Positions 1-64,000 are shown, counted from the first letter of the stretch. The stretch is 64,000 nt of DNA from Hymenobacteraceae bacterium (GCA_031426455.1 JANPLI010000211.1:3153-67152), one strand, 5' to 3'. Made by a program: numbers and translations. The notes: a model not told the origin generated them from the sequence alone.

Positions 1-1673
1 ATTTTGGGGTTGTCGCGCGGGGCGAAGGCCACGAACACGGCGTGGTCCTCGCCGTGGGGGTTTTCAGCGGTGCCGGTTTTGCCGCACACCACCACGTTGG
101 CCGACCGGCGGAGCTTCGCGAACGAGCCGGTGCCGAAGTCCACCACGTCCTGCATACCGTCGATTACTGGCTCGAAGTATTGCTGGTTCACGGCGGTGAA
201 GTGCTTCTCGCGGTACAGGTCCAGGGGGCGGCCGTTCTTGCCGATGGCCCGCACCAGGTGCGGCGTGTAGTAGAAACCCCGATTGGCCATAATCGCCATC
301 AGGTTAGCCATTTGGAGTGGCGTGACGCCGGTTTCGCCCTGTCCGATGCTGAGCGAATAGATCGTCGGAAATTTCCAGCGATGGTAGCCGTACACCTTGT
401 CGTAGAAAGTGGCGGAGGCGATCAGGCCCATTTTCTCGTGCGGCAGGTCGGTGCCGAGCTTTTGGGCCAGTCCGAAGCTCTGCACCATCGGGCGCCAGGC
501 TTCCATTCCGCGCCGCACGTCTTCAGTAGCCGAGCCGGTGCGTCCGCGCGCCACCATACTCCGGAAGACCTGGTAAAAGTACGGGTTGCAGGAATGCTTG
601 ATGGCGATGCGCAGGTTGCGGCCCGGCTCGTGGCCGTGGGCGCACTTCACCAGGTTCTGGTTGCAGGGGTAGCCGGTTTCCGGGGTCAGCACGCCTTGCT
701 GCATCGCCACGAGCGCCTGCACGAGCTTGAAGATCGAGCCAGGCGGATAAACGGCCATCAGCGGACGGTCGAAGAGCGGGCGCTTGGGGTCGCGTAGTAG
801 CGCCATATAATTGGTGCCGTACTGCTTGCCCGTGAGCAGGTTGGGGTCGTAGAACGGCGCCGAGATGAATGCCAGAATCTCGCCCGTGGCGGGTTCAATC
901 GCCACCACTGACCCCACCTTACCGGCCATCAGCGACTCGCCGTAGGCCTGGAGCTTCAGGTCGAGGGTAGTCTGGATATCCTGCCCGGCCACGGCGGCCG
1001 TGTCGAAGGCGCCGCCCTTGTACGGGCCTTTCTCGATGCCGCGCACATTCACCATCGTGAAGCGCGTCCCGCTGCGGCCCATCAGGTAGGGCTCGTATTT
1101 GGCTTCCAGACCACTGATACCCAGGTAGTCGCCGGAATGATAGCGGGCGTAGGATGAATCGGCAAGTTTCGCCGGCGAGATCTCGCCGATGTACCCCAGC
1201 GCGTGGCTCAGGCTGCGGTGTGGGTAGCCGCGCTCCGTGCGGGCGTTGATGTAGAAGCCCGGAAAGTCCATCAGCTCGTCCTGGACGGCCGCGAAATCCT
1301 GCACGCTCAGCTTCGGTAGCAGCACCGACGGCCGGACGCGCGAAAACGTCCGGGCTGCTTTTAGCCCGGCGCGCAGCTCTGGCAGGGGTAAGCGGAACAG
1401 GCGGCAGAAGCGCACCGTGTCGAGGCCCTTGACTTCGCGCGGCACCACCATCAGGTCGTAGATGGGCGTATTCTGCACCAGCAGCGCGCCGTGGCGGTCG
1501 TACACCAGCCCCCGAAACGGGTATTGCGTGGTCTTGCGAATGGCGTTGTTATCGGCGGCCAGCTTGTACCGGTCGTCGATGATCTGGAGCCAGAACAGCC
1601 GGGCCGCGAACACCACCGCGATAGCCAAAAAAATGGCCTGGACCGTGTATTTGCGGTTTTCTAAATAATTCAC
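1..1673 (-). CDS. mrdA: Penicillin-binding protein 2 (peptidoglycan D,D-transpeptidase); N-terminal ~557 codons, 3' end runs off the window
   Basis: Absent from the ORF track because there is no stop inside the window. My minus-strand translation from GTG at 1673 reads VNYLENRKYTVQAIFLAIAVVFAARLFWLQIIDDRYKLAADNNAIRK... It continues with ...SIGQGETGVTPLQMANLMAIMANRG... and ...CGKTGTAENPHGEDHAVF (KTG box). It lies directly after mreB-mreC-mreD. Confidence 0.85.
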   Translation of the reverse strand, partial: MNYLENRKYTVQAIFLAIAVVFAARLFWLQIIDDRYKLAADNNAIRKTTQYPFRGLVYDRHGALLVQNTPIYDLMVVPREVKGLDTVRFCRLFRLPLPELRAGLKAARTFSRVRPSVLLPKLSVQDFAAVQDELMDFPGFYINARTERGYPHRSLSHALGYIGEISPAKLADSSYARYHSGDYLGISGLEAKYEPYLMGRSGTRFTMVNVRGIEKGPYKGGAFDTAAVAGQDIQTTLDLKLQAYGESLMAGKVGSVVAIEPATGEILAFISAPFYDPNLLTGKQYGTNYMALLRDPKRPLFDRPLMAVYPPGSIFKLVQALVAMQQGVLTPETGYPCNQNLVKCAHGHEPGRNLRIAIKHSCNPYFYQVFRSMVARGRTGSATEDVRRGMEAWRPMVQSFGLAQKLGTDLPHEKMGLIASATFYDKVYGYHRWKFPTIYSLSIGQGETGVTPLQMANLMAIMANRGFYYTPHLVRAIGKNGRPLDLYREKHFTAVNQQYFEPVIDGMQDVVDFGTGSFAKLRRSANVVVCGKTGTAENPHGEDHAVFVAFAPRDNPK

Positions 1674-1954
1674 TTCACCGTGTACAGGAGCTTGTCGAGG
1701 TCAGAAGTCAGGCCTGACAACGATTTGATGAATTTCGGGCGTTCCACCGTGATGTAGGTGGCTTATTCATCGACCAGGATCCCGGCTTCGGTGCGCAGGG
1801 CGATGGACTGGTAATAGTCGGGCAGTTCCGGCCAGATTACGGGTGAGCGGAACGAAATAAGTGTTTTCGGTAGCGTCGTCGGGCAGCATCGCTCGCAAAG
1901 GTCGGTAGCAGGGGCAGCATGAGGCTGACCGCCGGGCGTTCGTCGCTTTGCGCT

Positions 1955-2476
1955 TTACCGCGCCGCCGGTTCCCAGAGCAGCAACTGGGCAATCAGCAGC
2001 GTGACTTCCGTGAACAGTGCACTGGCCAGAATCCGGGCGATGGCCCCGAAACCCAGCCCGATATGGCCGACTTCAATCCAGAAAACGGCCGTATGATGCA
2101 CCAGCACGAGGGGCAGCGTGGCCAGGAGCCACCACGTCCAGCCCATCCGGTGGCCGTTCACGGTGTCCTGACTGTCGTAACCGTCGCGCGGGCGGATGAT
2201 GCGCAACTGGCCCGCCCGCAGAAACGCCACCAGCACGCAAGCGGCGGCGTGAATGCCGCCGGTATCGTAGAACAGATCCAGCGTCCAGCCCAGCACAAAA
2301 GCGAGTAAAAGCTCCCAGGGACGGCCCAACTGAATCGGCAGGAAGAGCAAAAAGCCGACGTACACGAAGCAAAAGCCCGTATCGAAGAGCGCCAGGCGCC
2401 GGGCCAGCAACACTTGCGTCAGGATGAAAAGCGCAAAGCGCGCCGCCTGGAGGAGCCATTCACGGGTCAGCGTCAT
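1955..2476 (-). CDS. mreD: Rod shape-determining protein MreD (multi-pass membrane protein)
   Basis: 173-aa hydrophobic ORF. Its start overlaps the mreC stop by 4 nt (2473-2476). Position is the canonical mreBCD order. Confidence 0.7.
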   Translation of the reverse strand: MTLTREWLLQAARFALFILTQVLLARRLALFDTGFCFVYVGFLLFLPIQLGRPWELLLAFVLGWTLDLFYDTGGIHAAACVLVAFLRAGQLRIIRPRDGYDSQDTVNGHRMGWTWWLLATLPLVLVHHTAVFWIEVGHIGLGFGAIARILASALFTEVTLLIAQLLLWEPAAR

Positions 2477-3444
2477 CGGCGGGTTGCCTCCTTTCCGGCG
2501 CCTTGGGCGGCATTGCTTTCTGCCGCCATCCCGGCGCGGCCTTCGCCGTAAGAGCTTTTGGCTTCCAGCGAATCGCGGAGCGGCTTGACTAGGCTCTCGA
2601 CGACGTAGGCTGTCAGCAGCCGCGCAAAGTCGGTAGCCAGCCGGACGCGGATCGTGCGGAACCCCTTATCCGGCTCCTGCCGGACGCCGGCCACGAAGCC
2701 CAGCAGTACGCCCGGCGGAAACACGGCGTTGTAGCCGCTGGTCACGATGGTGTCGCCGGGGCGCACTTCCACGTGGCGCGGCACGAATTCCAGCGAAGCA
2801 AAGCGCGCGTTGTCGCCGGGCCACCGGATCGAGCCAATCGCATCGTTGCGGCGGATGCGCGCCGCCACCAGACTGCGCGAATGCAGCAGGCTGACCACCG
2901 TGGCGTAGCCGGCGCTCACCACTTTCACGCGGCCCACCACCCCGGCTGGCCCCACGACGCCCATTCCCGGCCGCACGCCGGCATCGGTCCCCACGTCGAG
3001 GGTCAGAAAATTGTCGGCCCGCGTAATGGAATTGTTGATGACGTGCGCCGGAATCAGGCGGTACGGCAGCGCGCCCCGGAACGGCGGGTGCAGCGAGTCG
3101 CGCCGAGCGGCCAGGCCGGGCCGCAGCACCGAGTCGAGGTCGGCGCGGGCGGCGGGCGTGGCGGGGTGCATAGCCGAATCGGCGATCGCCTGTCGGCCCC
3201 AAAGCTCGGTGCGGAGCCGGGCGTTTTCGGCTTGCAACACTTGGTTTTCTTCGCGTAGGTGCAGATATTCGGTAGCGCGGCTTTGCAGCGTCAGCAGCCG
3301 GCCAATGTAAACGTTGGCCGAGTTGAAGTACGCCGCGCGGTGGTAGGCGCTGTTCTGCACGATCAGGTACGCCGCCAAACCTTCCAGCAGCAGGAAAAGC
3401 AGCAGCGAGCGGTAGCGAAGAAGGAAAAGGAGAAGGTTGCGCAA
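2473..3444 (-). CDS. mreC: Rod shape-determining protein MreC
   Basis: N-terminal TM helix (LLFLLLEGLAAYLIV), then a coiled-coil stretch (LREENQVLQAENARLRTEL) and a beta-rich domain. Located between mreB and mreD. Confidence 0.8.
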   Translation of the reverse strand: MRNLLLFLLRYRSLLLFLLLEGLAAYLIVQNSAYHRAAYFNSANVYIGRLLTLQSRATEYLHLREENQVLQAENARLRTELWGRQAIADSAMHPATPAARADLDSVLRPGLAARRDSLHPPFRGALPYRLIPAHVINNSITRADNFLTLDVGTDAGVRPGMGVVGPAGVVGRVKVVSAGYATVVSLLHSRSLVAARIRRNDAIGSIRWPGDNARFASLEFVPRHVEVRPGDTIVTSGYNAVFPPGVLLGFVAGVRQEPDKGFRTIRVRLATDFARLLTAYVVESLVKPLRDSLEAKSSYGEGRAGMAAESNAAQGAGKEATRR

Positions 3445-3448
3445 AGCT

Positions 3449-3529
3449 GAATGAGGAATGAGGAATGAAGAATGAGGAATGCCGACGGCTGTGGGGCCAT
3501 TCTTTATTCCTCATTCCTCATTCCTCATT
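3449..3529. repeat. Intercistronic hairpin whose arms are 7-nt tandem repeats (GAATGAG)n / (CTCATTC)n
   Basis: Left arm gaatgaggaatgaggaatgaagaatgaggaatg. Right arm cattctttattcctcattcctcattcctcatt. Sits between the mreB stop and the mreC start. Confidence 0.8.
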
Positions 3530-4553
3530 AAGTCAGCAGGACGTTTCGGAACCCTACGATATTCTTTAGCGCCGCGCCGGTACCGCGCACGACGGCACGG
3601 AGCGGGTCTTCGGCGATGTGAACCGGCAGTTTTGTCTTGCGGCTCAGGCGTTTGTCCAGGCCGCGGAGCAGCGCGCCGCCGCCCGTGACGTGAATGCCGT
3701 TATCGTAGATGTCGGCCGATAGTTCCGGCGGCGATACTTCCAGCGCCTTCATCACGGCTTCTTCGATCTTGGCGACGGAATTGTCTAGGGCATCGGCGAT
3801 TTCGGCGTAATGTACCCGGATCACCTTCGGAATGCCCGTCATCAGGTCGCGGCCGCGCACTTCGTAGTCTGTTGGCGGGTGTTCGAGTTCGGTGAGGGCG
3901 GCGCCGACTTCAATCTTGATTTTTTCCGCCGACCGCTCGCCGATCAGCAGGTTGTGCTGGCGGCGCATATAGTCGAGGATGTCCTGCGTGAAAACGTCGC
4001 CGGCGGTCTTGATCGACTGGTCGCAGACGATGCCCGAGAGCGCAATGACGGCAATTTCGGTGGTGCCGCCGCCGATGTCCACGATCATCGTCCCGACGGG
4101 CTGCTCCACGTCCACGCCGATGCCGATGGCGGCGGCCATTGGCTCCTGAATCATCCAGACTTCCTTGGCGCCAGCGTGTTCGGCGGAGTCGCGGACGGCG
4201 CGTTTTTCGACTTCCGTAATGCCGCTGGGAATGCAGATCACCATCCGGTGCGAGGGCGTGAAGAAGCGCGACGACGTGTCGATCATCTTGATCATCCCCC
4301 GAATCATATGTTCGGCGGCGTGGAAGTCGGCGATCACGCCGTCCTTCAGCGGCCGGATGGTCTTGATGTTGTCGTGGGTTTTTTCGTGCATCTGCATCGC
4401 CGTCCGGCCTACGGCGAGCACTTTATTGGTGGTCCGGTCGATGGCGATGATGGAGGGTTCATCGACGACGATCTTGTCGTTGTGGATGATGAGCGTATTG
4501 GCCGTGCCGAGGTCAATCGCAATGTCGGACGTCAGAAAGCTGAAGAGGCCCAT
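3528..4553 (-). CDS. mreB: Rod shape-determining actin-like protein MreB
   Basis: 341 aa. Actin/Hsp70-fold motifs DLGTANTLI, IVDIGGGTTEIAV and TGGGALLRGLD. Confidence 0.95.
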   Translation of the reverse strand: MGLFSFLTSDIAIDLGTANTLIIHNDKIVVDEPSIIAIDRTTNKVLAVGRTAMQMHEKTHDNIKTIRPLKDGVIADFHAAEHMIRGMIKMIDTSSRFFTPSHRMVICIPSGITEVEKRAVRDSAEHAGAKEVWMIQEPMAAAIGIGVDVEQPVGTMIVDIGGGTTEIAVIALSGIVCDQSIKTAGDVFTQDILDYMRRQHNLLIGERSAEKIKIEVGAALTELEHPPTDYEVRGRDLMTGIPKVIRVHYAEIADALDNSVAKIEEAVMKALEVSPPELSADIYDNGIHVTGGGALLRGLDKRLSRKTKLPVHIAEDPLRAVVRGTGAALKNIVGFRNVLLT

Positions 4554-4736
4554 TCAAAGGAAGGCACCGAAACGGGCGCCGGGCGGGAAGAGCAAGCGGG
4601 GAAGGAAGGCGGACGAGGGGTGGGCGGCGGTAGCAGCCGACAAAGGTACGGCCGGAAGCAGCGCGGTTTTCGCGGCAACCGGCAACCGACGCGGAGCCCG
4701 CTTGTCGCCGGTCGCCGGAAACCGGGCGTGAGCGCA

Positions 4737-5351
4737 TCATTGGACGGATTTTTCCCGCAAAAACGTCCCCGTATCGGTAAAATAGAGCAGCTTGCCCGGC
4801 AGCGTTACTTCCCAGACGCAACGCCCCGCCGGGTTTTCCAGCAAAATGGTTTCGCTGATGGTCTGCCCGGTATACTTTTCGGTCAAATAAGTAATGGCCG
4901 GGCTGGGCAGCGCCGATGCCCGCTGGTAGTAGCCCCGGTCGGCGCCCCGTTCAAAGGGCAGGTAACGCCACTGCGTGGGGTCGAATCTTTGGGAAGGCAA
5001 GGGGTCGGTTGGGGGCGCGCCCGCAGCATCAGTCTTTGATTTGCCCTTCGCTTTCTCCTTGGCTTTCGCTTTGGCGGCACTTCTGGTTAAGGCTTTGGAT
5101 GCCGCGTTGGCCTCGGTGGATGGCACGGCATCTTCCGATGCATTTTCTGTGGCGGGGTAGAGCCGTGCCAGAGTAGCTCGGGCTTCATCGCGCGCTTTTT
5201 TGGTGCGGAACTGCCGGATGTACGCGTCCCGGGCCGCCGCCGACGGAGGGCCACTGGTCGGCCCGAATTGCGCCTGTACCTGTCCGCTCAGGCAACTCAT
5301 CAGAAGCCCCACAAATCCCAGGCGATACCAGCGACGAAAAAAACGAGTCAT
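4737..5351 (-). CDS. Secreted hypothetical protein with Lys/Ala-rich linker and a possible PepSY-like C-terminal domain
   Basis: ATG at 5351 gives MTRFFRRWYRLGFVGLLMSCLSGQVQAQ, a signal peptide. The C-terminus (YLTEKYTGQTISETILLEN...WEVTLPGKLLYFTDTGTFL) resembles PepSY-like folds. This call rests on weak recognition. Confidence 0.45.
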   Translation of the reverse strand: MTRFFRRWYRLGFVGLLMSCLSGQVQAQFGPTSGPPSAAARDAYIRQFRTKKARDEARATLARLYPATENASEDAVPSTEANAASKALTRSAAKAKAKEKAKGKSKTDAAGAPPTDPLPSQRFDPTQWRYLPFERGADRGYYQRASALPSPAITYLTEKYTGQTISETILLENPAGRCVWEVTLPGKLLYFTDTGTFLREKSVQ

Positions 5352-5432
5352 TTGAATGAATACGCAGCAAAAAGGCACATCAACTTCCGGCGGGCTGGCG
5401 CAACGACGCGTTTCGCCCTACCTTGCCCGTCG

Positions 5433-5726
5433 ATGCGCACCCAGGCCTGGCTGTATTTTTTGCTATTTGAAGCGGGCAGCTACGCCCTGCTGACGCTACT
5501 GTTACGCGGCGTGGGCTACGACGATCAATGGACCCCTGACAACACCATTACCGCCAATTGGGTCAAAGCGGTGTGGTTTTTACTCGGTCACCTGCTGCTT
5601 ACCCTGGCTGGCTACCTGGCCCTGAGTCAGCGCCTGCCCCAGAAATACCGCGCGCAGGCGTTGCCCTGGTTCGGCCGTTCGCTACTCGCAATGCTGGTCG
5701 AACTGGTGGTGCTGATGGGTTTCTAG
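5433..5726 (+). CDS. Small membrane protein, unknown function
   Basis: ATG at 5433 gives a 97-aa product with three hydrophobic helices. The upstream part of track ORF 5268..5726 overlaps the divergent gene. Confidence 0.45.
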   Translation: MRTQAWLYFLLFEAGSYALLTLLLRGVGYDDQWTPDNTITANWVKAVWFLLGHLLLTLAGYLALSQRLPQKYRAQALPWFGRSLLAMLVELVVLMGF

Positions 5727-5788
5727 TTGCTGGTTTCTGGTTGCTTGATTCCGAACAAACCAGAAACAAGCAACCAGAAACAAGCAAC
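5726..5788. terminator. Bidirectional stem-loop between convergent genes; arms built from GGTTTCT/CAAGCAAC-type short repeats
   Basis: gttgctggtttctggttgcttg ... caagcaaccagaaacaagcaac. Lies between the stop at 5726 (+) and the ppa stop at 5792 (-). Confidence 0.6.
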
Positions 5789-5791
5789 TCC

Positions 5792-6340
5792 TCAACCCAT
5801 TACCTCGCGCGGGGTGTCTTCGTAGAGCTTGATGGCGCGCCGGATGATTTCCAGCGCCTCCTCGCGGCCGAGGAAGTTTTCGACTACCACCGTCTTGCCT
5901 TCCAGCTTTTTGTAGTCTTCGTAGAAACCCCGGATTTCGAGCAGCATATGCGGCGGCAGGTCCGAAAGGTCGTTGAGGTGATTGACGGACTGGTCGTTCG
6001 CCGCCACGGCGATGATCTTGTCGTCTTCTTCATTGGCGTCGATCATCTGCATCACGCCGATAACTTTGGCTTCGAGCAGGCACATCGGCGGCACATCCAC
6101 CGAGCAGAGGACCATAATGTCGAGGGGGTCCTTGTCGTCGCAGTACGTACGCGGAATGAAGCCGTAAGCCGCCGGGTAATGGACGGCCGAGAACAGCACG
6201 CGGTCGAGTTTGAGCAGGCCGCTGGCCTTGTCCAGTTCGTATTTGCCGCGCGAGCCTTTTGGAATTTCGATGATGGCCTGCACGGTTTCGGGCGTGTTGT
6301 CGCCGTAATGAACGTCGTGCCAGGGGCTGAAAAGCGCCAT
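5792..6340 (-). CDS. ppa: Inorganic pyrophosphatase (family I)
   Basis: 182 aa. Contains [24 protein letters not shown] and [21 protein letters not shown], typical of soluble PPase. Confidence 0.95.
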
Positions 6341-6502
6341 TTTATATTAGTTGGGGAGAAGGCCGGCTAAGCGGCCGTTAAAGCAGAACGGTGATCGTCG
6401 GCGACACGGTAGGCAAACGCCACAGCCGCCGGGCAGCTACTGAATGAAGCCGCAAAGTAACCGCCGCCCTAACCAACCCGGCGCGTGGCCCGGCCGCTGG
6501 TT

Positions 6503-6580
6503 AAGTCAGAGGTGCGAAGTGCGAAGTGCGAGGTTAGGGAAGAATACCCGCCTGACTTCGCACCTCGCCCTTCGCACCTC
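6503..6580 (-). terminator. Hairpin with (GTGCGAA)n-type repeat arms directly downstream of the phosphatase gene
   Basis: aagtcagaggtgcgaagtgcgaagtgcgaggt ... tgacttcgcacctcgcccttcgcacctc. Ends 4 nt from the stop codon at 6584. Confidence 0.5.
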
Positions 6581-6583
6581 ATC

Positions 6584-8308
6584 CTATCTTCCCAACACTT
6601 CGTGCAGCGGGGTGCCGGTGGCGCCGTTGGGCTCCTGAATGCGGAGCCACTGGGCGAGGGTAGGGGCGATGTCGGTGATGCGGGCGTTGTGGGCGCTTTC
6701 GCCGGGCGTCACGCCCCAGCCCCAGAACAGCAGCGGCACGTGGGTGTCGTAGTTGCCCGCCGAGCCGTGGGTGGTGCCTTTGGTCAGCGGCCCCGCGTAG
6801 CCTTCGAGCCAGCCCGGTTCCAGCACCACCAGCACATCGCCGGAGCGCTTGGGGTAGAAGCCGTTTTCGAGGAAGCTCAGCAGGCCTTCGGTCCAGTGCG
6901 AGCGGGTGAGGTCGGTGCCGGTGATGGCGCGGCTGACGCCCGAAAAGCCTTCCATAAAGCGCGCGGCCACGTTTTCGACGGCCGTCAGCTCCAGTTTGCG
7001 CTCCGCAATCAATGGCCGGTTCAGGTACACCTGCTGGTTGTCGTAGGCTAGTACCCACTGGCCTTTGCCGTAGCGGCGGGCCATTTCGTGCTGGAGCGAG
7101 TCGCGCATCAGCACCGGCCCGATAGAGCCGGCGGGAATATGCTTGTCGGCCAAAAAGCCCGGTGCGTGCGCCGCGCCGTGGTCGGCGGTCAAAAAAACCA
7201 GGGCTTGCCCCTTGCCCACCTGTTGGTCCAGCGCGTCGAGCAGCCGGCCGAGGTCGCGGTCGAGGCGCAGGTACGTATCTTCGACTTCCACCGAATTCGG
7301 GCCGTAGAAGTGGCCCACGTAGTCGGTGGACGAAAAGCTGAGGGCCAGAAAGTCCGTCGCCGGCCCTTGCCCCAGCTTTTCCTGCCGAACGGCTTCGAGC
7401 GCAAAGTCCAGCGTCAGCGTGTTGCCGAAGGGCGTCTGCCGGATCAGGTCGTAGGACGAAGGTGGCTGCGAGGCCATTGGCACTTTCGGCAGGCCGGCGC
7501 GCTGAATGGCCGGCAGGTCGTGCGGAAAAACGGGCTTGGTTTCGCCGGCAAACAGGTTTTCCCAGGGCACGTCGTCGGCCGTCGATTCGGTGTAGTCGGC
7601 CAGTGGGCGCAGCGGCGTCCAGGGCTGACTGAGGTAGGCGCTGGCCGGGGCCTTGGCATTCCAGGCCGTGACCCAGGCGGGTAGGGCCGGGGTGTAATAC
7701 GTGCTGGTGATGAAGCCGCCGATGGTGCCGTCGAACCAGTAGCAGGCCGTGGGGAAGTGCCCGGCGGGCAGAATGGCCCCCCGGTCTTTGAGGCACACGC
7801 CGATGACTTTGGCGCGCGGGTCGGCGAGGCGCAGCTCGTCGGTAATGGTGGTGGTGAGCAGATTTTTCGGCGACATCTGCCCCGCTGCGGACGTACTGCC
7901 CACGGTTTGCACAGCGGGGTCGGCGGCGACGTAGGTCGCTTTACCGGCTTCGCGCACGAACCAGTCGTTGCCCACAATCCCGTTCGCCGACGGCGCCGCG
8001 CCCGTGTACACGCTCGCGTGGCCCGGTCCGGTGTAGGTGGGTACGTAGGTAAAGTGGGTGTTAGTGTACGAAAAACCTTTGCTCATCAGGCGCTTGAAGC
8101 CGCCGTTGGGAGCGTACTTGTCCCAGTAACGGGTCAGGAAGTCGTAGCGCATCTGGTCCACTACGATGCCCACCACCAGCTTGGGCCGGGGCAGTGGCGC
8201 GGCGGGGTTGAGCGGCTTGGCCGAATGCTGGGCGAAGGCGGGCGCGGTCGTCAGCAGGAGCGGCACGGCCAGCAGGGCGGTCAACAGAAAGAGCCGATTT
8301 CGTTTCAT
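6584..8308 (-). CDS. Alkaline phosphatase / nucleotide pyrophosphatase superfamily enzyme (PafA-like), secreted
   Basis: ATG at 8308 gives MKRNRLFLLTALLAVPLLLTTAPAFAQ, a signal peptide. AlkP-superfamily motifs are present: VVDQMRYDF, PTYTGPGHASVYTG (Thr nucleophile context), FLTADHG and GTTHGS. Confidence 0.8.
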   Translation of the reverse strand: MKRNRLFLLTALLAVPLLLTTAPAFAQHSAKPLNPAAPLPRPKLVVGIVVDQMRYDFLTRYWDKYAPNGGFKRLMSKGFSYTNTHFTYVPTYTGPGHASVYTGAAPSANGIVGNDWFVREAGKATYVAADPAVQTVGSTSAAGQMSPKNLLTTTITDELRLADPRAKVIGVCLKDRGAILPAGHFPTACYWFDGTIGGFITSTYYTPALPAWVTAWNAKAPASAYLSQPWTPLRPLADYTESTADDVPWENLFAGETKPVFPHDLPAIQRAGLPKVPMASQPPSSYDLIRQTPFGNTLTLDFALEAVRQEKLGQGPATDFLALSFSSTDYVGHFYGPNSVEVEDTYLRLDRDLGRLLDALDQQVGKGQALVFLTADHGAAHAPGFLADKHIPAGSIGPVLMRDSLQHEMARRYGKGQWVLAYDNQQVYLNRPLIAERKLELTAVENVAARFMEGFSGVSRAITGTDLTRSHWTEGLLSFLENGFYPKRSGDVLVVLEPGWLEGYAGPLTKGTTHGSAGNYDTHVPLLFWGWGVTPGESAHNARITDIAPTLAQWLRIQEPNGATGTPLHEVLGR

Positions 8309-8424
8309 TGCCTGCAAAGGTCGGCACGGGCTTCGTGGCCTGGCGGCGCCGGCCGGCCGTACCTTCGCGTCACTGCCGGCCACCCCCACCCAACGCATTC
8401 CGCGCCGGCCCCGAACGTATCCCA

Positions 8425-8826
8425 ATGGAAGTCGAAATCTTCACCCTCTGCGAGTACGCGCATACGTACGACGGCAACAAGCTCACCATCGTCGGCACCT
8501 TCGATGGCATCCAGGCCCCCCAGTTTCCGGCCCAGCACGCCTCCTGCTCCATCGCGGTCAAGCTTCGCTTCGCCGAGTCGGAAGCCGGCTCCCATTCGAT
8601 GGTGCTGAAAATGGTGAACGCCGCCGGCACCCCGGTTTTCCCGGAGCTGCAAGGCAATATCGAAGTCGGCCGCCCCGCGCCCGGCACCCACGCCGCCGTG
8701 GCAATGGCGATTCATATCAACCAGATTCCGTTCGAGAAGCCCGGTCGCTTCTCCTTCGAGCTGCACATCGACGGCGAATGGCGCGCGGGCCTGCCGTTGT
8801 TGGTGTCGCAGGCGCAGGTGGCGTAG
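8425..8826 (+). CDS. Hypothetical protein (133 aa)
   Basis: ATG at 8425 (MEVEIFTLCEYAHTYDGNKLTIVGTFDG...). Followed by a strong terminator. No family recognised with confidence. Confidence 0.5.
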   Translation: MEVEIFTLCEYAHTYDGNKLTIVGTFDGIQAPQFPAQHASCSIAVKLRFAESEAGSHSMVLKMVNAAGTPVFPELQGNIEVGRPAPGTHAAVAMAIHINQIPFEKPGRFSFELHIDGEWRAGLPLLVSQAQVA

Positions 8827-8843
8827 TAAGCCGCTTCGTAATC

Positions 8844-8890
8844 AACCAAACGGCCGGTCAGCAAAATGCTGACCGGCCGTTTGGTTTTTC
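8844..8890. terminator. Bidirectional rho-independent terminator
   Basis: 19-bp perfect stem aaccaaacggccggtcagc / gctgaccggccgtttggtt with loop aaaat and a flanking T-run. Lies between convergent genes ending at 8826 and 8915. Confidence 0.8.
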
Positions 8891-8914
8891 CGGAAAGATG
8901 GGCGGGCAGCTGCC

Positions 8915-10354
<1,440 letters not shown>

Positions 10355-11473
10355 CTACCCCCGCTCCAGCAGGGCCAGGAAATCGTCGAAGAGGTAATGC
10401 GAGTCGTGCGGCCCCGGCGACGATTCCGGGTGATACTGCACCGAGAAAGCCCTGCCGTCGCGGCGGCGCAGGCCTTCGACGGTCTGGTCGTTGAGGTTCA
10501 GGTGGGTCACTTCCAGTTCGGGGTGGGCGGCTACGGCCGCCGCATCCACCACGAAGCCGTGGTTTTGCGACGTGATCTCGCAGCGTCCGGTGAGCAGGTT
10601 TTTCACGGGGTGGTTCAGGCCCCGGTGGCCGTTGGGCATTTTGTAGGTGGGCACGTCGTGGGCCAGGGCCAGCATCTGGTGGCCGAGGCAGATGCCGAAG
10701 AGCGGCTTGGCCCGCGCCACAATGCCGCGCACCGAAGCAATGGCTTCGGTGGTGGCGGCGGGGTCGCCGGGGCCGTTCGAGACGAAGTAGCCGTCCGGCG
10801 CCCAGGCTTCCATCTCGGCCAGCGGCGTATCGTACGGAAACACCCGCACCGCGCAGCCGCGCCGCGTGAGGTGACGCAGGATGTTCTGCTTCACGCCCAG
10901 GTCCAGCACCGCCACCCGGAAGCGGGGTTCGGCGCCGTCATCGGGCGGTAATTCATAGGATTCGGCCACCGACACGCGCGACGCCAGTTCCAGGCCGTCC
11001 ATCGCCGGCACAGCACGCAACTGTTGCAGCAGGCGCGTTTCGTCCAGTTCTTCCGAAGAAATGATGGCATTCATCGCGCCGCGTTCGCGCACGTGGCGAA
11101 CCAGCGCCCGCGTGTCCACGCCGCCGATGCCCACGATGCCGGCCTCCTCAAAATAGGCTTGCACGGAGCTTTCGGCTTCGCGGCGCGAGAAGAATTCCGA
11201 GAACTCGCGGCACACCAGGCCGGCAATCTGCACCCGGCCCGATTCCGTTTCGGCGCCCGTCACGCCGTAGTTGCCGATGTGCGGCGTGGTGGTCACCACC
11301 AGTTGGCCGCAGTACGAGGGGTCGGTGAAAACCTCCTGGTAGCCCCCCATTCCGGTGGTGAAGCAGACTTCGCCGGTGGTGGTGCCCCGGCGGCCGAGCG
11401 GCCGGCCCCGGAAGACGGTGCCATCGGCCAGTAACAGAATCGCGGAATCAGCGGGTAGCGGCGGGTGCGTCAT
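10355..11473 (-). CDS. carA: Carbamoyl-phosphate synthase small (glutaminase) subunit
   Basis: GICLGHQ catalytic Cys motif, QNHGF and HPE triad context. ATG at 11473 (MTHPPLPADSAILLLADGTVFRG). Confidence 0.9.
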   Translation of the reverse strand: MTHPPLPADSAILLLADGTVFRGRPLGRRGTTTGEVCFTTGMGGYQEVFTDPSYCGQLVVTTTPHIGNYGVTGAETESGRVQIAGLVCREFSEFFSRREAESSVQAYFEEAGIVGIGGVDTRALVRHVRERGAMNAIISSEELDETRLLQQLRAVPAMDGLELASRVSVAESYELPPDDGAEPRFRVAVLDLGVKQNILRHLTRRGCAVRVFPYDTPLAEMEAWAPDGYFVSNGPGDPAATTEAIASVRGIVARAKPLFGICLGHQMLALAHDVPTYKMPNGHRGLNHPVKNLLTGRCEITSQNHGFVVDAAAVAAHPELEVTHLNLNDQTVEGLRRRDGRAFSVQYHPESSPGPHDSHYLFDDFLALLERG

Positions 11474-11704
11474 TCTGGATGCCAAAGGTAGGGCGCGGGG
11501 GAGCGTCCTTTGGATTCCTGCAGGCCGGCCCCCCGCTTCGTTCTGACGCCAACTGCGGCGCCGGGCGGCGGGGGATGCCTAATTTTGGGCCGGGCTGCGG
11601 AGCGGCCCGTTTTTTTTGTGTCTGGCGGCGGGCTTCGCCCCGGCTCCGGGGCTGTGCAGGCCCGGCGCGGGTGGAAAGCGAAGCCGACGCCGCGTTTTGC
11701 TACT

Positions 11705-14700
11705 ATGCGTTCGTACCGCGTTTTGAATGATCTGGTGGGCTGGCTGGTCTTTGCCACCGCCACGGCCACTTATATGCTCACCCTGCAGCCTACGGCGGCG
11801 TTCTGGGACTGCGGCGAGTTCGCGGCCTGCGCCTACAAGCTGCTGATTCCGCACCCGCCGGGGGCGCCCACCTTTTTGCTGCTGGGCCGCGTGTTCTCGC
11901 TGTTGGCGATGGGCGACGTGACGAAGGTGGGCGTCTGGATGAACGCGTTGTCGGGCCTTTCGTCGTCGTTCACGGTGCTGTTTCTGTTCTGGAGCATCAC
12001 GATGATGGCCCGCAAGATGCTCGTGGGCCTGCAAGCCGAGCCGGACGGCGGCCAGAAGTGGCTGATTATGGGCGCCGGTACGGTGGGCGCGCTGGCGTTC
12101 ACGTTCTCCGATTCGTTCTGGTTTTCGGCCGTCGAATCGGAAGTGTACGCGATGTCGGCCCTGTTCACGGCCTTCGTGGTGTGGGCGATGCTGAAGTGGG
12201 AGCGCGTGGCCGACGAGCCGGACTCCGACCGCTGGCTCGTGCTGATTGCCTACGCCGTGGGTCTGTCCATCGGCGTCCACTTGCTGAACCTGCTCGCCAT
12301 TCCGGCGCTGGCGTTCATCTATTACTACCGCCGCTCGAAGAATATCACCCTCAAAGGCGGTATCCTGACGTTTGGGCTGGCGGCGGTCATCATCCTGGCC
12401 ATTATGGTGGGCATCATTCCGGGCTTACCCACCATCGCCGGGGCGTTCGAGGTGTTCTTCATCAACTCCGTGGGCCTGCCGTTCGGTTGGGGTATCTGGA
12501 TTTTTCTGGCGCTTTTCATCAGCGCCATCGTCTTCGGTTTCCGGCGCTCGTTTCGCACCGGCTCGAAGCTGCTGAACACGGCGATGCTGTGCTTCACGTT
12601 CATCCTGATCGGTTATTCGTCGTACCTGATCGTACCGATCCGCTCGTCGTACCGGCCCACGATCAATGAGAATGACCCGGAGAACGTGCTGCTCTTTGTG
12701 AGCTACCTCAAGCGCGAACAGTACGGCGACCGCCCGCTGCTCTATGGCCCGCAATTCAACGCCGAGCCGGTGGCCCAGTCCGAAGGCGCCCCTGTGTACG
12801 AGCGCGATACGAAGGCCGGCCGTTACGTGGAGGTCGATCACCGGTTGAATACCGACTACGCCGACCGCGACAAAGTGCTGCTGCCACGCATCTACTCGAA
12901 CCAGGGCGGGCATTTGCAGGAGTACCAGAAGTGGGGCGTCAACATCCGCAAGGAATCGTACGTCGATCCCGAAGACCCGTCGGGCCAGCCGCGCGAGCGC
13001 TATGCCCGGCCCACGTTCGGCGAGAATATGGGCTACCTGTTCTCGTACCAGTTCGGGCAGATGTACTGGCGCTATTTCGGCTGGAACTTCATCGGCCGCG
13101 ACGGCGACGTGCAGCAGTCCGGCATTATGACGCCCTTTGAAAAACGCGCCACCCCGGATATGCCCGAACGCATCACGCAGTCGATGGCGCGCAACCAGTT
13201 CTTCGCCATTCCGCTGATTCTGGGTTTGTTGGGCTTCTTTTTTCAGGTTCGGAAGGACGACAAGGATGCCCTGATCGTCTCGTTGCTTTTCCTGCTCACG
13301 GGTCTGGCCATCGTCTTCTACCTCAACGAGCCACCGATTGAGCCGCGCGAGCGCGACTACGGCTACACCGGCTCGTTCTACGCCTTCTCGATGTGGATTG
13401 GGTTTGGGGTGATTGCCGTGGCCGACCTGCTGAAACGGTTCGTCGGTAGTCTCTCGATGCGCGCCGCCCTGGCCACGACGCTCTGCCTGACGGCGCCTGC
13501 CCTGATGGCCACTCAGGGCTGGGACGACCACGACCGCTCCGGCCTCTACAACTCCGTCGATTCGGCCCGCAACCTGCTGGAATCCTGCGCCCCGAACTCG
13601 ATTCTGTTCACTAACGGCGACAACGACACCTTCCCGCTCTGGTATGCCCAGGAGGTGGAAGGCATCCGGCGCGATGTGCGCGTGGCCGTGCTGAGCTATA
13701 TGAACACCGACTGGTACATCAACCAGATGAAGCGCCGCGCCTACGAAAACGATCCGTGGGTGACGACGCTCGACTCGACCAACTACCGCCAGGGCACCAA
13801 CGATTACCTCCAGTATTCGGCCAACCCGCGCGTGGAAGCGGGCATCGACCTGCGGCAGTTCATCGGCCTCGTCAAGCAAAACCATCCGGCGCTGGTGCTG
13901 GGCACGTCGGTGGGTAAGTCGATTCTCTCGTTTCCGACGAAGAAATTTTTCCTCGACGTGGACACCGCCGCTGTCCTGAAATCGGGCATCATTTCGCCGG
14001 AGCGCCGCGCCCAGGTGGTGCCCCGGATGGAGTGGACCCTGCGCGGCTCGATCCTGGAAAAGAAGAACCTGATCATCCTCGATATGATCCAGGCCAATAA
14101 CTGGAAGCGGCCGATCTACTTCTCGACGACCGTCAACTCGGCCGATTTTATGGGGCTGATGCCATACTTCCAGCTCGAAGGGCTGGCCTACCGCCTGCTG
14201 CCTGCCAAAAACCCCAGCCTCGACCCGCGCGCCGAAGGCTATCCGGACCGCGAGTTGATGCACCGGAATATGCTCACCAAGTTCCGGTACCGGAACCTCG
14301 ACAACCCGCGGATCTTCTACGACGAGAACAACCTGCGCTTCCCGGCCAATATGCGCGACAAGCTCTCGATTCTGGCCGAAACCCACCTCGCCGCCGGCGA
14401 CACCGCCCGCGCCCGCGAAGTAGTGATGAAGGCCCTGGCCTGGATGCCCGACAAGTCGATTCCGTACGACTACTACTCGCCCCAGTTCATCGGCCCGCTC
14501 GTCAAGCTCGGCGAGCGCAAAAAGGCCGAGGAAATTATGGACGTGATGGCCGACCGCGCCGTGAAGTCGCTGAACTACTACGCTCTCCACGACACCCGCC
14601 AGTTGTTCGACACCGAGCGGCAGATGAGCCTGATCGTGCTGCAAAACCTGATGATCGCCGCCCAGCAGATCGGCGACCGCGCGCGGGCCGAGAAATTCCA

Positions 14701-14743
14701 GAACCTGTTCGGCCAGTTCTACGGCCCGATGGCGGGAGGGTAA
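11705..14743 (+). CDS. DUF2723-family polytopic membrane protein (TMEM260-like predicted glycosyl/mannosyltransferase)
   Basis: ATG at 11705. N-terminus YRVLNDLVGWLVFATATATYMLTLQPTAAFWDCGEFAACAYKLLIPHPPGAP is the DUF2723 hallmark. Many TM helices are followed by a soluble TPR-like tail. Confidence 0.8.
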   Translation: MRSYRVLNDLVGWLVFATATATYMLTLQPTAAFWDCGEFAACAYKLLIPHPPGAPTFLLLGRVFSLLAMGDVTKVGVWMNALSGLSSSFTVLFLFWSITMMARKMLVGLQAEPDGGQKWLIMGAGTVGALAFTFSDSFWFSAVESEVYAMSALFTAFVVWAMLKWERVADEPDSDRWLVLIAYAVGLSIGVHLLNLLAIPALAFIYYYRRSKNITLKGGILTFGLAAVIILAIMVGIIPGLPTIAGAFEVFFINSVGLPFGWGIWIFLALFISAIVFGFRRSFRTGSKLLNTAMLCFTFILIGYSSYLIVPIRSSYRPTINENDPENVLLFVSYLKREQYGDRPLLYGPQFNAEPVAQSEGAPVYERDTKAGRYVEVDHRLNTDYADRDKVLLPRIYSNQGGHLQEYQKWGVNIRKESYVDPEDPSGQPRERYARPTFGENMGYLFSYQFGQMYWRYFGWNFIGRDGDVQQSGIMTPFEKRATPDMPERITQSMARNQFFAIPLILGLLGFFFQVRKDDKDALIVSLLFLLTGLAIVFYLNEPPIEPRERDYGYTGSFYAFSMWIGFGVIAVADLLKRFVGSLSMRAALATTLCLTAPALMATQGWDDHDRSGLYNSVDSARNLLESCAPNSILFTNGDNDTFPLWYAQEVEGIRRDVRVAVLSYMNTDWYINQMKRRAYENDPWVTTLDSTNYRQGTNDYLQYSANPRVEAGIDLRQFIGLVKQNHPALVLGTSVGKSILSFPTKKFFLDVDTAAVLKSGIISPERRAQVVPRMEWTLRGSILEKKNLIILDMIQANNWKRPIYFSTTVNSADFMGLMPYFQLEGLAYRLLPAKNPSLDPRAEGYPDRELMHRNMLTKFRYRNLDNPRIFYDENNLRFPANMRDKLSILAETHLAAGDTARAREVVMKALAWMPDKSIPYDYYSPQFIGPLVKLGERKKAEEIMDVMADRAVKSLNYYALHDTRQLFDTERQMSLIVLQNLMIAAQQIGDRARAEKFQNLFGQFYGPMAGG

Positions 14744-14785
14744 GGGCCTGCCTTTCCGGTCCATCGCGCCCGGTCAGTAGAACCC

Positions 14786-14831
14786 GCAAGCGCCTCGTTC
14801 CTTTTATCGGGACGAGGCGCTTGCTTGTTTT
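14786..14831 (+). terminator. Rho-independent terminator of the DUF2723 gene
   Basis: gcaagcgcctcgt...acgaggcgcttgc followed by ttgtttt. Confidence 0.7.
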
Positions 14832-14890
14832 CAGTAGCTGAACGGCGCTTGGCGGCCTTCGGCTGGCGGCACGCCCCGACCTTTGCCCCC

Positions 14891-16330
14891 GTGTTCTCCC
14901 TTCGCTCCGCCGCGCTCCTGTTGCTGCTGGCACTCTACTCGTGCCAGCAAACCACCACCCTCGATGCCACCGCGCCCTCGCCTGAAGCGGTGGTGGCGCC
15001 TACTATCGAGCGGCAGCTTTCGACCCTGAGCGTGCCCATCACGCTACCCCTCGCCACGCTGACCGACCGCCTCAACAAGGAGCTCACCGGCGAGCTGTAC
15101 CGCGACGATAAAATTGAGGGCGACAACGTGGCCGTCGTCGTTACGAAGGCCGCGCCGCTGACCCTCAGCGCCCCCGGCGACGATAAGCTCGCCCTCCGCC
15201 TGCCGCTGCACATCCGGGCGCGCGGGCGCTGGCTGTGGGAACCCTGCAAATTCTGCCCGAAAATCGACAAGGTGGAGGAGACGGAGTTTGATCTCGTGGC
15301 GAAGTCCACTTCGGGCCTAAAGCTGGGCGAGGACTACCGGGTGTTGTCGGCCACCGACGTGGATTTTGAGTGGGGCACGCAGCGCCCGGAGCTGAAACTC
15401 GGCCCGCTCACCATCGGGCTGGCGCGCTTCGTGGAGCCGGTGATGCGGCGTCAGCTCGCCGCCATCGCCGAGCGGGTCGATGCTGAAGTGGCCGCCCGGA
15501 TGAGCATTAAACCGCTGCTGCTCAAAGCCTGGACCCAGGTGCAGCAGCCAGTGCTGCTCGATGCCGCCACCCAGACGTGGCTCCTGATTTCGCCTCAGGC
15601 GTTGCGCGTTTCGCCGCTGCGGGCCGAAGACGGCCGCCTTTTTCTGCGCGTGGGCCTGTCCTCGTACCTCGAAACATTGGTAGGGCCGAAGCCGAAGGTG
15701 AGCGTCAATCGGCAGTTACCCGCTTTGGTGACCGACAACCGCCTCGCCGACGACGCCCAGGTCACGGTTTCCGGCGACGTGCCGTTTCCTGAAGCCACCC
15801 GCCTGGCGCGGGCCGAACTGGCCGGTAAAACCTTCGCCTTCAATCAAAAAGACGCCCTGACGGTGAACGACGTGGCCGTGACCGGCGCGGGTCAGAAGCT
15901 GGTGCTGATGCTCGACGTGGACGGCCGGACGCACGCGGGCTTCTTCACGAAGAAGATCGTCGGGAAGGTCTATCTCAAAGCCACACCCTACTACGACGCC
16001 GCCACCCAGACCATCCGCCTGCGTGACGCCGATTTCACCCTCGATACCCGCGACCGCCTCCTGCGCACCGCCGACTGGCTCCTGCACGGCAACCTCCGCC
16101 AGCGCCTGGAGCAGCAGGTCAGCTTTCCCGTCAAGGCTCAGCTCGATCAGGCCCGCACCCTCATTCAAAGCTTCCTCGATAAGCCCGCGCCCGGGGCCCT
16201 GCCGCCCGGCCTGCGCCTGGGCGGCAAGCTGACGGAGTTCTACCCCGGCGCGTTGTACCTGACCGATAAGTCCATCAAAGCCACGCTCGTAGCGAAGGGC
16301 GCCGTGCAGCTGCGCGTAGAGGCGCTGTGA
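14891..16330 (+). CDS. Lipoprotein, DUF4403-like (unknown function)
   Basis: GTG at 14891 gives VFSLRSAALLLLLALYSCQQ, a lipobox. About 480 aa. The family assignment comes from memory of DUF4403 length and architecture only. Confidence 0.55.
   Translation: MFSLRSAALLLLLALYSCQQTTTLDATAPSPEAVVAPTIERQLSTLSVPITLPLATLTDRLNKELTGELYRDDKIEGDNVAVVVTKAAPLTLSAPGDDKLALRLPLHIRARGRWLWEPCKFCPKIDKVEETEFDLVAKSTSGLKLGEDYRVLSATDVDFEWGTQRPELKLGPLTIGLARFVEPVMRRQLAAIAERVDAEVAARMSIKPLLLKAWTQVQQPVLLDAATQTWLLISPQALRVSPLRAEDGRLFLRVGLSSYLETLVGPKPKVSVNRQLPALVTDNRLADDAQVTVSGDVPFPEATRLARAELAGKTFAFNQKDALTVNDVAVTGAGQKLVLMLDVDGRTHAGFFTKKIVGKVYLKATPYYDAATQTIRLRDADFTLDTRDRLLRTADWLLHGNLRQRLEQQVSFPVKAQLDQARTLIQSFLDKPAPGALPPGLRLGGKLTEFYPGALYLTDKSIKATLVAKGAVQLRVEAL
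16260..16330 (+). repeat. Direct repeat copy 1 (71 bp), forming the 3' end of the DUF4403-like gene
   Basis: tgaccgataagtccatcaaagccacgctcgtagcgaagggcgccgtgcagctgcgcgtagaggcgctgtga. It matches 17207-17277 at 69/71 positions. Confidence 0.9.
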
Positions 16331-16396
16331 GAAAAATGGGTAGCTTTGGAGCCAAGCCCACTTAGCCGTCGTTGCCGGAATTTAGGACGCCGTTTT

Positions 16397-16600
16397 ATGC
16401 CCGCCACTTCACCCAAAGAAGCAACGCTTGCGTTGCTCCAGCGTTTAGCTGAAGACGCCTCTTTCGAGCAGATTCAGTACGAAATCTACGTGCTTGAGAA
16501 AATTGCCGCCGGCCTGGCTGAATCAGCCGCGGGACATTCCGTCTCGCACGAGGAAGCGGGGGCGCAACTGGCGCAATGGCTCAACAGGGCAAACGCATGA
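16397..16600 (+). CDS. Putative type II antitoxin (C-terminus altered by the MITE insertion)
   Basis: 67 aa: MPATSPKEATLALLQRLAEDASFEQIQYEIYVLEKIAAGLAESAAGHSVSHEEAGAQLAQWL... This resembles small antitoxins paired with RelE/ParE toxins. The present stop codon lies inside the inserted element. Confidence 0.55.
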   Translation: MPATSPKEATLALLQRLAEDASFEQIQYEIYVLEKIAAGLAESAAGHSVSHEEAGAQLAQWLNRANA

Positions 16601-16861
16601 AGCCTCGAAAAGCCCGTTTAGGTAGTTTGCCAGCCGTGTGGAAAGAATTTTATCGCAGATTTCCACGGATTTTACGCAGATTATAAATCCGTGAAAATCT
16701 GTGTTAAATCTGCGTAAATCTGCGATTCGGCCTCTTTTTAGTTGCTGTTGATCAATTAATTGGGGCGCTTGGCCAGACAACTGAAAGGAGGTTTTTTCGC
16801 TAGGGCGCGAAGATAGAAAAGCTGATGGAAGTCACCTTTTCTCGTTCGTGCGTTTGCCCTG
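16585..16861. mobile_element. MITE-like non-autonomous element, copy A (277 bp)
   Basis: Terminal inverted repeats are CAGGGCAAACGCATGAA (left) and TTCGTGCGTTTGCCCTG (right). Both sides carry a perfect 9-bp direct duplication ATGGCTCAA (16576-16584 and 16862-16870). The AT-rich interior has a central hairpin (cgcagattt / acggattt repeats). No ORF. Confidence 0.75.
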
Positions 16862-16890
16862 ATGGCTCAACCAGCCAATGGTGGCCAGCC

Positions 16891-17193
16891 GTGGCTGAGG
16901 TTCGCTGGCTGCCACAGGCGCTTCGTGATCTGAGGGCTATTGGCGTTTACTTCGATACGGTAGCACCTGCCCGAAGTCGACGCGTGATCCAGCGCCTTTA
17001 CGCGGTGCAAACCCAACTTGCCGCATTTCCTGAATCCGGCCGCGTCGTGCCGGAAATGGCGTTGCCCTTCGTGCGGGAAATCATCCGCGAAGGGTATCGG
17101 GTGGTGTATTCCTGCCACGGCGAGGCCGTTGAAATTCTAGCGGTGCTGGACAGCCGACAGGACCTGGAGCGCAAGCTTCGCCAGGAAGCCTAA
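16891..17193 (+). CDS. ParE/RelE-family type II toxin
   Basis: GTG at 16891: VAEVRWLPQALRDLRAIGVYFDTVAPARSRRVIQRLYAVQTQLAAFPESGRVVPEM...REIIREGYRVVYSCHGEAVEILAVLDSRQDL. This is the typical ParE/RelE plasmid-stabilisation toxin pattern. Confidence 0.7.
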   Translation: MAEVRWLPQALRDLRAIGVYFDTVAPARSRRVIQRLYAVQTQLAAFPESGRVVPEMALPFVREIIREGYRVVYSCHGEAVEILAVLDSRQDLERKLRQEA

Positions 17194-17206
17194 TCAAAAT
17201 GCCATT

Positions 17207-17277
17207 TGACCGATAAGTCCATCAAAGCCACCCTCGTAGCGAAGGGCGCCGTGCAGCTGCGGGTAGAGGCGCTGTGA
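17207..17277 (+). repeat. Direct repeat copy 2 (orphan duplicate of the DUF4403-like gene 3' end)
   Basis: 69/71 identical to 16260-16330, including the TGA. Non-coding here. Confidence 0.9.
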
Positions 17278-17322
17278 GTCGCTGCCAGTAAGGCACCTCA
17301 TTCAGCGCCTGAGGGCGGCTGC

Positions 17323-18177
17323 TTAGGGGTTGCAGTAATCGCATTGGCCGGGGTCGGCGCTGGCGACGCCGTTCGGGTGCTGCGTTTCGACTTCGTGGGG
17401 GCAGCGCAGGCACGTGCTGATGTGGGCCCGCACGAGCCGCGTGGGCGCTCCGCACAGCCCGCAGGGCAGGCCGCGGATCGCGCGTGTCGGTCCGAAGCCG
17501 GGGGTGGCGCAGGTCGGGCAAAGCGTGGCCGCCCGCTGGGCCAGGGTGCGCGCCGCAGCTTCAATAACGCGCTGGCGGCTGGGGTTGAGGTGGGCGCGCA
17601 TATCGGTTTCTGCCCATACCTGGTCGTGGCGGCGGCGCAGCTCCTGAAAGGCCGTTAGCAGGGCGGGCCAGGTGGTAAGGCCTTTGTGCAGGTCGGTGGG
17701 GGCGCTAGCGGCAGGCCGCAGGATCAGGCCGTGCGCCGGGAAGCCTATCTGTTCGGCAAAGGCCCGCAGCTCCGCTTCAGAGGCCACGGCCCACGCGGCG
17801 AAGTTGGTGGCGAGGCTGATTTCGCGGACGCTGATTTCGAGCGCGTTGCGCGTATCAATCAACACCAGCCACTCCTCATCGGCGGCCACGAAGCCTAGCA
17901 CCGGGTGGGGGCCAAAGGAGCCTTCGGAGGCTACGGCCAGGTCCAGCCCCGTGAGGGCCAGCGCGCGGGCGCACTTTTCACGAGCGGCGGCCAGTGGGTC
18001 GAGCAGGCGCGGCACTTCACCGCTGAACGTGCCGAGGGCGTCGGTGTCGAGGGTGGCGGGCGCGGGCACCACACGCACCCCCAAGGCCGCTTCCAGAACA
18101 GGGCCAATGACGGCCTCTTTGCCGTGGCGGGTGGCCACGACCAGCGCCCGGCCAGTGAAAGGGGAGGAGGAAAGCAT
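17323..18177 (-). CDS. Hypothetical protein with C-terminal Cys-rich (zinc-ribbon-like) motifs
   Basis: 284 aa. The C-terminus carries CPTC...CGLC...CLRC...CDYC pairs. Confidence 0.6.
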   Translation of the reverse strand: MLSSSPFTGRALVVATRHGKEAVIGPVLEAALGVRVVPAPATLDTDALGTFSGEVPRLLDPLAAAREKCARALALTGLDLAVASEGSFGPHPVLGFVAADEEWLVLIDTRNALEISVREISLATNFAAWAVASEAELRAFAEQIGFPAHGLILRPAASAPTDLHKGLTTWPALLTAFQELRRRHDQVWAETDMRAHLNPSRQRVIEAAARTLAQRAATLCPTCATPGFGPTRAIRGLPCGLCGAPTRLVRAHISTCLRCPHEVETQHPNGVASADPGQCDYCNP

Positions 18178-18354
18178 CAGCAGAAGGCACTGCGCAGGCC
18201 GCGCTGCCCGTAAAATGGGGTAATGAGGGCGGGGCGACGCAGGAATCCTACGGATGCGCGGCGGGGTATTTCAAGGGAAAGGAGCTGTGTGCGAACGGAT
18301 ATCGTAGCGAGTTCGTAGGCGGTGTATAATCGGCTCCACGTTTAGCTACGTATG

Positions 18355-18393
18355 CTTAAAAACGGCCTCCCCTTTTTCAAGCGGAGGCCGTTT
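18355..18393 (-). terminator. Rho-independent terminator of zwf
   Basis: aacggcctcc / ggaggccgtt stem immediately after the zwf stop, followed on the minus strand by TTTTT. Confidence 0.75.
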
Positions 18394-18395
18394 GT

Positions 18396-20024
18396 TCAGG
18401 CTTTTTTCTCCTCGCGTTCCGGCCCGGTGCCCGTAGCTGGTGCGGCAACGGCCGGCGGCGCCGCAGCCTTCGGCTTTGATGCTGCGGGCTTACGCGCCGA
18501 CTTTTTCTCCACTTCGGGCGCGGGCTTGAAAGTGGGCGTGATCCAGTGGTGGCCGTCGCGGGCGATGAGCGCATCGGCGTCGGACGGTCCCCAGGCGTCG
18601 GCGGCGTAGTTGGGGAAGTCCGGCGCGGGCGCCGCGTTCCAGGCGTCGATGATGGGCATCAGCACTTCCCAGGCGGCTTCCACCTGGTCGGCGCGCATAA
18701 AGAGCATCGGGTCGCCGCGCAGTGCGTCGAGCAGCAGGGTTTCGTAGGCTTCGGGCGGCTCGCCGACGTAGGCGTCGCGGTAGTCGAACTCCAGGTCCAC
18801 CGGGTTGAGGTACATCTTCAGGCCTGGTTGCTTGGACTGAACCCGGAGCCGGATGGCCGATGATGGATATATGCTGAAAGTGAGTTGATTAGGGTGCGCA
18901 TTTTCGGCTGCCTGCGCCGCAAACAGCCGGTGCGGCACGGGCTTGAACTGCACCGTGATGGTACTCACCTTTTCCGGCATCCGCTTGCCGGTCCGGATGT
19001 AGAACGGCACACCCTGCCAGCGCCAGTTGTCGATGAAGAGTTGAATGGCGGCGTAGGTTTCGGTGCGCGACTTATCCACCACGCGCGGTTCCTGGCGGTA
19101 GCCGATCACCGGCTGGCCCTTCATCCAGCCCGGCCCGTACTGGCCGCGCACGGCCACCTGGCTCACTTCGTCGGGCCGGAACTTGCGAATGGCGCGCAGC
19201 ACGTCCACTTTGCGGCCCCGGATTTCTTCGGACTGATACGCGTTCGGCGCCTCCATACACACCATACACAGTAGCTGCAGGAGGTGATTCTGAATCATAT
19301 CACGCAGTGCGCCAGCCGTTTCGTAGTAGCCCGCGCGGCCCTCGACGCCGACTTCTTCAGCTACCGTGATCTGGATGTGGTCGATGTAGTTGCGGTTCCA
19401 GATCGGCTCGAACAGGGCGTTGGCAAACCGGAAGGCCAGGATGTTCTGCACCGTCTCCTTGCCGAGGTAATGGTCGATGCGGTAGATCTGGCGCTCCTCG
19501 AACACCCGCCGCAGCAAATGATTGAGCGCCTTGGCCGACTCCAGGTCGTGGCCGAAGGGCTTTTCGACCACGATCCGCGCCCCTGGAAATTCCTTCACCA
19601 GCCCGGCCTCGTCGAGCGAATCGACGATCTTGCCGATCAGCGACGGCGAAACTGAGAGGTAAAACAGCAGGTTCGGCTGGGCCAGGCCCCAGTCCTTGCC
19701 GAGCTTTTCGATCACGCGTTTTAGCCGGCCGTAGCCTTTGGGATCGCCAAGTTCGGAGGTTAGGAACTGTAGTTTCGGACCAAATTCAGCCCATTGCGCG
19801 GGGTCGGCCTTGCCCTGGCGCGAGAATTTATCGACGCCGGTCAGCATCTTGCCCTGAAACGCGGTGTCCGACTCGGCGCCACGCCCCATTCCGATGATGG
19901 CCGTTTGGGGCGGCAGATAGCCGTCGAGGTGCAGGTTCCAGAGCGCCGGCACGAGCTTGCGCCAGGTCAGGTCACCGTTGGCGCCGAAGATGACGATGAC
20001 AGTGGGTTGGACAGAGGTAGGCAT
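18396..20024 (-). CDS. zwf: Glucose-6-phosphate 1-dehydrogenase with a ~45-aa Lys/Ala/Pro-rich C-terminal tail
   Basis: IFGANGDLTWRKL (NADP site), RIDHYLGKE (active-site motif) and DYRDAY. Confidence 0.95.
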   Translation of the reverse strand: MPTSVQPTVIVIFGANGDLTWRKLVPALWNLHLDGYLPPQTAIIGMGRGAESDTAFQGKMLTGVDKFSRQGKADPAQWAEFGPKLQFLTSELGDPKGYGRLKRVIEKLGKDWGLAQPNLLFYLSVSPSLIGKIVDSLDEAGLVKEFPGARIVVEKPFGHDLESAKALNHLLRRVFEERQIYRIDHYLGKETVQNILAFRFANALFEPIWNRNYIDHIQITVAEEVGVEGRAGYYETAGALRDMIQNHLLQLLCMVCMEAPNAYQSEEIRGRKVDVLRAIRKFRPDEVSQVAVRGQYGPGWMKGQPVIGYRQEPRVVDKSRTETYAAIQLFIDNWRWQGVPFYIRTGKRMPEKVSTITVQFKPVPHRLFAAQAAENAHPNQLTFSIYPSSAIRLRVQSKQPGLKMYLNPVDLEFDYRDAYVGEPPEAYETLLLDALRGDPMLFMRADQVEAAWEVLMPIIDAWNAAPAPDFPNYAADAWGPSDADALIARDGHHWITPTFKPAPEVEKKSARKPAASKPKAAAPPAVAAPATGTGPEREEKKA

Positions 20025-20029
20025 TGGTA

Positions 20030-20150
20030 GCGAGGGGCTTTGCCCCGAAGCGAGCGAGCCGCAAAGCGGCCAGCGGATTAAGTGAAATGACCGACTGGAG
20101 ATGATTCACCGCCTCGCCTCGCGGCTGGGCGGCTGCGGGGCGGAGCCCCT
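20030..20150. repeat. Imperfect long-range inverted repeat between gnd stop and zwf start
   Basis: aggggctttgccccg (20033-20047) pairs with cggggcggagcccct (20135-20149). Nested GC-rich arms gcgagcgagccgc / ccgcctcgcctcgcgg. Confidence 0.5.
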
Positions 20151-20152
20151 GG

Positions 20153-21661
20153 CTACACAGGCCCCGTCTTTTCGTCGCCTGGCTTTTTCTCCTGCCCCGT
20201 ACCGGAGCCTTGCGCCGTCGAGACTTCGCTCCACATCGTGTGGAACGTGCCTTCAGCGTCGGTGCGCTCATAGGTGTGGGCGCCGAAGTAGTCGCGTTGC
20301 GCCTGGGTAAGGTTGGCAGGAAGCCGGGCGGTGCGGTATGAGTCGAAGTACGCCAGCGAGTTCAGCAGGGTAGGCGCCGGAATGCCAAGGGCAATAAAGG
20401 TCTGCGCCACCAGCCGCAGCTCATCCTGCCGCGCCGTCACGTGCCCGCCAATGACGGAATCAACCAGCAGATTCGGCAGCGCGGGGTTCCGCTCATAAGC
20501 ATCTGTAATCTCTTCCAGCAGCGCCGCCCGAATGATGCAGCCCGCGCGCCAGGTGCGCGCCACCGTGCCCAGGTCGGTGCCGTATTTGTACTCGGTGGCG
20601 GCCACGCGCAGCAGGTCCAGGCCCTGCGCGTAAGTCACCACCAGGGCGCAATAGAGCGCCTGCGGCAAGGCCGCCAGCAGCGCGGCACGGTCGCCGGTGA
20701 AGGTGACGTTCGGGCCGGGCAGCAGCGCGGCGGCGGCGCGGCGTTCGCTGTCGCGGGCCGAAATGTCGCGCGCGGCCACGGCGGCGTCGATGGTGAAGAC
20801 GGGTACTGCGAGGTCCATCGCGGCCTGGCTCGTCCACTTGCCGGTGCCTTTCGAGCGGGCGCGGTCGCGGATCACGTCCACCAGCGCGCGGGTGGGGTCG
20901 CGGTCGTCGGGCTGACGCAGCACGATGGCCGTGATCTGCACCAGAAACGACTGTAACTCCGGCGTTTGGTCCCAGGCCTCGAACAGCGCCGCGATTTCCG
21001 CGTTGGCCATTCCCAGGCCGCGCCGGAGCAGGTCGTAGGTTTCGGCCAGCAGCTGCATCACGCCGTACTCGATGCCGTTGTGGGCCATTTTCACGAAGTG
21101 CCCCGCCGAGCCGGCGCCCATATAGGCCACGCAGGGCTGGCCATCGGGCGCTTTAGCGGCCACGGCTTCCAGAATCGGCCGCAGCACCTCGTAGGCGGCG
21201 GGGTCGCCGCCGGGCATCATCGCGGGGCCGAAGCGGGCGCCCAGTTCGCCGCCGCTCACGCCCATTCCGAAAAAGCGTAAGCCTTTCTCGGCGAGGGCTT
21301 TCACGCGGCGGTCGGTATCCAGATAGTGCGAGTTGCCGCCGTCGATAATGATGTCAGCGGCTTCCAGATGCGGCAGCAGGTCGGCGATCACGGCATCCAC
21401 CGCGCCCCCGGCCGGCACCAGCATCATCACCCGGCGCGGGGTTTTGAGCGAAGCGATGAACTGGGCCAGGTCGGTGGTGCCCTGCACGTTGCGGGGCTGG
21501 CCGGTCACCTTCGAGACGCCATCCGCGGCTTCGTGGTGGAGTACGTCCACTTTGTTGGCGTCTTTATCGAGGCCCGCCACCGAGAAGCCGTGGTCGGCGA
21601 TATTGAGTACCAGGTTGCGGCCCATCGTGCCGAGACCGATCATTCCAAAGTCAAATGTCAT
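20153..21661 (-). CDS. gnd: 6-phosphogluconate dehydrogenase (decarboxylating)
   Basis: GMIGLGTMGRNLVLN, GMGVSGGE, HFVKMAHNGIEY and QAQRDYFGAHTYER. Confidence 0.95.
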   Translation of the reverse strand: MTFDFGMIGLGTMGRNLVLNIADHGFSVAGLDKDANKVDVLHHEAADGVSKVTGQPRNVQGTTDLAQFIASLKTPRRVMMLVPAGGAVDAVIADLLPHLEAADIIIDGGNSHYLDTDRRVKALAEKGLRFFGMGVSGGELGARFGPAMMPGGDPAAYEVLRPILEAVAAKAPDGQPCVAYMGAGSAGHFVKMAHNGIEYGVMQLLAETYDLLRRGLGMANAEIAALFEAWDQTPELQSFLVQITAIVLRQPDDRDPTRALVDVIRDRARSKGTGKWTSQAAMDLAVPVFTIDAAVAARDISARDSERRAAAALLPGPNVTFTGDRAALLAALPQALYCALVVTYAQGLDLLRVAATEYKYGTDLGTVARTWRAGCIIRAALLEEITDAYERNPALPNLLVDSVIGGHVTARQDELRLVAQTFIALGIPAPTLLNSLAYFDSYRTARLPANLTQAQRDYFGAHTYERTDAEGTFHTMWSEVSTAQGSGTGQEKKPGDEKTGPV

Positions 21662-21730
21662 AGACCGCTGATGATGCTGATTGCGCCCAGGGCGCTGATT
21701 TTTTGGGGAAGTGTGGATGCCGGAGCGCTG

Positions 21731-22336
21731 CTACGTTAGCTGAAACGAACCGGCTAAAGTGGCTTGTATTTGCTCCAGCGACTCGTAGCGCAGCGACTGA
21801 AGGCCCAGCGCGGGCACTAATTCGGTAAACTCGGCGCGGTCATCGATGACCAGTACCTGATCGGCGGGCGTCTGACTCAGATTCAGCGCGAGGCGGTAGA
21901 GGCGCGGATCGGGCTTGCGCATTTCGGCGTAGCACGACGACACGGCCGCGTCGAATAACGCCCCGAAACCGAAAGTCGCCAACCGGTAATCGTTCAGCTC
22001 GCGGCCTTCGTTGTTGACGGCATATACTCTTAATCCGTGGCGGGCTCTCAGGGCCTGAAAAAACGCGATGTTATCGGGCCAGGGCGCACTTTGTTGCCGA
22101 ATGAAAGCCACAAAATCGGCTTCCGAAAACGAACGCGGCGCGTAGAAAACGGCGCCCCGCAGGTACTCGCTCAACGTCAGATGGCCAGTTTCGTACTGGT
22201 CGAAAATCCGTTTGTGGCGGGCATTGAAGGCATCGAAGTCCAGCCCAAACTGCGCGGCGGCCAACCGACGCGAAGCCGTATCCCAGCCGTTGGTGCCGAG
22301 GACGCCGCCAATGTCGAGAAAAAGGGTTTTGATCAC
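21731..22336 (-). CDS. HAD-superfamily hydrolase
   Basis: GTG start. LFLDIGGVL (DxG variant of motif I) and VLVIDDR (motif IV). Confidence 0.75.
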   Translation of the reverse strand: MIKTLFLDIGGVLGTNGWDTASRRLAAAQFGLDFDAFNARHKRIFDQYETGHLTLSEYLRGAVFYAPRSFSEADFVAFIRQQSAPWPDNIAFFQALRARHGLRVYAVNNEGRELNDYRLATFGFGALFDAAVSSCYAEMRKPDPRLYRLALNLSQTPADQVLVIDDRAEFTELVPALGLQSLRYESLEQIQATLAGSFQLT

Positions 22337-22357
22337 GGCTGATGCTTTTGGGGGTGA

Positions 22358-22878
22358 TTACAGCGCCGCAATTTCGGCTTCCGTCAGGCCAGTAGTTTGC
22401 GCAACGAGCGCCAGGGTAATACCGCCAGCTTTGAGGTTATGGGCTACCTGTTGAATATTTTCCTGTCGGCCTTCCTGAAGCCCTTCTTCCCGGCTCAGGG
22501 CAAACGCACGAAGGTATTCAGGAGAACAGGTGGAGTCGTTGGTTGGGGAAGGCATCGGTGTCGTCACGCCCTTTTTCGGGTTGTTGGGACGCGGATGAAC
22601 GCGGATTTAGGCGGATTAGCTAGTCCGTATCTTTTAATCCGCGTTCCTCCGCGTCCTTTTTGTCGCCATTCTGGACTTCCGGAAACGTTTATGCGGCTGC
22701 GACTGCTCAGAGGAGCTTCGTGCGTTTGCCCTGTTCCCCGCTCGTCTCAGTTGCGAATCTGGTCGTGTGGCGGTAGCAGGGCGTTCAGAAAATCGAGTAG
22801 AACCGGCTTGTTAGCCTCTTCGCCGAAGATTTTCTTGAAGCCAAAATCCGTGAACGGGTTGACGTAACGGGGCATCAT
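22358..22878 (-). pseudogene. Remnant of an Rpn/YhgA-like PD-(D/E)XK nuclease-family putative transposase (N- and C-terminal fragments only, interrupted by MITE copy B)
   Basis: My minus-strand translation from ATG 22878 is MMPRYVNPFTDFGFKKIFGEEANKPVLLDFLNALLPPHDQIRN* (stop 22747-22749), a typical Rpn N-terminus. The C-terminal piece in another frame (22358-22495) is SREEGLQEGRQENIQQVAHNLKAGGITLALVAQTTGLTEAEIAAL. The ~200-aa nuclease core is missing. Confidence 0.6.
22496..22733. mobile_element. MITE-like non-autonomous element, copy B (238 bp)
   Basis: Perfect 18-bp terminal inverted repeats CAGGGCAAACGCACGAAG / CTTCGTGCGTTTGCCCTG. Flanking 9-mers are TTCCCGGCT (22487-22495) and TTCCCCGCT (22734-22742), matching at 8/9. 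Central hairpin ggacgcggatgaacgcggatt...aatccgcgttcctccgcgtcc. Confidence 0.7.
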
Positions 22879-22956
22879 CGCGCGGAAGAAAAAGAAGGGA
22901 CAGCGTTTTCCCTGCCAGCCGACACCAAGCGACTGGCAGGGGCGAAGGCGCCATCC

Positions 22957-24063
22957 CTACGCTGCCAGCTTGGTCGCCAGGGCGGCGTAGAGCTTCTTGA
23001 AGGGTTGCACGAACTTGTCGATGCCCTCGGTTTCGAGGTCGGTCGTGATCTTGTGCAGATCGATGCCGAGGGCGGCCAGGGCGTCGAGCTTACGTTGAGC
23101 ATCGGCCAGACCTTCGGTCAGGCGGGCGGCGGGCTGGCCGTGGTCGCGGTAAGCAATCAGCGTTTCGAGCGGAATCGTGTTCACCGTGTCCGGGCCGATC
23201 AGCGCCTCCACGTACTTCACGTCCGAGTACGCTTTGTTCTTCGTGCCGGTGCTGGCCCACAGCAGGCGCTGCTTCTGAGCACCTTGGGCTTCCAGCTTTT
23301 TGAAGCGTTCCGACGAAAAGACTTCCTGCCAGATCACGTAAGCCTGCTGCGCCGAGGCGATGGCAATCTCGCCGACCAGCGCCTGCGCCTGCGCGGCTTT
23401 CTCGCCGCCTTCGGCAATGATTTTTTCCAGCAACGGGTCCACTGCCAGATCAATCCGGCTCAGGAAAAAGCTCGCTACGGACGAGATATGCCCGATTTTA
23501 TGGCCCGCCGCCAGGTGCGCTTCCAGGCCGCTGAGGTAGGCGTCGGTCACGGCGCGGTAGCGGTCGAGGCTGAAAAGCAACGTCACGTTGATGTTGATAC
23601 CTTCGCTCAGGGCCGTCTGGATGGCTTTCAGGCCCGGCTCGGTGCCCGGAATCTTGACGTACACATTCGGCTGGTCGAGCTGCTTCCAAAGCTGGCGCGC
23701 CTCCGTGATGGTGGCGTCGGCGTCGAGGGCCGAGTGCGGTGACACTTCGAGGCTCACGAAGCCGTCGCGGCCGTGCGTCTGGTCGTAGATCGGGCGCAGG
23801 AGCTTGGCCGCATCGAGGATATCCTTCGTGACGAGCGCCAGGTAGGCATCGTCCACGGACTTGCCGGCGTGCGCTTTCAGGTCGGCCTCGTAGAAGTCGC
23901 CTTCCAGAATCGACTTCTCGAAAATGGCGGGGTTAGAAGTCACGCTCGTCACGGCGTCTTCCGTAATCATCCGTTGCAGGTCGCCGGACTGGAGCAGGTT
24001 GCGGCCAAGCAGATCAAGCGAAATGCTCTGGCCAAAGGTGGTGAGTTGTTGGAGGGGATTCAT
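22957..24063 (-). CDS. tal: Transaldolase (long, ~368-aa type)
   Basis: ATG at 24063 (MNPLQQLTTFGQSISLDLLGRNLL). GFVSLEVSP, VKIPGT (Schiff-base Lys context) and INVTLLFS. Confidence 0.9.
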   Translation of the reverse strand: MNPLQQLTTFGQSISLDLLGRNLLQSGDLQRMITEDAVTSVTSNPAIFEKSILEGDFYEADLKAHAGKSVDDAYLALVTKDILDAAKLLRPIYDQTHGRDGFVSLEVSPHSALDADATITEARQLWKQLDQPNVYVKIPGTEPGLKAIQTALSEGININVTLLFSLDRYRAVTDAYLSGLEAHLAAGHKIGHISSVASFFLSRIDLAVDPLLEKIIAEGGEKAAQAQALVGEIAIASAQQAYVIWQEVFSSERFKKLEAQGAQKQRLLWASTGTKNKAYSDVKYVEALIGPDTVNTIPLETLIAYRDHGQPAARLTEGLADAQRKLDALAALGIDLHKITTDLETEGIDKFVQPFKKLYAALATKLAA

Positions 24064-24109
24064 TTTGGGTGTGCTAATGCGGAAATGGGTTGATGGGCTA
24101 ATTCGGAGT

Positions 24110-24494
24110 TCAGACGGGTGCGGTGTGTTGGCGAAGCCATTCGGTGATTCCCTCGTGTCGCAGCTCACCGCTGGCTACAGCAACGACCATTTGATGGCGT
24201 GAATCGTTGTCGGTTTCAGGCGTCAACTGGTAGCCCATTTCTTCCAGCAAGTAGAGCGCAAGGACTAATGCAATGCGCTTATTACCGTCGACAAAAGGGT
24301 GATTGACTGCCAGTGACTCAAGTAGCGCCGCTGCTTTAGCGAATGGTGTAGGGTAAGCCTCTGTGTTCACCGAAACCTGCCTCAGGTCGAGCCAGCGCCG
24401 CTTCGAGGGCACCGCGGTCTCGTAGGCCGGTGGCGCCTCCGTAACGGGCGATTTGCAGCGCGTGCGTACTGATAGCGTGGGCGACAGAAATCAT
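24110..24494 (-). pseudogene. doc: Doc/Fic-family type II toxin, apparently frameshifted
   Basis: The frame from ATG 24494 reads MISVAHAISTHALQIARYGGATGLRDRGALEAALARPEAGFGEH and soon hits a stop. The track ORF (24110..24412) continues in another frame with EAYPTPFAKAAALLESLAVNHPFVDGNKRIAL, the Fic/Doc HxFxDGNKR motif. The join lies near 24365-24375. Confidence 0.6.
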
Positions 24495-24691
24495 TGGGCA
24501 AGGCGGCGGAGCACCTCGTCGTTGTCACGCATAATGCGGCCAACGCGGGCCCAATCGAAGTCGGCTTCACCGCCGGTTTCTTGGGTAGCGCGATACATTT
24601 CTCGGAGAAAATCTAACACGCTGCTCAGTTGAGTGGGCGGAATTTTGGCGATCAGCTCTTGAATCTCAGTTTGTTGGTCGGTTGCGCTCAT
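24491..24691 (-). CDS. Putative antitoxin partner of Doc
   Basis: 66 aa from ATG 24691 (MSATDQQTEIQELIAKIPPTQLSSVLDFLREMY...). Its TGA overlaps the doc ATG (ATGA at 24491-24494). Confidence 0.5.
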   Translation of the reverse strand: MSATDQQTEIQELIAKIPPTQLSSVLDFLREMYRATQETGGEADFDWARVGRIMRDNDEVLRRLAQ

Positions 24692-24722
24692 TGTCGTGTC
24701 GTTTTTGATTCGGTAAAGCCTC

Positions 24723-26735
<2,013 letters not shown>

Positions 26736-26922
26736 CAGGGGAAGGGGCAATACGTGAAAACGATGTTGGCGGGGCGAAGGTAGGCGGCGGCGGCGAAGCT
26801 AGGAAGTGTCGGCCGTCAGAAGGCGTGTACGGGCGCAACGCCGGATAAGCCAACCGAAGTCGAGCCGCCGCCTACCTTCGCCGCCTTCTGCGCTGATAAT
26901 CTTTTGACTTGCTTCTGTACGG

Positions 26923-27792
26923 ATGCAACAGGTTTTAATTCTGGGCGGCACCACCTTCGACCATATCGTGTCGCTGCCCGTGCTGCCGCCGCCGGTGCCG
27001 CAAACCATTCATCAGGCGCCGCTGCACGAGGGCACCGGCTCGACGGGCGCCGGCAAAGCCCTCGCCCTGACGAAGCTTGGCGTGCCCAACACGCTGGTTT
27101 CTGCCGTCGGCGATGACGCCTACGGGCATCATATCATCAACGACTTAGCCGCGCAGGGCATTGACCTGCGCTACCGCTTCGACCCGGCCGGTACCGAGCG
27201 CCATATCAACCTGATGGATGCGCAGGGGGGGCGAATCTCGCTTTTCGTCACGCAGTCATCGGAAGAAATCGCTTTCGAGGAAGCCGCGCTGATGGGGCTG
27301 ATCCAGGCTGCTGACTTCATCGTGCTCAATATCATTCCGTATTGCCGCCCCCTGATTCCGCTGCTGGCCGGTTACGAAGGGCCCATTTGGACGGACCTGC
27401 ACGACTACGACGGCATCAACCCCTATCATCAGCCCTTTATCAACGCGGCGCAGTTCATCCATCTTTCTTCTGACAACCTGCCCGACTACCGCACGACGAT
27501 GGAACGCCTGCGTAGTGCCGGCAAGGAGCTGATTATCTGCACCCACGGCCGCGCCGGCGCTACGCTGCTAACGGCCGCCGGCGAGTGGCTGGAGCAGCCC
27601 GCTTTTCCGGTAGCACAAGTGGTGGATGCCAACGGCGCCGGCGATTCTTTTTTCGCGGGTTTTTTATACGGCTGGCTGCGCCAGGAGCCGCTAGCCACGT
27701 GCCTGCACTACGGCGCCGTGTGCGGGGCTGCCTGCGTAACGACGCGCGGCCTGGTGGCGGACGGGCTGAGTCCGGCGCTGCTGCGGGCGTGA
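26923..27792 (+). CDS. PfkB-family carbohydrate kinase
   Basis: 289 aa. GAGKALALTKLG and the C-terminal motif DANGAGDSFFAGFLYG. Confidence 0.8.
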   Translation: MQQVLILGGTTFDHIVSLPVLPPPVPQTIHQAPLHEGTGSTGAGKALALTKLGVPNTLVSAVGDDAYGHHIINDLAAQGIDLRYRFDPAGTERHINLMDAQGGRISLFVTQSSEEIAFEEAALMGLIQAADFIVLNIIPYCRPLIPLLAGYEGPIWTDLHDYDGINPYHQPFINAAQFIHLSSDNLPDYRTTMERLRSAGKELIICTHGRAGATLLTAAGEWLEQPAFPVAQVVDANGAGDSFFAGFLYGWLRQEPLATCLHYGAVCGAACVTTRGLVADGLSPALLRA

Positions 27793-27802
27793 TTATGCCG
27801 GC

Positions 27803-28579
27803 TCACGCCCTCCGCCGAAATGCCCAGTGCTGCTCGTGGATGGGCGCCGTGCGCAGGGCCTCGGCCAGGGCGGCATCGACGGGGAAGGTGAGCTGGGAAA
27901 GCGGGCTGACTTCGACGCCTACCGTGAACGCTGCCCCGGCAAACGGCCAGGGTTCGACCATCACCGGAACCGGCGCATCGGGGTCAGCGGTCAGGGCGCC
28001 GCCCGCGCCCGTGCCGGGCCGTCGGACGTAGTATGTCTGCCCATCCGGTCCGCGCCCGATTTCGAGGCGGCGCTCGTCGTCGGGCAGTTGCTGCATACAG
28101 AGAATGAGCGAGAGGCGGTCGGCCCACTGCATCAGGTCGTAGGCGGCTTGTGCTTCTTTTTTGCTCAGCTTCAAGCCCTTGCGGCAGGCCTCCTGGGTGG
28201 CGCGCTGCTCGTCGAGAAAGGCATCGGTTTGGGTGTCCTGGCCGCGCAGGGCCTCGTACAGGTTCGAGAGATGGAGCGACATCAGCAGCCACCGCCAGCG
28301 CCCCTGGTAACGCGCCTGTTCAGCCACCCGGGTGGCTTGTTCGAGCGAAAACGGCAGCAGCGTAAAGGGTGCCGGGGCACCGGCTTCGGTTAGCCCGCGG
28401 GGGCCGGCCCAGGCATCCTGGCCATCGTCGTGCTGGGCAATGGCGGCCAGCGTGCCGAGCCAGCGCTCCGGCACGGGCCGGTGCGCGGGGTGCCAGTGCG
28501 CGGCCAGCTCAGCGGCCAGCAGCGCGTGCGCCTGCTGGTAGATGCACGACCAGCCGGCGGCGGTGAAGGAGACGATCAT
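27803..28579 (-). CDS. Hypothetical protein, DUF3891-like
   Basis: 258 aa. N-terminus MIVSF...IYQQAHALLAAELAAHW...IAQHDDGQ. The family call is from memory only. Confidence 0.45.
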   Translation of the reverse strand: MIVSFTAAGWSCIYQQAHALLAAELAAHWHPAHRPVPERWLGTLAAIAQHDDGQDAWAGPRGLTEAGAPAPFTLLPFSLEQATRVAEQARYQGRWRWLLMSLHLSNLYEALRGQDTQTDAFLDEQRATQEACRKGLKLSKKEAQAAYDLMQWADRLSLILCMQQLPDDERRLEIGRGPDGQTYYVRRPGTGAGGALTADPDAPVPVMVEPWPFAGAAFTVGVEVSPLSQLTFPVDAALAEALRTAPIHEQHWAFRRRA

Positions 28580-28583
28580 TCAG

Positions 28584-28700
28584 GAGGGTGGGAGAGGGGG
28601 AGAGGGTGCTACGTGAGAAGTGCGGGCGTGTTCGCGGCAAGCCCTCCCACCCTCAAACCCTCCCACCTTCAAACCTTCAAATCCTCAAACCCTCTCACCC
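28584..28700. repeat. Imperfect hairpin with low-complexity arms (GAGGGTGGGAGAGGG / CCCTCCCACCCTCAAACC repeats)
   Basis: Left arm gagggtgggagagggggagagggtg. The right arm has several CCCTC(A/C)AACC units and reaches the stop codon of the dehydrogenase gene. Confidence 0.7.
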
Positions 28701-29684
28701 TACCAGACTGGGCAAGTGGGCCAGCATATCGGTCGTCATCGCGGCCAGGTCGTACTGCGGCTGCCAACCCCAATCTTGTCGGGCAACGGCATCATCGATG
28801 GAGCGGGGCCAGGATTCAGCGATGGCCTGGCGCGTGGGGTCGGGCGCGTAGCTGATCTGAAAACCAGGGCGGTGGTGCTGAATTTCGGCGGCAATTTCCT
28901 CGGGCGCAAAGCTCATCCCGGCGAGGTTGTACGACGAGCGGACGCTGATGCGCGCGGCCGGTGCGTGCATCACTTCCAGGGTGGCGCGGATGGCGTCGGG
29001 CATATAGAGCATCGGTAGCGTGGTGCCCTGCTCCAGAAAGCAGCTGAACGGCTCGTCGGCCACGGCCTTGTGGTAGATATCGACGGCATAGTCGGTGGTG
29101 CCGCCGCCGGGCAGGGTTTTGTAGCCGATCAGGCCGGGGTAGCGGAGCGAGCGCACGTCGAGGCCCCACTTATGAAAATAGTAGTCGCACCAACGCTCGC
29201 CGGCCAGCTTCGAGAAGCCGTACACCGTGTTGGGGTCCATCACGGTGGTTTGGGGAGTATGGTCGCGCGGCGTGTTGGGGCCGAAGACGGCGATACTGCT
29301 CGGCCAGTACACCCGCTTCACCTTGAACTCGCGGGCGGCTTCCAGTACGTTCAGCAGGCCATTGATATTGAGATCCCAGGCCAGATGCGGCTTGGCTTCG
29401 CCGACTGCCGACAGAATCGCGGCCAGGTGATAGACCTGCGAAAACCGGTACTGCTGCATCACCCGCGCGATGTCGTCGCGGTCGAGCACGTCGAGGCGTT
29501 CGAAGGGGCCGTCCTGCACCAGATCGAGTTGGCGGGGGATGCGCACGTCGGCGGCCACCACGTGGGCCGCGCCGTATTGTTCACGCAGCGCCTGCGTCAG
29601 TTCGTAGCCCAACTGGCCGCTGGCGCCAATGACGAGGACCGTTTCGGGGCGGGTACTGGTGGGGCCGGGAGCAAGAGAAGTCAT
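28695..29684 (-). CDS. tdh: NAD-dependent epimerase/dehydratase-fold L-threonine 3-dehydrogenase (short-chain type)
   Basis: ATG at 29684. VLVIGASGQLGYELTQALREQYG, YGFSKLAGERWCDYYFHKWGLDVRSLRYPGLI. Confidence 0.75.
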   Translation of the reverse strand: MTSLAPGPTSTRPETVLVIGASGQLGYELTQALREQYGAAHVVAADVRIPRQLDLVQDGPFERLDVLDRDDIARVMQQYRFSQVYHLAAILSAVGEAKPHLAWDLNINGLLNVLEAAREFKVKRVYWPSSIAVFGPNTPRDHTPQTTVMDPNTVYGFSKLAGERWCDYYFHKWGLDVRSLRYPGLIGYKTLPGGGTTDYAVDIYHKAVADEPFSCFLEQGTTLPMLYMPDAIRATLEVMHAPAARISVRSSYNLAGMSFAPEEIAAEIQHHRPGFQISYAPDPTRQAIAESWPRSIDDAVARQDWGWQPQYDLAAMTTDMLAHLPSLVG

Positions 29685-29801
29685 TGGAAGTAAAAACGGG
29701 CGGGTTGATTGGGAAAGGACAGGGAGAAGGCGCCGGTCGGGCCTCAAACAAAAGTACGGCATCGTATACGCCCTCCGCCGGGGCCGTAGTTTTACGGCCG
29801 T

Positions 29802-30443
29802 ATGACCTTCGATGATTTCCTGCGCCGCCGCCGCCTCGACGTGGCCGCTTTCCGCGCCGCCGAACCGGCCCGGGCCGCTCAGTGGGAGGCGCTGTACGCG
29901 GCGCTGCACCCGGAGGCGTTTCTGACGCAGGTCAAGATGGTCATCAACGACGTGCGCCGCCGTTATCACCTGGCGGAAGCTCCCGCACCGGCTCCAGCGG
30001 CACCGGCTACGACCGGCGAGGGCGCCGCTCCTCGCCCCGCGGGCCTGCGCCCCGACCGCCGCGCCCGGCCCATCGGCCCGGTGACGGACATTTCGATTCT
30101 ACCAGTGGAAGCGGACGAACCGACGGCGGAGCTGCCCGTCGTGGCCGGACCGTTTTTACCGGGTGGAGCAGAAACGTCATCGGCAGAAAGCGCGTCGGCG
30201 GAAACGCCGCCCGCGCGTCCGGCCCGGCCACGTGCCGTAATCCGGAAGCCCGCCGTCGCGCTCGATACAGCGCCCGACACAGCGCCGCCGCTGGAACCAG
30301 TAGTTCCCACGCCCTTGGCTGCCGCGCCGGAAGCTCCTGCTGAAACGCCACCTACCGAAACGCCGCCCGCGCGCCTGGCCCGGCCGCGCGCCGTGATTCG
30401 GCGCCCGCCTGCCGCACCACCAGCCCCGCCCGCCGCGGAATAA
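29802..30443 (+). CDS. Hypothetical protein: conserved-looking N-terminal domain plus Pro/Ala-rich tail with an internal repeat
   Basis: MTFDDFLRRRRLDVAAFRAAEPARAAQWEALYAALHPEAFLTQVKMVINDVRRRY. The unit ETPPAR(P/L)ARPRAVIR(K/R)P occurs twice. Confidence 0.5.
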   Translation: MTFDDFLRRRRLDVAAFRAAEPARAAQWEALYAALHPEAFLTQVKMVINDVRRRYHLAEAPAPAPAAPATTGEGAAPRPAGLRPDRRARPIGPVTDISILPVEADEPTAELPVVAGPFLPGGAETSSAESASAETPPARPARPRAVIRKPAVALDTAPDTAPPLEPVVPTPLAAAPEAPAETPPTETPPARLARPRAVIRRPPAAPPAPPAAE

Positions 30444-30676
30444 AGGCCGGGACCTGACCAGCAGCCGGCAAGTAGCGGGCGGGGAAATCGGCTTTTTGCC
30501 GGCGATGGAAATCCGGGGTTGGGGCAGGAAGGCGCGGGTTTCAGGCAGTAAGGCGCGGGTTTCAGGAGGTCCGAGGCGTAGCGTTGCCGCTGCCCGGCGG
30601 CGAATGTTACGCCAATGTTATCCAGGTTTAACCAAAGCATAACTGCCCGCAATAGGCGTGCAGCAGCTGGCACTGG

Positions 30677-30684
30677 TAAGTTTG
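30677..30684 (+). promoter_or_regulatory. Candidate Bacteroidetes sigma-A -7 box (TAAGTTTG = TAnnTTTG)
   Basis: Motif match 97 nt upstream of the adhesin ATG at 30781. Confidence 0.3.
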
Positions 30685-30780
30685 CATCGCCATTCAAGTG
30701 CCCACCCCAAATGGGGCGGTGCGCGGGGGGTGTTCAGTTGTACCATTGGTTTTTCACCAATTTCCATTTCAGCGAATCCT

Positions 30781-33700
30781 ATGCGATTCAATACTCTCAG
30801 TCGGCGGTTCTCGAACGCCACGCTTGGCTTACTGACAGCGGGCGCCCTGCTCGTGGGTACGCCCCAAAGGGCTACCGCCCAAGCCGACCCCTTCCTGGCC
30901 CAACGCGATTTCATCGGCGTCATCGTGCCGCAGTACGCGTATGGTTCTACCGGGAGCGGCAACCGGCTGCCCATCGTGTATCGGGCCACCATCAATGGCC
31001 TGGACGCCTTCACGACCTACCGTTATATCAGCAACGTAGAGCTGACGGGCACCGTCAACACGCTGACCGGGACATCGACAGTAACTGCTATCGGGGCCGG
31101 CATCCAGCTTTACATCCCCACCAGCACCGCCTCGCCCTACGAGTACTCGACCACCGCCAACACCAACACGGCGGGGCAATTCGGCACGTTCACGACCGGC
31201 GCCGGTACTGCGGGTGCCACTTCGTACACGGGCTTTTTCAGCATCGTCACCTCCAACAATGCTACTCGCTTCGTGCCCGGCGCCACGGTGGTGCCCACGA
31301 TTCAGATCGCCACCACCGCCGGTGTGGTGGTGAAGCGCCTGGCGATGAACACGACTACCAACGCAATCCGTATCCTGGGCTACGGCACCACCACTAGTGC
31401 CAACGAGAGCACCGGCATCACCGGCACCAGTGCCGCTACGCCGCGCAACGTGGTGTTCCTGTATGATAACACCGCTGGCACCGGCCGGCCGCTGTCGTCG
31501 GCGGTAGTGGAGGCCATCAACGCGGTCGTCCCTGGCACTGCTACCCCCATCACCAGCCCCCCCGGTATCGCCTCATTGCCGAGCTTCTACAACACGGCCG
31601 CCGGGGCGTGGACGACGGTGTATCCCAACGCCGTCACCAACGGGGTGCGGCGCATCGAGCAGCGGTCCATCGCGGATGGTTCGATAGCCGGATACAATAC
31701 CGATGCCGACGGCAATTGGAATATCTTCAATGCCGGTACCACCACTGGCAACACGACCACGCCGGGCGGCGCGACCACGATCCGCACGATCAGCCCGCTG
31801 GATGCGCCGCTGCGGATTGCCAGCGCCACCACCAGCGCCGTACCTACCATCACGAGCCTGGCGCCGACCTCGGCTACAGCTGGTTCGGGCGCGCTGACGC
31901 TCACCGTGAACGGTACTAATTTCCAGGATAATACGGCGGCGCTGAATGCTTCGCAGGTGATTTTCAACGGAGCCATCCGGGCGACCACCTACGTGAGCAG
32001 CACCCAGATCACGGCCGCGATCCTGGCCGGCGACATCGTCACGGCCGGTGCTAAGACCGTGCAGGTGGGCAACCCCAACGAGGGCGGCAGCCTCTCGGCC
32101 AGCACCACCTTTACCGTGTTCGCGGGGGCGCCCACCATCAACGTGACCGGCACCCCGACGGCCTTTGCCGCTACTACGGTCGGCCAGACGTCGAGCGCCC
32201 AGACGGTGACCGTGGGCGGCTCCGGCTTGCTCGACGACGTAACCATCACGGCGCCGACCGGCTTCCAGGTATCCACTACCGGTATCAACGGCTCGTACAG
32301 TGGTGCGGCCGCCATCGACCAAGCCACGGCCAACGGCGGTTTGACGACCCTTTACATCCGGTTCGCGCCCCCGGGGCCGCCCGCTACGGGTGCCTTCTTG
32401 GGCAACGTGACGGTGGCTTCCCTCAGCGCCACCACCCAGAGCATCGCCGTCAGCGGTCAGAGCCTGAGTACCAAACCCACGACCAAAAGCACGATCTCGT
32501 TCGGCGCCGTGACCGGTAACTCCATCGTGGTGAATTTCAGCGGCGGCAACGGCCAGAAGCGCCTGCTGAGCGTACGTCAGGGCGCGGCAGCCAACTTCAT
32601 CCCCGTGACCGGCACCGACTACGTGGCCAACCCTGTTTTCGGCGCGGGCACGCCGCTTGGCGCGGGCCTCGACAACTACGTCGTGTATGCCGGCACCGGC
32701 ACCAGCGTGACCGTGACGGGCCTCGGCGGCGGTACCAGCTACTTCTTCGCCGTTAATGAGTACAACGACGATAACCTGGCCGGCACAGCTAACTATCTGA
32801 CCGGCGCCGCCAACATCGGCACCGGCTCGCAGATCACCAGCATTGGCCCGCCCGTGACCTACACCTGGGCCGTGGCCAGCGGCAACTGGACGACCCCCGC
32901 CTCCTGGACGCCCGCCCGCACCAGCCCGGCCGTGAACGACGTGCTGGTTTTCAACGGTGCTGTGCAGGCTGCGCCCCTCGCCACGGTAAACTTCACGCCT
33001 ACCGGCACCTCGAATACCGGCCTCGTTGGCCAGGTTATCGGCCAACTTCAGTTTATCAATGGTGTGAATGCCACGCTGACTACCGATGCCTCGCGCCAGC
33101 TTAATATCGACGGCGGCCTGAGCGGCGATGACTTCGTGGTGGATGCCACGTCTACGGCCTTCTTCCAGAACACGGTGGTCAATACCGGGGTGTTCATCTT
33201 CGTGTCGAGCGGCGAAACCGGTCGGGTGCGCGGCACCGTGCGTTTCGACGGCACCGTGCCGACGGCCTCCGGCGCCACCAGCAGGCTGATTGGCTTCAAC
33301 CAGACCGGTACCAGCGGCCCGGCAGCGGATGCGGGTATTGTCTTTACGGCGGGCGCGGTGGCCATTCAGGGCCGCAACTTCAGCGGTAACCTTTTCGGCG
33401 ACCAGGCCACGTTCCAGAACGGCATTTCCTTCGAGGCCGGCGCCCGGTTGCGTCAGTTGGGCGGTTCCAACGCTTTCGGTGTCGGCTCGCCGAACTCGGT
33501 GGTGGTCTTTGATCAAGCCGCCGTGTACAGCTACGAGCAGTTCGGCGCCACGCCCGCCTCCTCGGGCCGCACGTACCCGATACTCGAAATTAATATCGAT
33601 CCCATCGCTGCTGCCGCCGCCAGCTCCACGGCCACGCCGTCCCTGACGGGAAGCAACTTCATCGTGACCGGCGATCTGCGGATTCTGAACGCCACGAGCG

Positions 33701-35505
33701 TGAGCATCGGCACCACACCGTTTACGCTGCAAGGCAATCTGGTAGTGAACGCCCCAACGACCATCGGCGCCGTGACCACGTTCACCAAAACCGGCCCGAT
33801 GACCATCACGGGCACGGCGCCGGTCACGTTCACGGGGGGCTCGCTGCTGTCGGTGGCTGGTAATCTTGATGCCACGGCCGGCGCGGGCGTGGTGTTCGCC
33901 AACACGACGACCGCTACGCTGGGCGGCTCGGGCACGGCCCGCTTCCGTAACCTGACTACGGGCGCCGGTAATCTTTCCCTGAGCATTCCGGTGCAGGTGC
34001 AGCGCCTGCTGACGCTGGCCGGCGGCAATCTGGTGTCGAACAATAATTTGACCCTGACGGCCAACGCCATCACGGGCCAGGCAATGGTGGTGAACGGCGG
34101 CGCGGGCGTGGTGACAGGGGCAGCCAACACGGTGCAGCTCTACGTCAGCCCCGCCGTCAATGCCGGCCTGGGCTATCGCCACTTCGCTTCGCCGGTGGCG
34201 GGTGCACCAGTCACGAGCCTGGGCAACCCGTTCTATGGTTTCTTCCCGGCGATTTACCGCTACCAGGAGTCGCTGGTGAATGCCACAATTCCGGCCAACG
34301 CGCCGGTCGGCACCACACCCTTCGACCTGGGCTGGGTTTCGACCGGCCCCGTCGCCACGCTGGCCGTGGGCGCGGGCTACAGCATCCTGCAACCCAGCCC
34401 TACGGCGCCCAGCTTCACGGGAACGCTGAACACGGGCAGCATTCCGCTGGGTGTGACGAACACGGCCAGCCTGCCGGGCGCTACCGGCTCGGGCTGGAAT
34501 TTCCTGGGCAACCTCTACCCCTCGCCGTTGGATGCCGACCTGCTGATGGCCTCGTTCCCGGCAGCCGTCACGCAGTCGATCAGCGTGTGGCAGTCGCAGC
34601 CATCGGTGCTGGGTGCCCCGGCCGCTGGCCAGTACATCACCCGGACGCCCGGCGGCGGCTCGACCGACGTGAGCGGCGGCGCCAGCCAGTTGCTGCCCCT
34701 GGGGCAGGCGTTCTTCGTGCGGGCCACCGGCGCGGCTACCATCACGATGACCAACGCGATGCGCCCTGCCAGCTACGTGACCGCCACCCACTACCGCGCC
34801 GCCCCCGATCAGCGCCCGCGCGTCGTGTTGGGCCTGACCGGCCAGAACGGCGAGCAGGTGACCGACCGCGCCGTGGTGCTCTTCGATGAGCGCGCCACCG
34901 CTGGCTTCGACAACGGCTACGATGGCCCCAAGCTCCGCAATGTGGGCGCCGTGCCGTCGCTGGCTTCCGTGCAAGGGGCTGATGAGGTGGCCATCAACGT
35001 GCTGCCCGCCCTGACGGCCACCACCACCGTGCCGTTGACCGTGACGCTGCCCGCCGCCGGAACCTACAAACTGACCGCCGATGCGCTGCAAAACGTGCCC
35101 GCCGGTACCCGCGTCTTCCTGCTGGATGCCCTGACCGGCACCCGCCAGAATCTGACCACCAACGGTCTGTACGCCTTTACGGCCGACGCCGCCGGTACCC
35201 AGGCGCAGCGTTTTGCGCTGGTGTTCGAGCCTGCCGCTGCGCCGCTCGCTGCGGCGGCTGAACTGGCGCTGGCCGCCGTCACGGTAGCCCCGAATCCCAG
35301 CCACGGCGCCTTCCGCCTGACGCTGCCTACGGGCCTGACCGCTACCGCCGTTACCGTGTTCGACAACCTGGGCCGCGCCGTGGCCCGGCCCGTATTGACG
35401 GGTGCCACCACCGAAATCAGCCTGCCTACGCTGGCTGCCGGGGTGTACACGCTGCGCCTGACCACCACGGCCGGGGCCGTAACCCGTAAGCTGGTAATCG
35501 AGTAA
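30781..35505 (+). CDS. Giant secreted surface protein (1574 aa) with IPT/TIG and FN3-like modules and a T9SS C-terminal sorting domain
   Basis: Signal peptide MRFNTLSRRFSNATLGLLTAGALLVGTPQRATAQ. IPT-like PTITSLAPTSATAGSGALTLTVNGTNF. C-terminus VAPNPSHGAFRLTLP...VTVFDNLGRAV...LAAGVYTLRL...RKLVIE is a type A Por/T9SS tail. Confidence 0.85.
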   Translation: MRFNTLSRRFSNATLGLLTAGALLVGTPQRATAQADPFLAQRDFIGVIVPQYAYGSTGSGNRLPIVYRATINGLDAFTTYRYISNVELTGTVNTLTGTSTVTAIGAGIQLYIPTSTASPYEYSTTANTNTAGQFGTFTTGAGTAGATSYTGFFSIVTSNNATRFVPGATVVPTIQIATTAGVVVKRLAMNTTTNAIRILGYGTTTSANESTGITGTSAATPRNVVFLYDNTAGTGRPLSSAVVEAINAVVPGTATPITSPPGIASLPSFYNTAAGAWTTVYPNAVTNGVRRIEQRSIADGSIAGYNTDADGNWNIFNAGTTTGNTTTPGGATTIRTISPLDAPLRIASATTSAVPTITSLAPTSATAGSGALTLTVNGTNFQDNTAALNASQVIFNGAIRATTYVSSTQITAAILAGDIVTAGAKTVQVGNPNEGGSLSASTTFTVFAGAPTINVTGTPTAFAATTVGQTSSAQTVTVGGSGLLDDVTITAPTGFQVSTTGINGSYSGAAAIDQATANGGLTTLYIRFAPPGPPATGAFLGNVTVASLSATTQSIAVSGQSLSTKPTTKSTISFGAVTGNSIVVNFSGGNGQKRLLSVRQGAAANFIPVTGTDYVANPVFGAGTPLGAGLDNYVVYAGTGTSVTVTGLGGGTSYFFAVNEYNDDNLAGTANYLTGAANIGTGSQITSIGPPVTYTWAVASGNWTTPASWTPARTSPAVNDVLVFNGAVQAAPLATVNFTPTGTSNTGLVGQVIGQLQFINGVNATLTTDASRQLNIDGGLSGDDFVVDATSTAFFQNTVVNTGVFIFVSSGETGRVRGTVRFDGTVPTASGATSRLIGFNQTGTSGPAADAGIVFTAGAVAIQGRNFSGNLFGDQATFQNGISFEAGARLRQLGGSNAFGVGSPNSVVVFDQAAVYSYEQFGATPASSGRTYPILEINIDPIAAAAASSTATPSLTGSNFIVTGDLRILNATSVSIGTTPFTLQGNLVVNAPTTIGAVTTFTKTGPMTITGTAPVTFTGGSLLSVAGNLDATAGAGVVFANTTTATLGGSGTARFRNLTTGAGNLSLSIPVQVQRLLTLAGGNLVSNNNLTLTANAITGQAMVVNGGAGVVTGAANTVQLYVSPAVNAGLGYRHFASPVAGAPVTSLGNPFYGFFPAIYRYQESLVNATIPANAPVGTTPFDLGWVSTGPVATLAVGAGYSILQPSPTAPSFTGTLNTGSIPLGVTNTASLPGATGSGWNFLGNLYPSPLDADLLMASFPAAVTQSISVWQSQPSVLGAPAAGQYITRTPGGGSTDVSGGASQLLPLGQAFFVRATGAATITMTNAMRPASYVTATHYRAAPDQRPRVVLGLTGQNGEQVTDRAVVLFDERATAGFDNGYDGPKLRNVGAVPSLASVQGADEVAINVLPALTATTTVPLTVTLPAAGTYKLTADALQNVPAGTRVFLLDALTGTRQNLTTNGLYAFTADAAGTQAQRFALVFEPAAAPLAAAAELALAAVTVAPNPSHGAFRLTLPTGLTATAVTVFDNLGRAVARPVLTGATTEISLPTLAAGVYTLRLTTTAGAVTRKLVIE

Positions 35506-35686
35506 GTTTGTGGCCCTGAGGGGCTGCCCGGCTGTGGTAGGCACGGTACGGCATCTCAGGCTCCTGTTGTTCGGCCCGCCGTGGTCGCCTCCTGTGGGGC
35601 GGTCGCGGCGGGCCGACTGTTTGGAACCCCTGGTGCCGTAAGCCGCAAGCTTCAAGCGGCAAGCCAGGCCGGTTTGGCTTGCCGGG

Positions 35687-35992
35687 TGTTCAACGGCTGG
35701 AAGGCGCTTGCCAACGGCCGGAGGCGATTGAAACGGGGTCGGAGCGGGCTTGCCATTGGCCGGAGACCCCTCACCAACGGCCGGAGGGCGCTTACCAACG
35801 GCCGGAGGGCACTTGCCATTGCCCGGAGGGCGCTTACCAACGGCCGGAGACCTCTTACCAAGCCTCGGGTACAGGTTACCATTGGCCGGAGGGCACTTGC
35901 TAACGGTCAGGGGCGCTTGCCAAGGGCCGGAGGGCACTTGCCAACTGCCGGCCGCCTTGCCAAACGCGGGGCGGCTTGCCAAACGTGGGGGA
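35687..35992. repeat. Tandem array of about 14 degenerate 21-bp units (consensus CTTGCCAACGGCCGGAGGGCG)
   Basis: Contiguous units read directly from 35707 onward, at 35707-35727, 35749-35769, 35770-35790, 35791-35811 and so on. No unique spacers. Confidence 0.9.
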
Positions 35993-36079
35993 TTTAAACG
36001 GGAATGGGGAGGTGCTGCTTACTTTAGGGCGCGGGACAACCCGCGTTTTTGTTTCTTCACTTTTTTTCCTTTTACACCG

Positions 36080-36793
36080 ATGCCCTTACTGGATAATGCC
36101 CTCCGCAACCGCTACAAGCGCGACGCCGACACGGCGCAGGCTTTCGTCCTGGACCAACCGCAGTGGCAGCAGATGGATGAACTGGCGCCGCTGCACGCTG
36201 AACTGATGGCCAACAACACCGAGGCGAAGCAGCACTACGAGGCGCTGGCGGCCTTCGATGCGCGTGAGGACGCGGCCGACAAACTGGAAAACCGCACCGA
36301 GGGCGTGGCCCTGGCAATGCAGGTAGCCAGTGGGTTGGTGGCCTGGGCGACGGGCAAGCCTCAACACCACGCCGTGCTGACGGCGATGGAGAAGCTGACT
36401 AAGTCGCGGCTGATCAAGGAAGACGAGCTGGACTATGCGCAACTGATCAGCGGGGTGTATGCGGCGGCGGCCCCGGTGAAGGCCGAGTTGGTAAAGTATT
36501 TCGTGCCGACGGCCGTGACGGATCAGTTGGGGGCGCTGCACGCAACGTTCGAGGAGATGCGTGGCGACGGCCGCCTGACCCAGACCGAAGCCGCCGCCAC
36601 GCGCCAGGCGCTACGCGCGGCCATCAGCCGCAACGACCAGAAAAAGACGGGTGTGTATGACCGGATGCGGGTGTACCTGAAGCCGTTCAAGTACGGCAAC
36701 CGCAAACTCTACGACCGGCTGGTGAACGTGATGCAGACGGTGGACCGGCGGGGGCGGAAGAAGGCGGTGAAGGCGGAGGAAGGGAGCGAGTAA
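36080..36793 (+). CDS. Hypothetical helical protein (237 aa)
   Basis: ATG at 36080 (MPLLDNALRNRYKRDADTAQAF...). The upstream part of the track ORF is translated tandem repeat. Confidence 0.55.
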   Translation: MPLLDNALRNRYKRDADTAQAFVLDQPQWQQMDELAPLHAELMANNTEAKQHYEALAAFDAREDAADKLENRTEGVALAMQVASGLVAWATGKPQHHAVLTAMEKLTKSRLIKEDELDYAQLISGVYAAAAPVKAELVKYFVPTAVTDQLGALHATFEEMRGDGRLTQTEAAATRQALRAAISRNDQKKTGVYDRMRVYLKPFKYGNRKLYDRLVNVMQTVDRRGRKKAVKAEEGSE

Positions 36794-37467
36794 TGCTGAT
36801 TCTGGCGAGCTTGCTGACCGTTTTGCTAACATTAACGGCCCCTCCTGACACGTTTCATTTGCCGGGCGGGGCCGTTGTGCGGCTGGAAAAGATTAGCCTA
36901 GCCACGTTTGAGGCCGCTCCGGTTACGCCTCAGTTGGCGGCTGCTACTGGTTTGGATTCGGTGGCAGTTACCCGGCGGGAGGCGCGTCGGCTGCAAGCCG
37001 CACCGCGCGTTTTGCGGCGCGGTTATACGCTGACGCTTCAGCCGCAGCGAGGTACTACCGTCAAACTGGTCAGTGCGCCCTTTAGCCACTGTAACACCAC
37101 TTACCTTTTTGCGGGCAGCTTGTCCGGGATTCGGCACTGGTTGGTAGAAACTTGGGTCGGTTGTGAGGCCGTCGTTTATCTGCTGATTGACCAGCGGACG
37201 GGTCAGAAAAGCGAGCTGATCGATTATCCGGTCGTTTCGGCTGACCGACGGCACATCGCGTGTGCCACAAACGACTTGCGGGGCATGTTCGATAATGGTT
37301 TAGAACTGTGGCGGTTTTCGGCCAGGGGTACGCTTCAGAAGCAATGGTTTCGGGCTACGACGGACGGGATAGCAGCTATCCGCTGGGCTGATAATCAGAC
37401 GATGCTGCTGAGAATGGCGAATGGCACCCGCGTGAGCTACCGCCGTTTACGACTTCCGGCCGAATGA
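36793..37467 (+). CDS. Hypothetical secreted protein (224 aa)
   Basis: Its start overlaps the previous stop (TAATG). Signal-like MLILASLLTVLLTLTAPP. Confidence 0.55.
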   Translation: MLILASLLTVLLTLTAPPDTFHLPGGAVVRLEKISLATFEAAPVTPQLAAATGLDSVAVTRREARRLQAAPRVLRRGYTLTLQPQRGTTVKLVSAPFSHCNTTYLFAGSLSGIRHWLVETWVGCEAVVYLLIDQRTGQKSELIDYPVVSADRRHIACATNDLRGMFDNGLELWRFSARGTLQKQWFRATTDGIAAIRWADNQTMLLRMANGTRVSYRRLRLPAE

Positions 37468-37528
37468 AAAAACGCCAAACCGGGCGCGCTTCCCTGCAAC
37501 GAGGGAGGCGCGCCCGGTTTGGCGTTTT
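37467..37528. terminator. Strong bidirectional terminator
   Basis: aaaaaacgccaaaccgggcgcgc ... gcgcgcccggtttggcgtttt between convergent genes. Confidence 0.8.
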
Positions 37529-37566
37529 AGCGAGTTCGCTTACGATGCCCGTGTGGGCCTCCGTTC

Positions 37567-40500
37567 CTACTGCTTCACGAAGCGCCGCGTGGCCGTGCCG
37601 ACGCGCACCGTGTACACACCGGCCGGCAGCGCCCCGACGCGCACCACCACCGGAGCACCGGCCGTGGGCCGCGCCACCGTCAGCACGGCGCGGCCGAGGC
37701 CGTCGAATACGGTAACCGTTTCACCGGGCGCGTCGCCGCTGATCGTGAGCTGGTCGGTGGCTGGGTTGGGCCACAGCATCAGGGTGTTGGCCGGGGCGTC
37801 CGCGATCAGGCCAGTCACGATTTCGATGTCATCCAGCGAACGGGGGATGATCTGATAGCCCGAATCGAAGGGCGCGGCGTTGTCGAACTGGCCGCCGATG
37901 CCGACCAGATTGAACGGCTGCGTCGGCGCAGGCGAGCCGTACACATTGGTGCCCCGCACGATGCGTAGGGCGTAGGTAGCGGTACCGTTGGTGATATCGA
38001 CGGTGAAGCCGGACCCCGCGTTGGTCCACTGCGTGGGGTCCACTACCGTGAACGGACCGCCCGTCAGGCGCGTGAGCAGCGACTCGCTCACTTCATCCAG
38101 CGTGGGCGTGGGCCGCGGCGCGGGCAGACGCTGGGCCACGGCGCGCGTCCGGAACGAGTCGATCACGATCTGGGTCAGGCCGTTGAACTGGCCCACGATG
38201 CCGATGACTTCCAGCGAATCGCCCTGCGCAATGGTCTGGGTGCTGAGCGCCGCTGACCGGAACAGGCCAATGCCCTGGCCCGCGTCCTGGAGCGAGGTCT
38301 GATACCCCGTCGTACGGATGTTCGGCCCCGTCACGATGCCGCGCACCCGCACGGCCTGGCCATTGAGCAAGGGTACGCCGTTGGCATCGTTGACGGTCAC
38401 GGCCGCGATGGTGGTGAGCGGCGGCGTCAACGGGCCGGGGCCGGTGTCGTTGTCAGTGATGGTGAGCGTAAACGTGACGGTCGTGCCCAGTACGGCGCCG
38501 CCGGTGGGCGGCATAAGCATCAAGGTCACGGTTTCGGCCGGCTCCTGCTGCGTATCGTCGATGATGGTCAGCGCGGCGTTTTGGGTGGTGGTGCCGGGCG
38601 CGAAGGTCAGCGTCTGGGGGGCGAAGGTGTAGTCGGTGCCGGCCGTAGCGGTGCCGCCGGTCCCCATCACTTCCACCGTCACGGCGTTGGGGCCGGGGTT
38701 GGTCAGCGTCACCGGAATCTGCACGGTGCCAGCATTTTCGGCGACGGTCTGGGCCGCGCCGGCAAACTGCACCCGGCTGGTGTCGTTGTCCTGAATGGTG
38801 AGCGTGAAGCGTTCCGCCGTACCGGTCAGCGCCAGGAGTACGGTTTCGGGGCCTTCCACAGCGGCGTCATCCAGCAGCGCGAGCGTGGCTACCTGCGCCG
38901 TGGTATCCCCGATAGGGAAGACCAGCGTCTGGGGTGCGAACGTGTAGTCGGTGCCGGCCGTGGCCGTGCCGGGCGGGGTGTCGAGCGTCAGTTGGACGCT
39001 GACGGCGGCCGTATCGACGGGGGCCGTCAGCCCGACGGGAATGGAGACGGTACCCGCGCTTTCGGTCACCGTCCGGGCCGTCTGCCGGAAGCGGATGCGG
39101 GCGGTATCGTTGTCCAGGATGCGGAGCGTGTAGCTGCTCAGCAGGCCCACCTGCGCGCCCGCCGAGGCGCTGTCGAGGAGCAGGACGATGGTTTCGGTGC
39201 GCTCCACGCGGTTGTCGTCGAGCAGCGTCAGGACCGCGTTCTGGGTGGTGGCGGCGCCCGCCGGGAAGGTCAGCGTCTGCGCGGCAAAGGTGTAGTCGAG
39301 GCCCGCCGTGGCCGTGCCGGGCGCTCCGGCCCGCTTCACGCGCACGGTGAAAGGCTGCGTCAGGCTGGGGTTGACGATCGTCACCGGCACGTTCAGCGTA
39401 ACGGCGCCTTCGGTGACGGTGCGACTGGCTGCGCCGAACGCCAGGTTGGCGATCAGCGTCGTGTCGTTGTCCTGAATGGTGAAGCCCACCGAACCGGCGC
39501 TGACGACGGCCCCCGTGCTGGCGCTGTCGAGGAGCAGCAGCACGGTTTCGTCCGGCTCGTCGGTGGCGTCGTCCAGCACGGTCAGCGTGGCGAACTGACG
39601 GGCGGTATCGCCCGCCGCGAAGGTCAGCGTCTGCCGGGTAAAGGTGTAGTCGGCGCCGGGCGTGGCGGTGCCGGCGGGTGTGGCCAGACGCACCGTCGCC
39701 TGGGTAGCCTGGGTGGCGCTCGCGTTGCGCAGGGTCACTGGAATCCGGACCGTGCCGGCGCTTTCGGCTACCCGGGCGGGCACCGGTCCGAAGGCCAGCA
39801 CCGGGATGGGCACAATGGTGGTGTCGTTGTCGCGGATGCTGAGCGTGAACCCGTTCAGCCGAAGCATGACGCCTGTCGAGGGGTTACGCAGCGTCAGGAC
39901 GACGGTCTCGGTGTTTTCGTCCACCACGTCGTCCACCACCGTCAGCGCCACTTGCTGGGTGGCCGTGTCGCCGGGCGCGAAGGTGAGCGTCCGGGCAGCG
40001 AAGGTGTAGTCGGTGCCCGCCGTGGCGGTGCCGGAAACCGCGGCCAGGGCCACTTCCACGACGGTGGCAAGCGTCGGGCTGGGGTTGCGTAGCCGTACCG
40101 GCACCTGAATGGTACCGGCGCTTTCGGCCACCGAGCGGGCCACGCTCCCGAAGCCGACGCGGATGGTGTCGTTGTCGGTGATATTGAGCGTGAAGGCCGG
40201 GCCGTCCAGACGGGCGCCCGTGCTGGCGCCGCTCAGTTGCAGACGTACGGTTTCGGGGCCTTCCGTCAGCACGTCCTCCAGCACCACGAGCGTAGCGGTG
40301 CGGGTCGTGGTGTCGCCGGCGGGGAAGGTGAGGGTCTGGGCGGCAAACGTGTAGTCGGCGCCGGTCGTGGCCGTGCCCGTTGGTGTGGCGAGGGCCACCG
40401 TCACGGTCGTGGGCTGCGTCGCGCTGGGGTTGCGCAGCCGCACCGGCACCAGAACGGTGCCCGCGTTTTCGGCCACGGTGCGGGCCACGGCACCGAAGCG

Positions 40501-42792
40501 GAGCGTGGTGGTGTCGTTATCGGTGAGGTTGAGCGTGAAGGCCGTGCCGTCGAGGCGGGCGCCCGCGCTGGCGCCGCTCAGTTGGAGGCGCACGGTTTCG
40601 GGGCCTTCCATTAGCACGTCCTCCAACACTACAAGCGTAGCGGTGCGGGTCGTGGTGTCGCCGGCGGGGAAGGTGAGGGTTTGGGCGGCAAAGGTGTAGT
40701 CGGCGCCGGCCGTGGCCGTGCCCGCTGGCGTGGCGAGGGCCACCGTCACGGTCGTAGGCTGCGTCGCGCTGGGGTTGCGCAGCCGCACCGGCACCAGAAC
40801 GGAACCCGCGTTTTCGGCCACGGTGCGGGCTACCGTGCCGAAGCGGAGCGTAGTGGTGTCGTTAGCGAGGATATCGAGAACGAACGTCGTGGTGTCAGCG
40901 GTGCCGCCGGTCACGTTGGTTAGCGTCAGGCGCACGGTTTCAGCGGGTTCGGCGAAAAAGTCGTTCAGCACCGTGAGTGTGGCGTTTTGCGCCGACGCAG
41001 ACCCCGCGGGGAAGGTCAGCGTCTGGGTCGCGAACGTGTAGTCGGCGCCCGCCGTGGCCGTGCCGGGGCGCGTGGCCAGCGTCACCTGCACGGTGGTGGC
41101 CGTGGTGGTGCTGGGGTTGGTGATGCTGACGGGCACCTGAATCGTGCCCGCGGTTTCGGCCACGGTGCGGGTGACGGGACTGAATTGCACAGCCGGCACA
41201 GGCACGCCGACGAGCTGAATATCGGCCAGCGAGCGGGGCAGAATCTGGTAGTCGCCCAGCAGGGGGGTGGTCACGTCGAACTGCCCACCGGTACCCACCA
41301 GCCGGAAGGGCAACGTGGGCGGCGCGGTGCCGAAAAGGTTGGTATTATTCACGATCCGCATCGCGTAAGTGCGGGTGCCGTCCGTCACATCGACGTTGAA
41401 ACCCGACCCGGTATTCGTCCACTGCGTGGCGTCCACCAGCGTCAGCGGACCGTTGATCTGCACCAACTCCGACTCCGTGGTTTCGTCCAGCACGGTCACC
41501 ACGCGGGGCGTCACCAGGGGCTGATTCTGCGCCAGTAGCAGAAACGTGTCGGGGATGATTTCGGTCAGCCCCCGGAAGTGCGTCATCAGGCCGGAGACCT
41601 CCACAGAATCGCCCAGGGTCAGCTCCTGGCCGTTGTTGATGAATCGGGTCTTGAAGACCGTCACGCCGCCGGTACGGTCCACCAGCACCAGGTTATAGCC
41701 GGCGGTGCGGGTGTTGGGCGAGGTCACGGTGCCGCGCAGCCGCACGGTGGTATTCATCGAAGTGGGTACGCCCTGGGCGTCGTTCACGGTCACCGAAGCG
41801 ATAGTGCGCAGCGGCGGGCCGTCGTTGTCGTCGATGGTGATCGTCGTGGCGGCTGGCGACCCCAGCAGCGCGCCCGTGGACGGGTTGCGCAGCTCCAGCA
41901 CCACCGTCTCGAAGCCTTCGGACTGGTTGTCGTCCAGGATCGTGAGCGGCACGTTCTGCGGCGCGCTGCTGCCCGCCGGAAACGTCAGCGTCCGCGGCGT
42001 GAAGGTGTAGTCGGTGCCCGCCGTGGCAGTGCCGGGCGCGGTGGCCAGACCCACCAGCACGGTGGTGGCCGCGGTGGCGCTGGGATTGGTCAGGGTCACA
42101 GGCACCTGAATCAGGCCTGCGCTTTCGACCACCGTGCGGCTGGCCGTGCTGAAGCTGAGCGTCGGCACGATGGCGCCGCCCGTCAGGACGCGGCCCACGA
42201 GACGCACATCGTCGAGGCGCCAGGTGCCCGTGGTGGCTGCCGCGCCGTAGCCGTAAAAGCGGAACTCCACGGTGCGCAACCCACTGAAAGTGGCGTTCAG
42301 TCCCAGCTTGGCGGGGCGGATATTAGTGTCGTTGGGTACCCGCACGGTGGTCAGCGCGGTCGCGTAGCTATTTACCGACGAGCGTACCTGGTACTTCCGG
42401 ATGCCTGCCCCGGAGCGCCGTTCGGTGAACGTCAGCGAGTCGAGGTTGAGCTGAAAGCCGCTCGCGGCCGTCACCCGGAAGGCGAAGTATTGCGCCGTGT
42501 CCAGGGCCACGGAATCCAGCGTAAAACCCGTGGCAGCGAAGCGGTTGGCCGAAGCCGAGGGCGTCACGCCGGTGCCGCGCCGCATCGGACTGAAAGTCGC
42601 GTTGGTGGGCTGGGCATCGACGGGAAACGTGACCTCATTCCCGGCCGCGCCGGTGAAGGTGTACGTGCCAATCACGCCCTGCGCACGGGCGGCGGGCGGT
42701 GGTGCCAGACTCAGCAGACCGACCATCAGCAGGCTGAGCAGCAGGAAGTTCCAGCGGGCAATAAAAGTGGGCGAAGGGTTAATATTCCGCAT
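37567..42792 (-). CDS. Giant Calx-beta repeat protein (1741 aa) with two OB/nuclease-associated-like modules and a T9SS C-terminal sorting domain
   Basis: ATG at 42792 (MRNINPSPTFIARWNFLLLSLLMVGLLSLAPPPAARAQ). About 13 Calx-beta units (…TATAGxDYTFxxQTLTFxxGxxxxQxxxLxxLDDxxxExxET…). C-terminus LWPNPATDQLTISGD...VFDGLGRAV...LPAGVYTVRV. Confidence 0.9.
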   Translation of the reverse strand: MRNINPSPTFIARWNFLLLSLLMVGLLSLAPPPAARAQGVIGTYTFTGAAGNEVTFPVDAQPTNATFSPMRRGTGVTPSASANRFAATGFTLDSVALDTAQYFAFRVTAASGFQLNLDSLTFTERRSGAGIRKYQVRSSVNSYATALTTVRVPNDTNIRPAKLGLNATFSGLRTVEFRFYGYGAAATTGTWRLDDVRLVGRVLTGGAIVPTLSFSTASRTVVESAGLIQVPVTLTNPSATAATTVLVGLATAPGTATAGTDYTFTPRTLTFPAGSSAPQNVPLTILDDNQSEGFETVVLELRNPSTGALLGSPAATTITIDDNDGPPLRTIASVTVNDAQGVPTSMNTTVRLRGTVTSPNTRTAGYNLVLVDRTGGVTVFKTRFINNGQELTLGDSVEVSGLMTHFRGLTEIIPDTFLLLAQNQPLVTPRVVTVLDETTESELVQINGPLTLVDATQWTNTGSGFNVDVTDGTRTYAMRIVNNTNLFGTAPPTLPFRLVGTGGQFDVTTPLLGDYQILPRSLADIQLVGVPVPAVQFSPVTRTVAETAGTIQVPVSITNPSTTTATTVQVTLATRPGTATAGADYTFATQTLTFPAGSASAQNATLTVLNDFFAEPAETVRLTLTNVTGGTADTTTFVLDILANDTTTLRFGTVARTVAENAGSVLVPVRLRNPSATQPTTVTVALATPAGTATAGADYTFAAQTLTFPAGDTTTRTATLVVLEDVLMEGPETVRLQLSGASAGARLDGTAFTLNLTDNDTTTLRFGAVARTVAENAGTVLVPVRLRNPSATQPTTVTVALATPTGTATTGADYTFAAQTLTFPAGDTTTRTATLVVLEDVLTEGPETVRLQLSGASTGARLDGPAFTLNITDNDTIRVGFGSVARSVAESAGTIQVPVRLRNPSPTLATVVEVALAAVSGTATAGTDYTFAARTLTFAPGDTATQQVALTVVDDVVDENTETVVLTLRNPSTGVMLRLNGFTLSIRDNDTTIVPIPVLAFGPVPARVAESAGTVRIPVTLRNASATQATQATVRLATPAGTATPGADYTFTRQTLTFAAGDTARQFATLTVLDDATDEPDETVLLLLDSASTGAVVSAGSVGFTIQDNDTTLIANLAFGAASRTVTEGAVTLNVPVTIVNPSLTQPFTVRVKRAGAPGTATAGLDYTFAAQTLTFPAGAATTQNAVLTLLDDNRVERTETIVLLLDSASAGAQVGLLSSYTLRILDNDTARIRFRQTARTVTESAGTVSIPVGLTAPVDTAAVSVQLTLDTPPGTATAGTDYTFAPQTLVFPIGDTTAQVATLALLDDAAVEGPETVLLALTGTAERFTLTIQDNDTSRVQFAGAAQTVAENAGTVQIPVTLTNPGPNAVTVEVMGTGGTATAGTDYTFAPQTLTFAPGTTTQNAALTIIDDTQQEPAETVTLMLMPPTGGAVLGTTVTFTLTITDNDTGPGPLTPPLTTIAAVTVNDANGVPLLNGQAVRVRGIVTGPNIRTTGYQTSLQDAGQGIGLFRSAALSTQTIAQGDSLEVIGIVGQFNGLTQIVIDSFRTRAVAQRLPAPRPTPTLDEVSESLLTRLTGGPFTVVDPTQWTNAGSGFTVDITNGTATYALRIVRGTNVYGSPAPTQPFNLVGIGGQFDNAAPFDSGYQIIPRSLDDIEIVTGLIADAPANTLMLWPNPATDQLTISGDAPGETVTVFDGLGRAVLTVARPTAGAPVVVRVGALPAGVYTVRVGTATRRFVKQ

Positions 42793-43002
42793 CGGCAGGA
42801 GGGGAGGGGAGAAATGAAAACACAGGTGGCCGCGCCGAAGCGCTAGCCGGACAGCAAAGATGCCGCCGGGGGCCAACTGGTGCGGCGACGGCGGTGGTAA
42901 TCAAAAGAAAACATTGGCGTCGAAGCCGCCAGGGCGGCGGTGGGGCAGCGGAAAAAAATCGTCAAAAAAACGCCGAACCCTTGCGCGGATGGTTGCCGCC
43001 CG

Positions 43003-43010
43003 TACCTTTG
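43003..43010 (+). promoter_or_regulatory. Candidate -7 promoter box (TACCTTTG = TAnnTTTG) upstream of the riboswitch
   Basis: Motif match about 55 nt upstream of the SAM-I aptamer. Confidence 0.3.
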
Positions 43011-43064
43011 CCCCCGCCAACCCCCATTTCCTCTGCTGACGGCAGGGCGCGGGGCAGGCAGGTT

Positions 43065-43177
43065 TTTTATACAGAAGCGGCGAGAGAACAGGCTCCCTGA
43101 CCCGCTGGCAACCTCCTCCCCGGAAAGGTGCCACATCCTGCCCGCCTCGGCTTCGGCCCGGTGCGGGAGAGATAATG
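43065..43177 (+). promoter_or_regulatory. SAM-I (S-box) riboswitch aptamer
   Basis: TTATACAGAAGCGGCGAGAGAACAGGCTCCCTGACCCGCTGGCAACC...AAAGGTGCCACATCC..CCCGC..GCGGGAGAGATAA. Compare consensus TTATCAAGAG.GG.GGAGGGA..GGCCC..GA..CC.GGCAACC...GGTGCCAATTCC...AGATAAG. P1-P4 pairings can be drawn. It lies upstream of methionine biosynthesis genes. Confidence 0.7.
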
Positions 43178-43350
43178 CTTGCGCTATGGCTGCTTTTCTG
43201 CTGACCGGTTTTCTGTTGCCCACCTCCCCGGCCCCCGTCTCCGCTGACGGCGCCCGTGCGGTGGGTTTTTGCGTTTTGGCCGCGCCTGAATATGCCGCTG
43301 CCACGGTCCGAATGCGGGGCTGTCGTCGCACCTGTTGTTGCTGTTGCTAG

Positions 43351-45063
<1,713 letters not shown>

Positions 45064-45093
45064 GCCGAACGCGCGCCCCTGCCTGGTTTCTGT

Positions 45094-45128
45094 CCAGCTC
45101 CCCCTCCCGCTTTGGGGCGGGGGAGCTG
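45094..45128 (+). other. GC-rich stem-loop between metY and metX (no U-tract)
   Basis: ccagctccccctcccgc tttg gggcgggggagctg. Confidence 0.4.
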
Positions 45129-45157
45129 TGGGCGAGCGTACCAAATATCACCTCCCA

Positions 45158-46240
45158 ATGCCCTCCCCTCATTTCTTCACCCTTCCGCATCCCCTGCCGC
45201 TGGAGCGCGGCGGCGCGCTGGCGTCCGTCCGGGTAGCCTACCACACGTTGGGCACCCTCAATGCCGCGCGCGACAACGTGGTCTGGGTCTGCCACGCTCT
45301 GACGGCCAATTCCGACGTGGCCGCGTGGTGGCCCGGCTTCTTCGGCCCCGGCGAGTTGTACGACCCCGCCCGGTGGTTTGTGGTCTGTGCGAATATTTTA
45401 GGTTCCTGCTACGGCACCACCGGGCCGGTGCCAGACGGGGACGTCGATGTCGCTGGAACTGACCCCGTGCCGCGCTACCACCAGTTTCCGCGCCTCACCA
45501 TCCGCGACCAGGTGGCCGCGCACCGCCAACTGCGCGCGCACCTGGGCCTGACGCAGATCCATACCCTGATCGGCGGCTCACTGGGCGGAATGCAGGCCCT
45601 GGAATGGGCCATCGCGCAGCCCCGGACGTTCCGCCACCTGGTGCTGATTGCCACCAGCGCGCGGCATTCGGCGTGGGGCATTGCCTTCAACGAGGCGCAG
45701 CGGCTCGCCATTGAGGCCGACCCGACTTACCACGCCGCCGCCGATCCCAGTGGCGGACAGGCCGGGCTGCGGGCCGCCCGGGCGACGGCGCTGCTGAGCT
45801 ACCGCTCGCACGAGGCGTACGGCCGGGCCCAGACCGAACCGCCCGGTCGGCTGGGGCTGGACGATGGTCCACTGCCGCCGGTATTCCGGGCCAGTTCGTA
45901 CCAGCGCCACCAGGGCGATAAGCTGGTGGCCCGCTTCAACGCTTACGCCTACGTAACCCTCAGTCACGCAATGGATTCGCACCACGTCGGTCGGGGGCGT
46001 GGGGGCGTAGCCGCCGCCCTGGCCGGTATCCGCGCCCGGACGCTGGTGCTCGGTATTCCGTCGGATGTCCTGTTTCCGCTGACCGAACAGCAGGAGTTGG
46101 CCCGCCTGATTCCGGGGGCCACCTTCGCCGAATTACCCTCGGTTTATGGCCACGACGGCTTTTTGCTCGAAACTCCGCGCCTGACGCGGCTCATCTCCCA
46201 ATTTTATGTCCTCGCTCCGCAGCTTTCTGCCCTCAACTGA
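45158..46240 (+). CDS. metX: Homoserine O-acetyltransferase
   Basis: ATG at 45158. NVVWVCHALTANSD, IGGSLGGMQALEW (nucleophile elbow) and YGHDGFLLE. Confidence 0.9.
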   Translation: MPSPHFFTLPHPLPLERGGALASVRVAYHTLGTLNAARDNVVWVCHALTANSDVAAWWPGFFGPGELYDPARWFVVCANILGSCYGTTGPVPDGDVDVAGTDPVPRYHQFPRLTIRDQVAAHRQLRAHLGLTQIHTLIGGSLGGMQALEWAIAQPRTFRHLVLIATSARHSAWGIAFNEAQRLAIEADPTYHAAADPSGGQAGLRAARATALLSYRSHEAYGRAQTEPPGRLGLDDGPLPPVFRASSYQRHQGDKLVARFNAYAYVTLSHAMDSHHVGRGRGGVAAALAGIRARTLVLGIPSDVLFPLTEQQELARLIPGATFAELPSVYGHDGFLLETPRLTRLISQFYVLAPQLSALN

Positions 46241-47507
46241 AGCCGGGCCTGACCTCGTCGCCGAACCGTTGCGGGTGGGCCTGATCGGCTTCGGCTGCGT
46301 GGGTCAGGGCCTGTACGATCTGCTGGCTCGCCTGCCCGCGCCCGCTTTCACGGTAGCGCGGATTGCCGTCAAGAATCCGCACAAAACCCGCTCGCTGCCG
46401 CCCGAACATTTCGAGTATCAGGCCGATGCGCTGATTGCCGACGACTCGCTGGACCTACTGGTCGAAGTCATCGACGACCCCGTCGAGGCCTTTCGCCTGG
46501 TGCGCGCCGCGCTGCGGCGGGGGCGCCGTGTCGTGACGGCCAACAAGGCGATGGTAGCCCGCCACCTGCCCACGCTGCTGCGGTTGCAGGTCGAATTCGG
46601 CGGCACCCTGCTCTACGAAGCGGCCGTGTGCGGCGCCATTCCGGTGATCAGCCTGCTCGATACCTACTTCGGCGCCCAGCCGCTGACGGCCGTCAGCGGG
46701 ATCTTCAACGGCTCGTCGAATTATGTGCTGACGCAGATGCGGACCCAGGGCACCGCTTACGCCGGTGCGCTGGCCGAAGCGCAGGCGCGCGGCTTTGCCG
46801 AAACTGACCCCACCCTCGATATGGCCGCCTTCGACCCCCGCGCGAAGGCCGTCATCTTGGCCGCGCACGCTTTCGGCGTCGTGGCGGCGCCCGACGAAGT
46901 CCTCGCCCTCGGCATCGAACACATCGCGCCCCTCGATTTGCAGCGCGCCGCCCACACGGGCCACCGAATCAAGGTCGTCGCTCGCCTGCTGACGCTGCCC
47001 GACGGCGGCGTCAGCATCCTGGTCGTGCCGCAGTTGGTGGCGCCCGACTCTCCGCTTTTCGCCGTCGAAGAAGAATTCAACGCCGTCCTGATCGAAGGGC
47101 CGTTCGTGGGGCCACAGGCGCTGCGCGGGCGCGGGGCGGGCGGTTTTCCCACCGCCTCGGCCGTGCTGGCCGACCTCACGGCCCTGCGCACCGGCTTCCG
47201 CTACACCTACCCCAAGCTCGACCCCACGCAGCCGCTGGCTACCGATTTGGCGCTCGAAGTAGTCGTTCGCAGCCCGGCCGGTCAGCCGGCGCCCGCGCTG
47301 GCGTTCACGGGCAACGTCACGACGGAAACCGCCGAAAACCAGCGTTTTCAGACCGGCTACGTGCCTTATGCCGCTCTCCACGCCCAGCGCGACGCGTTGC
47401 GCGCGGCCGGCGTGTTCGTGGTCGGCACGGGGCAGGTGCAACTGTTGCCCGAAGCTGATGCGGCCCCGGACCGGAGCCGGGCCTTGCAGGCCGTGCGGTT
47501 TCGGTGA
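46206..47507 (+). CDS. hom: Homoserine dehydrogenase
   Basis: RVGLIGFGCVGQGLYDLL, NKAMVA and DPTLDMAAFDPRAKAVILA. The start is uncertain: 46206 overlaps metX by 35 nt, and a TTG near 46269 is an alternative. Confidence 0.8.
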   Translation: MSSLRSFLPSTEAGPDLVAEPLRVGLIGFGCVGQGLYDLLARLPAPAFTVARIAVKNPHKTRSLPPEHFEYQADALIADDSLDLLVEVIDDPVEAFRLVRAALRRGRRVVTANKAMVARHLPTLLRLQVEFGGTLLYEAAVCGAIPVISLLDTYFGAQPLTAVSGIFNGSSNYVLTQMRTQGTAYAGALAEAQARGFAETDPTLDMAAFDPRAKAVILAAHAFGVVAAPDEVLALGIEHIAPLDLQRAAHTGHRIKVVARLLTLPDGGVSILVVPQLVAPDSPLFAVEEEFNAVLIEGPFVGPQALRGRGAGGFPTASAVLADLTALRTGFRYTYPKLDPTQPLATDLALEVVVRSPAGQPAPALAFTGNVTTETAENQRFQTGYVPYAALHAQRDALRAAGVFVVGTGQVQLLPEADAAPDRSRALQAVRFR

Positions 47508-47540
47508 GGGGGGAACAGAGCCGTTCCGTTCTGAACGGGT

Positions 47541-47651
47541 GCGTTTGGCGTTGGGTGTCCGGTATTGGGTTTTAGGGGTTCAGCATGGCAAATGGGGCCG
47601 TCAGAAACCCAAAACCGAATGCCTAACACCCAAAACCCAACACCGAATACC
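47541..47651. terminator. Long imperfect hairpin (GTTGGGT/GGTATTGGG arms versus CCCAACACC arms) between convergent hom and ndh
   Basis: gcgtttggcgttgggtgtccggtattgggttttaggggttc ... gaaacccaaaaccgaatgcctaacacccaaaacccaacaccgaatacc. Shares unit motifs with 10225-10350. Confidence 0.55.
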
Positions 47652-47728
47652 TGAAACTTAACGGCTTTTGGGGGGAGCTGTCAGTGGTCGCGGTTGCCAC
47701 GACGTGAGAGTGGGTTTGGATGACAGTA

Positions 47729-49060
47729 TCAGACGATGGCTTTTTCCGCCCCTTCTTCTTCCGGTAGCCGTTGGCGCTTTTTGCCGATGATGTAGCGCAG
47801 GCCTTTGTCGCGGCTGAAATAGCTCCACGTCCAGTTCATCAGCACCGTGACGCGGTTGCGGAAGCCGATGAGCGAGGCCACGTGGACGAAGCCCCACGCC
47901 AGCCAGGCCAGCAACCCGCCCAGGTGCAGGTTGCGCCCCAGCAGGCGAATGTCGGCCACGGCGTGGTTGCGGCCGATGGTGGCCATTGACCCTTTATCGT
48001 CGTACCGGAACGGCTGCATTGGTTGCCCGGCCAGGGCGCGGCGCAGGTTGGCGCCCAGCAGCCGGCCCTGTTGCAGGGCGGGCTGGGCCACCATCGGGTG
48101 GCCGTCGGGGTAAGCGGCGGTGCGCATCGCCGCGATATCGCCGATGGCGAAGACGGTGTCGTAGCCCGCCACGCGGCTGAACTCGTTGACCAGGTAGCGG
48201 TTGCCGGCCAGCAGGCATTCCGGCACCAGCCCCCGGATGGGCGCGCCCGCCACACCGGCGGCCCAGATCAGGGTGCGGGTGACGAGCGTCTCGCCGGTGT
48301 TCAGGGTCACCGTGTAGCCGTCGTAGGACTGCACGCGGCGGTTCAGCCAAACCTGCACCTTGAAGCGGTTCAGGTAGTCGAGCGCTTTCTGCGAAGCTTC
48401 CGCCGACATGCCTTTCAGCAGCACGGGACCGCTCTGAATCAGGTGAATGTCCATTTCCTTAAAGTCCAACTCGCGGTAGTCGCGCGGGAAGACGTGGGCG
48501 CGCAGCTCGCTCAACGCCCCGGCGATTTCGACGCCCGTCGGCCCGCCGCCCACGATCACGAAGTCGAGCAGCGAGTTCATCTGCTCCCAGTCGCCGACCT
48601 GCAAGGCCTGTTCGAAGTTCGACAACACCGTATTACGCAGCTCGATGGCATCTTCGACGCTTTTGAGCGTAATGCCGTGGCGTTCAATTTGTTTGTTGCC
48701 CAAGTAGTTGGGTTCGGCGCCGGTAGCAATCACCAGGTAGTCGTAGCGCACCAGGCCGATGGTGGTTTCCACGACCTGCGCGCGGGTATCGATGGCAATG
48801 ACTTCGGCCAGCCGGAAGTAGAAGTTCTGCTGCCGGGCCAGAATCTTGCGAAATGGCGACACGATGGAGTCGGACTCCAGCCCGGCCGTCGCCAATTGGT
48901 AAAGTAGCGGCTGAAAGCAATGGTAGTTCTGCCGGTCGATCAGCACCACCTGCACCGGCGCCCCGGCCAGGGCTTTGGCCAGTTCCAGGCCCGCAAAACC
49001 ACCCCCGACGATGACGACGCGCGGCTGACCCAGGTCATCGAGTTTGGTAAGACCTTCCAT
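47729..49060 (-). CDS. ndh: Type II NADH:quinone oxidoreductase (NDH-2)
   Basis: Two Rossmann motifs, VVIVGGGFAGLELAKAL and FVIVGGGPTGVEIAGAL, plus a C-terminal membrane-anchoring segment. Confidence 0.85.
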   Translation of the reverse strand: MEGLTKLDDLGQPRVVIVGGGFAGLELAKALAGAPVQVVLIDRQNYHCFQPLLYQLATAGLESDSIVSPFRKILARQQNFYFRLAEVIAIDTRAQVVETTIGLVRYDYLVIATGAEPNYLGNKQIERHGITLKSVEDAIELRNTVLSNFEQALQVGDWEQMNSLLDFVIVGGGPTGVEIAGALSELRAHVFPRDYRELDFKEMDIHLIQSGPVLLKGMSAEASQKALDYLNRFKVQVWLNRRVQSYDGYTVTLNTGETLVTRTLIWAAGVAGAPIRGLVPECLLAGNRYLVNEFSRVAGYDTVFAIGDIAAMRTAAYPDGHPMVAQPALQQGRLLGANLRRALAGQPMQPFRYDDKGSMATIGRNHAVADIRLLGRNLHLGGLLAWLAWGFVHVASLIGFRNRVTVLMNWTWSYFSRDKGLRYIIGKKRQRLPEEEGAEKAIV

Positions 49061-49098
49061 AGCGTGTAAAGAACGGCAAAATCGCAGCGGGGCCTACT

Positions 49099-49713
49099 TT
49101 ATCGCAGCAGCGCCCCCAGCTCGCGCAGGTCCAGCGCAAAACCGGGCAGCACGGGGTCAGCGGGGAGGTCGGTATCGAAACCCAGTACGGTCTCGCAGCC
49201 CTCGGCGCCGGCCCGGTACACATATATGGTCTCCGTTTCGGGTACGAGCAGCCAACCGAGCTGCGCCCCGTTGGCGCGCCATTCCTCCATTTTGAGCTGT
49301 AAAGTCGGTAGCGAATCGCTGGGCGACTTGACTTCCACCACGAACTCCGGGCAGAAGCGCCCGAAGCGCTGCCGCTCGGCGAACGTCAGTTTTTCCCAAA
49401 CGGCATTCGCTACCCACGCCGTATTCGGGGAACGCATCGCACCGTTGGGCAGAATAAAGCCGGTGCTGGAGCTAAGGACGTGCCCCAGTTGCGTTCTTTT
49501 GTTCCAGACACGTACCTGGCAATTGACTTCGGAATCCAGCGAACCGCTATCGAGGGCAGTAGGGGGGGGCATCAGAAAAAGGGTTTGGTCGGCGTTGCGC
49601 TCGATGTACAGGTCGGCGTTGGCCTGGCAGAAAGCGAACAGCTCCTCGTCGCTCATCGCTTCGACGAACGCCCCCTGGAGGGTAATGATATTGTCCTGGA
49701 TGGAAGGGCGCAT
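49099..49713 (-). CDS. Uma2-family (DUF820) PD-(D/E)XK endonuclease-like protein
   Basis: 204 aa. ...SPNTAWV...CPEFVVEVKSPSDS... carries the D..E.K signature typical of Uma2. Confidence 0.75.
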   Translation of the reverse strand: MRPSIQDNIITLQGAFVEAMSDEELFAFCQANADLYIERNADQTLFLMPPPTALDSGSLDSEVNCQVRVWNKRTQLGHVLSSSTGFILPNGAMRSPNTAWVANAVWEKLTFAERQRFGRFCPEFVVEVKSPSDSLPTLQLKMEEWRANGAQLGWLLVPETETIYVYRAGAEGCETVLGFDTDLPADPVLPGFALDLRELGALLR

Positions 49714-49830
49714 GGGGCGGCAGTAAGGATGGGTTTTGTAAACATACGCCGCCGGGCGGGTTGGCGGTTCCGGGGCACGTCGCCGTAGCTTCGTACCGCG
49801 TTTGGCATCGCTTGCGCCGGACCAGAGTTT

Positions 49831-50679
49831 TTGGGAATGCTATTGCGCCGGTGTCGTCTGGGTTTTCTGTTGCCGCTGGCCCTGACCGGCGCCTGCACAA
49901 ACCCCATCGGGCGGCAGGGGGAGCTGGCGCTGCCGGGGGCGGTGGCGCCCAACAGTCTAGCCCGCACCGCCGAAGCCCGGCCGTTGCGCGGTCGGACCTG
50001 GGTAGCGGCGGCTTTTTTAGAGGCCGTGCGCCGCGAGCGCTCCGTTTGGCGCGTGCTGGACCCCAATAATCCCGCCCCACGCTTTGGGGGCGCGCCCGTA
50101 CTGGGGTTTACGTTGGCCTTTACGATCGCTTCCGATTCGGCCCGCCTAGCCGGTTTCACCGAACACGAAGGCGGCTACGACGCCCTGCTGACGTTCGATT
50201 CCGGCGCCGGACATTTCCGTAGCGTTGGTGGCTTCAGCTCGCTGGAGCGTGCGCGTCCGTTTACGCTGCGCCTGCGGTCGCCGGACGAAGTGATGCTGGA
50301 ATACGACGCGGGGAAGGTTGTTGCCGATGTTTTTCGGCGAGAGCCGGATTTTCAGGCGTTTACTTTGTTGAACCGCGCCCTGCTGGCGGGCGCGTGGCGT
50401 TCGCTGCCCGGCGGGCAAACGGTCCGCTTCGGCGCTAACGGCCGCGTCAGTGGCCTGCGGGAAGGGCATTTGTACACCATCAACTACGACTTTACCGCCG
50501 CCCCGCTCTTCGACGCTCTTTTGGTGCAGCCGGCGCCCAAGCTGTCGCCCACGGCGTTGCACTTCGCTTTTAACGGCGATACCCTGGTGCTGACGCAGGT
50601 TCTGGGCGATAACCCCGCCAATTACGCCCTTGGCAAGCGCCGGTACACCCTGCTGCGTACCGGCGAGGCGGAGGAATGA
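49831..50679 (+). CDS. Hypothetical lipoprotein
   Basis: MGMLLRRCRLGFLLPLALTGACTNP (lipobox LTGAC). Confidence 0.5.
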   Translation: MGMLLRRCRLGFLLPLALTGACTNPIGRQGELALPGAVAPNSLARTAEARPLRGRTWVAAAFLEAVRRERSVWRVLDPNNPAPRFGGAPVLGFTLAFTIASDSARLAGFTEHEGGYDALLTFDSGAGHFRSVGGFSSLERARPFTLRLRSPDEVMLEYDAGKVVADVFRREPDFQAFTLLNRALLAGAWRSLPGGQTVRFGANGRVSGLREGHLYTINYDFTAAPLFDALLVQPAPKLSPTALHFAFNGDTLVLTQVLGDNPANYALGKRRYTLLRTGEAEE

Positions 50680-50687
50680 GGGCACTA

Positions 50688-51593
50688 TTACGAAATTACG
50701 GCCTCCCGCGCAGCCACGGCGACGGGCAGCGTGGCCTGAATCCGGGCCAGTAAGTCGGCCGAGGCCGGCAGCAGCGGCAGCCGGACGGCCGGGCTGCAAA
50801 CGCCGCGCGCCGCCAGGGCGGCCTTCACGCCCACGGGGTTAGCTTCCTCGTAGAGCAGCGGGTTGAGGTCGAGAAAGCCGAAAAGCGCCCGGCTGGCCGC
50901 GCGGAAGTCGCCAGCCAGCGCGGTACGGGTCATCGCCGAAAACTCCACGGGCAGGGCGTTGGCAATCACCGAGATGACGCCCGCCGCGCCGTGCGCTACC
51001 AGGGCGGGCGCCAGCAGGTCGTCGCCGCTGACGAGGGCAAAGCCCGCCGGTGCGTCCTTCAGAATCGCCAGACATTGCTCCAGGTTGCCGCTGGCTTCTT
51101 TGGTGCCGATGATACGCGGATGCGCCGCGAGTTCGAGCGTGGCGGCGGCGCTTACGTTGGAGGAGGTCCGGCCGGGTACGTTGTACAGGATTAGGGGTAG
51201 CGGCGCGGCGTCGGCCAGGGCCGTGTAGTGCGCCACGATGCCGGCCTGTGTGGGCTTGTTGTATGCTGGCGAAACGCTTAGAATGGCGCTGATGCCGGTG
51301 AAATCGGTATCAGCGATTTGCGCCAGCACCTTGCGGGTATCGTTGCCGCCGATGCCCACCACCACCGGCACTCGACCAGCCGTGCGGGCCACGACGGCGC
51401 GCAGTACGGCGGCTTTTTCGGGTTGCGAGGTAGTGGCCGCTTCGCCGGTCGAACCGTGAATCACGAGGTAATCAACGCCCTGGCCGGGCGCGTCGATGAC
51501 GTAATCGACGAGGCGGTCGAGGGCGGCAAAATCAATTTCGCCCGCAGGCGTGAAAGGCGTGACGAGGGCGACGCCGGTTCCGGAGAGGTTCAT
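50688..51593 (-). CDS. dapA: 4-hydroxy-tetrahydrodipicolinate synthase
   Basis: ATG at 51593. GTGVALVTPF, GSTGEAATTS, SPAYNKPTQ and YNVPGRT. Confidence 0.9.
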   Translation of the reverse strand: MNLSGTGVALVTPFTPAGEIDFAALDRLVDYVIDAPGQGVDYLVIHGSTGEAATTSQPEKAAVLRAVVARTAGRVPVVVGIGGNDTRKVLAQIADTDFTGISAILSVSPAYNKPTQAGIVAHYTALADAAPLPLILYNVPGRTSSNVSAAATLELAAHPRIIGTKEASGNLEQCLAILKDAPAGFALVSGDDLLAPALVAHGAAGVISVIANALPVEFSAMTRTALAGDFRAASRALFGFLDLNPLLYEEANPVGVKAALAARGVCSPAVRLPLLPASADLLARIQATLPVAVAAREAVIS

Positions 51594-51642
51594 TGGGGGA
51601 TTGGGATTGGGAAGAGATTTTGAGAGATTAGAGGAGTAGGGA

Positions 51643-52233
51643 TCAGAGGAGCATATCCTCAAAGTAGCCTTCGGTACTATCCCGGCTCAGCACCAGAAAG
51701 CTTGAACGGCGGGGTTCGACTACCCGAAACCCAAGCAGCGGGCACGCGGCCCGAATGTCGTCCGGTATTCCCAACGGGTAAGATTCGCGGGACGTGGAAT
51801 TGGTTGGGAAGCGGGCTCGGCGCCGGATGATGCGCCGAAGCTCCGCCGGACAAGTCCGAAAGTGGAGCCATACGGTCATATCCATCACCGGCACGACCGC
51901 ATCCTGATACTTGGTCACCCGAACGCATCCAGCAGGGCTGCGCCCGAAGAAACCTTCGTAAACTTCCTGACCTGTACGCCCGCGCAACGCCGAGCAGAAC
52001 CCTTCATAAACTTTCTGACCTGTACGCCCGCGCAACGCCGAGCGAAGGTAGCCGACAGCCCGGTAAGCACCGCCCGCAAGGCCCCCGATACTCAGAAGCA
52101 AACAGGCTGCGGCCAGCCACAATAGCCACGGCCGATGCCAGCCCACGGCCCACACCAATAGCCCGAAGGCTGCCACGAATCCCCCGCCGGCCAGCAACAA
52201 CAGGGTTAAAAAGTAGCTCACGGACTGGACCAT
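51643..52233 (-). CDS. Hypothetical membrane protein with an internal 16-aa tandem duplication
   Basis: Two N-terminal TM helices. ALRGRTGQ(K/E)VYEGF is repeated. Confidence 0.45.
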   Translation of the reverse strand: MVQSVSYFLTLLLLAGGGFVAAFGLLVWAVGWHRPWLLWLAAACLLLSIGGLAGGAYRAVGYLRSALRGRTGQKVYEGFCSALRGRTGQEVYEGFFGRSPAGCVRVTKYQDAVVPVMDMTVWLHFRTCPAELRRIIRRRARFPTNSTSRESYPLGIPDDIRAACPLLGFRVVEPRRSSFLVLSRDSTEGYFEDMLL

Positions 52234-52236
52234 TGC

Positions 52237-54546
<2,310 letters not shown>

Positions 54547-54862
54547 CTACGGCCGGCCGGCCGGGTGGGGCGTGGATGCCCGACACGATTTTCGCTGCTT
54601 TTCCTTTGCCGGGTTCCGTTCTCCCGTCCGTCGCCTGCTGCGCGCCGTAAGGGCGCACTTTAGCCTTTCACAAGCCCAGTTAGCCCCGTGGCTGGGCGTT
54701 TCGCGGCGGCTCGTGACCTACGCCGAACACGGGCAACGCACCCTGATTGCTGCGATTACGGCCTGCAAAGCGGCCCTGTCAAGACAGGATGGAATGGGTG
54801 AAAAAGGGCGCGCGCTCCTGGCCGCAAGGCTGGGGGCGGTTTTGCTATGCTGGATGGGCTGC

Positions 54863-57493
54863 TTACACTTCCGTCGGTTTTTCTACCACATCGTAGTCGA
54901 TGCCTAAGGCGGCGAAATGTGCTTTGCCACACTGAATTTTCGCCCACTCGCCGGCCCGAAGCTTTAGCTCTTCCTTGCTGCCTTTGGTTTCGCGCACCAT
55001 ATACACCCGCGCATCATCGTCTTTCACGATGGCCCAGTCGGGGTTGTAATTGCCTAAGGGAGTAGGAATCTGAAACCAGCCCGGCAGCTTCAGGAAAAGA
55101 CGAATGTCGTCGCGTCCGCTCATCGTTTGGGCAAACTCGCGCTCCACATTCGAGTCCACGGCTACGGCGTCGTAGATGCTGTGTTGCACGTCCACCATCT
55201 CTTCGAGGGCGGCTGTAATCTCCTGTTCTTCGAACAGGCGCATCTCGTAGTCCTGCTCGGGCAGGCGCTCGTACTTGATGCCGCCTTCTACCATCAATTG
55301 GCGCAGTTCGGTCTGGATGGCCTGTTGCGCCTGCTCCAGAAACTGCTGCGGGTTGCGGGGCACTTCGGCCAGGCGCCCGCTTCGTTGCAGAATGGCAGCC
55401 AGCGTCTGGCGCGTCAACTCGGTGTGTTGCTGTAAGTAGCCGAGCAAGTCGGGCACGGGCTGCGGCGCGTAGGGGGCAGGCTCGGCGTCGCGCACGGTCA
55501 ATAGCTGCGTTTCCAGCCCCTCGTCGGTCAGCGTCAGGCGGCTTTTCTGCACTTCCAGCTTGACGGGTTGCAGCTTGGGGCGCTGGGCCAGATTGCGGGC
55601 CGCTCGTACGATCAGCTCTTCCGTGTCGAAGGCCACGGCGTAGCGGGTGCGCTGCTTGAGACGGTTCCAGAGGGCGAGGAAGTCGGCGTTGAGCTGCCAA
55701 CCGGGGTGCAGGCGTGCGGTGCGGGTTTTCTTCTTGTTGGTGATGCGACCCGCGAACGACACGCCGCACTCTTCTTCGATTTCGGTCTGGAGTTGCCGCG
55801 CGAAATCGTCGTAGTGCTCGTTGGCGATGATGGTGAGGCGGTTGATCGTTTCGTCGTGGCAGCGCTCGCCATTGGCCAGCACGGGCAGGCGCAGCCCACG
55901 CCCGATTTCCTGCCGCTTCTTGATTTCCGACCGCGTTTCGTTGAGGGTGCAGATCTGGAAGACGTTGGGGTTGTCCCAGCCTTCGCGCAGGGCCGAATGA
56001 CTGAAAATGAAGCGTACCGGCTCCTCCGGCGACAGCAGCCGCTCTTTGTCGCGCATAATCAGCTCGTAGGCTTCATCGTCGGCGGCGGAGTCGCCCCGGG
56101 TGTCTTTCGGCGTTCCCTTGTAGGCGGCGAAGTAGCCCGCGTGGACGTCTTCCGCCGGCGGCAAGGTCAGCTTGGTGTAGCGCGGCAGGGCGGCCAGCGT
56201 GCGGTAGGCTTCTTCGAACCAGTACCGAATCTTGCCATTGAGGGCCGCGTAATTGGCAACCCGGTCGATGAAGAACAGAGACAGCACTTTCAACCGCGCG
56301 TCCGGCCCGGCCAGGCCGGGGAGAAGCTGCCCGATTTTTACTTCCCGGTCGAAGTGCTCGCGCACGGTTTCCTGAATCTGCGCCCGCATCACGTCGTCGG
56401 TACGCCCGCCGTGGCTCTGGCCGACGGTCAACTCTACGCCATTTTCGAAGCGGACGTAGCCGTCGGCGGCGTTGATTTCATCTACCACGAAGCCCCGATA
56501 GGCGGCGCGCTCGCCGGATAGCTCGAACAGGTCGGCGCCGCTGCCCTTCACGGTAAGGGTCTTGCGCTCGGGGCCGCGCCGGCCGCTGATGTCGAGCGTC
56601 AGCCGGGCCGATACCTGCGTGCGGGTGGCGCTGATGCTTTGCACGGCCACGTAGGGCTGGTTGAAATCCGGCTCATCAAGCACCGATGACACGTCGATCC
56701 GCTTGACGAGGCGCAGGTCGTAGGCGCGCACCGGGTCGAGCTTATACAGCAGGTGGTGCCGGGTGCGGTGGGTGGCCGAGTAGCGCAGCGTACAGAGCGG
56801 CGCCAGACTGGCAATGGCGAGTTGGGCGGCGTCGCTCTCCATATTCTGCGGCTCGTCGAGCACCACGATGGGCCGCGCGGCCTGGATGAACTCGATGGGC
56901 GCGCGGCCCGAAAGCTGGTCGTAGGACTGGTAGATGACGTTGGTCGCCGGCTTGTTGAAGGCGTCGATGTTCATCACCAGAATTTGCAGGGCGCTGCTCT
57001 GGGCAAACTGCCGCAGCCGGGCGTACTGGCGGGCGTCATACACCCAGGCGTCGTAGGCAACGTGGTCATACAGGGCCTGAAAATGCTCGCGCATCAGCCG
57101 CAGACTCGTCAGCACGCCCTCGCGGATGGCCACGCTCGGCACTACGATGATGAACTTGGCGAACCCGTAGCGCTGGTGCAGCTCGAAAAGCGTTCGCAGG
57201 TACACGTAGGTTTTGCCGGTGCCGGTTTCCATTTCCACCGAAAAGTGCGGCTCGCCGAGTTGCTGGCTCGCGGGCAATTGGTGCCGCTGCTGCACGGCTT
57301 GCACATTCGCCAGCAGCGTATCGGGTGCTAGCACCAGTTGGTTGCCGGTGCCTAGCTCCGTCACCAGCTCGGTGGGGGCATTTAGCGGCAGGTTGTAGGT
57401 GCCGGCCTGCGCTGGCTGCCCCGTGAAGAGGTGCAGCACGGCATCGATGGCCTCGCGCTGGTAGGGAAGGTCGGCGTCGAATCGGAGTTTCAC
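54863..57493 (-). CDS. res: Type III restriction endonuclease Res subunit (SF2 helicase plus C-terminal PD-(D/E)XK nuclease)
   Basis: Motif I METGTGKTYVY, motif II VVLDEPQNM, later SHSALREGWDNPNVF. C-terminal YNPDWAIV...MVRETKGS nuclease motif. The GTG start overlaps the upstream stop (GTGA). Confidence 0.9.
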   Translation of the reverse strand: MKLRFDADLPYQREAIDAVLHLFTGQPAQAGTYNLPLNAPTELVTELGTGNQLVLAPDTLLANVQAVQQRHQLPASQQLGEPHFSVEMETGTGKTYVYLRTLFELHQRYGFAKFIIVVPSVAIREGVLTSLRLMREHFQALYDHVAYDAWVYDARQYARLRQFAQSSALQILVMNIDAFNKPATNVIYQSYDQLSGRAPIEFIQAARPIVVLDEPQNMESDAAQLAIASLAPLCTLRYSATHRTRHHLLYKLDPVRAYDLRLVKRIDVSSVLDEPDFNQPYVAVQSISATRTQVSARLTLDISGRRGPERKTLTVKGSGADLFELSGERAAYRGFVVDEINAADGYVRFENGVELTVGQSHGGRTDDVMRAQIQETVREHFDREVKIGQLLPGLAGPDARLKVLSLFFIDRVANYAALNGKIRYWFEEAYRTLAALPRYTKLTLPPAEDVHAGYFAAYKGTPKDTRGDSAADDEAYELIMRDKERLLSPEEPVRFIFSHSALREGWDNPNVFQICTLNETRSEIKKRQEIGRGLRLPVLANGERCHDETINRLTIIANEHYDDFARQLQTEIEEECGVSFAGRITNKKKTRTARLHPGWQLNADFLALWNRLKQRTRYAVAFDTEELIVRAARNLAQRPKLQPVKLEVQKSRLTLTDEGLETQLLTVRDAEPAPYAPQPVPDLLGYLQQHTELTRQTLAAILQRSGRLAEVPRNPQQFLEQAQQAIQTELRQLMVEGGIKYERLPEQDYEMRLFEEQEITAALEEMVDVQHSIYDAVAVDSNVEREFAQTMSGRDDIRLFLKLPGWFQIPTPLGNYNPDWAIVKDDDARVYMVRETKGSKEELKLRAGEWAKIQCGKAHFAALGIDYDVVEKPTEV

Positions 57494-58086
57494 GCGGGTA
57501 GGGGAAGGGCTAAGAGCTCGTGTTCGAGCCGGCGGATGCCGCCGAGCAGGTTGCGGAAGGTGGCGGAGCGGGTGTTCATCAGGTCGAGGTGCTGGCCGAT
57601 GGCGCGCGAGCCTTCTATTTGCCGGTACGCCCCGTTGGTCAGTAGCTGCAGCTCCTGCTTGGGAGAGCCGAGCCGGTCGGGGTCACGGAAGTTTTTGGTG
57701 TGCTGGCGTTTTGCCAGCCCCCGCAGCCGCAAGGCCGTTTCCACCGCTGCGAGATCGGCCAGGTAAATCGTTTCTAATTCGGTGCAGGCGATGCGCACGA
57801 GGGCGAGGGCGGCTTTGCCGGCTTCGCGGCATTTAGCCAGCAGTTTTTCTTTCAGGTCAAGGCAGGCTGGGTAACCGTCCTGATCGCGGAGAACCAGAAA
57901 GCGAACGTGCGGCCGCCCATTATTATCAAAACGCATGGTGCGCACGAGCCGCCGTTCCAGGTCTTGTTTACCCTCGAACGGAATGAACGTGGGTGTGATG
58001 CTCGGGTGCAGCGGCAGGCGTTCGAGCAGTGATTCGAGCAGCGCCCGCGCCGATTCCTCTTCCAGCAGGAAAACCAGCTCTCTCAT
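57490..58086 (-). CDS. DUF4276-family protein (TOPRIM-like acidic motifs; predicted nuclease partner of the ATPase)
   Basis: 198 aa. MRELVFLLEEESARALLESLLERL and VRFLVLRDQDGYP. ATGA overlap with the ATPase stop and GTGA overlap with the res start. Confidence 0.75.
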   Translation of the reverse strand: MRELVFLLEEESARALLESLLERLPLHPSITPTFIPFEGKQDLERRLVRTMRFDNNGRPHVRFLVLRDQDGYPACLDLKEKLLAKCREAGKAALALVRIACTELETIYLADLAAVETALRLRGLAKRQHTKNFRDPDRLGSPKQELQLLTNGAYRQIEGSRAIGQHLDLMNTRSATFRNLLGGIRRLEHELLALPLPA

Positions 58087-59303
58087 CGCGGGTCCACTTC
58101 CTTGAAAAAGCCTTGTTTCCAGAGGTAGCCCATCTGGTCGCCTTCGGCCATATACACGGCCACCTGCTGGTTATCCTTCGCCCGGCGGATCTCGGTGCGG
58201 CCCTGCCGTTTCACGAGCCAGCAGACTTCCTGCACTTCCACGGCGTTCAGAAAATCGGGCGAGTGGGTGGCGATGAGTACCTGCCCGCCGCCGCGCGCGG
58301 TGTAATACCGAAACTCCTCCGCCAGCTCGGCCATCAACTGGGGGTAGAGGTGGTTTTCCGGCTCGTCGATGCCCAGAAAGGCGCGGGGCTTCGGGTCATA
58401 CAGTAGCAGCAGGTAGGCGAAAAGCTTGATGGTGCCGTCTGACACCTGCCGGTCCAGAAACGGCGCCTGAAACGAGCCGTCCTGAAACCGCAGAATCAGG
58501 GATCCGTCCTCCATCACCAGCGGCTCGACGCCCGCCAACCCCGGTACGAAGCGGCTCAGGCGTTCCAGCACCTTGGCGAAGATTTCCGGGTGCTGCTCAT
58601 ACAGCGTCCGCGCCACGAGCGCCAGGTTATCGCCCGATTCGGAAAGCTGCTCGGGGTCGCCGATGCGGGGCTTGCGGCCAATGGCGGCGTTGAGGTCGAA
58701 ATTGAAGAGGTGGAAGGAGGTGAGAAACTGCAATAGGGTGTTACCAAGCGTAAAGCCGGGTAACGGCCCGACAATTTTGAGCATCGGCGTTTCGGCTGAA
58801 ACCACTCCGAAAATAGAGGCTTCGTAAAGGGCGCCCAATGCTCCTTTCACGGGCGAATAGACGGCCCCGATTTTTTCCAGCTCAGGCGTACCACCTACGA
58901 AAACGCGGCCCTCTCCGTACGTGAGTAGCAGGATGGGCGAGAAGCCCGAGCGGTGTAGCCGCAACTCTTCCTGCTGAATAGGCAAGGCCGAATGCGTATC
59001 CGCAATCTTCAGCCGGTACACGAGATGCTGCTGTTCGTCCTCTACGGCAAAAGCACAGGAAACCTCAACTTCAATCACCTCCTCCTCCGCCTCCCGGCTC
59101 AGAACTTCTTTGAACCCACCGCGCATATTGAGCGCCTTGCGCACGTCATAGGTCAGGCAGTCGCGCAGGAAGCTGAAGACGTCGAAGAGCGTCGATTTGC
59201 CGGTGCCGTTGGCGCCCACTACCACCAGCATCGCCGGAATGTCGGTGAGGTGGACGTCGCGGAACGCCTTGTAGTTCTTGATTCGGAGCGATTCAATTCT
59301 CAT
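58083..59303 (-). CDS. ABC-type AAA ATPase (AAA_15/AAA_21-like, OLD/AbiL/PARIS-type ATPase class)
   Basis: ATG at 59303 (MRIESLRIKNYKAFRDV). Walker A GANGTGKST, signature-like VSDGTIKLF, Walker B FLGIDEPENHL and H-loop IATHSPDF. Confidence 0.85.
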   Translation of the reverse strand: MRIESLRIKNYKAFRDVHLTDIPAMLVVVGANGTGKSTLFDVFSFLRDCLTYDVRKALNMRGGFKEVLSREAEEEVIEVEVSCAFAVEDEQQHLVYRLKIADTHSALPIQQEELRLHRSGFSPILLLTYGEGRVFVGGTPELEKIGAVYSPVKGALGALYEASIFGVVSAETPMLKIVGPLPGFTLGNTLLQFLTSFHLFNFDLNAAIGRKPRIGDPEQLSESGDNLALVARTLYEQHPEIFAKVLERLSRFVPGLAGVEPLVMEDGSLILRFQDGSFQAPFLDRQVSDGTIKLFAYLLLLYDPKPRAFLGIDEPENHLYPQLMAELAEEFRYYTARGGGQVLIATHSPDFLNAVEVQEVCWLVKRQGRTEIRRAKDNQQVAVYMAEGDQMGYLWKQGFFKEVDPR

Positions 59304-59314
59304 CGGGCAGCCGT

Positions 59315-61246
59315 TTAGGCGGTCTTGAAGGTGACATTCAGCCCGCGCGCTTCCAGCACGGCGTTGGTTTTGAGGGCGTCGGCGTCGGGGCCTTGAAAGG
59401 CGGCGTCGAGGCAGACCACGAGTTGCGGCGGGCCGGTGGGCGGGGCCAGCAGGGCGCGCAGGGCGGCGCGGGTGAGGGGGGCGGCCACGCACAGCACCAC
59501 CCGGCCCTCGGCAAGGGTGTAGGCGGGCAGGCCGGCCGCATCGAAGGACGTCAGGGCGCTGCCCAGCGGCAGGCCGGCTTTCAGGACTAGCTCCCAGAGG
59601 CGGTCGTCGTCGGTGCGGCCGGGCGCGCGGTTATCGGCGAAAAGGGCGAGCTGCGCGGCGGGGTCGGGGGCGGTGGGGTCCCAGACGTGGAAGTTCGACG
59701 CCGCCAGACTGAACGCCCGGAAGCCGCGCCGCGCGGCGCGCGCCGGGTCAAACGTGAACGTACCGGCTTCGGCCTTATCCAGCCGGGCCACCACCCGCCG
59801 CACCCGTTCCCGCGTGATGTGCGCGATGGTGGGGTAGTCGGCTTTACCCGTCGGCTCTGGGAGCTGCACGAGGATGAAGCGGCGGTTGCCGTTGTCTTCT
59901 TCGTTCAGAGTCAGAACGGCCTCGGCTGTGGTGCCTGACCCACCGAAGAAGTCGAGGATGAGCGCTTCCTTATCGCCAGCAAGTTTAGCTAATGTTTTGA
60001 TTAGCTCCACAGGCTTAGGAGCCTGAAAAAGGCTTTTACCCATTAATGAGTCGAAAGCAGCTTGACCTTTCTCCGTGAAGAAGTTTTTTTCGTCAAGAAC
60101 ACTTTTAAGCTTTTTGGTAACATTTTCACCGGAATCTAATGTAGCATAAGCCTTGCGAAAAATCTTCCAATTACCCTCAATGTTTCTAGCGACCAACAAG
60201 TGCAGCTCTGCTTTTGCTTTGGTTGTACCCCAGGTCCAACAGCCTTCAAAGCCGTCGTTCCAAACGGGTTCAACTTTTACCCATCCATTCGTTTCGATTA
60301 ATGCAATTGATCCATCTGATGGATTGACCCAGAAAGGGTAGCATAGATTGGGACGATTGTGTTTCCCAAATTGGCGGTGAGTATTCCTTAGCTCTAACAG
60401 CCGAAATGCTCCGCGTGTATCTGATTCTGTGTACTGCTTACTAACCTCCTCATTAGATTTTGTAAGGCCAAGTTCCTGATCGGGAACCGCCCTGCTGTAT
60501 ACAAGCAGGTAGTCGTGGCATTTTGCGAAGTGTTCGCCGAGAACCCGGCCTTTGGGGTTAGTAATTACTGCAAGTTGTCCTAGCATATTCTCCTCCCCAA
60601 ACACCTCATCCATCAGCAGCCTTAGGTTATGGACTTCGTGGTCGTCGATGGAAACGAAGATCACCCCATCCTCACGCAGCAGGTTGCGGGCCAGCAGCAG
60701 GCGCGGGTACATCAGCGAGAGCCACGCTGAGTGGTAGCGCCCGCTGGTGTCGCGGTTGGTAGAAGCGGCCGTACCGGCTTCGGTGAGTTGGCCGGAGTAG
60801 CGCAGGTAGTCGGCGAGGCCCTCGCGGAAGTTGTCGGGGTAGATGAACTCGTTGCCCGTGTTGTAGGGCGGGTCGATGTAAATGAGCTTCACCTGCCCGT
60901 GGTAGGGCTTCTGGAGCAGCTTCAGCACCTCTAAGTTATCGCCTTCGATGATCGCGTTTTCGGTGGTGTCCCAGCGGACGCTATCGGCCGGCTGGGGGCG
61001 CAGCGTGGCGGTGCTAGGGGCTTTGATCTGCTGAAACGCCTCGCGCTTGCCCGCCCACGACAGGCCGTAGCGCTCGCCGTCGGTGTCGAGGGCGCCGCCC
61101 AAGGCCTCCCGCAGCCGGGCAAAGTCGATTTTTCCCTCCCGGAAAACCTGCGGGGCGGCTTCCTGCAAGTGTTGCAGCAGGTCTTGGGTGAGGTCGGGGC
61201 TGGTTAGGAGCAGCTTGTCGGGCTGCGGCGCAACGGGAGCGGGCAT
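59315..61246 (-). CDS. mod: Type III R-M DNA methyltransferase Mod subunit (beta-class N6A/N4C MTase)
   Basis: Motif IV IYIDPPYNTGNEF, a central variable region, then motif I LDFFGGSGTT. ATG at 61246 (GTG at 61273 is possible). Confidence 0.9.
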   Translation of the reverse strand: MPAPVAPQPDKLLLTSPDLTQDLLQHLQEAAPQVFREGKIDFARLREALGGALDTDGERYGLSWAGKREAFQQIKAPSTATLRPQPADSVRWDTTENAIIEGDNLEVLKLLQKPYHGQVKLIYIDPPYNTGNEFIYPDNFREGLADYLRYSGQLTEAGTAASTNRDTSGRYHSAWLSLMYPRLLLARNLLREDGVIFVSIDDHEVHNLRLLMDEVFGEENMLGQLAVITNPKGRVLGEHFAKCHDYLLVYSRAVPDQELGLTKSNEEVSKQYTESDTRGAFRLLELRNTHRQFGKHNRPNLCYPFWVNPSDGSIALIETNGWVKVEPVWNDGFEGCWTWGTTKAKAELHLLVARNIEGNWKIFRKAYATLDSGENVTKKLKSVLDEKNFFTEKGQAAFDSLMGKSLFQAPKPVELIKTLAKLAGDKEALILDFFGGSGTTAEAVLTLNEEDNGNRRFILVQLPEPTGKADYPTIAHITRERVRRVVARLDKAEAGTFTFDPARAARRGFRAFSLAASNFHVWDPTAPDPAAQLALFADNRAPGRTDDDRLWELVLKAGLPLGSALTSFDAAGLPAYTLAEGRVVLCVAAPLTRAALRALLAPPTGPPQLVVCLDAAFQGPDADALKTNAVLEARGLNVTFKTA

Positions 61247-61384
61247 CGGCGAAGAAAAAGAAGCAAGTGCCACGGGCGCGCCGGCCCAGCCAGCACCCCA
61301 CGGCCAAGCGAAGGTAATGGCAACCGTAGGTGCCGCCCGTCGCTGGTGGGCGCGCGGCTACGTTGTTCCCGCTTCCCCCAAAAC

Positions 61385-61419
61385 CAAAAAACCGGGCACA
61401 ACTCTGTTCCCGGTTTTTT
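61385..61419. terminator. Bidirectional terminator-like hairpin flanked by A- and T-runs, upstream of the R-M operon
   Basis: aaaaaaccgggcaca actc tgttcccggtttttt. Confidence 0.6.
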
Positions 61420-61738
61420 CAATCTCCTAAAACCGGGAACAACCGCCGCCGGACGCGCCGGACCAGCAGCGCGGGCAAAGTCAGATGGGGATAGACGCGT
61501 CACGGGACGGAGTGCCAGATTACCTGAGTTACACGGCCTAATCAGGCGTTCGGCTCGGCCTTGACCGCTCGCCGCCGCTGGAAAACCAGACAACAGACGG
61601 GCGTTTTACTTATGTGGGTATTCCTGATTCAGGCGGCAGCCTGGGGGGCAGGTTGCAGTTCGTGGACGTAATCCGGTTGTTGGCCCCTCAATCAAAGCTG
61701 TTGGTCGATCGGCACTTGGGGCTGGGATTTTAACGAAC

Positions 61739-61746
61739 TAGTTTTG
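61739..61746 (+). promoter_or_regulatory. Candidate -7 promoter box (TAGTTTTG = TAnnTTTG)
   Basis: Lies in an AT-rich stretch 83 nt upstream of the ATG at 61829. Confidence 0.3.
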
Positions 61747-61828
61747 TATTATCGGCAGGACTGCTCTGCTTATCAAGCACTAATACTGCTCATTGTCACT
61801 TTTCGGCTTTTAAAAGCCGTTGGTCTTT

Positions 61829-64000
61829 ATGAAAAAATCCTACCTGCTACTGCGACTTACGCTGCTGATGGGTCTGTTGGGCGGTGGCCTGACGAGGCCG
61901 CTGGCCTGGGCGCAAGTCACCCCCGACATTAGCACGACGCTCTCGGCGACGCCGGCTTCCCTCAACGCCACCGCGTCGGTGACGCTGACCGTGGGCGTGA
62001 CCAACACGGGCAGCGGTGCCGTTACAGCTACTAACGTGACCCGCACCGTGACGGGCTTACCCACGGGCCTGAGCGGGGTGACTTTCGGTGGCGCCGGAGC
62101 TGCTAACGCCACCTACAACTCCGGCGCGGGTTCCGTGACGTTCACCGGTGGGCCGTACAGCCTGGCCGCCAGCGGCGCGAGCCTCAATTATACGATTACG
62201 TTCACGGTGCCGTGCGGCACGGCGTCGTTCACGGCCACCTCGACGGTAGGCTGCACCAGCGACACCGATACCGGCAACAACACCGCTACGGCTGGGGTGA
62301 CGGTAAACAACACGACTGCACCCGCCACGCCGGGGGCGATCAGCAATACCGGCAACCCCGGAGCCCTGACCCTCTGCCGTAATGGTGCTGGTAACACGCA
62401 GAACTACGCCATCAGCGCCGTAACTGGTGCCACTAGCTATACGTGGACGATTCCTACGGCCGTAGGTAGTATTTCGGGCGGAGCGGTAGTTGGTGCCAAC
62501 AGCGTGCTGACGACCGCTTCCACCACTATCACGGTGACGCCTAACAATGCTAACTCTAACAATGCGGGCAACCTGACTGTGACGGCTAGCAACGCGTGCG
62601 GCACGAGCAGCGCTCAAACGCTGGCGCTGATTAAAGCGGCGGGGGCGCCCGGCACGCCGACTGCCATCACGAACACGGGCGGTTTGTGCGCCGGGACGCA
62701 GGTCACGTTCACCGCTACCCCGAACGGCGCTAATCCGATTGACACTTATAACTGGACGGTGCCTGCCGGCTGGACCTTGGTGTCCGGCCAGGGCACGGTC
62801 AGCATCCAGGTTACTGTAGGGACTGCCACTGGTAACTTAACGGTCATTGCCACTAACCGGTGTGGCACCAGTGGTACGCGCACGACCAGCTTTACGCCGC
62901 TCGGCATCCAGCCAACGGTTACGGGCAATCAGACGCCCTGCACCGGCTCCGTCGTGACGTACACGGCCACGGCTGGCCTAGGAACTTATGCCTGGACGCT
63001 GCCAACAGGTTATAGCGGATCCTCCGTCACGAACACGATCAACGTGACGGTGGGCGCCAGCGCCGGCAATGGTACCATCAGCGCGACGGCCACTTCCGGC
63101 GGCTGTACTTCCACGCCCGGGACGCTGGCGATCACGCCAACCCAGACGCCCACGCAGCCAGCGGTTATCAGCGGCAGCACAACGCCTTGCCAGAACTCGA
63201 CGGGTAATATTTATTCGGTCGCTTCAGTGCCGGCAGGCGAAACTTATACCTGGTCGTACAGCGTCGCGGGCGCCACCTTCCCTGGCGGCAACACTGGCGC
63301 GAGCGTGAGCGTCTCGTTCGCGGCTGGCGCAGGCAATGGTAACCTGATCATCACGCCCACGGCTGGCACTGCGCCGATTTGCAGCGGCCCAATCCGCACG
63401 TTGGCGCTGACGCCGCTCGGCGCGCCGCCGACACCCAGCGCGATTTCCGGAGCTGCCGCACCGTGCGTCAGTTCGTCGCGGACGTATTCGGTAACGAACG
63501 TTGCCGGGCTGACTTATACCTGGGTGGTGCCAGCGGCGGTCGGCACGATTTCGTCTGGCCAGGGCACGAATAGCATTACCGTGGCCACGGCCGGCACCAC
63601 CGGCACGGGTAATATCACGGTGACGGCTACTTATACGGGCTGCACGACTGCTAGTGCGGCCAGCACCCGGAGTGTGACCTCCGTCGCGTCTTTGCCCGCT
63701 TCTGCCGCCATCGCCGGTCCGGCCGCCCCGTGCGCGGGCGCGACGGGCATCGTTTACACGGCTACGGCAGTAACGGGCGCCGTTTCGTATCAATGGAGCG
63801 TGACCGGCACCGGCTGGAGCATCACGGCCAACGCCACCACCGCGGCGCCCACCTTTACGGTAGGCTCCGGTCCCGGTACTCTGACCGTGGCGGCCGTGAA
63901 CGACTGCGGTCCCGGCGCTACCCAGACCCGGATCATCACGCCTACCAGCGCTATTCCAGCCCAGCCGGGTGCCATTTCGGGGTCTGGTTCGATTTACATC
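61829..64000 (+). CDS. Large secreted repeat protein (5' part; continues beyond the window): DUF11-like N-terminal module then at least 8 tandem ~85-aa PKD-like Cys-pair modules
   Basis: Not in the ORF track because it has no stop in the window. My translation from ATG 61829 starts MKKSYLLLRLTLLMGLLGGGLTRPLAWAQ (signal peptide). Repeated modules follow of the form P..I.G....C.G.....Y......GA..Y.W..P.G......G.G...I.V.....GN..V.A.N.CG.S. No stop through 64000. Confidence 0.75.
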   Translation, partial: MKKSYLLLRLTLLMGLLGGGLTRPLAWAQVTPDISTTLSATPASLNATASVTLTVGVTNTGSGAVTATNVTRTVTGLPTGLSGVTFGGAGAANATYNSGAGSVTFTGGPYSLAASGASLNYTITFTVPCGTASFTATSTVGCTSDTDTGNNTATAGVTVNNTTAPATPGAISNTGNPGALTLCRNGAGNTQNYAISAVTGATSYTWTIPTAVGSISGGAVVGANSVLTTASTTITVTPNNANSNNAGNLTVTASNACGTSSAQTLALIKAAGAPGTPTAITNTGGLCAGTQVTFTATPNGANPIDTYNWTVPAGWTLVSGQGTVSIQVTVGTATGNLTVIATNRCGTSGTRTTSFTPLGIQPTVTGNQTPCTGSVVTYTATAGLGTYAWTLPTGYSGSSVTNTINVTVGASAGNGTISATATSGGCTSTPGTLAITPTQTPTQPAVISGSTTPCQNSTGNIYSVASVPAGETYTWSYSVAGATFPGGNTGASVSVSFAAGAGNGNLIITPTAGTAPICSGPIRTLALTPLGAPPTPSAISGAAAPCVSSSRTYSVTNVAGLTYTWVVPAAVGTISSGQGTNSITVATAGTTGTGNITVTATYTGCTTASAASTRSVTSVASLPASAAIAGPAAPCAGATGIVYTATAVTGAVSYQWSVTGTGWSITANATTAAPTFTVGSGPGTLTVAAVNDCGPGATQTRIITPTSAIPAQPGAISGSGSIYI

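Follow-up and report, generated by a model that had tools for sequence, protein, structure and literature searches.

A candidate HEC-01 gene pair nested between mod and res of a Type III restriction-modification operon in a Hymenobacteraceae bacterium

When two further defence-type genes are found inside a restriction-modification (R-M) operon, do they serve the enclosing enzyme, or do they form a module of their own? The question is raised by a 64,000-nucleotide stretch of DNA from a Hymenobacteraceae bacterium (hereafter, the window), in which genes for an ABC ATPase and a DUF4276 protein lie between the mod and res genes of a Type III system. The GC content of the window is ~63%; this and an 86% match to a Hymenobacteraceae MAG point to a Hymenobacter-like member of the Bacteroidota. 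The features of the locus are the following:

61274..61830, minus strand: non-coding region upstream of the operon, with a sigma-70-like match and a hairpin at 61386-61419 (inverted repeat)
59315..61246, minus strand: mod, encoding the Type III DNA methyltransferase (643 aa if started at the ATG, with an in-frame GTG at 61273 as a possible alternative)
59304..59314, minus strand: mod-ATPase spacer of 11 nt, from the mod stop TAA to the ATPase ATG, read from the sequence
58083..59303, minus strand: ATPase gene of the HEC-01 pair; the 406-aa product is predicted to be of ABC type from profile, motif, and fold matches
57490..58086, minus strand: DUF4276 gene of the HEC-01 pair; the product, 198 aa, is a putative nuclease with a Toprim fold
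54863..57493, minus strand: res, Type III restriction endonuclease/helicase, 876 aa, GTG start

Reading the sequence at the two inner junctions, we found an ATGA overlap between the ATPase stop and the DUF4276 start (58083-58086) and a GTGA overlap between the DUF4276 stop and the res start (57490-57493). The order mod-ATPase-DUF4276-res on the minus strand, the 11-nt spacer, both overlaps, and the coordinates are as the original prediction had given them. In the program's ORF list, the ATPase ORF runs up to a GTG at 59492; the start at 59303 is supported by the homologues, which are 395–397 aa long and begin at the aligned M1. Instead of the Type III layout, with mod directly followed by res, the two genes are separated by 1.8 kb (two genes) while sharing strand and operon, a departure in layout that leaves the enzymes unaffected. 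Upstream of the operon, a divergent gene on the plus strand starts at ~61831 and has a signal-peptide-like N-terminus; downstream are ORFs that, judged by eye, we take to be ligA and dapA. The promoter scan gave the sigma-70-like site at 61776-61748 no more than chance expectation, and around the operon the promoter and terminator scans stayed at background level. In the same region, repeats flanking the operon (direct or inverted), attachment sites, and members of Rfam families were looked for, and only chance-level short repeats came up.

The outer genes encode what, from profiles and motifs, appears to be an intact Type III R-M pair. Mod matched the Pfam family N6_N4_Mtase (PF01555, 4.9e-29) and the PADLOC model MTase_III (PDLC03634, 1.2e-164, residues 10–639), and it carries the DPPY (residue 125) and FGGSG (434) motifs of an N6/N4 amino-methyltransferase. 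Its gene has a low-GC central part (0.517 at 60001-61000), a feature that a swapped target-recognition domain could explain. Res matched ResIII (7.4e-12) and RE_endonuc (2.2e-34) of Pfam, REase_III of PADLOC (5.8e-270), and PRK15483 of NCBIfam (1.6e-94), with GTGKT at 91, DEPQ at 213, and PD...ETK at 818, as in an SF2 helicase with a C-terminal PD-(D/E)xK nuclease. These profile searches agreed with the domains proposed earlier for all four proteins, and together with the layout they support the description of the locus as a Type III R-M operon holding an ABC ATPase and a DUF4276 gene between mod and res. Hma was also considered as the host operon and was rejected, because HmaB is an m5C methyltransferase and the Mod of the window is of the N6_N4_Mtase/MTase_III type; no Hma model was among the listed matches of Mod (best 25 of 33) or of Res (all 12).

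For the two inner proteins, a sequence search of solved structures gave nothing informative, and fold comparison was therefore used. The ATPase matched AAA_21 (2.3e-30), AAA_15 (3.8e-20), and SMC_N in Pfam, and two PADLOC models, PDLC04144 (4.9e-145 over residues 1–406) and PDLC04182 (9.4e-105). Its AF2 model (pLDDT 78.6) gave as best Foldseek matches the retron-associated ATPase/PtuA, Rad50, SMC heads, OLD, and GajA (E about 1e-10). The protein is thus predicted to have an ABC fold of the Rad50/SMC/PtuA/OLD/GajA type, with Walker A (GANGTGKS at 30), signature (SDG at 288), Walker B (D313-E314), and H-loop (THS at 346) all intact. Fold comparison placed it similarly near AriA-like and PtuA-, OLD-, or GajA-like proteins, all being ABC heads at TM 0.4–0.5.

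The DUF4276 protein scored just below the cut-off of its Pfam family (7e-07; 30.1 bits against 30.2), matched the PADLOC HEC-01 model PDLC04143 over residues 1–192 (2.4e-74), and has homologues already annotated as PF14103. In its AF2 model (pLDDT 91.4), four beta-alpha units form the core, with strands at 2–8, 30–36, 61–68, and 95–100, and the best Foldseek match was 6NK8, the C-terminal Toprim region of the OLD protein of B. pseudomallei (E 1.3e-4, TM 0.56). The four-stranded parallel core is combined with a Glu after beta-1 and a DxD (D68-x-D70) after beta-3, as in Toprim domains, and residues E9, E10, D68, and D70 are invariant among 94 homologues. The nuclease-like fold on which the original prediction depended was thus found, and we consider the protein, from its model and its conserved residues, a Toprim-fold putative nuclease. 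This assignment agrees with PMC12065111 and with Payne et al. (bioRxiv 10.1101/2024.01.29.577857).

Neighboring ABC ATPase and DUF4276/Toprim genes, end-to-end matches to the HEC-01 HMMs, and a 4-nt overlap identify the middle pair, at the level of sequence, as the PADLOC candidate system HEC-01. This system has already been catalogued, as Hma-embedded candidate 01 (PADLOC-DB v2), and was defined from cassettes nested in Hma (helicase, m5C methylase, ATPase); the survey of embedding was then carried on to BREX, DISARM, and Type I R-M and did not include Type III (Payne et al., bioRxiv 10.1101/2024.01.29.577857). The two-gene cassette and its nesting in another defence operon are therefore shared with the published HEC-01; the difference is the host operon, here Type III, and the insertion between mod and res. 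Payne et al. saw no protection by their HEC-01 representative with any of the phages tried (bioRxiv 10.1101/2024.01.29.577857), so that the evidence for anti-phage activity of HEC-01 comes from one report on a different homologue, by which E. coli was protected from one or more of T7, T5, and T4 (bioRxiv 10.1101/2024.09.26.614923).

HEC-01 is a distant relative of MADS Mad3/Mad4, PARIS, AbiL, and OLD, and the profile and fold searches support the class of ATPase and Toprim modules to which the pair had been assigned beforehand. In the OLD family (class 1, P2 Old; class 2, Gabija GajA), the likeness lies in the Toprim fold of the DUF4276 protein, close to 6NK8, and in the ATPase fold, which also matches OLD and GajA. 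There, however, ATPase and Toprim are fused in one chain, whereas the window has separate genes and no UvrD-like partner.

The MADS system of P. aeruginosa offers another likeness, since Mad3 and Mad4 are an AAA_15/21 ABC ATPase and a DUF4276 Toprim protein within a methyltransferase-containing defence operon. By analogy, the pair of the window may be built as a working part into a restriction machine that depends on methylation, the whole operon then being a four-component system. Deletion of mad3 or mad4 lowers defence in MADS, and mad5 can be deleted only if mad2 or mad3 is also deleted; as the Mad3/Mad4 pair is needed there, autonomy of the window pair is not to be assumed from homology alone. 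The tight coupling of the four genes would also fit such a machine, as would the matches of the ATPase to the MAD3 models of NCBIfam (1.4e-31) and PADLOC (5e-22). The similarity is nevertheless distant: the score against NF047739 was 110 bits, far under the equivalog cut-off of 420, and the Mad4 models gave no match to the window proteins at E <=0.01. Moreover, MADS comprises eight genes, of which Mad6-8 are mandatory, and Mad6-8 are absent from the four-gene operon. Mod and Res, for their part, lack none of the canonical motifs, and in their relatives the two genes work side by side as a two-gene operon.

With PARIS, the pair shares the two-gene layout of ABC ATPase and Toprim nuclease. The ATPase matched AriA at 8.7e-30, the match being partial and confined to residues 236–353 (the AAA_21 region) rather than full-length; the effector is a DUF4276 protein in the window and a DUF4435 Toprim in AriB, and AriB models gave no match to the DUF4276 protein at E <=0.01. 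PARIS is usually carried on P4-like satellites and phages. A search of 50,697 phage records found no homologue of the DUF4276 protein, and a plasmid search gave seven matches, all distant, so that there is no sign of PARIS-like travel on phages or satellites for this subfamily. Within R-M operons, ABC-ATPase-based modules are represented by PrrC, whose gene belongs to the EcoprrI Type IC hsd locus, and by RloA/RloB, the "restriction-linked ORFs" of Campylobacter Type I loci. PrrC, however, consists of one polypeptide, which includes an anticodon-nuclease domain and is physically silenced by EcoprrI, whereas in the window the ATPase and the Toprim effector are separate proteins, the host is of Type III, and the likeness to PrrC is limited to the embedding.

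PrrC with EcoprrI and PARIS with Ocr (PMC12707154; Payne et al., bioRxiv 10.1101/2024.01.29.577857) are precedents for a different role, in which the pair would monitor the Type III enzyme, either held inactive by Mod and Res or sensing anti-restriction proteins, and would mount an abortive response when restriction is blocked. The embedding of the pair and its translational coupling are in favor of such guarding, and the genomic neighborhoods of its homologues bear on it from both sides. Neighbors were classified with a home-made gene caller for the best 80 loci per scan, an R-M neighbor being one within two genes on either side. Five of the 80 closest homologues of the pair lay between homologous mod and res genes, 24 were inside or next to Type I hsd operons, most often in the order hsdR-hsdS-[pair]-hsdM, and the other 51 had mostly housekeeping genes as neighbors. 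The expected association with R-M genes is therefore strong (29/80 inside or next to operons of Type I or Type III), as guarding would require, but most close homologues have no R-M gene within the two-gene limit, which counts against obligate dependence. A single subfamily of the pair is also found in both Type I and Type III operons, whose enzymes are unrelated.

Within these loci, the module itself is constant. The ATPase gene is directly upstream of the DUF4276 gene in 80/80 related loci, and the 4-nt overlap between them is present in all six Type III-embedded loci (the window, L001, L003, L012, L025, and L027). Five further genomes, in which Mod and Res are homologous, show the mod-pair-res arrangement, as do two metagenomic loci where the pair is a more distant version; it is therefore not a chance juxtaposition. 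Two loci inside the Type III-associated clade of the pair (L046 and L051) have other neighbors, and the closest metagenomic relative of the pair (L168) lies on a 6.3-kb contig that gave no match to Mod or Res. A further locus is L088, which lacks the pair and whose mod and res are 84–93% identical in DNA to those of L012 and L027 (res, 87–89%). A near-identical Type III operon without the pair indicates that the pair is an autonomous mobile module and not a Type III subunit. Together with the 51 of 80 loci in which the pair is away from R-M genes, this operon of the same lineage makes a four-component machine of the MADS kind improbable.

The position that the pair occupies is used by other genes as well. 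We measured the distance from mod stop to res start in 71 loci of the Type III family to which the window belongs, and found it to be bimodal, 33 loci having <=60 bp, with mod and res adjacent, and 38 having >=300 bp. The interrupted junctions hold 0.3–4.9 kb of diverse, mostly defence-type cargo, in which 65 of 66 ORFs are co-directional and 47 sequence clusters can be told apart. The dominant families are of defence type, namely AAA_21/AAA_15 ATPases, Schlafen/AlbA_2, RhuM, YhcG PDDEXK, GmrSD, MNT-HepT, Fic, Old, NsnB, HEC-01, and HEC-05, and several clusters have no annotation. Annotated plasmids carry mod-GmrSD-res, mod-DUF262-res, mod-PDDEXK-res, and mod-RhuM-res. Throughout the family, mod-res junctions thus serve as a recurrent landing site at which defence-type cargo is exchanged. 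Both the module and the nesting of defence genes were known already, while the insertion site between mod and res appears to be undescribed; the published idea of "embedded defence" is hereby extended to Type III operons.

Such turnover allows a further reading, namely that the pair contributes nothing here to defence against phages: the junction would tolerate co-directional inserts, and a ride with R-M genes would favor co-transfer and retention. The extreme heterogeneity and rapid turnover of the cargo agree with it, as does the nearly uniform orientation, which is expected if expression of res is the sole constraint, and one assayed HEC-01 homologue was non-protective. Another homologue was protective, however, and the cargo is overwhelmingly of defence or toxin type rather than random genes. 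In addition, the catalytic residues of both proteins are invariant in at least 69–94 homologues, which argues for selection on activity, and we find a mere passenger hard to credit.

The junction data also weigh against guarding, since the junction houses many unrelated cargos and since L088 does without the pair. In its favor, HEC-01 cargo has been kept across a Res clade that spans two phyla. On these grounds, we judge guarding of the Type III enzyme to be rather unlikely, if less so than the two preceding alternatives. HEC-01 is the commonest cargo within the Res clade of the window, and the tree of the pair is roughly congruent with that of Res across Bacteroidota and Betaproteobacteria, a pattern that would also be expected from functional cooperation. 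A broader proposal can be made from this, that the junction in this widespread Type III family is a general, apparently undescribed exchange site for defence cargo and that, in the window clade, HEC-01 is co-inherited with Res through functional cooperation, either by guarding the enzyme against inhibition or by methylation-gated killing like that of Mad3/Mad4. We advance it tentatively, as the less probable side of the matter.

The reading that we prefer, with a probability of roughly 0.6, is that of a composite operon, in which an intact Type III R-M system has acquired at its mod-res junction a self-contained HEC-01 module that acts as a second line of defence independently of R-M. In the Type III core, Mod would methylate, and Res would translocate and cut; in Type III systems, ATP-dependent cleavage needs a pair of unmethylated sites in inverse orientation, and methylation by Mod is hemimethylation. 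The two-gene module of HEC-01 type would have been picked up at the junction, with the ABC ATPase as presumed sensor or scaffold and the DUF4276 Toprim nuclease as presumed effector. If PARIS, OLD, Gabija, and AbiL are taken as guides, the ATPase most likely restrains the nuclease, or regulates it, until cleavage of nucleic acid is set off by a phage cue, and the triggered pair would then provide the second line. Through the translational coupling of all four genes, the module would be expressed and inherited together with the R-M genes, yet would not depend on them.

As to how such modules work, the locus brings nothing categorically new. Its use lies in being a compact natural four-gene operon in which to ask whether ABC-ATPase/Toprim modules cooperate with the restriction enzyme that encloses them, and near-identical operons without the pair or with other cargo (L088, L025, and L012) are available as natural controls. 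With about half of the operons in one family carrying cargo, Type III operons could join the anchor systems for guilt-by-embedding discovery. If the junction proves to be a general exchange site, it could be mined in this way as Hma, BREX, DISARM, and Type I loci are.

The four genes were found on the minus strand of the window, as given by the ORF list:

59315–61273, minus strand, mod ORF
58083–59492, minus strand, ATPase ORF in its longest form
57490–58086, minus strand, DUF4276 ORF
54863–57493, minus strand, res ORF

Read on the minus strand, 11 nt separate the mod stop (TAA) from the ATPase ATG at 59303, the sequence ATGA contains both the ATPase stop and the DUF4276 start, and GTGA both the DUF4276 stop and the start codon of res (GTG), so that both the ORF list and the sequence reading bore out the compact four-gene unit of the original prediction. 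The GTG at 59492 was rejected as the ATPase start, since 68 homologues, of 395–397 aa, begin at the aligned M1.

The 560-nt non-coding leader contains, ~115 nt upstream of the mod start, a near-perfect hairpin (AAAAAACCGGGCACA / TGTTCCCGGTTTTTT, window 61386–61419) that is flanked on either side by runs of A and T and is similar to a bidirectional terminator; a search of it against Rfam returned no match. Divergent from mod, a plus-strand ORF (window ~61831–64000) has a signal-peptide-like N-terminus (MKKSYLLLRLTLLMGLLGG...) and seemingly continues past the window end, which kept it out of the ORF list; it probably encodes a large protein that is secreted or located at the surface. A perfect 14-nt GC palindrome, CGGCCGGCCGGCCG, is present twice, 18 nt apart (window 54518–54563), at the 5' end of a 765-aa ORF (ligA, read by eye) and beside the res–ligA spacer.

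Both R-M genes look intact from their sequences. Mod matched Pfam N6_N4_Mtase in the profile search and PADLOC MTase_III (1.2e-164), and carries the motifs DPPY and FGGSG. Res comprises a ResIII helicase and a C-terminal RE_endonuc domain (Pfam), matched PADLOC REase_III (5.8e-270) and the NCBIfam Type III endonuclease (1.6e-94), and carries GTGKT, DEPQ, and PD...ETK. The GC content dips to 0.517 in central mod (window 59986–61000), against ~0.63 around it, and mod can be aligned among the related loci L012, L027, and L088 over its 5' ~650 bp and its 3' part (84–93% DNA identity) but not over the central ~600 bp. The central divergence and the GC dip look like the result of a swapped target-recognition domain, which would change the sequence specificity too.

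The identity of the two middle proteins was obtained by profile search: both matched, over their full length, the PADLOC-DB models of HEC-01 (4.9e-145 for the ATPase and 2.4e-74 for the DUF4276 protein), a known candidate system. HEC-01, or "Hma-embedded candidate 01," is composed of an ABC ATPase together with a Toprim protein and is nested in Hma operons; the HEC-01 tested gave no protection against the phages tried (Payne et al., bioRxiv 10.1101/2024.01.29.577857), and in E. coli a different representative gave protection from one or more of T7, T5, and T4 (bioRxiv 10.1101/2024.09.26.614923). The pair had been likened to the ATPase + Toprim modules OLD, AbiL, and PARIS; these are indeed relatives, though distant, HEC-01 being the closest. 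The window ATPase matched PARIS AriA only partially, and MADS Mad3 is a distant relative of the ATPase (NCBIfam MAD3, 110 bits, far under the 420-bit cut-off). Homology of Mad4 to DUF4276 has been stated (PMC12065111), and the PARIS paper groups MADS3-4 and AbiL with ABC-ATPase + Toprim systems.

The ATPase belongs to Pfam AAA_21/AAA_15/SMC_N, and its Walker A (GANGTGKS), signature (SDG), Walker B (D313-E314), and H-loop (THS) all occupy invariant alignment columns; its AlphaFold model (pLDDT 78.6) fits the ABC heads of retron/Septu PtuA, Rad50, SMC, OLD, and GajA about equally well. The DUF4276 protein scored 30.1 bits against Pfam DUF4276, just below the 30.2 threshold, and has 2,397 homologues, with precomputed PF14103 annotation on the matches listed. 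In its model (pLDDT 91.4) the core is beta-alpha-beta-alpha-beta-alpha-beta, and the sole significant PDB matches were to B. pseudomallei OLD, in its Toprim-containing C-terminal region (6NK8, E 1.3e-4, TM 0.56). Together with the Toprim Glu and DxD residues (E9, E10, D68, D70), invariant across 94 sequences, the model supports the predicted Toprim-type, nuclease-like fold, in agreement with the published placement of DUF4276 in the Toprim superfamily (PMC12065111; Payne et al., bioRxiv 10.1101/2024.01.29.577857).

The neighbourhoods of the pair were surveyed by scanning the DUF4276 protein against one genome per species. Flanking genes in the best 80 loci, from 196 relatives, were called with our own simple script (ORFs scored by length and codon-position GC bias) and clustered, and cluster representatives were annotated. 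In all 80 the ATPase is directly upstream of DUF4276. The pair lies between mod and res in 5/80 (L001, L003, L012, L025, and L027, whose Res are 66–75% identical to that of the window) and within or next to Type I hsd operons in 24/80, 14 of these 24 being bracketed by hsd genes, with hsdR-hsdS-[pair]-hsdM the typical order. In the other 51 of the 80 the neighbours are mainly housekeeping genes (among them purD, malate synthase, gcvP, sucAB, and ilvA), a few loci adjoining defence genes (Type IIG, JetA, PDC-S18, PDC-S05). The anticipated association with R-M operons is thus strong (36% of the best 80 loci) without being obligatory. In a neighbour-joining tree of concatenated ATPase and DUF4276, built without support values, the Type III-embedded copies form two groups, one of the window and L001, both Hymenobacteraceae-like, and one betaproteobacterial, which includes two copies (L046, L051) flanked by housekeeping genes only; Type I-embedded copies are interspersed with those from other contexts.

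Of the metagenomic relatives, L168 is nearest to the pair (ATPase 68% and DUF4276 82% identical); its 6.3-kb contig has no Mod or Res match. Directly downstream of the L168 pair, a second ORF (5402–6319) weakly resembles the window ABC ATPase, in N- and C-terminal motifs only, and may form with the pair a tandem ATPase-based module. A distant pair (DUF4276 39% identical) on the Synechocystis PCC 6803 plasmid pSYSM (25994–27735, L169) is in a defence-island-like setting with MNT/DUF86, RelE/HigA, a cysteine desulfurase, and a 'DNA phosphorothioation-associated putative methyltransferase'.

It is possible that the pair backs up or guards the Type III enzyme, as originally proposed, and PrrC and PARIS offer precedents (PMC12707154; Payne et al., bioRxiv 10.1101/2024.01.29.577857), while MADS shows that Mad3/Mad4 can be tied functionally to a methylation system. 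Obligate dependence, however, is argued against by the frequent occurrence of the pair away from any R-M gene, and by the use of one pair subfamily in Type I as well as Type III hosts.

The mod–res junction was then considered from the side of Res. On annotated plasmids, mod and res are canonically adjacent in Hydrogenophilus, Cupriavidus, and Providencia, and are separated by GmrSD/HEC-05 in Planctomycetes, DUF262 in Rhizobium, PDDEXK in Chryseobacterium, and RhuM in Thiodictyon. A metagenome scan with Res added the best 80 further loci, and in the 71 having an upstream Mod homologue and the Res N-terminus the distance from mod stop to res start was bimodal: 33 at ≤60 bp, none at 61–300 bp, 3 at 301–600 bp, and 35 above 600 bp (maximum 4.9 kb), fractions that, with the best 80 loci used per scan, are estimates for close relatives and not for all Type III systems. 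The 38 interrupted junctions contain 66 ORFs in 47 sequence clusters, 65 of them co-directional with mod and res. Among the cargo families are AAA_21 (9) and AAA_15 (6), with PADLOC names including mad3-like, AriA-like, NsnB, Old, AbiLi, and HEC-01; Schlafen/AlbA_2 (6); RhuM, YhcG PDDEXK, and GmrSD_N (3 each); DUF4276 (2); and Dcm plus Vsr (2). MNT-HepT, Fic, DUF3644, DUF4160-DUF2442, and Type IIG methylase-like proteins were also found. Because more distant ATPase + DUF4276 pairs (L166, L103) occupy the junction in other Res clades, HEC-01-type cargo entered it more than once. Immediately ahead of mod, three plasmid relatives (L083, L086, L087) additionally encode either an SNF2-related protein or a helicase together with a DUF4391 protein, an addition suggestive of larger Type III variants with three or four genes.

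Direct evidence for exchange of modules at the junction came from four loci whose mod ends and res are 83–93% identical in DNA and whose layouts differ: MNT-HepT, mod, [pair], res (L012); mod, [pair], res (L027, and also L003); mod, MNT-HepT, [pair], res (L025); and mod, MNT-HepT, res (L088). This Type III lineage therefore exists without the pair, as L088 shows, which also speaks against obligate dependence. The MNT (NTP_transf_2) + HepT/HEPN genes, toxin-antitoxin-like and 80–86% identical in DNA, are upstream of mod in L012 (4102–4753), between mod and the pair in L025 (1517–2168), and alone between mod and res in L088 (6369–7020). In a neighbour-joining Res tree, also without support values, HEC-01 is present in 6/9 members of the window clade, the rest having Fic, an AAA_21 protein, or MNT-HepT, and the sister branches being either without cargo or with DUF3644 or GmrSD. 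That HEC-01 is kept across a Res clade covering two phyla is suggestive of the guarding role.

The best-supported reading is a composite operon, in which a Type III R-M system, taken as functional, would carry, at a junction that appears to be a cargo hotspot in this Type III family, an inserted, autonomous HEC-01 module. The embedding of defence genes in defence operons has been described in Hma, BREX, DISARM, and Type I R-M (including Payne et al., bioRxiv 10.1101/2024.01.29.577857), PrrC/EcoprrI being the classic case (PMC12707154). Of the mod-ATPase-DUF4276-res arrangement, then, the pair and the embedding principle were already known, and no report of the Type III mod–res junction as an embedding site was found in the searchable literature, whose incomplete coverage makes this absence of evidence only; the site is seemingly undescribed there. 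PARIS, OLD, and Gabija, taken as analogues, make it probable that the ATPase detects a phage cue and controls the Toprim nuclease, and translational coupling would cause the HEC-01 module to be co-expressed and co-inherited with the R-M genes.
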